Shown one piece after another: positions 1 through 5,352 of a stretch of 5,352 bases of DNA. Made by a program: the position numbers and the translations under genes. Origin of the DNA: a virus (taxonomy: Duplodnaviria > Heunggongvirae > Uroviricota > Caudoviricetes); the IMG/VR virus record IMGVR_UViG_3300013942_000028, positions 1 to 5,352 of that record; one strand, written 5' to 3'. The notes under the pieces are model-generated. The model was not told the DNA's origin. It saw nothing but the letters and a program-made list of their open reading frames with translations, and searched no databases. Positions within the stretch are counted from its first letter, which is position 1. The number at the start of each line of letters is the position of its first letter.

Positions 1-1
1 A

Positions 2-103
2 ACTGTTTCATTAGCCGAATGGAAAAAATACCGGGTGCTGCTGATGCGAGTTGATACAGCAGACCCGGACTGGCCTACTCCTCCGGCGACTCAGGCCAGT
101 TGA
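2..103 (+). CDS. Tail fiber assembly protein, C-terminal fragment (5' end lies left of the window); presumed active-orientation partner of the convergent tfa at 75..506
   Basis: Frame 2 is open from the window edge to TGA at 101..103 and reads [33 protein letters not shown]. This matches the lambda Tfa-family C-terminus as I recall it ([15 protein letters not shown]...APDIEWP). Not in the ORF track because no start codon falls inside the window. Confidence 0.6.
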
Positions 104-506
104 TATCTGGTGCGCTGGATATGTCCACAGATTCCAGCGCATCGAGATAATCCAGCCACTCGTTATACTGGGCCTTCTCGTCGTCTGTAAGTCGCCCCAG
201 CGCAGCTTTACCCGGCCACTGCTTGCTGTTTATATACTCATTAGCCTGATCGATACGATACTGTTTTTCAGCTTCAGCTGCTGCGATTTCCTCCTCATGG
301 CTTAAAGGTGGAATGTCTACCCATGCCGGCATTCCATCCTCAGTAGCTCCACGAGTTTTACCCTCTGGTGGCATCCCCGAATATTCAGTGAATGTCTCAT
401 CTGAGACGGCTATGAGATCGTCAGGCCAGTTTCTACTCGCTTCATAAACATCTCTGAGCTCATCAGGGTAGAAAGCGTTATTTAATGCTGAATAAAAATA
501 AGCCAT
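75..506 (-). CDS. tfa: Tail fiber assembly protein (Tfa/gpG/U-like chaperone), alternative copy inside the invertible segment
   Basis: 143-aa ORF ending ...[33 protein letters not shown], the Tfa-family C-terminal motif (W..Y/L....VD.S.APDI.WP). It starts 3 nt downstream of the stop of the tail-fiber cassette on the same strand (translational coupling) and converges on, and overlaps by 29 bp, the other tfa 3' end. Confidence 0.8.
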
Positions 507-509
507 TTA

Positions 510-917
510 TTAATACCCCACAGCAAAATAGTTAAACCCGCCAGCGCCGATGGATGATTCAGCGTTGGTTCCTGTCTGATAAGCGCGTAGCTGGAAATTA
601 GTTCTCGTAAAATCCTGGGCGGTTAACGCAAAACCTTGACCTGTACCCCCAACACTCTGGTCTGTTGCAACAACACATAGCGCCCTGGTTGGAAACGCAA
701 TCGGGAATGATACTGTTTCTGGGGATGTTTTCGTTTTGGCTATTGCCCATTGAAGAATTAACCCGCCTGGCAGGTATTGATACCCCGAATCGGCTCGCTG
801 ATTACCAAATGAAGACATGTCCGGAATCTGTCCGGAACCAGTGCCAACATTTTTTTTTGCCGCATCTCCTAAACCAACGTTTAAGAAAATGCAGAGGTAA
901 CAGCTAACTGGCATCAT
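510..917 (-). CDS. Tail fiber protein C-terminal variable (receptor-binding) cassette, currently in the silent orientation. The ATG at 917 is probably not a real start; the cassette is expected to be expressed only after inversion fuses it to a constant N-terminal tail-fiber segment outside the window
   Basis: Translation contains the side-tail-fiber C-terminal signature ...YLPGGLILQWAIAKT...VSFPIAFPTRALCVVATD..., resembling the Mu S/S', P1 and e14/rac Stf variable domains. The hix-like crossover site lies inside codons ~10-18. An in-frame stop sits just upstream (927..929) and no RBS is evident. Confidence 0.7.
   Translation of the reverse strand: MMPVSCYLCIFLNVGLGDAAKKNVGTGSGQIPDMSSFGNQRADSGYQYLPGGLILQWAIAKTKTSPETVSFPIAFPTRALCVVATDQSVGGTGQGFALTAQDFTRTNFQLRAYQTGTNAESSIGAGGFNYFAVGY
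864..889. other. 26-bp invertase crossover site (hix/gix/cix/pix-like), right-hand copy
   Basis: ATCTCCTAAACC-AA-CGTTTAAGAAAA: two imperfect 12-bp inverted half-sites around a central AA. By my recollection of hixL (TTCTTGAAAACCAAGGTTTTTGATAA) 19 of 26 positions match, including the AAACC-AA-(G/C)GTTT core. Confidence 0.6.
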
Positions 918-944
918 CTCCGGTTTTTATTCAGGGGGATGATC

Positions 945-1520
945 ATGCTTATTGGCTATGTACGCGTGTCAACAAATGACCAGAACACCGATTTGCAACG
1001 TAATGCACTGAACTGCGCGGGATGTGAGCGGATTTTTGAGGACAAAATCAGTGGCACTAAGTCCGACAGACCGGGGCTGAAAAAACTACTCAGGACACTA
1101 TCGGCAGGTGACACGCTGGTTGTCTGGAAGCTGGACAGGTTGGGACGCAGTATGCGGCATCTTGTTACGCTGATAGAAGAGTTGCGCCAGCGTGGCGTGA
1201 ATTTCCGAAGCCTGACTGACAGTATTGATACCAGTACCCCAATGGGCCGTTTCTTTTTTCATGTCATGGGTGCCCCGGCTGAAATGGAACGCGAACTGAT
1301 AGTTGAACGTACCAGGGCGGGGATTGCTGCAGCTCGCGACAAAGGCAGAGTAGGTGGACGCCGTCCTAAGTTGACCACCGAACAGTGGGCACAGATTGGA
1401 CGTTTACTAGAGGCCGGAGAATCAAGACAGCGTATTGCACTGATTTTTGATGTGGGCATTTCTACCATTTATAGAAAATTTCCGGCAAATAAGAGCAGTG
1501 AATCCCCTGAATCAGCATAA
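945..1520 (+). CDS. Site-specific serine DNA invertase (Hin/Gin/Pin/Cin family resolvase-invertase)
   Basis: N-terminus MLIGYVRVSTNDQNTDLQRNA with the catalytic Ser in VRVSTNDQ, the GDTLVVWKLDRLGRS and MGRFFFHVMGA...AEMERELIVERT blocks, and a C-terminal HTH (GESRQRIALIFDVGISTIYRKF). Near-identical in motif order to Gin/Pin/Hin as I recall them. GGGGG at 934..938 is a Shine-Dalgarno 6 nt before the ATG at 945. The track's ATG at 939 is in frame and adds two residues; 945 gives the canonical MLIGYV start. Confidence 0.93.
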   Translation: MLIGYVRVSTNDQNTDLQRNALNCAGCERIFEDKISGTKSDRPGLKKLLRTLSAGDTLVVWKLDRLGRSMRHLVTLIEELRQRGVNFRSLTDSIDTSTPMGRFFFHVMGAPAEMERELIVERTRAGIAAARDKGRVGGRRPKLTTEQWAQIGRLLEAGESRQRIALIFDVGISTIYRKFPANKSSESPESA

Positions 1521-1637
1521 TTTTGATTATCCCTGCAAGTAGACAAATACCGTCATTTTGTGTGAATAACTGTACAACTACACTTAGCTGTTTGTCGGGC
1601 ACAATCACTTCAACATAGGGCGAAGCCTAATCCAATC

Positions 1638-1643
1638 AGGAGG
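1638..1643 (+). promoter_or_regulatory. Shine-Dalgarno sequence of the tail sheath gene
   Basis: AGGAGG 9 nt upstream of the ATG at 1653. Confidence 0.6.
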
Positions 1644-1652
1644 TTCGCCGCT

Positions 1653-2825
1653 ATGGCTCAGGATTACCACCACGGGGTGCGCGTTGTTGAAATCAACGAA
1701 GGCACCCGATCCATTACCACGGTGAGCACCGCCATCGTGGGTATGGTCTGCACGGGCGATGATGCCGATGCAAAAATGTTTCCTCTTAATAAACCCGTGC
1801 TGATCACTGATGTGCTGACTGCCAGCGGTAAAGCGGGTGAGTCCGGCACGCTGGCCCGTTCGCTGGATGCCATCGCTGACCAGGCAAAACCCGTGACCGT
1901 TGTTGTGCGTGTGCCGCAGGGTGAAACGGAAGAAGAAACCACGACCAATATCATCGGCGCAGTGACTGCTGAAGGTAAAAAAACAGGCATGAAAGCCCTG
2001 TTATCTGCCCAGACACAGCTCGGCGTTAAACCGCGCATTCTCGGCGTGCCAGGTCACGATAACAAAGCCGTTGCTACTGAGTTGCTGAGTGTGGCGCAAA
2101 GCCTGCGTGGGTTTGCTTACCTGTCAGCGTATGGCTGCAAGACGGTGCAGGAGGCGATCACTTACCGTGAAAACTTCAGCCAGCGCGAAGGAATGCTGAT
2201 CTGGCCCGACTTTACTGGCTGGGACACGGTGCTGAATGCCGAAGCAACGGCATATGCCACCGCCCGTGCGCTTGGTCTGCGTGCCAAAATTGATGAGCAG
2301 ACTGGATGGCACAAAAGCCTGTCCAACGTGGGCGTGAACGGTGTCACCGGAATTTCTGCAGATGTGTTCTGGGATCTGCAGGACCCGGCAACCGATGCAG
2401 GTCTGCTGAACCAGAACGACGTCACCACGCTTGTGCGTAAAGACGGTTTCCGCTTCTGGGGTTCCCGCTGCCTGAGTGATGACCCGCTCTTTGCCTTCGA
2501 AAACTACACCCGCACGGCGCAGGTGCTGACGGACACAATGGCAGAAGCGCACATGTGGGCAGTGGACAAACCGCTGAACCCGTCGCTGGCGCGCGACATT
2601 ATCGAGGGCATCCGCGCCAAAATGCGCAGCCTGGTCAGTCAGGGGTATCTCATTGGTGGTGATTGCTGGCTGGACGAGTCGGTGAACGACAAAGACACTC
2701 TGAAAGCCGGAAAACTCACCATCGACTATGACTACACGCCAGTGCCGCCACTTGAAAATCTGATGCTGCGCCAGCGCATCACCGATCAGTACCTGGTGAA
2801 TTTCGCCAGCCAGGTCAGCGCGTAA
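1653..2825 (+). CDS. FI: Contractile tail sheath protein (P2 gpFI homologue)
   Basis: 390 aa, close to the P2 FI length. N-terminus [52 protein letters not shown] and internal blocks ([61 protein letters not shown]) match P2 FI from memory. Strong RBS. Confidence 0.95.
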
Positions 2826-2834
2826 GGGGACAAC

Positions 2835-3350
2835 ATGGCTTTACCACGCAAATTAAAACATCTGAACTTGTTTAACGACGGGAACAACTGGCAGGGGATC
2901 GTTGAGTCGCTGACGCTGCCGAAATTCACCCGCAAATATGAGAAGTATCGCGGCGGCGGTATGCCGGGGGCGGTGGATGTGGATCTGGGACTGGATGACA
3001 GTGCACTGGATACAGAATTTTCCATTGGTGGTACTGAACTGCTGCTGTTTAAGCAGATGGGCATATCCACGGTGGATGGCATCCAGCTGCGCTTTACCGG
3101 CTCTATCCAGCGTGACGATACCGGGGAAGTGCAGGCCGTGGAGCTTGTCGTGCGTGGACGTCACAAAGAAGTGGATTCCGGCGAGTGGAAGACGGGCGAA
3201 AGCAACACCACCAAAGTGACCAGTACCAACAGCTACGCGAAGCTGACCATCAATGGTGAGGTGCTCTATGAAGTGGACCTTATCAACATGGTGGAAATTG
3301 TGGACGGTGTTGACCTGATGGAAGCGCACCGCAACGCCCTCGGCCTCTGA
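2835..3350 (+). CDS. FII: Tail tube protein (P2 gpFII homologue)
   Basis: 171 aa starting MALPRKLKHLNLFNDGNNWQG..., the characteristic P2 FII-type N-terminus. It sits immediately downstream of the sheath gene as in P2, with GGGGA 5 nt before the ATG. Confidence 0.93.
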   Translation: MALPRKLKHLNLFNDGNNWQGIVESLTLPKFTRKYEKYRGGGMPGAVDVDLGLDDSALDTEFSIGGTELLLFKQMGISTVDGIQLRFTGSIQRDDTGEVQAVELVVRGRHKEVDSGEWKTGESNTTKVTSTNSYAKLTINGEVLYEVDLINMVEIVDGVDLMEAHRNALGL

Positions 3351-3404
3351 TGTATCTGAACGGCGCGGAATGCCGCGCCAGAACCTAATTTACAGGACAA
3401 CAAA

Positions 3405-3707
3405 ATGAGCGATAAACAGACTGAAAAGACCATTCAACTGGATACCCCCATCATGCGCGGTAAAACAGAAATTACCGAAATTGTGTTGCGTAAACCGCAG
3501 TCTGGTGCGCTGCGCGGCACACGCCTGCAGGCCATTATGGATATGGATGTGAACGCGATGATGACCGTGATCCCCCGCATCTCCAGTCCGGCAGTGACTG
3601 CACAGGAAATCGCAGAGATGGACCCGGCAGATCTCACAGCCATGTCGGTTGAGGTTGTCACTTTTTTGTTGAAGAAGTCGGTGCTTGCCGGTTTACCGAC
3701 AGCCTGA
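3405..3707 (+). CDS. E: Tail assembly chaperone (P2 gpE homologue; lambda gpG analogue)
   Basis: 100-aa ORF between the tube and tape measure genes, the conserved position of E. It contains an in-frame slippery heptamer near its 3' end. Confidence 0.85.
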   Translation: MSDKQTEKTIQLDTPIMRGKTEITEIVLRKPQSGALRGTRLQAIMDMDVNAMMTVIPRISSPAVTAQEIAEMDPADLTAMSVEVVTFLLKKSVLAGLPTA

Positions 3708-3841
3708 CGGTTGACGATCTGGTGGCAGATATCGCCACCATTTTTCACTGGCCGCCATCCGTTACTGACGTTATGCCGCTGACCGAAGTGCTGGAATGGC
3801 GGTATAAAGCGATTCAGAGAAGCGGGGCCAACGATGAGTGA
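3405..3841 (+). CDS. Tail assembly chaperone frameshift product E+E' (frame 0 through 3668, then -1 frame to the TGA at 3839..3841), about 145 aa
   Basis: T TTT TTG at 3662..3668 is in the correct zero-frame register (act-ttt-ttg). The -1 frame from 3668 stays open for 57 codons (VEEVGACRFTDSLTVDDLVADIATIFHWPPSVTDVMPLTEVLEWRYKAIQRSGAND) and terminates 8 nt into the tape measure gene, as described for P2 E/E' and lambda G/GT. Confidence 0.7.
3662..3668 (+). other. Programmed -1 ribosomal frameshift slippery heptanucleotide (X XXY YYZ = T TTT TTG)
   Basis: Seen directly in the sequence, in the required register relative to the E reading frame. Confidence 0.7.
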
Positions 3842-5352
3842 TAACAACCTGCGCCTGCAGGTCATTCTTAATGCGGTTGACAAACTCACCCGCCCATTCC
3901 GTACTGCACAGGCCAGTTCGAAAGAGCTGGCTGGTGCAATCAGAAACTCCCGTGACGCATTAAAGCAACTCAATCAGGCGGGTAACAGCCTGGAAAAATT
4001 TCGCAAGCTGCAGGCCGATAACAAGAAGTTAGGCGACAGGCTGAACTATGCCAGACAGAAGGCTAATTTGCTTAGCTCTGAGCTGGAGGCGATGGAACAA
4101 CCATCACAACGGCACCTTGTGGCTTTAGGTCGGCAAACGCTGGCAGTCCAACGCCTGGAAGAACAACAAAAATATTTGCAGAAGCAAACGGCGCTTGTGC
4201 GTGCAGAACTGTACCGGGCGGGAATTTCTGCGAAAGATGATGCGGGAGCAACTGCCCGTTTAGCCCGTGAAACATCACGTTATAACCAGGAATTGTCGAA
4301 ACAGGAGGCGCGGCTGAAGCGACTGGGTGAAGCTCAGCGCAGGATGAATGCGGCGCGTGCCAGTTATGCCCGTTCGCTGGAGGTGCGCGATCGTATTGCA
4401 GGAGCCGGAGCCACTACCACGGCTGCAGGGCTGGCAATGGGGACGCCAGTGATGGCGGCAGTAAAAAGCTATACCAGCATGGAAGATGCCATGAAAGGTG
4501 TGGCAAAGCAGGTCAATGGTCTGCGTGACGATAATGGAAACCGTACTGCACGTTTTTATGAAATGCAGGATGCCATCAAGGCTGCCAGCGAACAGTTGCC
4601 GATGGAAAACGGTGCGGTGGACTTCGCTGCACTGGTTGAAGGTGGTGCGCGCATGAACGTCGCAAACCCTGACGACAGCTGGGAAGACCAGAAACGTGAC
4701 CTGCTGGCCTTCGCCAGTACGGCAGCAAAGGCGGCAACAGCCTTTGAGCTGCCAGCGGATGAACTGTCAGAAAGTCTGGGGAAAATCGCCCAGCTCTACA
4801 AAATACCTACCCGCAATATTGAACAGCTCGGCGATGCGCTGAACTATCTGGATGATAACGCCATGTCGAAAGGGGCGGACATCATTGATGTCATGCAACG
4901 TCTGGGCGGTGTGGCTGACCGTCTGGATTATCGTAAAGCGGCGGCACTGGGTTCCACCTTTCTGACACTGGGCGCTGCGCCGGAGGTTGCAGCCAGTGCA
5001 GCAAACGCGATGGTGCGTGAATTGTCCATTGCCACCATGCAAAGCAAGAGTTTCTTTGAAGGGATGAATCTGCTGAAACTCAATCCTGAAGTGATTGAAA
5101 AGCAGATGACGAAGGATGCGATGGGAACTATCCAGCGTGTGCTGGAGAAGGTGAACGCACTGCCGCAGGACAAGCGTCTGTCTGCCATGACCATGTTGTT
5201 TGGTAAAGAGTTTGGTGATGACGCGGCGAAACTGGCAAACAACCTTCCGGAACTGCAGCGCCAGCTAAAACTGACAGCGGGCAATGATGCGCTCGGTTCC
5301 ATGCAGAAAGAATCCGACATCAACAAAGACTCACTTTCTGCTCAGTGGTTGC
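3834..5352 (+). CDS. T: Tail tape measure protein (P2 gpT homologue), N-terminal ~506 codons; continues past the window end
   Basis: ATG at 3834 preceded by GGGG 8 nt upstream. I translated the frame by hand and it stays open to the window end with no stop. N-terminus MSDNNLRLQVILNAVDKLTRPFRTAQASSKELAG... followed by Q/L/E/R/A-rich heptad-like stretches typical of tape measure proteins. Position immediately after E/E' is conserved. Confidence 0.9.
   Translation, partial: MSDNNLRLQVILNAVDKLTRPFRTAQASSKELAGAIRNSRDALKQLNQAGNSLEKFRKLQADNKKLGDRLNYARQKANLLSSELEAMEQPSQRHLVALGRQTLAVQRLEEQQKYLQKQTALVRAELYRAGISAKDDAGATARLARETSRYNQELSKQEARLKRLGEAQRRMNAARASYARSLEVRDRIAGAGATTTAAGLAMGTPVMAAVKSYTSMEDAMKGVAKQVNGLRDDNGNRTARFYEMQDAIKAASEQLPMENGAVDFAALVEGGARMNVANPDDSWEDQKRDLLAFASTAAKAATAFELPADELSESLGKIAQLYKIPTRNIEQLGDALNYLDDNAMSKGADIIDVMQRLGGVADRLDYRKAAALGSTFLTLGAAPEVAASAANAMVRELSIATMQSKSFFEGMNLLKLNPEVIEKQMTKDAMGTIQRVLEKVNALPQDKRLSAMTMLFGKEFGDDAAKLANNLPELQRQLKLTAGNDALGSMQKESDINKDSLSAQWL

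What the first reader, a model, noticed from the sequence alone, without database searches (positions are those of the whole stretch)
1..1520. Invertible tail-fiber host-range switch next to a P2-like tail operon
The window holds the right half of a DNA inversion system: a start-less tail-fiber C-terminal cassette (510..917, -), two convergent tfa chaperone genes (2..103 + and 75..506 -), a hix-like crossover site (864..889) and a Hin/Gin-family invertase (945..1520). Inversion would swap which receptor-binding domain and chaperone are fused to and expressed with the constant tail-fiber gene to the left of the window. This class of system is well known (Mu G, P1 C, e14 P), so it is biologically interesting rather than novel.
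Basis: partly seen in the sequence, partly recalled or inferred. Interest (0 to 1): 0.6.

Follow-up and report, generated by a model that had tools for sequence, protein, structure and literature searches.

The report
Invertible tail-fibre switch in P2-like prophage
This is the invertase-proximal half of a well-known kind of phage DNA switch that flips a 1.5-kb segment to change the tip of the tail fibre (and so the host range); it is ordinary, except that this copy's flipping enzyme has an unusual proline at a key residue and may be crippled.

Summary
Window 1..1520 carries the end of one tail-fibre chaperone gene (2..103 +), a second convergent one (75..506 -), a tail-fibre C-terminal cassette (510..876 -, ORF open to 917), a 26-bp crossover site (864..889, centre AA at 876/877) and a Gin-like serine invertase (945..1520; 74% identical to Mu Gin). 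A public E. coli contig is 100% identical to the whole window. It supplies the missing left half: a 465-aa P2 H-type tail-fibre gene holding the second site in inverted orientation, 1547 bp away. Flipping in silico gives an intact 471-aa fibre. Related prophages carry the same segment exactly inverted, with half-sites exchanged at the central dinucleotide. Across 64 phage contigs, 59 have exactly two such sites, and at least five cassette pairs occur in both orientations. Inversion of this kind has been shown experimentally in other E. coli P2-like prophages, so the kind is already known. One point is new. This lineage's invertase has Pro at residue 111 (Hin Leu112, a rotation-interface residue). 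That position is Leu in 120/120 close relatives and all 80 phage contigs, and never Pro in 150 diverse ones. The switch may be locked unless another invertase flips it in trans.

The parts
2..103 (+). 3' end of the tail-fibre assembly (tfa) gene that is currently expressed behind the tail-fibre gene H; the rest lies left of the window
   Evidence: Pfam Caudo_TAP 1e-06. It is the end of the 143-aa ORF L004 8728..9159. The stop codon TGA is at 101..103.
75..506 (-). Second, currently silent tfa gene, convergent with the first and overlapping it by 29 nt
   Evidence: Pfam Caudo_TAP 1.9e-38; phrog_188 5.3e-59. In the flipped relatives L090 and L001 it follows the H gene directly.
510..876 (-). Silent alternative C-terminal (receptor-binding) cassette of the tail fibre, inside the invertible segment
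   Evidence: Gp53-like_C 1e-18. The same sequence forms the C-terminus of full-length H proteins in L001 and L090 (P0122, 471 aa).
877..917 (-). Fixed leader outside the segment that keeps the silent cassette ORF open back to an ATGATG; probably not a real start
   Evidence: The ORF is listed. The same MMPV..YLCIF leader precedes a different cassette in L001. GGAG abuts the ATG directly (read from the sequence).
864..889 (.). Invertase-proximal 26-bp crossover site (two 12-bp half-sites around the central AA at 876/877)
   Evidence: Unique in the window. megablast matches break at 865 and at 880. Half-sites are exchanged at the centre in L001 and L090. The same site is conserved upstream of the invertase in about 75 of 80 IMG/VR loci, and the sequence becomes variable immediately to its left. 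It has the same 26-bp layout as the Mu gix sites.
945..1520 (+). Gin/Pin-type serine DNA invertase (191 aa), Ser9 nucleophile in MLIGYVRVS
   Evidence: Pfam Resolvase + HTH_7; 4e-92 to Gin 3UJ3 and 74% identity to Mu Gin; phrog_125 DNA invertase.
1275..1277 (+). Codon 111, CCG (Pro) where relatives have CTG (Leu); equivalent to Hin Leu112 / gamma-delta resolvase Val114 in helix E
   Evidence: the role of Hin Leu112 is from PMC4513852.
966..1029 (.). Candidate recombinational enhancer: two Fis-core-like 15-mers (966..980 and 1015..1029), centres 49 bp apart, the proximal one 96.5 bp from the crossover centre
   Evidence: Motif scan. Both 15-mers keep their G..C ends in Mu gin. Synonymous variation is reduced in codons 1-40 across 70 distinct genes. 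The geometry matches the hin enhancer as described in PMC3798978. This is an inference, not a demonstration.
1653..5352 (+). P2-type tail operon downstream: sheath 1653..2825, tube 2835..3350, gpE 3405..3707 (with E' frame), tape measure 3834..>5352
   Evidence: Pfam hits; gene table of the identical contig L004.

Best explanation
The region is the invertase-proximal half of a Gin/Pin-type (Din family) site-specific inversion switch. It sits between the tail-fibre genes and the sheath gene of a P2-like prophage of E. coli/Shigella.

The full module, seen in a contig identical to the window, runs in this order: H (constant part) | site | active C-terminal cassette + tfa | convergent silent tfa + silent cassette | site | invertase.

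The proposed mechanism is as follows. The serine invertase binds the two inverted 26-bp sites. It is activated by a Fis-bound enhancer in the first ~90 bp of its own gene. It cuts both sites at the central AA/TT with a 2-nt stagger, rotates one pair of subunits by 180 degrees and religates. That flips the 1547-bp segment, so the last ~115-120 codons of H and the chaperone gene behind it are replaced by the alternative pair, changing receptor specificity. In the window the cassette at 510..876 and the tfa at 75..506 are in the silent position.

Shown here: the gene content, the two sites, the in-frame result of flipping, and natural occurrence of both orientations with exchange at the site centre. 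Inferred from the family: Fis/enhancer dependence, the cleavage chemistry and the host-range effect.

This lineage's invertase carries L111P, so the switch may now flip poorly, not at all, or only in trans.
For: - **Domains.** (Pfam; PHROGs; Gin 4e-92).
- **Left half.** L004 is 100% identical over 5352 bases. It contains H at 7337..8734 and the inverted site at 8373..8398, and shows exactly two sites in 20.6 kb.
- **In-frame flip.** In-silico inversion gives an intact 471-aa H. A 95%-identical, full-length natural version exists (P0122) and is encoded in the flipped arrangement in L090/L091.
- **Half-site exchange.** Half-sites are swapped at the central dinucleotide in L001 versus L002/L004.
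- **Census of complete E. coli genomes.** Five genomes have the window orientation and two have the opposite one.
- **Census of phage contigs.** 59 of 64 IMG/VR loci have exactly two sites, and at least 5 cassette pairs are seen in both orientations.
- **Junction position.** The sequence switches from constant to variable exactly at the site across 80 loci.
- **Comparison with Mu.** Same layout, and the same 68-nt distance from site centre to invertase start.
- **Experimental precedent.** Inversion was demonstrated in P2-like prophages of EPEC E2348/69 (PMC4272514). Invertases are common at this P2 hotspot (bioRxiv 10.1101/2024.10.15.618418).
Against: - No read-level evidence from one culture was available.
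- The invertase has Pro111 where 120/120 close relatives and all 80 phage loci have Leu. In 150 diverse representatives the position is L/F/I/M/V in 138 and never Pro. The equivalent Hin Leu112 is part of the hydrophobic ratchet of the subunit-rotation interface (PMC4513852).
- Every contig with the Pro111 enzyme in which the segment is visible has the same orientation: L004 (with 7 similar places not shown), L005 and L008.
- No sigma-70-like promoter was found for the invertase gene by the simple scan.
- The Fis sites are only motif-level matches.
Confidence: 0.9

Rival explanations
1. The architecture is that of an invertible switch, but in this lineage it is locked or decaying. The T-to-C change at window 1276 (L111P) places a helix-breaking proline in helix E, at one of the three hydrophobic residues of the rotation interface. 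The enzyme would then no longer complete inversion, and orientation would be fixed unless another Pin-family invertase in the cell acts in trans.
For: - Pro111 is unique among the homologues examined: 0 of 120, 0 of 80 and 0 of 150.
- It is a real, inherited variant, because the identical protein is found on 19 contigs from independent samples.
- The nearest relative (L010) differs at protein level only by L111P and V172I, plus a 1-nt loss in a C-run. The change is therefore recent.
- Hin Leu112 is proposed to gate rotation and ligation. Substitutions at the neighbouring ratchet residues 105 and 109 are poorly tolerated (PMC4513852).
- All Pro111 contigs that span the segment share one orientation.
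- Loss of the invertase is a recurrent fate. Five complete genomes keep the segment and both sites but lack the gene.
Against: - No functional data exist for a proline at this position. Many substitutions at residues 105 and 109 give gain-of-function rather than loss.
- The uniform orientation may simply reflect clonal descent of a few isolates.
- The rest of the gene is intact, with no excess of non-synonymous changes relative to L010 (7 synonymous, 2 non-synonymous).
- The exact post-inversion silent ORF with this leader exists on one 725-nt ENA contig (P0271). It could not be linked to a Pro111 gene.
Confidence: 0.4
2. The 135-aa ORF at 510..917 is an independently expressed small 'gp53-like' protein starting at the ATGATG at 917..912, as automated annotation has it, rather than a silent cassette.
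For: The ORF is open from an ATG. It is annotated as a CDS in RefSeq genomes and in the gene calls of L004. The leader MMPV..YLCIF is conserved in front of different cassettes.
Against: - The leader is the reverse complement of the fixed site-to-invertase spacer. Its conservation is explained by that role.
- The first 17 residues are replaced by H sequence when the cassette is fused.
- GGAG abuts the ATG with no spacing, and no promoter-like site faces this way.
- The Gp53-like_C domain needs the trimeric fibre shaft upstream in all full-length relatives.
Confidence: 0.05
3. There is no site-specific inversion. The convergent cassette pairs are mosaics left by homologous recombination between phages.
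For: Tail-fibre modules are exchanged between unrelated phages. The same segment sits in two different P2-like backbones, and part of it sits in an e14-like element.
Against: - Orientation differences have breakpoints at the 2-bp centre of a 26-bp site, with reciprocal half-site exchange.
- A Gin homologue is always adjacent, at the same 68-nt spacing as in Mu.
- Inversion has been observed directly in P2-like prophages (PMC4272514).
Confidence: 0.02

Closest known systems
Phage Mu G segment / Gin
   Same: Identical module order: constant fibre part, site, variable part + chaperone, convergent chaperone' + variable part', site, invertase. The sites are 26 bp with a 2-bp core. The distance from site centre to invertase start is 68 nt here and 67-68 nt in Mu. 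The invertase is 74% identical to Gin.
   Different: The segment is 1.55 kb against about 3 kb in Mu. The core dinucleotide is AA/TT rather than GA/TC. The host phage is P2-like rather than Mu-like. The cassettes are Gp53-like_C domains. The invertase has Pro111.
e14 element P segment / Pin (pinE) of E. coli K-12
   Same: An e14-like element (L093, with pinE) shares the currently active tfa + cassette, the site and the invertase 5' region at 93.6% nucleotide identity, in the same layout. Inversion of the e14 segment in culture was shown by sequencing and PCR (PMC4272514).
   Different: e14 is a defective lambdoid element with a truncated tail module. Here the switch sits in an apparently complete P2-type late region.
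Invertible tail-fibre loci of P2-like prophages (EPEC E2348/69; Salmonella Fels-2 Fin)
   Same: Same phage family and same position, between the fibre genes and the sheath gene. Two-variant and four-variant inversions were demonstrated in EPEC P2-like prophages (PMC4272514). A cluster named 'serine-type DNA invertase Fin' is 84% identical to this invertase (P0039). Invertases are frequent in the P2 Z/fun hotspot.
   Different: This copy has only two sites, so two variants and not a shufflon. It also carries the L111P change. Whether it is the same prophage as in EPEC was not checked.
Salmonella Hin / hix flagellar switch and P1 Cin / p15B Min
   Same: Same enzyme family and site architecture. 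An enhancer with two Fis sites lies about 100 bp from the proximal site, inside the invertase gene (PMC3798978). Candidate equivalents lie at 966..1029.
   Different: Hin flips a promoter, not a coding cassette. Min is a multi-site shufflon. Comparison with Cin and Min rests on general knowledge and was not computed here.

Membership tests
Din-family (Gin/Hin/Cin/Pin) DNA inversion system | Small serine recombinase: N-terminal catalytic domain with the serine nucleophile, C-terminal helix-turn-helix | tested here: met
   Pfam Resolvase 9.2e-52 + HTH_7 1.7e-14. 4e-92 to Gin across residues 1-184. MLIGYVRVS with Ser9.
Din-family (Gin/Hin/Cin/Pin) DNA inversion system | Two 26-bp crossover sites in inverted orientation with matching 2-bp cores | tested here: met
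   Window 864..889 (core AA) and L004 8373..8398 (core TT), 1547 bp apart. These are the only two such sites in 20.6 kb. The left site lies outside the window, in a contig 100% identical to it.
Din-family (Gin/Hin/Cin/Pin) DNA inversion system | Both orientations occur, with exchange at the core dinucleotide | tested here: met
   Shown between genomes: L090/L091 and L001 versus L004/L002; reciprocal cassette pairs in IMG/VR loci. Variation within one culture is not testable with these tools.
Din-family (Gin/Hin/Cin/Pin) DNA inversion system | Fis-dependent recombinational enhancer in the 5' part of the invertase gene, about 100 bp from the proximal site | tested here: inconclusive
   Two G-N13-C Fis-core-like 15-mers at 966..980 and 1015..1029, 49 bp apart and 96.5 bp from the site centre. 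They are conserved in Mu gin. Synonymous variation is lower in codons 1-40. The motif is weak, and no binding data exist.
Din-family (Gin/Hin/Cin/Pin) DNA inversion system | Conserved hydrophobic helix-E residues of the rotation interface (Hin Phe105, Met109, Leu112) | tested here: not met
   Phe104 and Met108 are present, but position 111 is Pro. It is Leu in 120/120 relatives and all 80 phage loci, and L/F/I/M/V in 138 of 150 diverse representatives, none Pro (PMC4513852). This bears on activity, not on ancestry.
Din-family (Gin/Hin/Cin/Pin) DNA inversion system | Cross-complementation with other family invertases | not testable with these tools
   Known for Gin, Cin, Hin, Pin and Fin from the literature (general knowledge; Kutsukake 2006 is cited in PMC4272514). 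It needs an experiment.
P2-like (Peduoviridae) late region | Gene order V W J I H G(tfa) ... FI FII E E' T U D ogr | tested here: met
   The gene table of L004 lists GpR, tail S, baseplate V, W/gp25, J, I, H, tfa, sheath, tube, E, GpE, tape measure, GpU, GpD and Ogr/Delta. The window part is confirmed by Pfam.

The most novel reading that the evidence does not exclude
A recent natural L111P substitution (one T-to-C change at window 1276) hits the Hin-Leu112-equivalent ratchet residue of the subunit-rotation interface. It may have frozen this prophage's host-range switch in a clonal E. coli/Shigella lineage. Alternatively it may have produced an enzyme with altered gating, for example cleavage without efficient religation. 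Either outcome would give a natural test of the proposed rotation-gating role of this residue.
Probability: 0.35. Interest if true: 0.35.

Novelty: already known. Interest (0 to 1): 0.22.

Why it matters
The switch itself is textbook biology: phages hedge their bets on host range by flipping the receptor-binding tip of the tail fibre. Confirming it here mainly matters for annotation. The 135-aa 'gp53-like' CDS and the second tfa are silent alternates of the H and G genes, not independent genes. Assemblies of such prophages can legitimately differ in orientation.

The one point of wider interest is the Pro111 invertase. If it is inactive, this lineage has lost phase variation of host range. If it is active or mis-gated, it bears on the ratchet model of serine-recombinase subunit rotation.

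Tried and rejected
- **Exact-match scan for the window's own junction** (60-mer across 858..917) in genome contigs gave 0 hits. The source lineage is not among the species representatives.
- **Exact-match scans for the predicted flipped junction** in metagenome contigs and viral contigs gave 0 hits. This is uninformative, because those collections also lack the unflipped lineage.
- **The repeat finder with an 8-nt seed** missed the crossover sites in L001-L003, because the arms are only about 74% complementary. They were found with a half-site scan and with a 6-nt seed.
I therefore could not test whether a Pro111 gene sits next to a flipped junction.
- **The exact predicted flipped H protein** is not in the 15-billion-protein collection.
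- **The simple promoter scan** found no sigma-70-like site in front of the invertase gene. The terminator-like hits are at chance level.
- **Rfam** gave no match in the window.
- **NCBIfam** has no specific model for these proteins; only distant serine-recombinase families matched, below their cut-offs.
- **Contig ends as a sign of mixed orientation.** I considered whether contigs ending inside the segment (L006 at window 615, L007 at 829) show mixed orientation in those samples. The end positions do not fall where a de Bruijn graph would branch (about 871), so I do not count them as evidence.
Full report
**What is in the window**

- 2..103 (+) is the last 33 codons of a Caudo_TAP tail-fibre assembly protein.
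- 75..506 (-) is a complete 143-aa Caudo_TAP / phrog_188 protein that converges on it, with a 29-nt overlap.
- 510..917 (-) is a 135-aa ORF. Its residues 49-135 are a Gp53-like_C domain, and it aligns to the C-terminal ends of tail-fibre PHROGs.
- 945..1520 (+) is a Resolvase + HTH_7 protein. It hits Mu Gin (PDB 3UJ3) at 4e-92 and is 74% identical to Gin from the Mu record.
- Downstream lie sheath, tube, gpE and tape-measure genes of P2 type.
- The 26-mer at 864..889 (ATCTCCTAAACC AA CGTTTAAGAAAA) is unique in the window and is not expected by chance.

**The missing left half**

Looking up the exact invertase protein returned 19 contigs. One of them, L004 (NCBI assembly GCA_023044015.1), is 100% identical to all 5352 bases of the window; window coordinate = L004 coordinate minus 9056.

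In L004 the gene to the left is a 465-aa P2 H-type tail-fibre gene (7337..8734), followed by the tfa whose end is window 2..103. Inside H, at 8373..8398, lies TTCTCGCATACC TT GGTTTGGGAGAG. This is an inverted, imperfect copy of the window site. The repeat finder reports the pair as 35-nt arms, 74% complementary.

A half-site scan finds exactly these two sites in the 20.6-kb locus, with opposite cores (TT and AA), 1547 bp apart.

**Does flipping make sense?**

Inverting L004 8387..9931 in silico yields an uninterrupted 471-aa H. Its end reads ...DVAGLLAYLGLG|DAAKKNVGTGSGQ...FAVGY, that is, the window cassette. The window's tfa (75..506) follows four bases after the stop. The crossover falls in the codons for the conserved LGLG motif that ends the constant part of H.

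**Do both orientations exist?**

Yes, between genomes.
- The best full-length database match to the predicted flipped H (P0122, 95% identical, full length) is encoded in L090/L091. These are collinear with L004 on the left (96.3%) and on the right (92.7%). They carry L004 8385..9936 in reverse at 98.3%.
- In L001, a different P2-like backbone, the same segment (99.7%) is also reversed.
- The half-sites show the expected reciprocal exchange at the central dinucleotide. L001 has TTTTCATAAACG TT GGTTTGGGAGAG next to the invertase and TTCTCGCATACC TT GGTTTAGGAGAT in H.
- megablast matches of window 1..1650 to E. coli genomes break at 865 and at 880, on either side of the core.
- Among 5426 complete E. 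coli genomes, this cassette pair occurs in the window orientation in five and in the opposite orientation in two.

**How general is it?**

A scan of IMG/VR found at least 597 contigs that encode relatives of the invertase. In the 80 loci kept:
- The sequence TTCTCC(C/T)AAACC AA CGTTTA(A/T)GAAAATGCAG lies at a fixed distance upstream of the gene in about 75. Everything to its left falls into several unrelated families, which is what a recombination junction looks like.
- Of 64 loci with enough upstream sequence, 59 have exactly two sites in the TT...AA arrangement. At least five cassette pairs are seen in both orders.

**Comparison with known systems**

- **Mu.** The Mu record shows the same order (S, U, U', S', gin), 26-bp gix sites, and 67-68 nt between the gixR centre and the gin start, against 68 nt here.
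- **e14.** An e14-like element with pinE shares the active cassette, its tfa, the site and the invertase 5' region at 93.6%.
- **P2-like prophages.** Inversion in P2-like prophages of EPEC E2348/69, and of the e14 segment in K-12, was demonstrated by sequencing and PCR (PMC4272514). A 2024 preprint notes that invertases with adjacent inversions are common in the P2 Z/fun hotspot.
- **Fin.** One homologue cluster at 84% identity is named 'serine-type DNA invertase Fin'.

The kind of system, including in this phage family and host, is therefore already known.

**Enhancer**

Hin's enhancer is a 65-bp element with a Fis site at each end, about 100 bp from the nearest hix site (PMC3798978). Here two Fis-core-like 15-mers (G-N13-C with Y-R steps) lie at 966..980 and 1015..1029. 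They span 64 bp, their centres are 49 bp apart, and the proximal centre is 96.5 bp from the crossover centre.

Both keep their G and C ends in Mu gin. Synonymous-codon variation across 70 distinct genes is lowest in codons 1-40 (0.23-0.45, against 0.5-0.9 elsewhere). This is consistent with an enhancer but is not proof. The motif is weak, and translation-start constraints and shared ancestry confound the signal.

**The unusual residue**

Aligning the invertase with 120 cluster representatives (80-98% identical) shows one position where the window stands alone: Pro111, against Leu in 120/120. All 80 IMG/VR loci also have Leu; only the contigs retrieved by exact identity have Pro. In 150 diverse representatives from a full scan of 1.84 billion proteins, the column reads L 97, F 19, I 10, M 7, V 5, and never P.

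The codon is CCG against CTG in relatives, a single transition at window 1276. The nearest relative (L010) differs by 7 synonymous and 2 non-synonymous codons (L111P, V172I). It also differs by one C in a C-run, which extends the protein from 188 to 191 residues.

Residue 111 corresponds to Hin Leu112 and gamma-delta resolvase Val114 (alignment). Chang and Johnson place Leu112, with Phe105 and Met109, in a ratchet-like hydrophobic surface of the rotation interface that gates subunit rotation and ligation. They note that hydrophobic residues occupy these positions in all small serine recombinases (PMC4513852).

A proline there is likely to disturb helix E, but no experiment covers it. All Pro111 contigs that span the segment share the window orientation. 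That fits a locked switch, but it also fits clonal descent.

Loss of the enzyme does happen. Five complete genomes keep the segment and both sites but lack window 897..1524 entirely.

**Verdict**

This is a two-state Gin/Pin-type tail-fibre inversion module in a P2-like prophage, captured with the window's cassette and chaperone silent. It is a known kind and of low novelty. The only open question worth an experiment is whether the Pro111 invertase still works.

Noticed in passing
window 1505..1508: A run of four C where all close relatives have five. The 1-nt loss shifts the frame at the last codon, removes the usual stop and lengthens the invertase from 188 to 191 residues (…ESP* becomes …ESPESA*).
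   Followed up: partly
L002 6863..6960 (NZ_CP018948) and four other complete E. coli genomes; corresponds to window 897..1524: These prophages keep the invertible segment and both crossover sites, in the window's orientation, but lack the whole invertase gene (junction …ATGCAGAG|ATTTTTCCTGCAAG…). They are orphan switches that could flip only in trans.
   Followed up: partly
window 3662..3668 and 3668..3841: A T TTT TTG slippery heptamer near the end of the gpE gene, with the -1 frame open to 3841 (the 'GpE family' ORF). This is the arrangement of the P2 E / E+E' programmed frameshift.
   Followed up: partly
window 1559..1576: TGT-N12-ACA dyad 77-94 nt upstream of the sheath gene start, resembling the activator (Ogr) site of P2 late promoters. 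The motif alone is not above chance in this window (3 found, 1.7 expected).
   Followed up: no
L060 about 3900..3925; L035, L036, L083, L085 upstream of 4001: In L060 the invertase-proximal site carries the H-gene type outer half-site (GGTATGCGAGAA) within otherwise normal flanks. In four other phage contigs an intact invertase gene has no recognisable site, or only half of one, upstream.
   Followed up: no
L031 1961 and 3344: Two invertase genes (185 and 188 aa) lie 1.4 kb apart on one 6-kb viral contig, each preceded by a crossover site.
   Followed up: no
L006 (starts at window 615), L007 (starts at window 829): Several assemblies carrying the identical invertase have contigs that end inside the invertible segment (5 and 3 contigs of these two types). 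The end points do not match where mixed orientation would break a de Bruijn graph, so the cause is unexplained.
   Followed up: partly
L093 2072..4043 (NZ_CP021726, e14-like element with pinE): The currently active cassette + tfa of this P2-like prophage is shared at 93.6% with an e14-like defective element. The invertible module therefore moves between unrelated phage backbones. The e14-like copy has a frameshifted tfa.
   Followed up: partly
window 877..917 (-): Automated annotation calls the silent cassette as a separate 129-135-aa 'gp53-like domain-containing protein', starting at an ATGATG that lies outside the invertible segment. The same leader (MMPV..YLCIF) is therefore attached to whichever cassette is silent.
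   Followed up: yes

What the first reader, a model, noticed from the sequence alone, without database searches (positions are those of the whole stretch)
1..5352. Mosaic junction: tail fiber cassettes and invertase lie upstream of FI, on the opposite strand from the sheath operon
In canonical P2 the fiber genes H and G are co-directional with FI and separated from it by Z/fun. Here the fiber cassette and tfa nearest the sheath operon are on the minus strand and the invertase occupies the moron slot. The fiber/invertase part also looks more A/T-rich by eye than the FI-T part (visual impression, not computed). Both points suggest the switch was acquired as a horizontally exchanged module.
Basis: inference. 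Interest (0 to 1): 0.35.

Follow-up and report, generated by a model that had tools for sequence, protein, structure and literature searches.

The report
Invertible tail-fibre switch in P2-family prophage
The window is the right half of a well-known phage host-range switch (a flippable tail-fibre segment plus its DNA invertase) sitting just upstream of the tail sheath genes of a P2-family prophage of E. coli; the layout is ordinary for this phage group, and the real mosaic joint lies at the invertase's own recombination site.

Summary
The observations hold. On the minus strand lie a tail-fibre assembly gene (75-506) and a silent fibre tip (510-875). A Gin-type serine invertase (945-1520, +) follows, then FI, FII, E, E' and T. 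GC is 48.7% for 1-1520 against 54.6% for 1653-5352 (GC3 0.45 vs 0.61), with the best change-point at 1617.

The minus-strand cassette is the silent half of a Mu G-segment-like invertible segment. The active H and tfa lie just upstream, co-directional with FI, as seen in contigs 100% identical to the window. The same gene order occurs in Fels-2, phage 500465-1 and 561 of 5426 complete E. coli genomes.

The real mosaic joint is not between invertase and FI. It maps to the 26-bp crossover site (864-889), within a 13-nt interval around the central AA. To its right one relative is 99.8% identical. To its left a different relative is 99.6-100% identical. The invertase diverges in step with the backbone.

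The same 1.55-kb segment also sits, flipped, in a true P2-type backbone. That shows both inversion and exchange between backbones. Invertases and fibre swaps in the P2 Z/fun hotspot are already published. Already known; low interest.

The parts
1..103 (+). 3' end of the active (expressed-orientation) tail fibre assembly gene tfa; it runs off the left end of the window and has its stop at 101-103.
   Evidence: Maps onto the annotated tfa CDS ends in E47 and NCTC11023. In the 100% identical contig L012 the full 143-aa Caudo_TAP gene is at 6728-7159, which ends at window 103.
75..506 (-). tfa', the tail fibre assembly chaperone of the silent cassette. It is convergent with tfa and overlaps it by 29 nt.
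   Evidence: Pfam Caudo_TAP 1.9e-38. It is 100% identical in nucleotides to NCTC11023. After in-silico inversion it follows the alternative H'.
510..875 (-). Sv', the silent alternative C-terminal receptor-binding tip of fibre protein H. It has no start codon of its own in vivo; the ORF list extends it artificially to 917.
   Evidence: Pfam Gp53-like_C 1e-18. In-silico inversion fuses it in frame to the H constant part, giving a 471-aa H'. It occurs in only 7 of 5426 E. coli genomes.
864..889 (.). Right crossover site (gix/cix/hix-like, 26 bp): ATCTCCTAAACC-AA-CGTTTAAGAAAA, with core AA at 876-877. The mosaic joint lies at 871-883.
   Evidence: It matches Mu gixR at the annotated G-segment boundary. 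An inverted partner lies inside H in every switch-bearing relative. Half-sites are exchanged at the central AA between NCTC11023 and isolate 02B21CPO003B.
906..925 (+). Weak terminator-like hairpin between the crossover site and the invertase start; function not established.
   Evidence: Consensus scan only.
945..1520 (+). Gin/Cin/Pin/Hin-family serine DNA invertase, 191 aa. ATG 945 is the start annotated in relatives; ATG 939 is upstream in frame. Catalytic Ser9 is present. Residue 111 is Pro, where all relatives have Leu.
   Evidence: Pfam Resolvase 9.5e-52 plus HTH_7 1.7e-14. It is 71-72% identical to Mu Gin and matches PDB 3uj3 (Gin) at 4e-92.
1559..1576 (+). TGT-N12-ACA dyad, the probable Ogr-type activator site of the late promoter pF for the FI operon.
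   Evidence: The motif lies 94 nt before the FI ATG. The annotated P2 pF and 186 pJ activator sites lie 91 and 90 nt before theirs. The call rests on position and motif only.
1653..2825 (+). FI, the tail sheath protein.
   Evidence: Pfam Phage_sheath_1, Phage_sheath_1C and Gp18_domIII_N. It is 90.5% identical in amino acids to Fels-2 FI and 68.4% to P2 FI.
2835..3350 (+). FII, the tail tube protein.
   Evidence: Pfam Phage_tube 8.7e-60.
3405..3841 (+). E (3405-3707) and E' (3722-3841), the tail assembly chaperone pair joined by a frameshift in P2-family phages.
   Evidence: Pfam Phage_TAC_7 3e-18. The gene called in the identical contig L012 at 10778-10897 carries PF06528, Phage_P2_GpE. The frameshift itself is annotated in P2 and was not tested here.
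3834..5352 (+). T, the tape measure protein: its 5' half, running off the right end of the window.
   Evidence: The reading frame is open to the end of the window. In L012 the 1025-aa gene carries PF10145, PhageMin_Tail.

Best explanation
The window is the right-hand part of a standard invertible tail-fibre host-range switch of a Fels-2/Wadgaonvirus-like P2-family prophage of E. coli, followed by the FI-FII-E-E'-T tail operon.

How it works:
- A Gin-family serine invertase (945-1520) acts on two inverted 26-bp sites. One lies inside fibre gene H, upstream of the window. The other is at 864-889.
- Flipping the roughly 1.55-kb segment between them replaces the C-terminal tip of H and its cognate chaperone. 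The pair Sv/tfa is swapped for Sv'/tfa' (window 510-875 and 75-506), which changes receptor specificity.
- The minus-strand genes are simply the cassette that is silent in this orientation.

The switch sits in the inter-operon gap between the H-G operon and the late promoter pF, where P2 carries Z/fun. It forms a low-GC island because fibre tips, chaperones and invertases come from a lower-GC pool shared among Mu-, P1-, e14- and P2-type phages.

In recent evolution the unit that moves is the invertible segment, bounded by the crossover sites. The invertase has been inherited together with the sheath operon.

Shown here: gene identities, paired sites, in-frame alternative fusion, composition, identity breakpoints, and the same segment in both orientations and on two backbones. 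Inferred: that this particular invertase is active, that it depends on Fis and an enhancer, and the receptor specificities.
For: - Gene families.
- Invertase: 71-72% identical to Mu Gin, E = 4e-92 to Gin structure 3uj3.
- Architecture is identical to the Mu G segment, S-U-U'-S'-gix-gin.
- Same order in Fels-2, phage 500465-1, and E. coli E47 and SW071611. In all, 561 E. coli genomes cover at least 80% of the window.
- Paired inverted sites occur in all switch-bearing relatives, and at Mu's annotated G boundaries.
- Contigs L012 and L014 are 100% identical to the window. They show H and tfa upstream on the + strand, with the left site 1547 bp away.
- In-silico inversion gives an intact 471-aa H' followed by tfa'.
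- NCTC11023 and isolate 02B21CPO003B share the 1555-bp segment at 99.55% in opposite orientation. Their half-sites are swapped at the central AA, on backbones only 65-68% identical.
- The low-GC island is bounded by the left site and the pF spacer.
- Identity breakpoints fall at 854-896. The invertase tracks the backbone.
- Literature: inversion was shown experimentally in P2-like prophages of EPEC (PMC4272514). Invertases and fibre swaps are reported in the P2 Z/fun hotspot (bioRxiv 10.1101/2024.10.15.618418).
Against: - The invertase carries L111P at a column that is invariant in all relatives compared. This is the equivalent of Hin Leu112 in the helix-E rotation interface.
- Every contig of this exact lineage shows a single orientation, so this copy may be inactive.
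- No convincing pair of Fis sites could be picked out in the 5' part of the gene.
- No sigma-70-like promoter for the invertase was found.
- The left junction of the segment swap could not be resolved with the relatives fetched. The H constant part is only 92-94% identical to either relative.
Confidence: 0.9

Rival explanations
1. One reading: the whole switch (fibre cassettes plus invertase) was acquired as one horizontally transferred module, dropped into the moron slot of a P2 backbone. On this view the junction lies between the invertase and FI.
For: - The GC change-point is at 1617, just before FI.
- The invertase has GC3 0.48 against 0.61-0.66 for the backbone.
- P2, 186 and 4LV2017 lack the switch.
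- 4LV2017 similarity starts at 1652, and NCTC11023 lacks 897-1524.
- The invertase is about equally distant from those of Fels-2 (83.8% aa) and a P2-type backbone (83.2%). FI differs strongly between the same two (90.5% vs 68.6%), a mild incongruence.
Against: - Among close relatives the invertase diverges in step with FI, with no identity break at 1520-1652.
- The order is the same in Fels-2 and in hundreds of E. coli prophages, so any acquisition is old and not visible as a junction here.
- The fibre genes of 186 and 4LV2017 retain relic crossover sites. Ancestral presence with repeated loss is therefore at least as likely.
- The minus-strand orientation is intrinsic to the switch, not a sign of insertion.
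Confidence: 0.3
2. Plain vertical inheritance with no exchange. On this view the composition difference reflects only different constraints or expression levels of fibre and invertase genes.
For: Gene order is conserved in close relatives. Fibre tip and chaperone genes are low-GC even in P2 itself, where G is 43.8%.
Against: - There are sharp identity switches at the crossover site. SW071611 is 99.76% identical to the right of 854 and unrelated to the left. NCTC11023 is 99.55% identical over 1-896 but only about 95% in the backbone.
- The segment occurs in 7 genomes, against the backbone in about 1600.
- The same segment is found on a P2-type backbone whose FI is only 68% identical.
Confidence: 0.03
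3. The arrangement is an assembly artefact: a chimeric short contig joining unrelated phage pieces.
For: The window is a 5352-nt contig that starts inside the invertible segment. Two other contigs also break there.
Against: Independent assemblies L012 and L014 are 100% identical over all 5352 nt, and L013 is 99.94% identical. In each the locus is embedded in a complete prophage next to ybjL.
Confidence: 0.01

Closest known systems
Fels-2 prophage of Salmonella Typhimurium LT2 (Felsduovirus): invertible fibre segment with DNA invertase STM2702, upstream of FI
   Same: The gene order is identical: I-H-tfa-tfa'(opposite strand)-H'(opposite strand)-invertase-FI-FII-E-E'-T-U-D-ogr. Inverted crossover sites are paired. 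The low-GC island has the same extent. The invertase is 84% identical in amino acids and FI 90.5%.
   Different: The Fels-2 segment is longer (about 2.7 kb against 1.55 kb), and its fibre tips are unrelated to those here.
Bacteriophage Mu G segment with Gin (also P1 C segment/Cin, e14 P segment/Pin)
   Same: The architecture is the same, Sc-Sv-U-U'-Sv'-site-invertase. The invertase lies just outside the right site and is co-directional with the expressed fibre gene. The 26-bp sites have an AAACC-NN-GGTTT core. The invertase is 71-72% identical to Gin.
   Different: The backbone is P2-family, not Mu. The segment is half the size. The right site has CGTTT instead of GGTTT in its outer half. What follows the invertase is the sheath operon rather than com/mom.
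Escherichia phage 500465-1 (Wadgaonvirus) and E. coli prophages such as SW071611 and E47
   Same: These are the closest backbones, at 95-99.8% nucleotide identity from 854 to 5352 including the invertase. The layout is the same, and for SW071611 and E47 so is the insertion next to ybjL (500465-1 lies next to smpB instead).
   Different: They carry different invertible-segment cassettes; tfa' identity is 64-70% or less. Their invertases have Leu111, not Pro.
Phage P2 Z/fun hotspot between G and pF/FI
   Same: The position is the same: between the end of the H-G operon and the late promoter of the sheath operon. The literature already lists invertases and fibre swaps in this hotspot. E. coli isolates 02B21CPO003B and CUWW10 have a P2-type backbone (FI of 02B21CPO003B is 98% identical to P2's) that carries this very segment plus an invertase there.
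   Different: P2 itself carries fun(Z), a lysogenic-conversion gene of 33% GC on the minus strand. It has no invertase and no alternative cassette.

Membership tests
Hin/Gin/Cin/Pin DNA invertase subfamily of small serine recombinases | N-terminal resolvase catalytic domain with the nucleophilic Ser (Gin Ser9), plus a C-terminal HTH DNA-binding domain, about 190 aa in all | tested here: met
   Pfam Resolvase 9.5e-52 and HTH_7 1.7e-14. The N-terminus MLIGYVRVSTNDQ is invariant with Gin. The protein is 71-72% identical to Gin and matches PDB 3uj3 at 4e-92 over residues 1-184.
Hin/Gin/Cin/Pin DNA invertase subfamily of small serine recombinases | Two 26-bp imperfectly palindromic crossover sites in inverted orientation flanking the segment, with a 2-bp core | tested here: met
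   The right site is at window 864-889. The left site lies inside H, 1547 bp away, in the 100% identical contigs L012 and L014. The same pattern falls at Mu's annotated G boundaries.
Hin/Gin/Cin/Pin DNA invertase subfamily of small serine recombinases | Fis-bound recombinational enhancer within the 5' part of the invertase gene | tested here: inconclusive
   A scan for Fis-like 15-mers in the first 300 nt gave candidates, but no conserved pair at the expected spacing of about 48 bp shared with Mu gin. The consensus is too degenerate to decide.
Hin/Gin/Cin/Pin DNA invertase subfamily of small serine recombinases | Conserved hydrophobic helix-E residues of the rotation interface (Hin Phe105, Met109, Leu112) | tested here: not met
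   Phe and Met are present, but the Leu112 equivalent (residue 111 here) is Pro. All five other invertases aligned have Leu. The protein is therefore a family member by sequence, possibly an impaired one.
Hin/Gin/Cin/Pin DNA invertase subfamily of small serine recombinases | The segment actually inverts | tested here: met
   This is comparative evidence for the segment, not for this copy of the enzyme. The same 1555-bp segment (99.55%) is found in both orientations, with half-sites exchanged at the central AA. Within the L111P lineage only one orientation was seen, in 4 full contigs.
P2-family (Peduoviridae) tail late operon | FI sheath, FII tube, E and E' chaperones and T tape measure, in this order on one strand | tested here: met
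   Pfam hits, genes called in identical contigs, and synteny with P2, 186 and Fels-2.
P2-family (Peduoviridae) tail late operon | Ogr/B-dependent late promoter with a TGT-N12-ACA-type dyad about 90 nt before FI | tested here: met
   A perfect dyad lies at 1559-1576, 94 nt before the ATG. The annotated P2 and 186 sites lie 91 and 90 nt before theirs. This rests on motif and position only; the pattern occurs 3 times in the window.
Moron (autonomous accessory transcription unit between phage operons) | Located between two conserved operons and differing in composition | tested here: met
   The block lies between the H-tfa operon and pF, at 48.7% GC against 54.6%.
Moron (autonomous accessory transcription unit between phage operons) | Own promoter and terminator flanking the inserted gene; accessory function unrelated to virion formation | tested here: not met
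   No sigma-70-like promoter was found upstream of the invertase and no terminator after it. There is only a weak hairpin at 906-925, before the gene. Its function is tied to the fibre genes, so it is not a lysogenic-conversion cargo.

The most novel reading that the evidence does not exclude
The invertible segments may be swapped between different P2-family backbones by the invertase itself. This would be site-specific recombination in trans at the 26-bp sites between co-resident prophages, a natural recombinase-mediated cassette exchange, rather than homologous recombination.

The evidence does not exclude it. In this window the joint between the 'NCTC11023-type' segment and the 'SW071611-type' backbone maps to 13 nt (871-883) centred on the cleavage dinucleotide. 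The same segment also sits on backbones that are only 65-68% identical, where flanking homology for ordinary recombination is short.
Probability: 0.15. Interest if true: 0.45.

Novelty: already known. Interest (0 to 1): 0.12.

Why it matters
This matters little beyond correct annotation. Invertible fibre switches set prophage and tailocin host range. They also explain why short-read assemblies break at this locus.

The locus is a clean worked example. It shows that the exchangeable unit is the segment between the crossover sites, not the invertase. It also shows that copies exist with the invertase deleted (NCTC11023 type) or possibly crippled (L111P here). That is relevant to anyone predicting host range or phase variation from genome sequence.

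Tried and rejected
- Fis/enhancer sites: I scanned the 5' part of the invertase gene and compared it with Mu gin, Fels-2 and a P2-type copy. No conserved pair appeared at the right spacing, so the question is left inconclusive.
- Promoter and terminator for the invertase: the consensus scan found no promoter for it, only a weak hairpin at 906-925.
- Left junction of the segment swap: I compared the identical contig L012 with SW071611 and NCTC11023. The H constant part is 92-94% identical to both, so neither is a clean parent on that side and the left joint is unresolved.
- Close relatives of the fibre tip among deposited phages: tblastn found none above about 52% amino-acid identity. There were only distant tips in P2-like, SfV/SfII, Vibrio and Azospirillum phages. 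The chaperone reaches at most 65%.
- Assembly-chimera explanation: rejected, because three independent assemblies match the whole window at 99.94-100%.
- Internal repeats in the window: only short chance matches. The partner crossover site lies outside the window.


Full report
**What is in the window.** ORF listing and Pfam scans give the following map.
- 1-103 (+): the 3' end of a tail fibre assembly gene, running off the left end.
- 75-506 (-): a second tail fibre assembly gene, tfa' (Caudo_TAP, 1.9e-38).
- 510-875 (-): a fibre C-terminal tip (Gp53-like_C, 1e-18).
- 945-1520 (+): a small serine recombinase (Resolvase plus HTH_7).
- 1521-1652: a 132-nt spacer.
- Then on the + strand: FI sheath (1653-2825), FII tube (2835-3350), E (3405-3707), E' (3722-3841) and the first half of the tape measure T (3834 to the end).

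The recombinase is 71-72% identical to Mu Gin and matches the Gin crystal structure 3uj3 at E = 4e-92.

**Check of the observation.** The strand and order statements are correct. The P2 comparison is also correct: P2 has H, G, a terminator, fun(Z) on the minus strand, the pF activator site, then FI.

The visual impression of A/T richness holds when computed.
- GC is 48.7% for 1-1520 against 54.6% for 1653-5352 (p = 1.2e-4).
- Third-position GC is 0.452 against 0.610 (p = 1.3e-8).
- The best single change-point is at 1617, in the spacer before FI. Only 3 of 500 block shuffles reach the observed statistic.

**What it is.** The layout is that of the Mu G segment, Sc-Sv-U-U'(-)-Sv'(-)-gix-gin.

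A 26-bp gix/cix/hix-like site, ATCTCCTAAACC-AA-CGTTTAAGAAAA, lies at 864-889, between the silent tip and the invertase. The same pattern marks Mu's annotated G boundaries. In every switch-bearing relative a second copy lies in inverted orientation inside H.

The exact invertase protein is found on 19 public contigs. L012 and L014 match all 5352 nt of the window at 100%, and L013 at 99.94%. They show what lies to the left of the window. V, W, J, I, H and tfa are all on the + strand, and the partner site sits inside H, 1547 bp from the right site. The prophage is inserted next to ybjL.

So the expressed fibre gene and its chaperone are co-directional with FI, exactly as in P2. The minus-strand genes are the alternative, currently silent cassette. 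Inverting the segment in silico fuses the constant part of H in frame to the window's tip. This gives a 471-aa H' ending ...LGLGDAAKKNVGTGSGQIPDM..., followed directly by tfa'.

**Synteny.** The order H-tfa-tfa'-Sv'-invertase-FI-FII-E-E'-T-U-D-ogr is identical in these relatives:
- Fels-2;
- Escherichia phage 500465-1, a Wadgaonvirus;
- E. coli E47 and SW071611.

In all, 561 of 5426 complete E. coli genomes have a match covering at least 80% of the window. Given the rarity of the left cassette, coverage that high requires the invertase to sit directly upstream of FI.

P2 and 186 lack the switch, as does Klebsiella phage 4LV2017. Yet 186 gene K carries an annotated 'Mu-like inversion crossover site', and 4LV2017 H carries a relic left site.

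The spacer 1521-1652 holds a perfect TGT-N12-ACA dyad 94 nt before the FI start. The annotated activator sites of P2 pF and 186 pJ lie 91 and 90 nt before theirs. The late promoter therefore appears to be retained, and the switch sits in the same inter-operon gap as Z/fun.

**Where the mosaic joint really is.** Segment-by-segment identities show the following.
- SW071611 is 99.76% identical from 854 to 5352, invertase included. To the left of 854 it is unrelated.
- NCTC11023 is 99.55% identical over 1-896. It lacks 897-1524, which is exactly the invertase gene. It is about 95% identical from 1525 on.

Informative differences place the joint between 870 and 884. The window's inner half-site is the NCTC11023 type, differing from SW071611 at 864 and 870. 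Its outer half-site is the SW071611 type, differing from NCTC11023 at 884 and 885. This leaves a 13-nt interval centred on the core AA at 876-877.

By contrast the invertase tracks the backbone, and there is no break at 1520-1652.

| Relative | Invertase identity | FI identity |
|---|---|---|
| E47 | 96.2% | 97.0% |
| 500465-1 | 97.0% | 96.6% |
| SW071611 | 99.8% | 99.9% |

**Direct comparative evidence for inversion and exchange.** The cassette 104-853 occurs in only 7 of 5426 E. coli genomes.

In two of these, isolate 02B21CPO003B and strain CUWW10, the backbone is a true P2 type. FI is 396 aa, 98% identical to P2 FI in 02B21CPO003B and only 68.6-68.9% identical to the window's FI in the two. 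There the segment lies in the opposite orientation relative to FI, in 02B21CPO003B as the whole 1555 bp at 99.55% identity to NCTC11023. The half-sites are exchanged exactly at the central AA, and the adjacent invertase is only 79% identical in nucleotides to the window's.

This shows that the segment flips. It also shows that the segment, not the invertase, is the unit recently shared between backbones.

**Composition in context.** In NCTC11023, SW071611, E47 and Fels-2 the low-GC island starts at the left crossover site inside H.

| Region | GC | GC3 |
|---|---|---|
| H constant part | 54.5% | 0.57 |
| H variable part | 42-48% | 0.31-0.40 |
| Invertase | about 50% | 0.47-0.49 |
| FI | 57% | 0.64 |

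Mu's G segment and gin are 42-47% GC, and P2 G is 43.8%. It does not date the acquisition, and it does not place a junction at 1520-1652.

At greater depth there is a mild incongruence. The invertase is about equally distant from the Fels-2 copy (83.8% aa) and the P2-type copy (83.2%). FI differs strongly between the same two (90.5% vs 68.6%). This is compatible with older exchange of invertases but is not decisive.

**Literature.**
- Inversion in P2-like prophages of EPEC E2348/69 has been shown experimentally, with two- and four-variant versions (PMC4272514).
- A 2024 survey of phage hotspots states that the P2 Z/fun hotspot shows swaps of fibre and fibre-assembly genes. It adds that it 'often' holds a DNA invertase with inversion of the adjacent genes (bioRxiv 10.1101/2024.10.15.618418).
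- The Fels-2 record annotates the invertase as similar to Cin and Gin.

The arrangement is therefore already known.

**Caveats on function.** The window's invertase has Pro at residue 111, where every compared relative has Leu. This is the equivalent of Hin Leu112, one of three hydrophobic residues proposed to gate subunit rotation in helix E (PMC4513852).

The variant is real: the identical protein occurs in several E. coli and Shigella sonnei assemblies. All full contigs of this lineage show one orientation. The switch may therefore be frozen in this lineage, as it must be, barring an invertase supplied in trans, in the NCTC11023-type prophages that lost the gene. That related invertases can complement each other in trans is from my own knowledge and was not tested here.

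Fis/enhancer sites and an invertase promoter could not be established.

**Verdict.** This is an ordinary, previously described invertible tail-fibre switch of a P2-family prophage. The true mosaic joint is at the crossover site (864-889), not between the invertase and FI. Novelty: already known. Interest: low.

Noticed in passing
window 1275-1277 (codon CCG, invertase residue 111): The invertase has Pro where Gin, the Fels-2 invertase, E47, SW071611 and the P2-type copies all have Leu. This is the equivalent of Hin Leu112 in the helix-E rotation interface. The exact protein recurs on 19 contigs (E. coli, Shigella sonnei), and all full contigs show one segment orientation, so the switch may be frozen.
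   Followed up: partly
L002 (E. coli NCTC11023) 6895/6896, equivalent to window 897-1524: Five E. coli genomes keep both crossover sites and both fibre cassettes (99.6-100% identical to the window) but lack exactly the invertase gene. The segment is orphaned next to pF.
   Followed up: partly
L010 (isolate 02B21CPO003B) and L011 (CUWW10), 3700-5280: A true P2-type backbone (FI 98% identical to P2) carries this same invertible segment in the opposite orientation. A 197-aa invertase sits where P2 has Z/fun.
   Followed up: yes
window 1; L015 start (equivalent to window 615); L016 start (equivalent to window 829): Three independent contigs, the window included, end inside the invertible segment. 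This is possibly an assembly break caused by the inverted similarity of tfa and tfa', or by mixed orientation in the sample.
   Followed up: no
window 906-925 (+): A weak terminator-like hairpin followed by a T run lies between the crossover site and the invertase start. It could limit read-through from the late fibre operon into the invertase.
   Followed up: no
window 75-103: The convergent tfa and tfa' genes overlap by 29 nt at their 3' ends. The same overlap is annotated in E47, NCTC11023, SW071611 and 500465-1.
   Followed up: partly
L005 (phage 186) 2963-2988; L008 (Klebsiella phage 4LV2017) about 3991-4014: Fibre genes of P2-family phages without a switch still carry relic crossover sites. 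The one in 186 is annotated as a 'Mu-like inversion crossover site'. This suggests descent from, or recombination with, switch-bearing fibres.
   Followed up: partly
L012 5337-6400 vs L003 and L002: The constant part of H in the window's own lineage is only 92-94% identical to both of the relatives that are near-identical elsewhere. There is therefore further mosaicism upstream of the window.
   Followed up: no

What the first reader, a model, noticed from the sequence alone, without database searches (positions are those of the whole stretch)
2..506. Convergent, 3'-overlapping pair of tail fiber assembly genes marks the centre of the invertible segment
The plus-strand tfa fragment ends at 103 and the minus-strand tfa ends at 75, so the two stop regions overlap by 29 bp on opposite strands. 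Both C-termini carry the Tfa motif but differ in sequence, consistent with two chaperones each matched to its own receptor-binding domain. If the segment is roughly symmetric about this point it is ~1.6-1.8 kb, closer to the e14 P segment than to the 3-kb Mu G segment.
Basis: partly seen in the sequence, partly recalled or inferred. Interest (0 to 1): 0.4.

Follow-up and report, generated by a model that had tools for sequence, protein, structure and literature searches.

The report
Invertible phage tail-fibre switch, e14 type
The two overlapping, converging tail-fibre chaperone genes are real and lie at the middle of a 1.5-kb flip-flop DNA segment that lets a P2-like E. coli prophage swap the tip of its tail fibre, an arrangement long known from the e14 prophage of E. 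coli K-12, so the finding is correct but ordinary.

Summary
Observation confirmed. A plus-strand tfa 3' end (2-103) and a complete minus-strand tfa (75-506, Caudo_TAP E=2e-38) converge and overlap by 29 bp. Two public contigs are 100% identical to the whole window. They show that the plus-strand frame is a full 139/143-aa Tfa (Caudo_TAP E=1e-33). They also show a 1,547-bp segment bounded by two inverted 26-bp Hin/Gin/Pin-type crossover sites, the right one at window 864-889. Its midpoint falls at window 103. A Pin-family serine invertase (945-1520) lies just outside, followed by P2 tail genes FI, FII, E/E' and T. The same segment (at least 98.5% identical) occurs in both orientations in three pairs of matching phage backbones, with exchange exactly at the central TT/AA dinucleotide. 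In-silico flipping gives an in-frame 471-aa fibre that matches a natural one. The 29-bp overlap is also annotated in e14 (tfaP/tfaE) and in phages Cartapus, KP12 and 500465-1. Mu U/U' do not overlap. This is therefore an e14 P-type host-range switch and is already known. Side notes: this invertase carries a rare L111P change at a helix-E rotation-interface residue, so the switch may be locked here, and a T9 tract at 850-858 is frameshift-polymorphic among copies.

The parts
1..876 (.). Right-hand 876 nt of the 1,547-bp invertible segment. The left 671 nt lie upstream of the window, at L003 4386-5056.
   Evidence: Window 1 corresponds to L003 5057 at 100% identity. The segment is L003 4386-5932, between the crossover centres. 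It recurs as an exact full-length unit at 98.5% identity or more in 19 loci.
2..103 (+). Last 33 codons plus stop of the + strand tail fibre assembly gene (tfa). This is the chaperone of the fibre tip that is currently fused to H.
   Evidence: Translation. The full gene is L003 4740 (or 4728)-5159. Caudo_TAP E=1e-33 was obtained on the sequence-identical protein encoded in L001.
75..506 (-). Complete tail fibre assembly gene tfa' (143 aa). This is the chaperone of the currently unexpressed fibre tip.
   Evidence: ORF. Caudo_TAP E=1.9e-38 over profile positions 3-131 of 131. RefSeq annotates the identical protein as WP_060615093.1, tail fiber assembly protein.
75..103 (.). The 29-bp stretch that codes on both strands: + TPPATQAS*, - (I)NWPESPEE*. 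It is the conserved joint of e14-type segments.
   Evidence: The same 29-bp overlap appears in e14, Cartapus, KP12, 500465-1, L001 and L002. The core sequence is conserved.
510..876 (-). Alternative fibre C-terminal cassette (Hv', about 122 codons, Gp53-like_C). In this orientation it lacks the H N-terminal part. The mechanical ORF runs on to an ATG at 915-917, outside the segment.
   Evidence: Gp53-like_C E=1e-18. In L002 and L023 the same cassette is fused in frame to a full fibre gene. In-silico inversion gives a 471-aa H.
850..858 (.). T9 homopolymer (A9 in the coding strand of Hv'), just inside the crossover site. Its length sets the reading frame of the alternative fibre tip.
   Evidence: The run is A9 in 9 and A8 in 10 of the 19 copies tabulated. 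A8 splits H in the flipped locus L021.
864..889 (.). Right 26-bp crossover site ATCTCCTAAACC AA CGTTTAAGAAAA, with the exchange point at 876/877.
   Evidence: A half-site scan finds only this site in the window and only two sites in 12.5 kb of L003, against 0.04 per shuffle. The same scan recovers the annotated Mu G boundaries. Recombinant junctions in L002 switch partner exactly at the central dinucleotide.
945..1520 (+). Serine DNA invertase of the Hin/Gin/Cin/Pin family (191 aa, Ser9, C-terminal HTH). It carries an unusual Pro111, codon 1275-1277.
   Evidence: Resolvase E=9e-52 and HTH_7 E=2e-14. It is 73% identical to Mu Gin and 83% to e14 PinE. It matches the Gin structure 3uj3 at E=4e-92. 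Leu occupies this position in 119 of 120 family representatives.

Best explanation
The window covers the right half of an e14 P-segment-type invertible tail-fibre switch in a P2-like (Peduoviridae) prophage of E. coli/Shigella, followed by its invertase and the P2 tail genes FI, FII, E/E' and T.

Layout. The full unit is H(constant) | left site | Hv - tfa > < tfa' - Hv' | right site | invertase. In the orientation sequenced, the late tail operon reads H fused to the left tip cassette and then the + tfa, whose last 33 codons are window 2-103. On the opposite strand, Hv' (510-876) and tfa' (75-506) have no H N-terminus and are not part of that transcript.

Mechanism. The serine invertase (945-1520) synapses the two inverted 26-bp sites, cuts at the central TT/AA, rotates the strands and religates. 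This flips 1,547 bp. H is then fused in frame to Hv', giving a 471-aa fibre, and tfa' comes to lie 3 nt downstream. The virion therefore carries a different receptor-binding tip, folded by its own chaperone.

The overlap. The two tfa genes meet tail to tail at the segment midpoint and share 29 bp. This joint is conserved and inherited in e14-type segments. It forces one Tfa to end in WPTPPxxQA(S/R) and the other in WPE(L/S)PE(A/E/V).

Shown: gene identities, sites, segment limits, midpoint, overlap, in-frame fusion, and natural occurrence of both orientations with exchange at the core dinucleotide. Inferred from the Mu, P1 and e14 paradigms: host-range change, chaperone-tip specificity, Fis/enhancer dependence, and silence of the distal cassette.
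For: Gene identities come from Pfam. The whole-window identity to L003 and L005 supplies the missing left half. Two and only two crossover sites are found, 1,547 bp apart and in inverted orientation with complementary TT/AA cores. The segment midpoint is window 103. The segment is found intact at 98.5% identity or more in both orientations relative to H and the invertase. Three backbone pairs differ essentially by the flip: L003/L020, L015/L023 and L018/L021. The junction sequences of L001 versus L002 are exact reciprocal recombinants at the central dinucleotide. The in-silico flip gives an in-frame 471-aa H that is 453/471 identical to the natural L023 H. The e14 tfaP/tfaE pair has the same 29-bp overlap and pinE in the same position. 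The e14 inverted repeat TTGGTTTGGGAGAAGG reported in PMC12529663 is nearly identical to the left site here. P2-like prophage inversions have been seen experimentally in E. coli (PMC4272514). The P2 tail synteny is shown.
Against: No read-level or experimental evidence of inversion exists for this exact prophage. All four long contigs that carry the intact invertase allele have the same orientation. The invertase has Pro at position 111, where Leu is otherwise invariant. The equivalent Hin Leu112 is part of the helix-E rotation interface, so the enzyme may be impaired. The Fis enhancer could not be demonstrated; only one conserved match to a degenerate consensus was found. Receptor specificities and chaperone matching are inferred, not tested.
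Confidence: 0.9

Rival explanations
1. Same architecture, but in this particular prophage the switch is a locked relic. The L111P invertase would be inactive, so the segment stays in one orientation unless another Pin-family invertase in the cell flips it in trans.
For: Pro111 replaces a Leu found in 119 of 120 family representatives, in Gin, in PinE and in the relatives that are about 95% identical at the DNA level. Hin Leu112, together with Phe105 and Met109, forms the proposed ratchet of the rotating interface in helix E (PMC4513852). All contigs with the intact P111 allele share one orientation. Relatives show other signs of decay: the invertase is deleted in L001, L016 and L024, it is frameshifted in L020, and A8 frameshifts occur in Hv'. 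Trans-inversion of e14 by PinQ is documented (PMC12529663).
Against: L020 carries the same P111 allele DNA and is in the flipped orientation, so inversion did occur in this lineage, either before or after the substitution or in trans. The ORF is otherwise intact and is present on at least 19 contigs. Hin L112C retains cleavage activity (PMC2724282). The effect of Pro was not tested.
Confidence: 0.3
2. The invertase-proximal cassette is not silent. The 135-aa ORF 510-917, with its ATG outside the segment, would be expressed as a free Gp53-like receptor-binding-domain protein that protects the lysogen against other phages, as reported for e14 StfE2. The inversion would then also toggle a defence phenotype.
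For: In both orientations an ORF with the leader MMPVSCYLCIFLNVGLG reads from outside the segment into whichever cassette is distal. The ATGATG start and leader are conserved in e14 and in several P2-like backbones. StfE2 of e14 is reported to block T2 adsorption (PMC12529663). RefSeq annotates the ORF as a gp53-like domain-containing protein.
Against: The leader is interrupted by stop codons in the L018/L021 backbone. Its substitutions are mostly non-synonymous. No promoter-like site for it was found in the 1-1700 scan. This 40-nt stretch must also hold the outer half-site and the invertase promoter or leader, which would explain its conservation. A8 frameshift copies are common.
Confidence: 0.12
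3. The 29-bp overlap acts as a structural element, for example a bidirectional terminator hairpin between the two cassettes, rather than simply as shared coding sequence.
For: The inverted repeat ACTGGCCT/AGGCCAGT (65-72 / 93-100) forms the stem of the minimum-free-energy fold. Mu has a GC-rich hairpin in the gap between U and U'.
Against: The folding energy is not exceptional: z = -1.0, and 31 of 200 shuffles fold at least as well. There is no T-run, and the scan finds no terminator-like site there. The repeat is fully explained by TGG-CCT (Trp-Pro) codons on both strands.
Confidence: 0.03

Closest known systems
P segment of the e14 cryptic prophage of E. coli K-12 (stfP-tfaP / tfaE-stfE, pinE)
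   Same: The gene order is the same, with the invertase just outside the right site. The 29-bp convergent tfa overlap is the same, with a near-identical core (TGGCCTAC.CCTCCGGC....CAGGCCAG). The crossover sites are near-identical, with a TT/AA core. The invertase is 83% identical. The fibre tips carry a Gp53-like_C domain (PMC12529663).
   Different: The segment here is 1,547 bp against 1,827 bp centre to centre (1,797 bp between the repeats, as published). The Tfa and fibre-tip sequences are different alleles: TfaE is 200 aa, against 143 aa here. The host element here is a P2-like prophage, complete across the 12.6 kb of context examined, rather than a defective lambdoid remnant. The invertase has Pro111.
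Invertible tail-fibre segments of P2-like phages (Escherichia phages Cartapus and 500465-1, the record named Klebsiella phage KP12, pro483; Fels-2/Fin of Salmonella)
   Same: The backbone is the same: H constant part 93-94%, invertase region 96% and sheath 96-98% identical at the DNA level. The position between H and FI is the same, as are the 29-bp overlap and the crossover sites. The Fels-2 and pro483 relationship rests on the invertase hit list and on prior knowledge only.
   Different: The variable cassettes inside the segment are different, with only about 70% identity around the joint. Their invertases are 188 aa with Leu111.
G segment of phage Mu (S-U / U'-S', gin) and C segment of P1
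   Same: The logic is the same: a constant fibre N-terminus, two alternative tip-plus-chaperone cassettes in inverse orientation, 26-bp sites, and a Gin-type invertase adjacent (73% identical). The Tfa C-terminal motif is shared.
   Different: The Mu segment is 3,058 bp. U and U' do not overlap; they are separated by a 28-bp gap that holds a hairpin. The core dinucleotide is TC/GA. The fibre tips are much longer. P1 was not examined here.

Membership tests
Hin/Gin/Cin/Pin serine-invertase DNA inversion systems | Small serine recombinase with an N-terminal catalytic domain (active-site Ser9/10) and a C-terminal HTH | tested here: met
   Resolvase E=9e-52 and HTH_7 E=2e-14. The YVRVST Ser9 is aligned with Gin and PinE. 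The protein matches Gin structure 3uj3 at E=4e-92.
Hin/Gin/Cin/Pin serine-invertase DNA inversion systems | Two 26-bp crossover sites in inverted orientation, each made of two imperfect 12-bp half-sites around a 2-bp core, with matching cores | tested here: met
   Window 864-889 and L003 4373-4398, with cores AA and TT. These are the only two hits in 12.5 kb, against 0.04 expected per shuffle. The same scan recovers the Mu gix sites at the annotated boundaries.
Hin/Gin/Cin/Pin serine-invertase DNA inversion systems | Fis-bound recombinational enhancer inside the 5' part of the invertase gene | tested here: inconclusive
   One match to the degenerate Fis consensus at +71 to +85 (window 1015-1029) is conserved in Gin, PinE, Cartapus and L002. 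A second site at the canonical 48-bp spacing was not identified with this pattern.
Hin/Gin/Cin/Pin serine-invertase DNA inversion systems | The segment actually inverts, with exchange at the core dinucleotide | tested here: met
   Comparative evidence only. The same segment occurs in both orientations in the matched backbones L003/L020, L015/L023 and L018/L021. Reciprocal junctions are seen in L001 versus L002. This was not shown for the exact source strain.
Hin/Gin/Cin/Pin serine-invertase DNA inversion systems | Conserved hydrophobic helix-E rotation-interface residues (Hin Phe105, Met109, Leu112) | tested here: not met
   Phe and Met are present, but the Leu112 equivalent is Pro111 (PMC4513852). 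This bears on activity, not on homology.
e14 P-segment-type tail-fibre switch | Order tip cassette - tfa > < tfa' - tip cassette', with the invertase outside the right site and the crossover inside the fibre ORF at the ...LGLG(E/D) codons | tested here: met
e14 P-segment-type tail-fibre switch | Convergent tfa genes overlapping by 29 bp with the conserved WP-coding core | tested here: met
   Window 75-103. The overlap is identical in length in e14, Cartapus, KP12, 500465-1, L001 and L002.
e14 P-segment-type tail-fibre switch | Segment length about 1.5-1.9 kb | tested here: met
   1,547 bp here. The comparators range from 1,531 to 1,877 bp, against 3,058 bp for Mu.
Mu G / P1 C-type segment | Segment of about 3 kb or more, with non-overlapping U/U' separated by an intergenic hairpin | tested here: not met
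   The segment is 1,547 bp and the tfa genes overlap. Mu U ends at L011 3003 and U' at 3032.
Tail fibre assembly proteins (Pfam Caudo_TAP, PF02413) | Full-length match above the Pfam gathering score | tested here: met
   132 bits and 116.7 bits against a cut-off of 22.1. Chaperone activity itself cannot be tested with these tools.
P2-like (Peduoviridae) tail gene cluster | Synteny V-W-J-I-H-(tfa)-FI-FII-E/E'-T-U-D with the E/E' -1 frameshift site | tested here: met
   Gene tables. TTTTTTG at 3662-3668 gives a 145-aa E+E' product. The nearest phages are classified as Peduoviridae.

The most novel reading that the evidence does not exclude
The switch may do more than change the virion's fibre tip. 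In either orientation, an ORF starting at a conserved ATGATG between the invertase gene and the crossover site (window 915-917) reads into the distal cassette. It could produce a free 130-135-aa Gp53-like receptor-binding-domain protein, as claimed in 2025 for e14 StfE2. If so, a functional P2-like prophage would toggle an orientation-dependent superinfection-exclusion phenotype. The rare L111P invertase allele and the A8/A9 tract would then fix or silence one state.
Probability: 0.12. Interest if true: 0.4.

Novelty: already known. Interest (0 to 1): 0.12.

Why it matters
The finding matters little beyond correct annotation.

Three points are useful in practice. First, gene callers will report a truncated 'gp53-like' ORF and two overlapping tfa genes here, and this is expected rather than an error. 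Second, assemblies may show either orientation. Third, the 29-bp tfa overlap together with the 26-bp sites is a reliable signature for recognising e14-type segments.

The L111P invertase allele is a naturally occurring substitution at a residue proposed to gate subunit rotation in Hin. It could interest people who study serine recombinases.

Tried and rejected
Exact-pattern scans for the invertase-side junction (both orientations allowed) and for the A8/A9 tract found nothing. These covered the GTDB species-representative genomes and IMG/VR. Orientation and tract-length statistics therefore had to come from 24 loci fetched by protein look-up and BLAST.

The generic inverted-repeat finder missed the short crossover sites. 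A half-site scoring scan was written instead.

A terminator or hairpin role for the overlap was rejected.

A regulatory, phase-variable role for the T9 tract was considered. It was judged less likely than decay. In complete E. coli genomes the copies in the expressed position are A9. The A8 copies sit in silent cassettes of invertase-less prophages. The two flipped A8 loci have a broken H, and one of them also has a broken invertase.

Identification of the Fis enhancer by consensus was inconclusive.

The contig ends of L006 and L007, inside or near the segment, do not coincide with the crossover point. They were not used as evidence of mixed orientation.

Full report
**What is in the window.**
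The ORF list and Pfam scans give the following features, left to right.
- 2-103 (+): the last 33 codons and stop of a gene ending ...[28 protein letters not shown].
- 75-506 (-): a complete 143-aa tail fibre assembly protein (Caudo_TAP, E=1.9e-38).
- 510-917 (-): a Gp53-like_C fibre-tip ORF (E=1e-18).
- 945-1520 (+): a 191-aa serine recombinase with a resolvase catalytic domain and HTH_7 (E=9e-52 and 2e-14).
- Downstream: the P2 tail genes sheath FI (1653-2825), tube FII (2835-3350), E (3405-3707), E' (3722-3841) and the start of tape measure T (from 3834, running off the window end). The T start is placed by mapping the annotated tape-measure CDS of L003 (8890-11967) onto window coordinates.

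The stop of the + gene is at 101-103 and the stop of the - gene at 75-77. Positions 75-103, 29 bp, therefore code on both strands.

**Recovering the missing left half.**
An exact-protein look-up of the invertase returned contigs L003 and L005. Both are 100% identical to all 5,352 bases of the window, with window 1 corresponding to L003 5057. In L003 the + frame extends to a complete Tfa of 139 aa from the ATG at 4740, or 143 aa from the upstream GTG. The sequence-identical protein encoded in L001 scores Caudo_TAP E=1e-33. This Tfa lies directly after a 465-aa P2 H-type fibre gene that has a Phage_tail_fib N-terminus and a Gp53-like_C C-terminus. The exact invertase protein is deposited under Escherichia coli and Shigella sonnei. 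The nearest phages are Peduoviridae.

**Limits, size and centre of the segment.**
A half-site scan with the consensus TTCTCNNAAACC, two halves around a 2-bp core, finds exactly two sites in 12.5 kb of L003.
- Left site: TTCTCGCATACC-TT-GGTTTGGGAGAG at L003 4373-4398, inside H.
- Right site: ATCTCCTAAACC-AA-CGTTTAAGAAAA at L003 5920-5945, which is window 864-889.

Shuffled sequence gives 0.04 hits. The same scan recovers the two Mu gix sites at the annotated G boundaries.

Centre to centre the segment is 1,547 bp. Its midpoint is L003 5159, which is window 103, the last base of the + tfa stop. The centre of the overlap (position 89) is 14 bp from the midpoint.

The same measure gives 1,827 bp for e14, 1,531 for Cartapus, 1,877 for KP12, 1,831 for 500465-1 and 3,058 for Mu. 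The published e14 figure of 1,797 bp counts the DNA between the 16-bp repeats (PMC12529663).

**The two chaperones and the two tips.**
The Tfa pair is 41% identical (E=1e-25). Identity is 51% over the first 80 alignment columns and 26% over the rest. The two fibre tips downstream of the crossover point are 32% identical, and both are Gp53-like_C. This is the pattern expected for two tip-plus-chaperone modules. That each chaperone is specific for its own tip is an inference from the Mu, P1 and P2 literature, not a result here.

**Evidence that the segment flips.**
The 1,547-bp unit was used as a BLAST query against all fetched loci. It is present full-length at 98.5% identity or more in 19 loci. 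The flanks of these loci range from 100% identical to unrelated.

Relative to H and the invertase, the segment is in the window orientation in L001, L003-L005, L008, L015, L016, L018 and L024. It is flipped in L002, L020, L021 and L023. Three pairs share a backbone and differ by the flip: L003/L020, L015/L023 and L018/L021.

The junctions of L001 and L002 are reciprocal recombinants that change partner exactly at the central dinucleotide. This is what the 2-bp staggered cut of Hin/Gin-family enzymes produces, according to established knowledge of that family.

Flipping L003 in silico gives an in-frame 471-aa H ending ...LLAYLGLGDAAKKNVGTGSGQ...FAVGY, followed 3 nt later by tfa'. It is 453/471 identical to the natural 471-aa H of L023. 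Inversion of e14 and of P2-like prophage segments in growing E. coli cultures has been shown experimentally (PMC4272514; PMC12529663).

**The overlap is a conserved, already annotated feature.**
In E. coli K-12, tfaP and tfaE of e14 overlap by exactly 29 bp (L010 3518-3546). The same number holds for Cartapus, KP12, 500465-1 and the two E. coli prophages L001 and L002. The core DNA, TGGCCTAC.CCTCCGGC....CAGGCCAG, is nearly invariant.

As a consequence, every pair compared has one Tfa ending WPTPPxxQA(S/R)* and one ending WPE(L/S)PE(A/E/V)*. The tail type is set by the strand, not by the rest of the protein. The body of the window's Tfa' is 62% identical to e14 TfaP over residues 69-141, yet it carries the TfaE-type tail.

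In Mu the two chaperone genes do not overlap. There is a 28-bp gap with a GC-rich hairpin.

The overlap region folds no better than shuffled sequence (z = -1.0), and no terminator-like site is predicted there. I therefore read it as shared coding sequence, not as an RNA element. A BLAST search with the joint finds it in 73 of 5,426 complete E. coli genomes, nearly always under two annotated tfa genes.

**Is the switch active in this prophage?**
This is the one uncertain point. The invertase has Pro at residue 111 (codon CCG, 1275-1277) in the otherwise invariant GALAEMERE motif.
- Leu is present in Gin, in PinE, in the relatives whose invertase region is 94-96% identical at the DNA level, and in 119 of the 120 best family representatives. 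No representative has Pro.
- The equivalent Hin residue, Leu112, lies in helix E. With Phe105 and Met109 it is proposed to form the ratchet of the rotating interface (PMC4513852).
- Hin L112C keeps cleavage activity (PMC2724282). A proline has not been tested.
- All long contigs with the intact P111 allele have the window orientation.
- The nearest relative, L020, has the same allele plus a 1-nt deletion at window 967 that frameshifts the gene before Ser9. Its segment is flipped.

Inversion has therefore happened in this lineage, but the data do not say by which enzyme or when. Trans-inversion by other Pin proteins is documented. I put about 0.3 on the switch being locked in this strain.

**Other things seen.**
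- The T9 run at 850-858 (A9 in the Hv' coding strand) is A8 in 10 of 19 copies. A8 breaks the frame, and the flipped locus L021 has H split into 312 + 102 aa. In complete E. coli genomes the expressed copies are A9, and the A8 copies are silent cassettes in prophages that lack the invertase gene. Mutational decay at a slippery tract is therefore the simpler reading.
- L001, L016 and L024 have lost the invertase gene cleanly but keep both sites.
- The ORF 510-917 starts at an ATGATG outside the segment. Its leader, MMPVSCYLCIFLNVGLG, is conserved from e14 to the P2-like backbones but is broken by stops in L018/L021. It is the analogue of e14 StfE/StfE2, which was recently reported to block T2 adsorption.
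- The same segment also sits in a Mu-like prophage and in other myovirus-type prophages (L017, L019, L022). This illustrates cassette exchange between unrelated phages.
- The P2 E/E+E' -1 frameshift site TTTTTTG is at 3662-3668 and gives a 145-aa product.

**Verdict.**
The feature is an e14 P-type invertible tail-fibre host-range switch in a P2-like E. coli/Shigella prophage. The kind is textbook. This very segment and its overlapping tfa pair are already annotated in RefSeq genomes at 99.6% identity. Novelty: already known. Interest: low.

Noticed in passing
window 1275-1277 (codon 111 of the invertase, 945-1520): The invertase has Pro (CCG) where Gin, PinE, the relatives about 95% identical at the DNA level, and 119 of 120 family representatives have Leu. 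The position equals Hin Leu112, a helix-E rotation-interface 'ratchet' residue. The enzyme may be impaired or altered. The exact protein is deposited from E. coli and Shigella sonnei.
   Followed up: partly
window 850-858: The T9 homopolymer (A9 in the Hv' coding strand) just inside the crossover site is A8 in 10 of 19 near-identical copies. This includes L004, the same phage as the window. A8 frameshifts the alternative fibre tip. In complete E. coli genomes the expressed copies are A9 and the A8 copies are silent, which suggests decay at a slippery tract rather than regulation.
   Followed up: partly
L020 5246-5270 (equivalent to window 967): The closest relative of the window's prophage is 99.7% identical across the invertase region. 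It has a 1-nt deletion that frameshifts the invertase before the catalytic Ser9. Its segment is in the flipped orientation, with an A8 tract, so both the switch and the fibre appear broken there.
   Followed up: partly
L001 6895-7023 (equivalent to window ~897-1524 missing); also L016, L024: Some E. coli prophages carry the same segment at 99.9% identity and both crossover sites, but lack the invertase gene entirely. This is a clean deletion of about 630 bp between the right site and the sheath gene. Inversion there would need an invertase supplied in trans.
   Followed up: partly
window 878-917 (- strand), start of ORF 510-917: An ATGATG start and the leader MMPVSCYLCIFLNVGLG lie outside the segment, between the crossover site and the invertase gene. 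In either orientation this gives the distal cassette its own start codon. The leader is conserved in e14 and the P2-like backbones and is broken by stops in L018/L021. It is analogous to e14 StfE/StfE2, reported to block T2 adsorption.
   Followed up: partly
window 3662-3668: The P2-type slippery sequence T TTT TTG lies in gene E. A -1 shift joins E (3405-3707) to E' (ending at 3841) and gives a 145-aa product. This is the conserved tail-chaperone frameshift of P2-like phages.
   Followed up: yes
L017, L019, L022 (segment at 3632-5177 in each): The identical 1,547-bp segment (98.6-99.8% identical) is embedded in non-P2 backbones. These include a Mu-like baseplate cluster (Mu Gp45/46/48 families). 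One locus has an integrase next to the segment and no invertase. The whole inversion cassette appears to move between unrelated myoviruses.
   Followed up: no
window 75-103 and the equivalent joints in L010, L012, L013, L014: In all six segments compared, one Tfa ends WPTPPxxQA(S/R)* and its partner ends WPE(L/S)PE(A/E/V)*. The shared 29-nt overlap dictates this. The body of the window's Tfa' is TfaP-like (62% identical), yet it carries the TfaE-type tail, so the joint looks like a mosaic boundary.
   Followed up: partly
window 906-925 (+ strand): A weak terminator-like hairpin followed by TTTATT lies between the right crossover site and the invertase start. It could insulate the invertase from read-through out of the fibre operon. 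It overlaps the ATGATG leader on the other strand.
   Followed up: no

What the first reader, a model, noticed from the sequence alone, without database searches (positions are those of the whole stretch)
864..889. hix/gix-like 26-bp crossover site embedded in the silent tail-fiber cassette
ATCTCCTAAACC-AA-CGTTTAAGAAAA has the dyad architecture of Hin-family recombination sites and matches hixL at 19 of 26 positions as I recall it. It lies in codons ~10-18 of the minus-strand cassette, which is where the crossover must fall for inversion to create in-frame fusions with a constant N-terminal fiber segment.
Basis: partly seen in the sequence, partly recalled or inferred. Interest (0 to 1): 0.55.

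Follow-up and report, generated by a model that had tools for sequence, protein, structure and literature searches.

The report
Pin-type tail-fibre inversion crossover site
The 26-bp sequence is a genuine recombination site of a well-known kind: the invertase-side end of a flip-flop DNA segment that lets a P2-like prophage swap the tip of its tail fibre, so the finding is correct but ordinary.

Summary
Confirmed. Window 864-889 (ATCTCCTAAACC-AA-CGTTTAAGAAAA) is a Din-family (Hin/Gin/Cin/Pin) invertase crossover site. It fits the family consensus at 13 of 15 specified positions, and no shuffle of the window gives such a match.

The window is an exact substring of a public P2-like prophage contig. 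The partner site lies there, 1547 bp to the left and outside the window, in inverted orientation inside tail-fibre gene H, with a matching core dinucleotide.

Simulated exchange at the core converts an in-frame 465-aa H into an in-frame 471-aa H. The flipped state exists in nature with exactly the predicted recombinant junctions. Two isogenic strains, whose invertase differs from the window's by one residue, differ by an exact 1845-bp inversion between such sites.

A Gin-like serine invertase (E = 4e-92) lies 55 bp to the right of the site. Its 5' coding region aligns with the annotated P1 enhancer.

Two caveats apply. The window's invertase has Leu111Pro at a residue of the subunit-rotation interface. 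An A9/A8 homopolymer 5 nt inside the site shifts the silent cassette's frame in many relatives. This is a known kind of system, and interest is low.

The parts
864..889 (.). 26-bp invertase crossover site at the invertase-proximal, pixR-like end of the invertible segment. Inner half-site 864-875, core AA 876-877, outer half-site 878-889.
   Evidence: Homology to relatives switches at this point: BLAST hits end at 880 or start at 865. The inverted HSP against L020 runs from core to core.
876..877 (.). Core dinucleotide AA (TT on the coding strand), the inferred point of staggered cleavage and exchange. It occupies positions 2-3 of a GTT (Val) codon here and of a CTT (Leu) codon in the partner site.
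   Evidence: The same scan places the centres of the P1 and Mu sites on their annotated crossover points.
510..875 (-). Silent tail-fibre C-terminal cassette B (121 codons from the core, Gp53-like_C domain). It becomes the C-terminus of H after inversion.
   Evidence: Pfam PF21882 on the identical gene in L006. Simulated 471-aa fusion. Natural fusions in L001 and L023.
75..506 (-). Tail-fibre assembly (chaperone) gene tfaB, cognate to cassette B and silent in this orientation.
   Evidence: PF02413 Caudo_TAP; annotated as tail fiber assembly protein in relatives.
1..103 (+). 3' end of tfaA, the chaperone of the currently expressed cassette A. The window starts inside the invertible segment.
   Evidence: The L006 gene at 8728-9159 maps to window -328..103.
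945..1520 (+). Serine DNA invertase of the Pin/Gin/Cin type, 191 aa, with Ser9 present. It carries Leu111Pro (codon 1275-1277, CCG).
   Evidence: E = 4e-92 to Gin structure 3uj3. Resolvase plus HTH_7 domains. 153/191 identical to PinE and 140/191 to Cin. Pro111 against Leu in all relatives.
963..1034 (.). Probable Fis-dependent recombinational enhancer inside the invertase 5' coding region. Fis-like G-N13-C 15-mers lie at 966-980 and 1015-1029.
   Evidence: It aligns without gaps to the enhancer annotated at nt 19-90 of P1 cin, 56/72 identical. This rests on homology only.
850..858 (-). A9 homopolymer (T9 on the + strand) in cassette B, 5 nt inside the site. Relatives carry A9 (in frame) or A8 (frameshift).

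Best explanation
Window 864-889 is the invertase-proximal crossover site of a two-state, Pin-type tail-fibre inversion switch in a P2-like prophage.

Shown by computation:
- The layout is H(constant)-siteL-[cassette A, tfaA > < tfaB, cassette B]-siteR(864-889)-invertase.
- SiteL (TTCTCGCATACC-TT-GGTTTGGGAGAG) lies 1547 bp to the left, in inverted orientation, with a complementary core.
- Exchange at the core swaps the last ~120 codons of H and the downstream chaperone gene, and both products stay in frame.
- Close relatives exist in the flipped state with exactly the predicted hybrid sites.

Inferred from established Hin/Gin enzymology:
- Invertase dimers bind each 26-bp site.
- Fis bound to the enhancer in the invertase 5' coding region assembles an invertasome on supercoiled DNA.
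- Ser9 makes 2-nt staggered double-strand cuts at the AA/TT core.
- One pair of subunits rotates 180 degrees and the ends are religated.
- The phage progeny, or a tailocin-like remnant, thereby alternate receptor specificity.
For: Site identity: 23/26 to pixR and 13/15 to the family consensus, unique in the window, with 0 of 200 shuffles matching.

Positive controls: the same scan recovers pixL/R in e14, gixL/R at the annotated Mu G-segment boundaries, and cixL/R at the annotated P1 crossover points.

Source and partner: the window is identical to L006 9057-14408. The partner is at L006 8373-8398. The only other hit in that 20.6-kb contig is a weak 3-mismatch one outside the tail genes.

Frames: 465-aa and 471-aa H proteins before and after simulated inversion. 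L023 encodes a natural 471-aa fusion that is 453/471 identical to the simulated one.

Natural flips:
- L020 carries ATCTCCTAAACCAAGGTATGCGAGAA and CTCTCCCAAACCAACGTTTAAGAAAA, exactly the simulated recombinant sites. The segment L006 8385-9936 is inverted there at 99.8% identity.
- Isogenic strains SW071619 and SW071611 differ by an exact reverse-complemented 1845-bp segment between such sites. Their invertase is 190/191 identical to the window's, and their outer half-site is identical.
- L001 has window 1-880 at 99.5% identity, joined to H instead of to the invertase.

Enzyme: Gin-like serine invertase.

Enhancer: homologue of the annotated P1 element.

Precedent: inversion in P2-like E. coli prophages and in e14 has been shown experimentally (PMC4272514; PMC12529663).
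Against: No read-level or experimental evidence shows that this very copy flips. The window's invertase has Pro at residue 111, where 10 relatives, Gin, Cin and PinE have Leu. The equivalent Hin Leu112 is part of the proposed ratchet at the subunit-rotation interface (PMC4513852), so the cis-encoded enzyme could be impaired. All three full-length contigs with the intact Pro111 protein show the same orientation as the window. The one flipped relative with Pro111 also has a 1-nt deletion in the invertase gene. The enhancer is assigned by alignment only.
Confidence: 0.93

Rival explanations
1. The site is authentic, but in this lineage the switch is frozen or depends on help. The Leu111Pro invertase would be inactive, so the site is either a relic or is used only when another Pin-type invertase in the same cell acts in trans.
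For: Pro111 sits at the position of Hin Leu112, a rotation-interface ratchet residue. All full-length contigs with the intact Pro111 enzyme share one orientation. Invertase decay recurs in relatives: deleted in L003/L016/L024 and frameshifted in L020. Trans action of Pin-type invertases is documented, since PinQ inverts the e14 P segment.
Against: L020 has the Pro111 allele and a right flank differing from the window at only 2 positions in 784 nt, yet its segment is flipped. At least one inversion therefore probably happened after Pro111 arose. No assay of the Pro111 protein exists. The exact protein persists on 19 contigs.
Confidence: 0.3
2. The sequence is conserved only because it encodes a conserved peptide (..YLGLGD/EAAK..) at the start of tail-fibre C-terminal domains. 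Rearrangements would then arise by homologous recombination between short repeats, not by site-specific recombination.
For: The inner half-site is coding in every cassette and encodes G-L-G.
Against: The outer half on the invertase side is never part of an expressed protein, yet it keeps the CGTTTANGAAAA half-site, 11/12 identical to pixR. Homology between the partner sites is about 15 bp, too short for efficient RecA exchange. In P1 and Mu the annotated crossover points fall at the centres of the sites that the same scan finds, and here the inverted block runs from core to core. A dedicated serine invertase is adjacent in P2-like, Mu-like and other backgrounds. Codon third positions of GGT and GGA in the inner half-site do not vary in any of the cassette copies listed.
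Confidence: 0.02
3. It is one site of a multi-site, Min-like or shufflon-like system with more than two alternative cassettes.
For: Three-site P2-like prophage switches are reported in EPEC (PMC4272514). Min of p15B has six sites.
Against: Only two consensus-like sites lie in or near the tail-fibre region of the 20.6-kb source contig. The third, 3-mismatch hit at 18073-18098 lies 8 kb away, beyond the ogr gene, and lacks the AAAC/GTTT symmetry. Only two cassette-plus-chaperone pairs are present.
Confidence: 0.03

Closest known systems
pixR / pixL and PinE of the e14 cryptic prophage (E. coli K-12 P segment)
   Same: 23/26 identity to pixR, including the CGTTTANGAAAA outer half and the AA core. 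Gene order is identical: stf-constant, cassette, tfa > < tfa, cassette, site, invertase. The invertase is 153/191 identical. The spacer between site and invertase is recognisably homologous.
   Different: The host element is a P2-like myovirus prophage with H, FI, FII, E and T genes, not the lambdoid remnant e14. The H-side partner (GGTATGCGAGAA outer half) differs from pixL (GGTTTTCGAGAG). The cassettes differ. The invertase carries Leu111Pro.
gix/Gin of phage Mu and cix/Cin of phage P1
   Same: Same 12-2-12 site architecture, and the crossover lies inside the tail-fibre gene at the junction of constant and variable parts. The chaperone gene is co-inverted, and the enhancer lies inside the invertase 5' coding region. 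E = 4e-92 to the Gin structure.
   Different: 17/26 (gix) and 19/26 (cix) identity. The gix core is GA rather than AA. The invertible segments are longer, about 3.1 and 4.3 kb centre to centre, against 1.55 kb here.
hixL/hixR and Hin of Salmonella flagellar phase variation
   Same: Same site architecture, AA core, enzyme family and presumably the Fis/enhancer mechanism.
   Different: Only 18/26 identity. Hin flips a promoter rather than making coding fusions. It is not phage tail-fibre related.
Invertible tail-fibre loci of P2-like prophages in E. coli E2348/69 (phase variation shown by whole-genome sequencing)
   Same: Same phage family and the same two-variant switch driven by inverted repeats and an invertase (PMC4272514).
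   Different: I did not compare those sequences directly with the window.

Membership tests
Din-family (Hin/Gin/Cin/Pin) invertase crossover site | 26 bp made of two imperfectly symmetric 12-bp half-sites around a 2-bp core, fitting TTCN4AAACN-NA-NGTTTN4GAA | tested here: met
   13/15 consensus positions, 8/12 dyad symmetry and 23/26 to pixR. It is unique in the window, and 0 of 200 shuffles match.
Din-family (Hin/Gin/Cin/Pin) invertase crossover site | A partner site in cis, in inverted orientation, with the same core dinucleotide | tested here: met
   L006 8373-8398, TTCTCGCATACC-TT-GGTTTGGGAGAG, lies 1547 bp to the left. Core is TT against AA on the same strand. It is outside the window.
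Din-family (Hin/Gin/Cin/Pin) invertase crossover site | Adjacent small serine recombinase with an N-terminal catalytic Ser and a C-terminal HTH | tested here: met
   Window 945-1520 has Ser9 in YVRVSTNDQ and carries PF00239 plus PF02796. E = 4e-92 to Gin.
Din-family (Hin/Gin/Cin/Pin) invertase crossover site | Segment found in both orientations, with junctions at the core | tested here: met
   L020 has the exact predicted hybrid sites and a core-to-core inverted HSP. The isogenic pair L004/L005 differ by an exact 1845-bp reverse complement. This evidence comes from relatives, not from reads of the window's own sample.
Din-family (Hin/Gin/Cin/Pin) invertase crossover site | Both orientations give in-frame tail-fibre fusions | tested here: met
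   465 aa and 471 aa; the core occupies codon positions 2-3 in both sites.
Din-family (Hin/Gin/Cin/Pin) invertase crossover site | Fis-dependent enhancer in cis | tested here: inconclusive
   Window 963-1034 aligns without gaps to the annotated P1 cin enhancer (56/72). Two G-N13-C 15-mers start 49 bp apart. Fis binding cannot be tested here.
Din-family (Hin/Gin/Cin/Pin) invertase crossover site | Catalytically competent cognate invertase | not testable with these tools
   Leu111Pro falls at the equivalent of Hin Leu112, a rotation-interface residue. Its effect is unknown.
Multiple-inversion systems (Min of p15B, three-site P2-like switch) | Three or more crossover sites and cassettes | tested here: not met
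   There are two sites and two cassette/chaperone pairs in the source contig.
Rci-type shufflon (tyrosine recombinase) | Tyrosine recombinase and 19-bp sfx repeats | tested here: not met
   The adjacent recombinase is of the serine (Resolvase) type. The repeats are of the Din type.

The most novel reading that the evidence does not exclude
The switch has extra, unrecognised layers. An A9/A8 homopolymer 5 nt inside the crossover site would act as a slippage-prone gate on the frame of cassette B. The naturally fixed Leu111Pro change at the rotation-interface ratchet residue would alter rather than abolish invertase behaviour, for example its gating, ligation or Fis dependence. Tail-fibre choice would then be set by inversion plus homopolymer slippage plus an atypical invertase.
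Probability: 0.12. Interest if true: 0.45.

Novelty: new member of a known kind. Interest (0 to 1): 0.15.

Why it matters
It matters little beyond annotation. The work fixes the exact boundaries and crossover point of an unannotated invertible tail-fibre segment in a P2-like E. coli prophage, and shows that the short "gp53-like" ORF next to the invertase is a silent cassette rather than a gene. This helps genome annotation, helps interpret assembly breaks and strain-to-strain "differences" at this locus, and helps predict the host range of such phages or tailocins. The Leu111Pro invertase and the A8/A9 tract are natural variants that could be used to probe subunit-rotation gating and switch decay.

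Tried and rejected
- Exact-pattern scans across the cassette B/invertase junction found nothing: a 61-mer in viral contigs, and a 38-mer in genome contigs and metagenome contigs. The source was found instead by exact look-up of the invertase protein.
- A literature search for the hixL sequence as a text string found nothing. The site table came from PMC3241671.
- The sigma-70 consensus scan of 780-1700 found no promoter between the site and the invertase, so I make no claim about how the invertase is transcribed.
- I considered reading the contig ends of L008 and L009, 250 and 35 nt left of the site, as evidence of mixed orientations. I rejected this as not diagnostic, because the break points do not coincide with the point where the two cassettes diverge.
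- I considered a multi-site system and rejected it.
- I tried to estimate A8 and A9 frequencies in complete E. coli genomes, but cassette B occurs in only 7 of them, too few to be useful.

Full report
**What is in the window.** The ORF list and the annotation of near-identical E. coli loci show the late region of a P2-like prophage.
- 1-103 (+): the 3' end of a tail-fibre assembly gene (tfaA).
- 75-506 (-): a second assembly gene (tfaB).
- 510-917 (-): a short ORF with a Gp53-like_C tail-fibre tip domain.
- 945-1520 (+): a 191-aa recombinase.
- Downstream: tail sheath, tail tube, gpE/E' and the tape-measure gene.

The finding lies between the short minus-strand ORF and the recombinase gene.

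**The observation.** ATCTCCTAAACCAACGTTTAAGAAAA is at 864-889 and is unique in the window at up to 3 mismatches; none of 200 shuffles gave a match. I took the canonical sites from Table 3 of PMC3241671 rather than from memory.
- Identity to pixR of prophage e14 is 23/26, with 11/12 in the outer half.
- The family consensus TTCN4AAACN-NA-NGTTTN4GAA is met at 13 of 15 specified positions. At up to 2 mismatches this is the only hit in the window, and no shuffle produced one.
- Dyad symmetry is 8/12, the same as pixR.

**Positive controls.** The same consensus scan was run on fetched reference loci.
- It returns pixL and pixR in e14.
- It returns gixL and gixR centred on the annotated Mu G-segment boundaries.
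- It returns cixL and cixR centred on the annotated P1 crossover points.

**The partner site.** The window itself starts inside the invertible segment, so the partner cannot be in it. An exact look-up of the invertase protein returned 19 contigs. The window is an exact substring of L006 (GCA_023044015.1) at 9057-14408.

In L006 the only other good match to the site or consensus is at 8373-8398, TTCTCGCATACC-TT-GGTTTGGGAGAG. It is in inverted orientation, 1547 bp to the left, inside tail-fibre gene H. A third hit with 3 mismatches lies 8 kb away, beyond ogr, and looks like chance. The cores are TT and AA on the same strand, so they are identical once the sites are aligned as inverted repeats.

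**Frame test.** H currently reads ...GLLAYLGLGEGAKLGAAV... and is 465 aa long. Reverse-complementing the stretch between the two cores gives ...GLLAYLGLGDAAKKNVGTGSGQ..., 471 aa long and ending at the cassette B stop. The core occupies codon positions 2-3 in both sites.

**Evidence that such exchange happens.**
- L020 (GCA_026220995.1) is a close relative: its right flank is 99.7% identical and its left flank 97.2%. The segment L006 8385-9936 is inverted there at 99.8% identity. Its two sites, ATCTCCTAAACCAAGGTATGCGAGAA and CTCTCCCAAACCAACGTTTAAGAAAA, are exactly the hybrids produced by my simulation.
- Strains SW071619 and SW071611 come from one wastewater sample and have chromosomes of 5,209,399 and 5,209,397 bp. 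In the locus compared they are identical except for a 1845-bp block that is an exact reverse complement. The block is bounded by TTCTCACATACCTTGGTTTGGGAGAA and TTCTCCCAAACCAACGTTTAAGAAAA. Their outer half-site is identical to the window's, and their invertase is 190/191 identical.
- L001 carries window 1-880 at 99.5% identity, joined to H rather than to the invertase.
- L023 encodes a natural 471-aa fusion that is 453/471 identical to the simulated one.
- In the first BLAST, hits end at 880 or start at 865. Homology therefore switches inside the site.

**The enzyme and the enhancer.** The recombinase has Ser9 in YVRVSTNDQ and carries Resolvase and HTH_7 domains. It matches the Gin crystal structures at E = 4e-92. 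It is 153/191 identical to PinE and 140/191 to Cin.

The P1 record annotates the Cin enhancer at nt 19-90 of cin. The same stretch of the window's gene, 963-1034, aligns to it without gaps at 56/72. It contains two G-N13-C 15-mers, at 966-980 and 1015-1029, at positions conserved in pinE, cin and gin. This is homology, not a test of Fis binding.

**Mechanism.**
- Shown: two inverted 26-bp sites with the same core, an adjacent Gin-like serine invertase, in-frame alternative fusions, and natural flipped variants with junctions at the core.
- Inferred from Hin/Gin biochemistry (PMC3798978, PMC4513852): invertase dimers on both sites and Fis on the enhancer form an invertasome. Ser9 makes 2-nt staggered cuts at the core. 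One dimer-half rotates 180 degrees and the ends are religated.
- Consequence: the C-terminal ~120 residues of H and the downstream chaperone gene are swapped, which in Mu, P1 and related systems changes host range.

**Caveats.**
- The window's invertase differs from that of the isogenic pair only by Leu111Pro (codon 1275-1277, CCG). Ten relatives, Gin, Cin and PinE all have Leu there.
- The equivalent Hin Leu112 is one of three residues proposed to form the ratchet of the subunit-rotation interface (PMC4513852).
- The exact Pro111 protein occurs on 19 contigs, so it is inherited and not a read error. The three full-length ones share the window's orientation.
- L020 carries Pro111 and is flipped, which argues for at least one inversion after the substitution arose. 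However, its invertase also has a 1-nt deletion at window 967.
- Pin-type invertases can act in trans (PMC12529663). The site may therefore still be used even if the cis enzyme is impaired. I put about 0.3 on "frozen or trans-dependent in this lineage".

**Comparison with what is known.** This is the classical Din-family tail-fibre switch, and e14 pix/PinE is the nearest relative in site sequence and gene order. Inversion in P2-like E. coli prophages has been demonstrated by sequencing and PCR (PMC4272514). It is not a multi-site Min-like system, because there are only two sites and two cassettes. It is not an Rci shufflon, because the recombinase is of the serine type.

**Verdict.** This is a new member of a known kind, and interest is low (0.15).

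Noticed in passing
window 850-858 (T9 on +; A9 on the coding minus strand): There is a homopolymer 5 nt inside the crossover site, in cassette B. Of the 18 sequences that carry this cassette (the window and 17 loci), 8 have A9 (in frame, 121 codons to the stop) and 10 have A8 (frameshift, stop after 38 codons). The A8 set includes L007, which is almost identical to the window's source, and L020, the flipped state. This could be a slippage-prone tract, an inherited frameshift or assembly error. Only 7 complete E. coli genomes carry the cassette.
   Followed up: partly
window 1275-1277 (invertase codon 111, CCG): Leu111Pro is the only difference from the invertase of strains that demonstrably flipped. 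The position equals Hin Leu112, a residue of the rotation-interface ratchet. The exact protein is on 19 public contigs.
   Followed up: partly
L003 5889-5900; L016 and L024; L020 5246-5250: The invertase gene decays repeatedly in relatives. It is deleted immediately after the site in Ecol_224 and related genomes, which leaves both sites but no enzyme. It is frameshifted by a 1-nt deletion (window position 967) in L020.
   Followed up: partly
L017, L019, L022 (each 3619-4835): The same tfaB protein and cassette B are attached to quite different baseplate and tail modules. L019 has Mu-like Gp45/Gp46/Gp48 genes, L017 has Phage_Wedge1 and Sheath_initiator, and L022 has another type. L019 and L022 have their own invertase, whereas L017 has a tyrosine integrase gene there and only one consensus site. 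The invertible module moves between phage families.
   Followed up: no
window 3405-3707 and about 3722-3841: The gpE ORF contains TTTTTTG near 3662-3668 and is followed by an overlapping GpE-family ORF. This is the usual P2 E/E' tail-chaperone programmed-frameshift arrangement.
   Followed up: no
L008 position 1 (window 615); L009 position 1 (window 829): Two assemblies that carry the identical invertase have contigs ending 250 and 35 nt left of the site, inside the invertible segment. This could reflect mixed orientations or repeated modules in those genomes, but it is not diagnostic.
   Followed up: partly
window 890-944: The 55-bp spacer between the site and the invertase start is recognisably homologous to the e14 pixR-pinE spacer, but it contains no sigma-70 consensus match. 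How the invertase is transcribed is not evident.
   Followed up: no

What the first reader, a model, noticed from the sequence alone, without database searches (positions are those of the whole stretch)
510..929. Tail-fiber cassette has no autonomous start: ORF-track ATG at 917 is probably an artefact
The apparent start codon lies upstream of the crossover site in what should be the invertase promoter/leader, has no RBS, and the frame is closed by a stop only 3 codons further upstream (927..929). The true N-terminus is most likely supplied by the constant tail-fiber segment after inversion. Automated annotation would probably mis-call this as a complete 135-aa protein.
Basis: inference. Interest (0 to 1): 0.35.

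Follow-up and report, generated by a model that had tools for sequence, protein, structure and literature searches.

The report
Silent tail-fibre cassette with false start
The 135-codon ORF is the silent alternative tip of a P2-like prophage tail fibre, made only after a Gin-type invertase flips it onto the constant fibre gene; its ATG lies in fixed DNA next to the invertase gene, which is well-known biology that annotation pipelines still call as a complete protein.

Summary
Window 510..917 (-) is a real tail-fibre tip (Pfam Gp53-like_C, E 1e-18). It reads across a 26-bp Gin/Hin-type crossover site (864..889, core AA at 876..877). It then runs 13 more codons into the 55-bp gap before a Gin-like serine invertase (945..1520; 78% identical to Mu Gin).

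The window matches a public E. coli contig exactly. That contig supplies the left site, which lies inside the 465-aa fibre gene. Inverting the 1547-bp segment in silico gives one continuous 471-aa fibre (…AGLLAYLGLGDAAKKNVG…). An E. coli genome carries the same cassette already fused in this way. Two sister isolates carry a near-identical prophage in opposite orientations.

The leader MMPVSCYLCIFLNV precedes three unrelated cassettes, so fixed DNA encodes it. The two ATGs are the complement of CATCAT, which sits in a conserved TGGCAnnnT motif resembling an extended -10 element of the invertase promoter. Of 44 related loci from other species, 27 have no in-frame start codon here at all.

NCBI lists this exact ORF as a complete protein, and the Mu RefSeq record has the same overrun. 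This is already known biology of low interest. One side note is a unique L111P change in the invertase.

The parts
2..103 (+). 3' end of the tail fibre assembly (tfa) gene of the currently expressed orientation. It is cut by the window edge and lies inside the invertible segment.
   Evidence: Pfam Caudo_TAP, E 1e-6, on the 33 residues present. It is the end of a 143-aa ORF in the identical contig L003.
75..506 (-). tfa', the assembly chaperone gene of the silent orientation. It starts 3 nt after the cassette stop and overlaps the other tfa gene convergently by 29 bp.
   Evidence: Pfam Caudo_TAP, E 1.9e-38; sequence read.
510..877 (-). Genuine coding part of the silent tail-fibre tip cassette (the equivalent of S'v in Mu). 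It runs from the crossover core to the stop TAA at 512..510.
   Evidence: Pfam Gp53-like_C, E 1e-18. The identical stretch forms the C-terminus of a fused 397-aa fibre in L001 and of the in-silico inverted 471-aa fibre.
850..858 (.). T9 run (A9 on the coding strand, encoding AAKKN) just inside the crossover site.
   Evidence: There are 9 T in the window and in the fused L001 copy. There are 8 T, which shifts the frame, in five E. coli genomes that have also lost the invertase gene.
864..889 (.). Right crossover site, ATCTCCTAAACC AA CGTTTAAGAAAA. The inner half-site is 864..875, the 2-bp core is 876..877 and the outer half-site is 878..889.
   Evidence: Homology break-points at 865 and 880 in E. 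coli genomes. The junction was compared with the fused form. The inverted partner TTCTCGCATACC TT GGTTTGGGAGAG lies at window -683..-658 in the identical contig. It resembles the Mu site TTCCTGTAAACCGAGGTTTTGGATAA at the annotated G-segment boundary.
878..917 (-). Spurious N-terminal extension of the ORF (MMPVSCYLCIFLN plus part of V). It is encoded by the outer half-site and the fixed DNA ahead of the invertase gene, not by the cassette.
   Evidence: The same leader precedes three unrelated cassettes. It is replaced by ...AGLLAYLG in fused forms.
909..917 (+). TGGCATCAT, a conserved TGGCAnnnT motif that looks like an extended -10 element (TGn + CATCAT) of the invertase promoter. The minus-strand ATGs at 917..915 and 914..912 are its reverse complement. 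Its promoter function is inferred, not shown.
   Evidence: At least 80% conserved in the alignment of 40 distinct leaders chosen for having TGGCA, with AATG about 17-18 nt upstream and TTT downstream. Core-to-CAT spacing is a fixed 36 nt in 13 of 15 leaders. The strict sigma-70 scan did not report it.
927..929 (-). In-frame stop (TAA) that closes the ORF frame three codons upstream of the ATG.
945..1520 (+). Serine DNA invertase of the Gin/Hin/Cin/Pin group, 191 aa, with Ser9 present. AGGGGGA lies at 933..939, and the predicted anti-SD pairing ends 5 nt before the ATG. The ORF list starts at an upstream ATG at 939.
   Evidence: Pfam Resolvase E 9.5e-52 and HTH_7 E 1.7e-14. PDB 3uj3 (Mu Gin) matches at E 4e-92 over residues 1-184. 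SD energy is -9.4 kcal/mol.
1275..1277 (+). Codon CCG, Pro111 of the invertase, in the stretch that aligns with FFHVMGALAEVERELI of Gin. Relatives have CTG, which encodes Leu.
   Evidence: 63 of 64 homologues whose motif could be matched have Leu, and only the window has Pro.

Best explanation
Window 510..917 (-) is the silent alternative C-terminal cassette of the tail-fibre gene of a P2-like (Peduoviridae) prophage. The fibre gene is switched by a Mu-G-type invertible segment.

**Layout.** The 1547-bp segment lies between two inverted 26-bp crossover sites. It holds two convergent units, each made of a tip cassette and its own tfa chaperone gene. The left site sits inside the fibre gene, just after the constant part (about 353 aa). 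The right site (864..889) sits 55 bp before the invertase gene.

**Mechanism.** In the orientation sequenced, the constant part is joined to the other cassette, giving a 465-aa fibre. The window's cassette points away from the late operon and has no promoter or usable start of its own. When the Gin-like serine invertase exchanges strands at the AA/TT cores, the segment flips. The window's cassette is then joined in frame to the constant part, giving a 471-aa fibre with the junction ...DVAGLLAYLG|LGDAAKKNVG.... Its tfa' follows 3 nt after its stop and would be expressed with it.

**The apparent start.** The ATG at 917 is an accident of geometry. The cassette frame stays open across the outer half-site for 13 more codons. 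It then meets the complement of CATCAT, which lies in the conserved TGGCAnnnT motif ahead of the invertase gene.

**Shown versus inferred.** Shown here: the sites, the in-frame fusion, natural fused copies, both orientations in sister isolates, and the fixed-DNA origin of the leader. Inferred: that TGGCATCAT is the invertase -10 element, and that this particular copy still inverts.
For: - **Domains.** Gp53-like_C tip, two Caudo_TAP genes, and Resolvase plus HTH_7.
- **Invertase.** About 78% identical to Mu Gin (PDB 3uj3, E 4e-92), with Ser9 present.
- **Source contig.** The window is 100% identical to GCA_023044015.1 contig DAHAEQ010000009.1, which adds 9.5 kb to the left.
- **Sites.** Only two site-like sequences occur in the 6.5 kb scanned (window -4491..2009), in inverted orientation with matching cores.
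- **In-silico inversion.** It gives a continuous 471-aa ORF with Phage_tail_fib at residues 1-150 and Gp53-like_C at 385-471.
- **Natural fusion.** The same cassette is fused in NZ_CM151386.1 and NZ_CP182145.1, both annotated 'phage tail protein'.
- **Inversion in vivo.** Sister isolates SW071611 and SW071619 have identical flanks and inverted segments. Their fibres share the first 354 aa and swap C-termini with the invertase-adjacent ORFs, with suffix identities of 118 and 167 aa.
- **Leader.** MMPVSCYLCIFLNV is identical on three unrelated cassettes.
- **Predicted product seen.** The 129-aa ORF predicted to lie next to the invertase after inversion exists exactly in ENA.
- **Start codon not conserved.** In 27 of 44 related loci there is none, and 4 of 13 in-frame CAT motifs are cut off by stops.
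- **SD mis-spaced**, and no promoter-like site on either strand of 400..1700.
- **Curated precedent.** In Mu RefSeq the GeneMark CDS Mup52 ends at 35053. That is 29 nt past the annotated G-segment boundary at 35025, and a curated note calls it the carboxyl-terminal end of S'.
- **Published precedent.** Goldberg et al. 2014 (PMC4272514) describe e14 stfE/ycfK fusion on inversion and phase-variable P2-like prophage loci. The Mu S/U and S'/U' switch is described in PMC4406740.
Against: - No expression data exist for this element.
- The exact 471-aa fused protein is not in the 15-billion-protein collection. This exact lineage has therefore been seen only in the present orientation, on 6 contigs.
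- Its invertase has a unique L111P change at a position that is Leu in 63 of 64 relatives. This copy may no longer invert by itself.
- The frame is open from an ATG-ATG pair with a nearby GGAG, so weak independent initiation cannot be excluded from sequence alone.
- The in-frame ATG 12 codons before the core recurs in several lineages, including Mu. I attribute this to the fixed 36-nt spacing between site and motif. That is an inference.
Confidence: 0.93

Rival explanations
1. The ORF is a genuine stand-alone gene. Translation starts at ATG 917 or 914 and yields a free 135-aa receptor-binding tip, for example a decoy or superinfection-exclusion factor, made while the cassette is in the 'silent' position.
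For: - The frame is open from an ATG-ATG pair, and a GGAG lies directly upstream.
- An in-frame ATG 12 codons before the core recurs in 12 of 44 related loci and in Mu.
- Annotation pipelines accept it.
Against: - The 14 leader residues are encoded by fixed DNA and are identical on unrelated cassettes.
- Between the conserved M-P (the complement of TGGCAT) and the half-site-encoded residues, the leaders share no amino-acid conservation.
- 27 of 44 loci have no start codon at all, and 4 of 13 in-frame CAT motifs are separated from the cassette by stops.
- SD spacing is 0-3 nt.
- No promoter-like site lies on the minus strand inside the invertase gene.
- The product would lack the Phage_tail_fib N-terminal domain that the fused fibre has. 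From general knowledge of phage fibres, that domain attaches the fibre to the baseplate.
- Five genomes tolerate a frameshift between this ATG and the cassette.
Confidence: 0.04
2. The cassette is start-less as described, but in this lineage the switch is frozen. The L111P invertase would be inactive. The cassette would then be a permanently silent remnant unless another Gin-family invertase in the cell acts in trans.
For: - Pro111 is unique. 63 of 64 related invertases, including Gin and the demonstrably active SW0716xx enzyme, have Leu.
- The residue aligns with the FFHVMGALAEVERELI stretch of Gin. From my knowledge of Gin and resolvase structures, this is the start of the long helix E that forms the dimer and tetramer interface.
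- The same P111 protein occurs on 7 contigs, so it is not a read error.
- All 6 contigs with this ORF show the same orientation, and the exact fused protein is absent from the collection.
- Related decay is seen elsewhere: five genomes have lost the invertase and carry a frameshift in the cassette.
Against: - Both sites, the matching cores, the A9 tract and both cassette frames are intact.
- Six contigs is a small sample.
- No assay of L111P exists, and helix-E changes in this family can also be activating. The Gin crystal construct carries M114V (visible).
- Gin-family invertases are known to substitute for one another (my knowledge, not tested here).
Confidence: 0.25
3. A shorter stand-alone product starts at an internal ATG inside the cassette, for example Met34 at 818..816.
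For: An ATG exists at 818, and PGAP called a shorter 96-aa CDS for a related cassette in NZ_CP121151.1.
Against: The best anti-SD pairing upstream of 818 is -3.2 kcal/mol at 11 nt. There is no promoter. The residues before Met34 are conserved as part of fused fibres.
Confidence: 0.02

Closest known systems
Invertible G segment of phage Mu (Sc | Sv-U / U'-S'v | gin)
   Same: - A Gin-type serine invertase (about 78% identical) lies directly outside the right site.
- The 26-bp sites have the AAACC-NN-GGTTT core pattern.
- One site lies inside the fibre gene, so a constant N-terminus is joined to either of two C-termini, each followed by its own assembly gene.
- The silent S'v frame runs past the segment boundary into the DNA ahead of gin. 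GeneMark calls a start there, 29 nt beyond the boundary, at the homologous TGGCAT.
   Different: - The host phage is P2-like, with the invertase between the fibre genes and the sheath gene FI, not a transposable Mu-like phage.
- The segment is 1.5 kb instead of 3 kb.
- The constant part is long (about 353 aa against about 169 aa in Mu) and the cassettes are short (about 120 aa).
- Similarity between the two sites extends only a few bases beyond the 26-bp site, against the 34-bp repeats described for Mu (PMC4406740).
P segment of the e14 element of E. coli K-12 (pinE, stfE, ycfK/stfP, tfaE, tfaP)
   Same: A Pin invertase lies next to an invertible segment. On inversion stfE is joined to ycfK to give a longer ORF, and both orientations coexist in culture (PMC4272514).
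   Different: e14 is a defective lambdoid remnant that lacks the rest of the fibre gene. Here the whole P2-type tail module is intact.
Invertible tail-fibre loci of P2-like prophages (EPEC E2348/69 prophages; Escherichia phage Cartapus, phage 500465-1, Klebsiella phage KP12)
   Same: - The gene order is the same: I, H, tfa, tfa', cassette, invertase, FI.
- The invertase DNA is 94-96% identical.
- The invertase-adjacent cassette is annotated as a separate 'tail fiber protein' starting about 30 nt from the invertase gene.
- Phase variation of such loci has been shown by sequencing (PMC4272514).
   Different: - The pair of cassettes is different. The window's cassette occurs in only 7 of 5426 complete E. 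coli genomes.
- One EPEC locus has three repeats and four variants. The window's element has only two sites.
- The window's invertase carries L111P.
C segment of phage P1 (cin) and the Min system of plasmid p15B
   Same: By my knowledge of the literature, these are also Gin-family invertases that switch tail-fibre C-termini. They were not examined here.
   Different: Min has six sites and many cassettes.

Membership tests
Gin/Hin/Cin/Pin-type invertible tail-fibre segment (Mu G type) | Small serine recombinase of the Gin/Hin group with a catalytic Ser near position 9 and a C-terminal HTH | tested here: met
   Pfam Resolvase E 9.5e-52 and HTH_7 E 1.7e-14. Mu Gin (3uj3) matches at E 4e-92 over residues 1-184, and MLIGYVRVS has Ser9.
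Gin/Hin/Cin/Pin-type invertible tail-fibre segment (Mu G type) | Two 26-bp crossover sites in inverted orientation with identical 2-bp cores | tested here: met
   The right site is at 864..889 with core AA. The left site is at window -683..-658 (in the identical contig L003) with core TT, which is the complement of AA. They are the only two sites in the 6.5 kb scanned.
Gin/Hin/Cin/Pin-type invertible tail-fibre segment (Mu G type) | One site inside the fibre gene, so that both orientations give an in-frame fibre with a common N-terminus | tested here: met
   The native fibre is 465 aa and the in-silico inverted fibre is 471 aa, both continuous. Natural fused copies exist.
Gin/Hin/Cin/Pin-type invertible tail-fibre segment (Mu G type) | Each alternative C-terminus is followed by its own tail fibre assembly gene, with the two units convergent | tested here: met
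   Two Caudo_TAP genes, at 2..103 (+, cut by the window edge) and 75..506 (-).
Gin/Hin/Cin/Pin-type invertible tail-fibre segment (Mu G type) | Inversion actually occurs | tested here: inconclusive
   Sister isolates show both orientations. Their invertase differs from the window's only at residue 111. In 20 of 80 species-representative loci the contig ends 63-130 bp upstream of the invertase start, and at least 13 begin in the site itself. For the window's own L111P lineage only one orientation has been seen.
Gin/Hin/Cin/Pin-type invertible tail-fibre segment (Mu G type) | Fis-dependent recombinational enhancer in cis, which lies in the 5' part of the invertase gene in Mu, P1 and Salmonella | not tested
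   No Fis-site model was run and the consensus is too degenerate for a pattern search. The only relevant result is the high protein similarity to gin across that region.
P2-like phage (Peduoviridae) tail module | Gene order V-W-J-I-H-G then FI-FII-E/E'-T-U-D, with the Ogr late activator | tested here: met
   Pfam families along L003 are Phage_base_V, GPW_gp25, Baseplate_J, Tail_P2_I, sheath, tube, TAC_7, P2_GpE, PhageMin_Tail, P2_GpU, GPD and Ogr_Delta. The nearest phages are Peduoviridae.
Autonomous protein-coding gene (the reading that automated annotation gives) | A start codon with a translation initiation region that belongs to the gene and is conserved with it | tested here: not met
   The start lies outside the mobile segment in fixed DNA shared by unrelated cassettes. 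SD spacing is 0-3 nt. 27 of 44 related loci have no start codon.

The most novel reading that the evidence does not exclude
The recurrent in-frame ATG 12-13 codons outside the crossover site might not be a mere by-product of the invertase -10-like motif. This ATG is present in the window, in 12 of 44 related loci and in Mu. It could support low-level translation of the silent cassette as a free receptor-binding tip, for example from transcripts that run antisense to the invertase gene. A lysogen would then make a soluble tip domain of the non-displayed specificity, which could act as a receptor decoy or in exclusion.
Probability: 0.03. Interest if true: 0.5.

Novelty: already known. Interest (0 to 1): 0.12.

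Why it matters
The value is mainly in annotation quality.

- **Chimeric database entries.** The exact ORF, and its counterparts next to almost every invertase of this type, are deposited as complete proteins. They are named 'gp53-like domain-containing protein', 'phage tail protein' or 'hypothetical protein'. Their first 13-14 residues are translated from non-coding DNA ahead of the invertase gene.
- **Knock-on effects.** These chimeric N-termini enter protein clusters and profile models. They hide the fact that each such prophage encodes two host-range specificities on one fibre gene.
- **Host-range prediction.** Anyone predicting host range from prophage sequence should rebuild both fused fibres rather than use the ORF as called.
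- **No new mechanism.** The mechanism itself is the classic Mu G, P1 C and e14 P paradigm.

Tried and rejected
- **Sigma-70 scan.** The strict scan of 400..1700 found no promoter on either strand. The proposed invertase promoter therefore rests only on conservation of TGGCAnnnT and an upstream AATG. It is an inference.
- **Weak hairpin with a T-run at 906..925 (+).** The terminator scan reported it. It is not distinguishable from chance (4 sites found against 1.5 ± 1.4 expected) and was not pursued.
- **Primary papers.** Plasterk & van de Putte 1985 (e14) and Mehta et al. 2004 are not held. A search for 'gin/cin/hin promoter' returned nothing relevant.
- **NCBIfam.** It has no model for the cassette or for tfa'.
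- **Exact look-up of the predicted 471-aa fused fibre.** It is not in the collection. The fusion is therefore supported by a 99.5%-identical cassette on a different constant region, not by the identical protein.
- **Short-read contig L004.** This 1610-bp contig ends exactly at the left site. That could reflect mixed orientations in the sample, but it could equally be a repeat-induced break, so I did not use it as evidence.
- **A multi-site (shufflon-like or Min-like) system.** I considered this and rejected it, because only two sites were found in the 6.5 kb scanned.
- **No complete E. coli genome covers 80% or more of window 1..1650**. The exact source was found through the protein look-up instead.

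Full report
**What is in the window.**
The window carries part of a P2-like prophage tail region. From left to right it holds:
- the 3' end of a tail fibre assembly gene (2..103, +);
- a second, convergent assembly gene (75..506, -);
- the ORF in question (510..917, -, 135 aa);
- a serine recombinase gene (939 or 945..1520, +);
- the tail sheath (1653..2825), tail tube (2835..3350) and tail chaperone E (3405..3707) genes;
- the start of the tape-measure gene (from 3834).

The ORF matches Pfam Gp53-like_C over residues 49-135 (E 1e-18), so most of it is real tail-fibre tip coding sequence. The recombinase is about 78% identical to Mu Gin over 184 residues (PDB 3uj3, E 4e-92) and has the catalytic Ser9.

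**Checking the observation.**
- On the minus strand the sequence reads ...GAA TAA AAA CCG GAG ATG ATG CCA GTT.... The stop is at 929..927, three codons follow (K P E), then ATG at 917..915 and a second ATG at 914..912.
- The crossover site is ATCTCCTAAACC AA CGTTTAAGAAAA at 864..889. I placed it in two ways. First, E. coli genomes that share only one side of the region break off at 880 or begin at 865. Second, a copy of the same cassette in NZ_CM151386.1 diverges from the window exactly after CCTAAACCAA.
- The ATG therefore lies 26 nt outside the site and 28 nt before the invertase start codon.
- The 'no RBS' statement needs one qualification. A GGAG is present but it abuts the ATG, at 0 nt spacing to 917 and 2-3 nt to 914, with -5.4 kcal/mol. 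The invertase has -9.4 kcal/mol at 5 nt and the sheath gene has -11.0 at 7 nt.

**Recovering the left site and doing the proposed test.**
- A gene with exactly this 135-aa product is on record on six contigs. One of them, GCA_023044015.1 DAHAEQ010000009.1, matches the whole 5352-base window with no mismatch and extends 9.5 kb to the left.
- In that contig the only other site-like sequence in the 6.5 kb scanned is TTCTCGCATACC TT GGTTTGGGAGAG at window -683..-658. It is in inverted orientation and lies inside a 465-aa fibre gene. The cores are AA and TT, so they are compatible.
- Inverting the 1547 bp between the cores gives a continuous 471-aa ORF with the junction ...NLSGKDVAGLLAYLGLGDAAKKNVGTGSG.... 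It has Phage_tail_fib at 1-150 and Gp53-like_C at 385-471.

**Natural evidence.**
- The window's cassette occurs in 7 of 5426 complete E. coli genomes. In two it is fused and annotated as a single 'phage tail protein'. In five it sits in the silent position and is annotated 'gp53-like domain-containing protein'.
- In NZ_CM151386.1 the fused 397-aa protein ends with the window's cassette from GLGDAAKK onward. The other cassette lies next to the invertase and begins MMPVARYLCIFINVGLG....
- Isolates SW071611 and SW071619 come from the same wastewater source, with chromosomes of 5,209,397 and 5,209,399 bp. Their flanks are identical and their invertase differs from the window's only at residue 111. 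Their segments are in opposite orientations.
- The two fibres in those isolates share 354 N-terminal residues. Each invertase-adjacent ORF equals the C-terminus of the other isolate's fibre (118 and 167 identical C-terminal residues). Both begin MMPVSCYLCIFLNV, exactly as in the window, although the three cassettes are unrelated.
- The leader therefore belongs to the fixed DNA, not to the cassette.
- The 129-aa ORF predicted to lie next to the invertase after inversion of the window's element exists exactly in ENA.

**Why there is an ATG at all.**
- I collected 80 invertase loci, one per species, from Enterobacterales and a few others. I then aligned the DNA between the site and the invertase start.
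- I aligned the 40 distinct leaders that contain TGGCA. Within them, TGGCAnnnT is at least 80% conserved. AATG lies about 17-18 nt upstream, overlapping the outer end of the site, and a T-run lies downstream.
- In the window this motif is TGGCATCAT at 909..917. It has the form of an extended -10 element (TGn plus a hexamer with A at position 2 and T at position 6).
- The two minus-strand ATGs are the reverse complement of the hexamer CATCAT.
- The distance from site core to CAT is a fixed 36 nt in 13 of 15 such leaders. The CAT therefore falls automatically into the cassette frame, which encodes N-V/L-G-L-G across the site. In 4 of those 13 a stop codon separates it from the cassette.
- Apart from M-P (the complement of TGGCAT) and the residues encoded by the half-site, the leader peptides share nothing.
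- Across all 44 distinct loci with a site and an open cassette of at least 80 codons, 27 have no in-frame ATG, GTG or TTG upstream of the core. Often a stop lies one codon before it. Five have only GTG or TTG, and 12 have an ATG.
- A start codon is thus not a conserved feature of these cassettes.
- The promoter assignment is my inference. The strict sigma-70 scan did not report it, and I found no paper on it.

**Annotation.**
- The prediction that pipelines would call a complete 135-aa protein is borne out. WP_407234347.1, EHN2272924.1 and HCB3846594.1 have exactly this sequence and carry no 'partial' flag.
- PGAP calls the equivalent ORFs in every related genome I inspected.
- Five genomes have lost the invertase gene and carry a 1-nt deletion in the T9 run. 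There PGAP still finds a 132-aa CDS by choosing a non-ATG start in a different upstream frame.
- The Mu RefSeq record shows the same thing. CDS Mup52 ('Predicted by GeneMark') runs to 35053. Curated features place the G-segment boundary at 35025 and describe the region as the carboxyl-terminal end of S' in G(-) phage.

**Comparison with what is known.**
This is the Mu G, P1 C and e14 P design, placed between the H-G fibre genes and the FI sheath gene of a P2-like phage. Inversion-dependent fusion of stfE to ycfK in e14, and phase-variable loci in P2-like prophages of EPEC, are published (PMC4272514). The S/U and S'/U' switch of Mu is summarised in PMC4406740. Isolated phages with 94-96% identical invertase DNA include Cartapus, 500465-1 and KP12. 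All defining features that I could test are met. The Fis enhancer was not tested.

**What remains open.**
- The window's invertase carries Pro at residue 111 (CCG at 1275..1277). Gin and 63 of 64 matched relatives have Leu there.
- The same protein is on seven contigs, so the change is real.
- This lineage has been seen only in the present orientation.
- It is possible, at about one in four in my estimate, that this copy no longer inverts on its own. That would not change the verdict on the ATG.

**Verdict.**
The feature is already known, and its interest is low except as a widespread annotation artefact.

Noticed in passing
window 1275..1277 (invertase codon 111): The invertase has Pro (CCG) where Mu Gin, the active sister-isolate enzyme and 63 of 64 matched relatives have Leu (CTG). 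The residue is in the FFHVMGA-L-AEMEREL stretch. The same variant occurs on 7 contigs from E. coli and Shigella sonnei. The enzyme may be inactive, which would freeze the switch in this lineage.
   Followed up: partly
window 850..858; L005 (NZ_CP018948.1) 6850..6860: A T9 run (A9 on the coding strand) lies just inside the crossover site. Five E. coli genomes have T8, which shifts the cassette out of frame with the site. The same genomes have a clean deletion of the whole invertase gene (window ~897..1524). PGAP still calls a 132-aa CDS there with a non-ATG start.
   Followed up: partly
window 887..917 and 40 related leaders (loci L010-L089, Mu L008): There is a conserved TGGCAnnnT motif with AATG about 17-18 nt upstream, overlapping the outer half-site, and a T-run downstream. 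It looks like an extended -10 promoter for the invertase that overlaps the crossover site, which would allow autoregulation. It is conserved from Mu to the P2-like elements.
   Followed up: partly
loci L010, L018, L020, L021, L029, L035, L037, L039, L043, L051, L065, L073, L074 and others: In 20 of 80 species-representative assemblies the contig ends 63-130 bp upstream of the invertase start. In at least 13 the contig begins inside the 26-bp crossover site. This is the pattern expected when the sequenced culture held both orientations.
   Followed up: partly
window 3662..3668 and 3722..3841: A slippery TTTTTTG lies near the end of the E gene (3405..3707), followed by a 39-codon 'GpE family' ORF in another frame. 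By my knowledge of P2, this is the E/E' programmed -1 frameshift. This small ORF is a second start-less reading frame in the window that pipelines annotate as a separate protein.
   Followed up: no
window 1559..1576: TGT-N12-ACA (TGTGTGAATAACTGTACA) lies about 77-94 nt upstream of the sheath gene start. By my knowledge it has the form of the Ogr/Delta-dependent P2 late promoter element. An ogr-like gene (Pfam Ogr_Delta) is present at the end of the prophage in L003.
   Followed up: no
window 75..103: The two convergent tail fibre assembly genes overlap by 29 bp at their 3' ends, so each strand encodes the C-terminus of one chaperone. The same overlap is seen in every related locus inspected.
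   Followed up: no
L015, L029, L035, L036: Some related invertase loci have a longer spacer (about 120-130 bp) between site and invertase start, with a shared motif (...CAGAAATGAC...GCTCGATA(C/A)AATG...). L028/L030 have a C17 run and no site within 140 bp. These are different leader architectures and were not examined.
   Followed up: no

What the first reader, a model, noticed from the sequence alone, without database searches (positions are those of the whole stretch)
3362..3379. GC-rich stem-loop between the tail tube and chaperone genes
GGCGCGG-AATG-CCGCGCC forms a perfect 7-bp G/C stem with a 4-nt loop in the 54-bp FII-E spacer. It is not followed by a U-tract, so it is not a classic intrinsic terminator. 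It could act as a partial terminator or RNA-stability/processing element that keeps tube mRNA above chaperone and tape-measure mRNA, a common stoichiometry device in tail operons.
Basis: seen in the sequence. Interest (0 to 1): 0.35.

Follow-up and report, generated by a model that had tools for sequence, protein, structure and literature searches.

The report
Conserved RNA hairpin after tail-tube gene
A short, very stable RNA hairpin sits between the tail-tube gene and the tail-chaperone gene of this P2-like prophage, and almost all related phages keep a hairpin there with different sequences, so it is a real but ordinary-looking element that probably keeps tube mRNA more abundant than the genes after it.

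Summary
GGCGCGG-AATG-CCGCGCC (3362-3379) is a perfect 7-bp all-G/C hairpin (-13.9 kcal/mol) in the 54-nt spacer between FII (tail tube) and E (tail assembly chaperone), and no U-tract follows it. It is the only such hairpin in the window.

It is not a chance feature. Of 64 distinct FII-E junctions from P2-like phages and prophages, 60 carry a G/C-rich hairpin at the same place, with about 30 different stem sequences, P2 itself included. In the window's own family the stem is 93% identical. The loop is 38% identical and FII third codon positions are 60%. There are two compensatory changes and several G·U changes that pair only on the sense strand.

U-tracts after the stem range from none to canonical. 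A few relatives have true terminators there, but the window fails the U-tract criterion.

Best reading: a sense-strand RNA element that sets FI/FII above E-T-U-D, mainly as a decay barrier and not as a classic terminator. No transcript data were available, so the mechanism is inferred. P2's own record annotates a similar U-less hairpin elsewhere as a "putative transcription attenuator".

Side finding: a second, covarying, terminator-like hairpin lies inside E' (3720-3740).

The parts
1559..1576 (+). TGT-N12-ACA dyad, the likely Ogr-type activator site of the late promoter (P_F equivalent) that drives the FI-FII-E-E'-T transcript carrying the hairpin
   Evidence: Pattern match (weak on its own: 3 matches in the window against 1.7 expected by chance). 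It lies 77-94 nt upstream of the FI ATG, the same layout as the annotated activator site, transcription start and FI start in P2.
1653..2825 (+). FI, tail sheath gene (upstream, high-copy product)
   Evidence: ORF; Pfam Phage_sheath_1, Phage_sheath_1C
2835..3350 (+). FII, tail tube gene; stop codon TGA at 3348-3350
   Evidence: ORF; Pfam Phage_tube, E = 8.7e-60
3351..3404 (+). 54-nt FII-E intercistronic spacer
3362..3368 (+). 5' arm of the hairpin, GGCGCGG
   Evidence: Invariant in 78 near-identical IMG/VR loci. 93% identity across the family alignment.
3369..3372 (+). Loop AATG, free to vary (AATG, GATA, GATT, AATA, GCAG, GAAG, TTCG and others)
   Evidence: loop identity 38%
3373..3379 (+). 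3' arm of the hairpin, CCGCGCC
   Evidence: RNAalifold independently predicts this helix, as 6 of its 7 pairs, and nothing else in the junction.
3380..3393 (+). U-poor, unstructured tail AGAACCUAAUUUAC. There is no U-tract next to the stem. The AAUUU stretch is a possible but unproven endonuclease target.
   Evidence: T-tail score nT = 0.08; the endonuclease idea is inference only
3394..3397 (+). Shine-Dalgarno AGGA of E, 7 nt before the ATG and outside the hairpin
   Evidence: Read directly from the sequence
3405..3707 (+). E, tail assembly chaperone gene (downstream, low-copy product), with the slippery TTTTTTG at 3662-3668 for E+E'
   Evidence: ORF; Pfam Phage_TAC_7; sequence

Best explanation
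The hairpin is a functional stem-loop in the sense-strand late mRNA of the FI-FII-E-E'-T-U-D tail operon. It sits at the boundary between the genes needed in hundreds of copies per virion (sheath FI, tube FII) and those needed in a few copies (E, E+E', T, U, D). In this lineage it has no U-tract, so it most likely works after transcription. After endonucleolytic cleavage somewhere downstream, 3'-to-5' exonucleases (PNPase, RNase II) stall at the base of the 7-bp all-G/C stem. The FI-FII segment then outlives the E-T-U-D segment and yields more protein. A small contribution from pausing or inefficient termination is possible. Shown here: the structure, its position, its conservation under sequence turnover, its strand bias and the absence of a U-tract. 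Inferred: the decay-barrier mechanism and the effect on stoichiometry.
For: (1) The hairpin is real and stable: -13.9 kcal/mol. It is the only such hairpin in the window and the only intergenic perfect one in the 33-kb genome of the near relative Cartapus.
(2) Positional conservation with sequence replacement: 60 of 64 distinct FII-E spacers carry a G/C-rich hairpin (mean -15.2 kcal/mol). It usually starts 5-11 nt after the FII stop and ends 19-34 nt before the E ATG, with about 30 different stem sequences. P2 has CCGGUCAGC/GCUGGCCGG.
(3) The strongest local fold in the spacer averages -15.4 kcal/mol, against -8.5 for equal-sized blocks of the flanking FII and E coding sequence. In 37 of 64 loci no control block matches it.
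(4) Purifying selection acts on the stem only: stem identity 93%, loop 38%, spacer flanks 52-58%, FII third codon positions 60%.
(5) Two compensatory pair changes (C-G to U-A, G-C to A-U) and three changes to G·U.
(6) Sense-strand bias: 10 G·U pairs on the + strand against 3 on the - strand, and the + strand is more stable (Wilcoxon p = 0.008).
(7) The stem is conserved whether or not a U-tract follows (0-6 T in the next 8 nt; the window has 1). The selected unit is therefore the hairpin alone, which fits a decay barrier better than canonical termination.
(8) The same phage type has further U-less G/C hairpins at other block boundaries of late operons (M|L, lysB|R), while operon ends have hairpin plus U-tract. 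P2's record calls the lysB|R one a 'putative transcription attenuator'.
(9) From established knowledge, not tested here: intercistronic stem-loops such as REP in malEFG stabilise the upstream mRNA segment and set differential expression within operons.
Against: There are no transcript data: no 3'-end maps, no Northern blots, no half-lives. The literature searches found no study of this junction. Some relatives have a canonical terminator at the same position (Pseudomonas phage Dobby, Xanthomonas FoX3, Shewanella prophage; a terminator is also annotated there in Mannheimia 1127AP1). T is mildly enriched just after the stems family-wide (0.34 against 0.20 further downstream), so termination may be the ancestral or a parallel function. 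A 7-bp stem is near the lower limit of what stalls PNPase (my recollection of in-vitro work, not checked). Covariation inside the alignable family is modest: 2 events, and a covariation score reached by 58 of 500 shuffles. The hairpin family used for the identity comparison was chosen for being alignable, which inflates stem identity somewhat.
Confidence: 0.45

Rival explanations
1. Leaky transcription terminator or pause site. The hairpin makes a fraction of RNA polymerases stop or pause after FII, perhaps with NusA, so fewer transcripts extend into E-T-U-D.
For: Stem size, G/C content and loop size are typical of terminator hairpins. Positional homologues in Dobby, FoX3, L147/L148 and Shewanella L150 are followed by U-tracts, and the first three score as terminators on the d measure (L150 does not, d = -14.4). 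The Mannheimia and FoX3 records annotate a rho-independent terminator there. T is enriched next to the stem family-wide. P2 curators called a similar U-less hairpin an attenuator.
Against: In the window there is one U in the 8 nt after the stem, nT = 0.08 and d = -40.8; only 4 of 60 junction hairpins score above 0. From established knowledge, E. coli RNA polymerase needs the U-tract for intrinsic termination. The stem is under strong selection in lineages with no U at all, for example the Klebsiella CCACCCCA tails.
Confidence: 0.2
2. 5'-end protector of the downstream message. Processing between the FII stop and the hairpin leaves E-T-U-D mRNA starting with a 5' stem-loop, which shields it from 5'-end-dependent RNase E attack, as the ompA-type 5' hairpin does.
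For: The hairpin lies a constant 19-34 nt upstream of the E ATG, with an unstructured Shine-Dalgarno region after it. That geometry resembles known 5' stabilisers (established knowledge).
Against: Nothing here distinguishes this from the 3'-barrier model. It would raise expression of the low-copy genes, which is the opposite of what the stoichiometry calls for. The hairpin also tracks the FII stop codon closely (5-11 nt).
Confidence: 0.08
3. Translational coupling clamp. The hairpin brings the segment just after the FII stop next to E's Shine-Dalgarno sequence so that they pair and block E translation unless a ribosome terminating at FII opens the pairing.
For: In the window, UGU.UCUG (3351-3358) is predicted to pair with CAGGACA (3393-3399) around the hairpin. 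The summed pair probability is 5.75 against 1.42 in shuffles, and 4% of shuffles do as well. P2 shows something similar.
Against: It is not conserved. Across 59 junctions the median shuffle percentile is 0.56 and mean observed pairing equals the control (0.75 against 0.75). RNAalifold finds no such helix. In close relatives one of the predicted paired positions after the stop (G/A/C, window 3352) varies while its partner stays fixed.
Confidence: 0.05
4. DNA-level palindrome, either a protein-binding site or a recombination or cruciform site at a module boundary.
For: It is a perfect inverted repeat in DNA, and it lies at a junction between gene blocks that recombine in mosaic phages.
Against: The stem sequences are unrelated between clades while the pairing is kept. 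The loop is free to vary. G·U pairs that would be A·C mismatches on the other strand or in duplex-extruded DNA are tolerated, and the sense strand folds better. No repeat of the motif occurs elsewhere in an intergenic region of the phage genome.
Confidence: 0.03
5. No function: a chance palindrome or a decaying relic of an ancestral terminator.
For: Perfect G/C-rich 7-bp hairpins occur inside coding sequence at about 5 per 33 kb. A few lineages lack the hairpin: Tatumella L125, Wolbachia WO, Zymomonas and Vibrio MAR. One lineage carries a damaged stem (Raoultella L142).
Against: The stem is more conserved than the first and second codon positions of FII (93% against 86%). Stems are replaced rather than lost, and compensatory changes occur. 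The chance expectation for a given 54-nt spacer is roughly 0.003 or less.
Confidence: 0.04

Closest known systems
'Putative transcription attenuator' in the O operon of phage P2 (NC_001895 8399-8417, between lysB/lysC and R)
   Same: It is a G/C-rich 8-bp hairpin (GCUGGCAC-GCU-GUGCCAGC, -13.2 kcal/mol) inside a late operon of a P2-type phage, at a boundary between gene blocks, with no U-tract after it (d = -47 against -41 here). Cartapus, a close relative of the window, has a hairpin at the equivalent lysB|R gap.
   Different: It sits in a different operon at a different position with an unrelated sequence, and it overlaps a coding region (lysC) in P2. Its function is also only 'putative'. The FII-E hairpin itself is not annotated in the P2 record.
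Intercistronic mRNA-stabilising stem-loops (REP elements in malE-malF, and similar decay barriers in other operons); from established knowledge
   Same: They are stable stem-loops just downstream of the more highly expressed cistron of an operon. They need no U-tract and act on the sense RNA.
   Different: This is not a REP element. There is no REP consensus, the motif is a single copy in the phage genome and Rfam has no match. It is a single short hairpin, not a 35-nt imperfect palindrome or a BIME array. The stabilising effect is not demonstrated here.
Canonical intrinsic (Rho-independent) terminators placed after abundant structural genes, such as T7 T-phi after gene 10 (established knowledge) and the terminators annotated between the tube and chaperone genes of Mannheimia phage 1127AP1 and Xanthomonas phage FoX3
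   Same: The position after a very abundant structural gene is the same, with essential genes downstream that require read-through. The hairpin geometry is the same. The relatives' elements are positional homologues of this one.
   Different: The window's hairpin lacks the U-tract, which is a defining part of an intrinsic terminator.

Membership tests
Intrinsic (Rho-independent) terminator | G/C-rich stem-loop of about 5-12 bp with a 3-8 nt loop | tested here: met
   A 7-bp all-G/C stem with a 4-nt loop, -13.9 kcal/mol
Intrinsic (Rho-independent) terminator | U-rich tract immediately 3' of the stem | tested here: not met
   The tail is AGAACCUA, 1 U in 8. The site is not reported by the terminator scan. 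nT = 0.08 and d = -40.8, while P2 tV, the Cartapus exo|RES terminator and the window's own 3720 hairpin score +4.6 to +8.9 (the formula was recalled from d'Aubenton-Carafa 1990 and is used only for relative comparison).
Intrinsic (Rho-independent) terminator | RNA 3' ends generated at the site by RNA polymerase alone | not testable with these tools
   Needs in-vitro transcription or Term-seq
Intercistronic mRNA decay barrier / stabiliser hairpin | Stable stem-loop in an intercistronic spacer downstream of the more abundant product, on the transcribed strand | tested here: met
   It lies between FII (tube) and E (chaperone) on the coding strand. Sense-strand G·U bias.
Intercistronic mRNA decay barrier / stabiliser hairpin | Structure, not sequence, is what is conserved | tested here: met
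   60 of 64 junctions have a hairpin, with about 30 different stems. Stem 93% against loop 38% identity. Compensatory changes.
Intercistronic mRNA decay barrier / stabiliser hairpin | The upstream segment has a longer half-life, and 3' ends pile up at the stem base in an exonuclease-dependent way | not testable with these tools
   No transcript data. The literature searches found none.
REP / BIME repeated extragenic palindromes | Member of a dispersed repeat family with the REP consensus | tested here: not met
   It is the only intergenic copy in the related 33-kb phage genome. No Rfam family matches. The stem sequence differs between related phages.
P2-type late-operon 'attenuator' hairpins | U-less G/C hairpin at a gene-block boundary inside an Ogr-dependent late operon | tested here: met
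   Same class by structure, tail and context as P2 8399-8417. An Ogr-type dyad lies upstream of FI in the window.
Translational-coupling anti-SD clamp | Conserved pairing between the post-stop segment and the downstream Shine-Dalgarno sequence | tested here: not met
   Median shuffle percentile 0.56 over 59 junctions; absent from the RNAalifold consensus
Any curated RNA family (Rfam 15) | Covariance-model match | tested here: not met
   A cmscan of the whole window at E up to 10 gives nothing at 3340-3410

The most novel reading that the evidence does not exclude
The FII-E hairpin is the first of two RNA steps that grade expression along the tail operon. The second is the covarying hairpin plus U-run at 3720-3748 inside E', which would be a true terminator that forms only on transcripts whose lead ribosome stopped at the E stop codon. 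Ribosomes that make the -1 frameshift into E' would melt it. Transcription of T-U-D, and translation of T through the 8-nt E'/T overlap, would then be gated by the frameshift frequency. More broadly, U-less G/C hairpins (FII|E, M|L, lysB|R) would form a punctuation system that divides P2-type late mRNAs into segments with different lifetimes.
Probability: 0.1. Interest if true: 0.7.

Novelty: new member of a known kind. Interest (0 to 1): 0.33.

Why it matters
Contractile tails need a few hundred sheath and tube subunits (established knowledge of P2-type tails, not measured here) but only a handful of chaperone, tape-measure, terminator and hub proteins. All of these are made from one promoter. 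For P2-type phages the known controls are translational: the E/E+E' frameshift, for example. A structurally conserved RNA hairpin exactly at the high-copy to low-copy boundary, kept across many P2-like genera (Escherichia, Salmonella, Klebsiella, Yersinia, Pantoea, Erwinia, Pseudomonas, Burkholderia, Ralstonia and Aeromonas phages) while its sequence turns over, suggests an RNA-level layer of stoichiometry control that is not annotated at this junction in the P2 reference record. There are practical consequences. Annotation pipelines sometimes call a terminator here and sometimes place the E start inside the hairpin loop. People engineering tailocins, R-type pyocins or P2-derived particles should keep or tune this element. 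It is nevertheless a familiar kind of device, so the conceptual gain is modest.

Tried and rejected
(1) Anti-SD/SD clamp (translational coupling). The window and P2 show such pairing, but it is no more frequent than in shuffles across 59 junctions and is absent from the consensus fold, so it is rejected as a general mechanism.

(2) Larger structure around the hairpin. The 76-nt context folds no better than shuffles (z = -1.4).

(3) Known RNA family. Rfam gives nothing.

(4) Canonical terminator. The site fails the U-tract test.

(5) Internal promoter for E. There is no sigma-70-like site near the spacer. The only other TGT-N12-ACA dyad nearby lies inside FII, about 500 nt upstream of the spacer (2869-2886).

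(6) Dispersed repeat. There is no other intergenic copy in Cartapus.

(7) A single covariation alignment of all junctions. MAFFT puts the GGCAGG-type hairpins out of register with the GGCGCGG type. Formal pair counts were therefore restricted to the alignable family (A2), and the wider argument rests on alignment-free folding against coding-sequence controls.

(8) Literature. Eight full-text searches and look-ups of Christie et al. 2002 by DOI and PMID found no description of this hairpin and no transcript map of a P2-like tail operon. The older P2 papers (Temple 1991, Christie 2002, Ziermann 1994) are not in the held library, so I cannot exclude that the P2 hairpin was mentioned there.

(9) The first viral-contig scan returned only relatives 98-99% identical in FII. 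It was useful for the stem-against-loop variation but not for covariation.

Full report
CONTEXT. The window is the tail module of a P2-like (Fels-2 / Elveevirus-type) prophage. It is 97% identical to Escherichia phage Cartapus over the junction and up to 99.8% identical to E. coli chromosomal prophages. The gene order is as follows (Pfam):
- inverted tail-fibre and fibre-assembly segments on the minus strand (75-917);
- a DNA invertase (939-1520);
- FI sheath (1653-2825);
- FII tube (2835-3350);
- E chaperone (3405-3707), with the P2 slippery heptamer TTTTTTG at 3662-3668;
- the E' extension, then the start of T.
A TGT-N12-ACA dyad at 1559-1576 lies where P2 has the Ogr-binding site of its F-operon promoter. 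The hairpin is therefore about 1.7 kb into a single late transcript, FI-FII-E-E'-T-U-D.

OBSERVATION. GGCGCGG-AATG-CCGCGCC occupies 3362-3379. It starts 11 nt after the FII stop and ends 25 nt before the E ATG, in a 54-nt spacer. It folds at -13.9 kcal/mol with 97% ensemble frequency. The next 8 nt hold a single U, and neither strand has a T-run. It is the only perfect G/C-rich hairpin of at least 7 bp in the window, and dinucleotide shuffles give 0.28 per window (0.05 for all-G/C stems). In the 33-kb Cartapus genome there are six such hairpins. Five are inside genes, and the only intergenic one is this one.

IS IT MORE THAN CHANCE? I collected FII-E junctions from three sources: 78 near-identical IMG/VR loci, 20 diverse phage records and 54 prophages from one-genome-per-species bacterial assemblies. 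Among the near-identical loci there are 23 spacer haplotypes. The 14 stem positions never vary, while the loop (AATG, GATA, GATT, AATA) and both flanks do.

Across 64 distinct spacers, 60 carry a G/C-rich hairpin of -9.7 kcal/mol or better (mean -15.2). It usually begins 5-11 nt after the stop codon and ends 19-34 nt before the ATG. The stems differ widely:
- GGCGCGG/CCGCGCC (Escherichia, Salmonella, Citrobacter, Enterobacter);
- CUGGCGCGG/CCGCGCCAG (Klebsiella);
- CGGCAGGC/GCCUGCCG and CGGCAGGG/CCCUGCCG (Pantoea, Erwinia);
- CGGUGCGG/CCGCACCG (Phytobacter);
- CCGGUCAGC/GCUGGCCGG (P2, PSP3);
- GGGCGGC/GCCGCCC (Aeromonas);
- CCGCCGG/CCGGCGG (Pseudomonas phage Dobby);
- 11-bp stems in Ralstonia and Burkholderia phages.

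The best local fold in the spacer averages -15.4 kcal/mol, against -8.5 for equal-sized blocks of the flanking FII and E coding sequence. In 37 of 64 loci no control block does as well.

There are four apparent exceptions among the 64: Wolbachia WO, Zymomonas, one Tatumella prophage and Yersinia phage vB_YenM_42.18. A fifth, Vibrio MAR, seen with a 10-nt gap before an extra ORF, fell outside that set. The Yersinia case is an annotation artefact. Its annotated E start is the ATG in the hairpin loop, and the hairpin GGUGUGG-AAUGCU-CCGCGCC, with two G·U pairs, is present.

SELECTION AND STRAND. In the alignable GGCGCGG family (36 sequences, A2), mean pairwise identity is 93% in the stem, 38% in the loop and 52-58% in the rest of the spacer. 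In the last 90 codons of FII it is 60% at third positions and 86% at first and second positions. 96.7% of pair cells are paired. Two pairs show compensatory double changes (C-G to U-A, G-C to A-U; 2 of 500 shuffles reach this), and three changes go to G·U. RNAalifold recovers this helix, as 6 of its 7 pairs, and nothing else. Covariation within the family is modest, so the stronger argument is the wholesale replacement of stems at a fixed position. G·U pairs, which pair only in sense-strand RNA, outnumber their antisense equivalents 10 to 3, and the sense strand folds better (p = 0.008). There is some selection bias here because the stems were picked on the + strand. Together these results point to an RNA-level function on the mRNA strand and against a DNA-binding site.

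TERMINATOR OR NOT? The number of T in the 8 nt after the stem ranges from 0 to 6 (mean 2.7) and the window has 1. With a classical hairpin-plus-T-tail discriminant (formula from memory, used only for relative comparison), 4 of 60 junction hairpins score as terminators and the window scores -40.8. Real operon-end terminators score +5.7 (P2 tV) and +8.9 (Cartapus exo|RES).

Some relatives do have canonical terminators at this position: Dobby, FoX3 and a Shewanella prophage. The Mannheimia 1127AP1 and FoX3 records annotate a rho-independent terminator there. T is mildly enriched next to the stems family-wide (0.34 against 0.20 further downstream). The element therefore spans a continuum from true terminator to bare hairpin.

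In lineages with no U at all the stem is still strongly conserved, so the hairpin alone must carry function there. Canonical termination by E. coli RNA polymerase cannot explain that. A barrier to 3'-to-5' exonucleases can, because such a barrier needs only a stable stem. The barrier model is my best explanation at 0.45, with leaky termination or pausing as the main rival at 0.2. The two are not exclusive, and both give the same outcome: more FI-FII message than E-T-U-D message. All of this is inferred. No transcript data could be found.

OTHER MECHANISMS TESTED. In the window, the segment right after the FII stop (3351-3358) can pair with E's Shine-Dalgarno region (3393-3399) around the hairpin, which suggested a translational-coupling clamp. 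Across 59 junctions this pairing is no commoner than in shuffles (median percentile 0.56), and it is absent from the consensus structure. I reject it as the conserved function. No Rfam family matches. No promoter-like site lies in or next to the spacer.

COMPARISON WITH WHAT IS KNOWN. The closest precedent is in P2 itself. The reference record annotates GCUGGCAC-GCU-GUGCCAGC (8399-8417, between lysB/lysC and R) as a 'putative transcription attenuator; O operon'. It is also a U-less G/C hairpin (-13.2 kcal/mol, d = -47). Cartapus has U-less G/C hairpins in the equivalent lysB|R gap and in the M|L gap, whereas its operon-end hairpins carry U-tracts. P2's M|L gap is also heavily structured. The FII-E hairpin is not annotated in the P2 record.

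Functionally it resembles intercistronic stabiliser hairpins such as REP in malEFG (established knowledge), but it is not a REP element. It resembles read-through terminators after abundant structural genes, such as T7 T-phi (established knowledge), but it lacks their defining U-tract. I file it as a new member of a known kind.

SIDE FINDING. The best terminator-like site in the window is a second hairpin, UGGUGGCAGAUAUCGCCACCA (3720-3740), followed by UUUUUCAC. It lies 12 nt after the E stop, inside the E' reading frame, and upstream of the T start, which overlaps the E' stop by 8 nt. In a gapless 41-sequence alignment:
- 94.5% of pair cells are paired;
- 4 of 8 pairs show compensatory changes (15 cells);
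- the covariation score exceeds all 500 shuffles.
The changes lie at synonymous third positions. In Yersinia and Shewanella they go through amino-acid replacements (V to M; T to M or V) that keep the pairing. The hairpin scores like a real terminator (d = +4.6). P2 does not have it. One speculative reading is that only frameshifting ribosomes would melt it, so T-U-D expression would be tied to the -1 frameshift. This deserves its own follow-up.

VERDICT. The hairpin is real and is kept by selection as an RNA structure at the tube/chaperone boundary throughout the P2-like phages. It is a tidy but unsurprising regulatory element, and I score its interest at about 0.33.

Noticed in passing
window 3720-3748 (+): A second hairpin, UGGUGGCAGAUAUCGCCACCA plus a UUUUUCAC tail, lies 12 nt after the E stop and inside the E' frameshift extension. 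It is the top terminator-like hit of the scan. It shows strong covariation at synonymous sites (4 of 8 pairs compensatory, score above all 500 shuffles), and pairing is kept through amino-acid changes in Yersinia and Shewanella relatives. It could be a terminator gated by the -1 frameshift.
   Followed up: partly
window 3662-3668 and 3834-3841 (+): The P2-type slippery heptamer TTTTTTG lies 37 nt before the E stop. The E' frame ends at TGA 3839-3841 and overlaps the T start ATG (3834-3836) by 8 nt, exactly as in P2. T translation may therefore be coupled to frameshifted ribosomes.
   Followed up: partly
window 1559-1576 (+): A TGT-N12-ACA dyad lies 77-94 nt upstream of the FI start. It matches the position of the Ogr/activator site of P2's F-operon late promoter. 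The pattern alone is not significant (3 matches against 1.7 expected).
   Followed up: partly
window 75-1520: Tail-fibre C-terminal and fibre-assembly ORFs on the minus strand (75-506, 510-917) sit next to a serine DNA invertase gene (939-1520, annotated as a Gin homologue in Cartapus). This looks like an invertible host-range segment caught in the inverted orientation. The crossover sites were not looked for.
   Followed up: no
L156 (Cartapus) gaps 6375-6469 and 8278-8351; L157 (P2) 5901-5999 and 8399-8417: Other block boundaries inside late operons (M|L, lysB|R) also carry G/C-rich hairpins without U-tracts, while operon ends have hairpin plus U-tract. The P2 record calls the lysB|R one a 'putative transcription attenuator'. 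This suggests a general punctuation of P2-type late mRNAs.
   Followed up: partly
L086 (Yersinia phage vB_YenM_42.18) 1431 vs 1470: The annotated start of gene E is the ATG inside the loop of the FII-E hairpin, which gives a 130-aa E. The real start is probably the ATG at 1470, preceded by GGAUAG. This looks like an annotation error caused by the hairpin loop sequence AAUG.
   Followed up: partly
L125 (Tatumella saanichensis) and L142 (Raoultella sp.) FII-E spacers: These are natural variants. L125 has lost the hairpin (43-nt spacer; best single-hairpin fold -1.0 kcal/mol, best local fold -2.3). L142 has a mismatch in the stem (CCUCGCC). They could serve as natural knock-outs for testing function.
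   Followed up: no
window 3351-3358 with 3393-3399 (+): Predicted pairing of the post-stop segment UGU.UCUG with E's Shine-Dalgarno region CAGGACA encloses the hairpin. It is present in this lineage and in P2 but is not conserved across the family.
   Followed up: yes

What the first reader, a model, noticed from the sequence alone, without database searches (positions are those of the whole stretch)
3662..3841. Conserved E/E' programmed -1 frameshift; E' terminates inside the tape measure start
The slippery heptamer T TTT TTG is in register near the end of E, and the -1 frame is open for 57 codons, ending at a TGA (3839..3841) that overlaps the T start codon region (ATG 3834). This reproduces the lambda G/GT and P2 E/E' arrangement and supports the gene calls. 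The ORF track shows only the 100-aa E product, so the fusion would be missed by simple ORF calling.
Basis: partly seen in the sequence, partly recalled or inferred. Interest (0 to 1): 0.45.

Follow-up and report, generated by a model that had tools for sequence, protein, structure and literature searches.

The report
P2-type E/E' tail chaperone frameshift
This is the well-known programmed -1 ribosomal frameshift that lets P2-like phages make two tail-assembly chaperones (E and the longer E+E') from one gene start; it is real here, strongly conserved, and ordinary.

Summary
Gene E (3405..3707, 100 aa) carries T_TTT_TTG at 3662..3668 in the X_XXY_YYZ register. The -1 frame is open for 57 codons after it and stops at TGA 3839..3841, 8 nt into the tape-measure gene T (ATG 3834).

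The interpretation also holds:
- The -1 extension matches Pfam Phage_P2_GpE over the whole model (E = 2.9e-18).
- It is 56% identical to P2 E'. The reconstructed 145-aa fusion aligns without gaps, through the junction, to P2 E+E' (142 aa, 47% identity).
- All 126 distinct related loci examined carry an in-register slippery heptamer (110 TTTTTTG, 13 TTTTTTA, three other canonical heptamers).
- Across 40 relatives the fastest-varying codon position moves into the -1 frame exactly over 3708..3838 and returns to the 0 frame in T.
- The two synonymous positions inside the heptamer never vary.

No conserved downstream RNA structure was found, in line with what is reported for P2. An upstream Shine-Dalgarno-like GAGG is not supported beyond what the amino-acid sequence explains.

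The window is an Elveevirus-like (Peduoviridae) prophage common in E. coli. Public annotation usually splits E' off as a separate 39-aa "GpE family" gene, which is an annotation artefact rather than new biology. Already known; low interest.

The parts
2835..3350 (+). Tail tube gene FII, the upstream neighbour that fixes the canonical position of the chaperone gene
   Evidence: Pfam PF04985 Phage_tube, E = 8.7e-60.
3405..3707 (+). Gene E: the 0-frame tail assembly chaperone, 100 aa
   Evidence: ORF. Pfam PF10109 Phage_TAC_7, E = 3e-18. PHROG 103 'tail protein', E = 3.7e-41.
3662..3668 (+). Slippery heptamer T_TTT_TTG in X_XXY_YYZ register
   Evidence: Register confirmed. An in-register slippery heptamer occurs in all 126 distinct related loci. 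Wobble positions 3662 and 3665 are invariant in 40 distinct relatives, while neighbouring wobble sites vary.
3668..3841 (+). E' : the -1 frame extension, 57 codons plus TGA, translated only as the tail of E+E'
   Evidence: Pfam PF06528 Phage_P2_GpE, positions 1-37 of 37, E = 2.9e-18. 56% identity to P2 E'. The wobble-variation phase lies in the -1 frame over 3708..3838.
3405..3841 (+). Composite E+E' coding region (3405..3668 joined to 3668..3841, with base 3668 read twice), 145 aa
   Evidence: The reconstructed fusion aligns without gaps to P2 E+E' (142 aa), 47% identity over 141 aa, E = 1e-49.
3834..5352 (+). Tape measure gene T (runs off the window end); its first 8 nt overlap the end of E'
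   Evidence: Pfam PF10145 PhageMin_Tail, E = 5.4e-19. SD-like GCGGGG lies 7 nt upstream of the ATG, anti-SD duplex -7.0 kcal/mol. The T start lies 5 nt before the E' stop in most relatives.
3651..3654 (+). GAGG, a Shine-Dalgarno-like tetramer 7 nt upstream of the heptamer: a candidate stimulator, not established
   Evidence: It is the strongest anti-SD site inside E, -6.3 kcal/mol. The codon is GAG in 38 of 39 relatives, against 20% GAG for Glu codons elsewhere in E. A synonymous-recoding control across 13 diverse lineages is not significant, combined p = 0.097.

Best explanation
Gene E and its overlapping -1 frame E' form the P2-type tail assembly chaperone pair, expressed by programmed -1 ribosomal frameshifting.

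Most ribosomes translate E (100 aa) to its stop at 3705..3707. A minority behave differently. With tRNA-Phe on UUU (3663..3665) in the P site and tRNA-Leu on UUG (3666..3668) in the A site, they slip back one base onto UUU UUU. They then continue in the -1 frame for 57 more codons and produce the 145-aa fusion E+E', which ends 8 nt inside the tape-measure gene T.

By analogy with lambda gpG/gpGT and the P2 genetics:
- The shared E part coats the tape measure protein.
- The rarer E' tail recruits the tail tube protein so that the tube polymerises around the tape measure.
- Neither protein remains in the virion.
- The fixed slip frequency sets the E : E+E' ratio.

Shown here: the signal, its register, homology of both parts to the P2 proteins, purifying selection on the -1 frame, and nucleotide-level conservation of the heptamer.

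Inferred: that slippage really happens in this element, its frequency, and the protein-protein contacts.
For: - Anatomy: the in-register heptamer and the 57-codon -1 ORF.
- Homology: PF10109 on E and full-length PF06528 on the -1 extension. 47% gapless identity to P2 E+E' across the junction, and 56% for E' alone. tblastn finds the fusion in two pieces (two frames) in 371 phage records at 80% coverage or more.
- Conservation of the signal: TTTTTTG in 11 of 14 diverse Peduoviridae-type phages, with canonical alternatives TTTTTTC, GGGAAAG and AAATTTT in the other three. TTTTTT[GA] in 37 of 37 Enterobacterales prophage loci. All 126 distinct loci have an in-register heptamer (the single 'none', RSA1, is a script artefact resolved).
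- Selection: mean entropy by 0-frame codon position is 0.35/0.20/0.94 upstream of the slip, 0.09/0.61/0.24 in 3708..3838 (so the third position of the -1 frame varies most), and 0.30/0.14/0.90 in T. Wobble sites 3662 and 3665 are invariant.
- No independent start signal: the GTG at 3722 has no SD, -2.5 kcal/mol against -7 to -11 for T, FII and FI.
- Literature: in P2 the -1 shift at TTTTTTG yields the 91-aa E and the 142-aa E+E' (PMC3091744, citing Christie et al. 2002 and Xu et al. 2004). The lambda G/GT mechanism is described in PMC5009743.
Against: - No expression data exist for this element; the fusion is inferred.
- No stimulatory downstream RNA structure was found: fold z = -1.8, 0 compensatory pairs, and candidate hairpins no better than shuffles. 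Efficiency therefore rests on the heptamer alone, as reported for P2 (PMC3091744).
- U_UUU_UUG ends in a heterogeneous ZZN codon. In E. coli reporter assays such codons are the weaker shifters (PMC4066793).
- A potential start codon (GTG or ATG) at the position of 3722 is present in 119 of 126 loci. Some independent translation of a short E' peptide therefore cannot be excluded from sequence alone.
Confidence: 0.9

Rival explanations
1. E' is a separate small gene. A 39-aa 'GpE family' peptide would be translated from its own start at GTG 3722..3724, as RefSeq/PGAP and many phage records annotate it, with no frameshift.
For: - Annotated this way in Cartapus, RE-2010, phiCTX, SEN4 and E. coli RefSeq records.
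- The codon at this position is GTG or ATG in 119 of 126 distinct loci, and the wobble G of the GTG is invariant in 37 close relatives.
Against: - There is no SD before 3722: -2.5 kcal/mol, against -7 to -11 for T, FII and FI.
- The codon is GTA, GCC, TGG, ATT or ATC in 7 loci, whereas the heptamer is present in all.
- -1 frame protein conservation begins at the heptamer, 18 codons upstream of 3722: FFVEEVGACRFTDSLTVDDL here against FFVAELGAVTFPKNLSVDDL in P2.
- The -1 frame is open from the heptamer in every locus.
- PHROG 1756 matches fusion residues 85-145, spanning the junction.
- Published P2 work reports translation as an extension of E (cited in PMC3091744).
Confidence: 0.05
2. The frame change is made at the RNA level. 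RNA polymerase would slip on the T6 run and add one U to a fraction of transcripts, which are then translated normally into E+E'.
For: - The shift site is a homopolymeric run of 6 T (7 T in L015 and L016).
- Sequence alone cannot separate the two mechanisms.
Against: - Efficient transcriptional slippage in bacteria generally needs runs of about 8-9 or more (my own knowledge; review PMC5009743).
- The run keeps the X_XXY_YYZ codon register in all loci.
- Family members with GGGAAAG (Mannheimia phage) and AAATTTT (Citrobacter phage Shae_phiSM) are canonical ribosomal heptamers with no homopolymer long enough for polymerase slippage.
Confidence: 0.04
3. The heptamer and the open -1 frame are coincidental, or reflect a recent frameshift mutation or sequencing error in a once-continuous gene.
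For: The bare heptamer count is at the chance level.
Against: - The same two-frame layout occurs in all 126 distinct loci from many genera.
- Both the E stop and the E' frame are under selection.
Confidence: 0.01

Closest known systems
Bacteriophage P2 genes E and E+E' (FETUD tail operon; Christie et al. 2002, cited in PMC3091744 and PMC5009743)
   Same: - Homologous proteins: 47% identity over 141 aa for the fusion and 56% for E'.
- Identical heptamer TTTTTTG in the same register near the end of E.
- E' is also 57 codons long.
- The E' stop lies 5 nt after the T start.
- Same gene order FI-FII-E/E'-T.
   Different: - E is 100 aa rather than 91 aa, with a longer 0-frame tail after the slip site (13 codons).
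- The host element is an Elveevirus-like prophage, 96-97% identical to Escherichia phage Cartapus and Klebsiella phage 4LV2017, not Peduovirus P2.
- An invertase and invertible tail-fibre cassette sits immediately upstream of FI.
Phage lambda gpG / gpGT tail assembly chaperones (Levin et al. 1993; Xu et al. 2004, 2013, 2014, as cited in PMC5009743)
   Same: - Same position between the major tail (tube) gene and the tape measure gene.
[quoted passage not shown]
- Lambda is the source of the functional model: the G part binds the tape measure and the T part binds the tube subunit.
   Different: - No detectable sequence relationship; only PF10109 and PF06528 were hit.
- Different heptamer (G_GGA_AAG, from my own knowledge).
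- Lambda has a non-contractile tail, whereas this is a contractile tail with a sheath gene.
E. coli dnaX -1 frameshift (A_AAA_AAG with an upstream SD-like stimulator and a downstream hairpin; Larsen et al. 1994, cited in PMC3711429)
   Same: - Tandem -1 slippage on an X_XXY_YYZ heptamer in an enterobacterial host.
- An SD-like GAGG lies upstream of the heptamer here.
   Different: - No supported downstream hairpin.
- The SD-like element is not significant once amino-acid sequence is controlled, and its spacing is 7 nt rather than 10 nt.
- The frameshift product here is longer than the 0-frame product, not shorter.

Membership tests
P2-type E / E+E' tail assembly chaperone frameshift (Peduoviridae) | The chaperone gene lies between the tail tube gene (FII) and the tape measure gene (T) | tested here: met
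   FII 2835..3350 (PF04985), E 3405..3707, T from 3834 (PF10145).
P2-type E / E+E' tail assembly chaperone frameshift (Peduoviridae) | The 0-frame product belongs to the gpE chaperone family | tested here: met
   PF10109 Phage_TAC_7, E = 3e-18, 66 bits against a cut-off of 25. The fusion is 47% identical to P2 E+E', and the alignment spans the E part.
P2-type E / E+E' tail assembly chaperone frameshift (Peduoviridae) | An in-register X_XXY_YYZ slippery heptamer (T_TTT_TTG in P2) lies near the 3' end of E | tested here: met
   TTTTTTG at 3662..3668 in register. It is conserved in relatives.
P2-type E / E+E' tail assembly chaperone frameshift (Peduoviridae) | The -1 frame extension is homologous to P2 E' | tested here: met
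   PF06528 Phage_P2_GpE over the full model, E = 2.9e-18. 56% identity over 57 aa, E = 8e-24.
P2-type E / E+E' tail assembly chaperone frameshift (Peduoviridae) | The -1 frame is under purifying selection, and the heptamer is constrained at the nucleotide level | tested here: met
   The wobble-variation phase switches to the -1 frame in 3708..3838, and sites 3662 and 3665 are invariant.
P2-type E / E+E' tail assembly chaperone frameshift (Peduoviridae) | E' has no translation initiation signal of its own | tested here: met
   There is no SD before the only candidate start, GTG 3722 (-2.5 kcal/mol). That start codon is not universally conserved.
P2-type E / E+E' tail assembly chaperone frameshift (Peduoviridae) | The fusion protein is actually made at a low fixed frequency, and both products are needed for tail assembly | not testable with these tools
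   This needs protein detection and genetics. It is known for P2 only from the literature (cited in PMC3091744).
Lambda gpG / gpGT family | Sequence membership in the lambda G and T protein families | tested here: not met
   A Pfam scan of E and E+E' at E <= 0.01 returned only PF10109 and PF06528. The likeness is therefore architectural, not family membership.
Lambda gpG / gpGT family | A -1 frameshift near the end of the ORF that precedes the tape measure gene | tested here: met
dnaX-type stimulated -1 frameshift signal | A downstream stimulatory hairpin or pseudoknot 5-9 nt after the heptamer | tested here: not met
   Fold z = -1.8. RNAalifold gives -11.4 kcal/mol with 0 compensatory pairs. 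The candidate stem 3677..3700 is no better than shuffles. Rfam has no hit.
dnaX-type stimulated -1 frameshift signal | An upstream SD-like stimulator | tested here: inconclusive
   GAGG lies 7 nt upstream (-6.3 kcal/mol), and GAG codon choice is 38 of 39 against a 20% background. The synonymous-recoding test across 13 lineages gives p = 0.097.

The most novel reading that the evidence does not exclude
The P2-family E/E' frameshift may not rely on the heptamer alone. It could be tuned by an upstream Shine-Dalgarno-like element (GAGG / GGAGGTGG, 7 nt before the heptamer) that pairs with 16S rRNA and holds or pauses the ribosome on the slip site. This would be a stimulator not described for this family. 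The evidence is suggestive: it is the strongest anti-SD site in E, and GAG is used in 38 of 39 relatives against 20% elsewhere. It is not significant once the amino-acid sequence is controlled.
Probability: 0.12. Interest if true: 0.25.

Novelty: already known. Interest (0 to 1): 0.08.

Why it matters
The biology is established, so the value is practical.
- It confirms the gene calls FI-FII-E/E'-T for this prophage.
- It shows that the small "GpE family phage tail protein" gene annotated in RefSeq E. coli genomes and most phage records is really the -1 frame tail of a 145-aa fusion.
- Correct joined annotation matters for proteomics searches, for engineering P2-like tails or tailocins, and for benchmarking frameshift predictors.
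- The data also give a clean comparative example of a heptamer-only -1 signal conserved across many genera.

Tried and rejected
- **Downstream stimulatory RNA structure.** The single-sequence fold of 3662..3760 is only z = -1.8. RNAalifold on 37 relatives finds no compensatory pairs. Two hand-picked hairpins (3677..3700 and 3721..3739) show pairing and covariation no better than shuffles. Rejected as unsupported, in line with PMC3091744 for P2 and the Burkholderia phages.
- **Rfam.** A scan of the whole window at E <= 1 gave only a chance-level partial IS009 hit at 1..63.
- **Upstream SD-like stimulator.** It looked promising. However, the synonymous-recoding control in 13 diverse lineages gives a combined p of 0.097, so it is largely explained by the G/E/V-rich peptide.
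- **NCBIfam.** No model matched the fusion at E <= 0.01.
- **Solved structures.** No relative was found in the PDB by profile search; the best hit has E = 0.22 and is unrelated.
- **Christie et al. 2002 (PMC135442).** The paper is not held. Its content is cited second-hand through PMC3091744 and PMC5009743, and from my own knowledge.
- **Structure prediction.** Not attempted. The alignment contains locus-derived sequences that the tool would refuse, and a single-sequence model would add little.
- **Sharma et al. 2014 (PMC4066793).** It gives no explicit value for U_UUU_UUG in the text searched.

Full report
**Observation**

The window carries, on the + strand, the following genes:
- a serine invertase, 939..1520;
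- tail sheath FI, 1653..2825;
- tail tube FII, 2835..3350;
- a 100-aa ORF, 3405..3707;
- a long ORF from ATG 3834, which is a tape measure protein.

Direct translation gives these details:
- The 100-aa ORF reads ...GTC ACT TTT TTG TTG..., so TTTTTTG at 3662..3668 is in the X_XXY_YYZ register.
- The -1 frame opens at 3653 and has 57 sense codons from 3668 to 3838.
- It stops at TGA 3839..3841, 8 nt into T.
- There is no ATG, GTG or TTG in the T frame between its upstream stop and 3834, so 3834 is the first possible T start. It has a moderate SD.

All coordinates in the finding are correct.

**Is it more than chance?**

The heptamer string alone is not unusual: 2 copies against 1.19 expected. 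Among 1,364 codons of + strand genes there are only two in-register X_XXY_YYZ heptamers, and only this one leads into an open -1 frame. The decisive evidence is comparative and is set out below.

**What it is**

- The 0-frame product matches Pfam PF10109 (Phage_TAC_7, 'tail assembly chaperone proteins E, or 41 or 14').
- The -1 extension matches the whole of PF06528 (Phage_P2_GpE), E = 2.9e-18.
- PHROGs gives tail-protein families for both parts, including one (phrog_1756) that spans the junction.
- I reconstructed P2 E+E' from a P2 record and obtained 142 aa, the length given in the literature (PMC3091744). The window's 145-aa fusion aligns to it without gaps through the junction at 47% identity (E = 1e-49). 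The E' part alone is 56% identical over all 57 residues.

**Source of the window**

- The nearest phage records are Elveevirus-type Peduoviridae: Escherichia phage Cartapus, Klebsiella phage 4LV2017 and many Klebsiella prophage-derived phages, at 96-97% identity.
- Parts of the window occur in 1,594 of 5,426 complete E. coli genomes, with a best match of 99.8%.

**Conservation of the signal**

- In 14 diverse phage loci, 11 have TTTTTTG in register near the end of E. These include P2, phiCTX, Burkholderia FLC5, Erwinia ENT90, Shewanella M16-3, Ralstonia RSA1, Acidovorax Alfacinha1 and Salmonella SEN4.
- The other three carry different canonical heptamers: TTTTTTC in Vibrio VP58.5, GGGAAAG in a Mannheimia phage, and AAATTTT in Citrobacter Shae_phiSM.
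- In 37 prophage loci from different Enterobacterales species (59-97% E identity), every one has TTTTTT[GA] in register. In each, the -1 frame is open to a stop that overlaps the T start, usually with the T start 5 nt before the E' stop.
- Pooling these with 80 viral contigs gives 126 distinct loci: 110 TTTTTTG, 13 TTTTTTA and 3 other heptamers. The one 'none' is RSA1, a script artefact, since its heptamer was found.

**Selection**

A 40-sequence alignment shows where variation falls, measured as mean entropy at 0-frame codon positions 1/2/3:

| Region | Pos. 1 | Pos. 2 | Pos. 3 |
|---|---|---|---|
| E upstream of the slip | 0.35 | 0.20 | 0.94 |
| 3708..3838 (E' only) | 0.09 | 0.61 | 0.24 |
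| T | 0.30 | 0.14 | 0.90 |

- In 3708..3838 the 0-frame position 2, which is the -1 frame wobble, varies most.
- The two wobble positions inside the heptamer (3662 and 3665) are invariant, whereas flanking wobble sites have entropies of 0.8 to 1.8.
- This is the signature of a -1 frame that is translated, and of a heptamer constrained at the nucleotide level.

**Stimulators**

- No downstream structure is supported, and Rfam has nothing. This agrees with Lynch et al. (PMC3091744), who found no hairpins for P2, KS5, KS14 or KL3.
- Upstream, GAGG at 3651..3654 is the best anti-SD site inside E.
- Its Glu codon is GAG in 38 of 39 close relatives, against 20% GAG elsewhere in E.
- Its 7-nt spacing falls inside the 6-17 nt range that Sharma et al. 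treated as stimulatory (PMC4066793).
- However, recoding the seven upstream codons synonymously in 13 diverse lineages shows that the SD-likeness is mostly a consequence of the peptide (combined p = 0.097). I leave this as inconclusive.

**Rivals**

*Independent initiation at GTG 3722.* This is how PGAP and most phage records annotate a 39-aa 'GpE family' gene. Several results argue against it:
- There is no SD before 3722.
- Seven loci have non-start codons at that position.
- -1 frame protein conservation starts at the heptamer, 18 codons upstream.

*Transcriptional slippage on T6.* This is unlikely for two reasons:
- The run is short.
- Family members with GGGAAAG or AAATTTT cannot use it.

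*Chance or a mutational frameshift.* This is excluded by the comparative data.

**Mechanism**

- Shown: the signal, its register, homology of both parts, and selection on the -1 frame.
- Inferred from P2 genetics (Christie et al. 2002, as cited in PMC3091744 and PMC5009743) and lambda biochemistry (Xu et al., as summarised in PMC5009743):
  - A minority of ribosomes slip -1 at U_UUU_UUG and make E+E'.
  - The E moiety binds the tape measure protein.
  - The E' moiety recruits the tube protein.
  - Both chaperones leave the finished tail.
  - The slip frequency fixes their ratio.

**Comparison and novelty**

This is a member of the P2 E/E+E' system by every sequence-testable criterion. Only expression itself could not be tested. 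It works like lambda G/GT but is not a sequence member of that family. The feature is already known, so interest is low. Its main use is to correct the annotation by joining the CDS.

Noticed in passing
window 3722..3841 (and L001 3873..3992, L055 4369..4488): Public records (RefSeq/PGAP E. coli genomes, phage Cartapus, RE-2010, phiCTX, SEN4 and others) annotate the E' frame as a separate 39-aa 'GpE family phage tail protein' starting at an internal GTG or ATG. Among the records inspected, only Burkholderia phage FLC5 had a joined E+E' CDS. This looks like a systematic mis-annotation.
   Followed up: yes
window 3651..3657: A Shine-Dalgarno-like GAGG (GGAGGTGG in many relatives) lies 7 nt upstream of the slippery heptamer. 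GAG codon choice there is 38 of 39 relatives, against 20% for Glu codons elsewhere in E. A synonymous-recoding control across 13 lineages is not significant (p = 0.097).
   Followed up: partly
window 3720..3745: A terminator-like hairpin lies inside E': TGGTGGC-AGATATC-GCCACCA followed by TTTTTC. It is encoded by the conserved V-A-D-I-A-T-I-F motif. Stem wobble sites are conserved and loop wobble sites vary, but there is no covariation. The T-run is broken (ATCTTTC) in many relatives, and P2 lacks the stem. Probably a by-product of the peptide.
   Followed up: partly
window 3362..3379: A strong all-G-C 7-bp hairpin (GGCGCGG AAUG CCGCGCC; -16.2 kcal/mol for 3351..3404, z = -3.0) lies in the FII-E intergenic spacer with no U-run after it. 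A rho-independent terminator is annotated at the same position in Mannheimia phage 1127AP1. It may be a partial terminator or mRNA-stability element that sets the sheath/tube to chaperone/tape-measure expression ratio.
   Followed up: partly
window 1..1520: This region looks like an invertible tail-fibre host-range switch. It holds a Gin/Cin/Hin-type serine invertase (939..1520; PF00239 plus HTH_7). On the opposite strand there is a silent tail-fibre C-terminal cassette (510..917, Gp53-like_C) with its tail-fibre assembly gene (75..506). A crossover-site-like sequence, TCTCCTAAACCAACGTTTAAGAAAA, lies at 865..889. In the relative Cartapus, a 75-nt inverted repeat (79% complementary) flanks the corresponding 1.4-kb segment. 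The partner site lies outside this window.
   Followed up: partly
window 1..111: The 3' end of a + strand tail-fibre assembly gene runs into the window. It overlaps, convergently, the end of the - strand assembly gene 75..506, as in Cartapus (CARTA_20 and CARTA_21).
   Followed up: no
L022, L030-L032, L038, L041, L042 (heptamer position): A minority of relatives use TTTTTTA instead of TTTTTTG. The change is synonymous in E (Leu) but turns the first E' residue from Val to Ile or Thr. It shows that the 7th base is free to be a purine, and it is a natural variant for testing A-site codon effects on slip efficiency.
   Followed up: no
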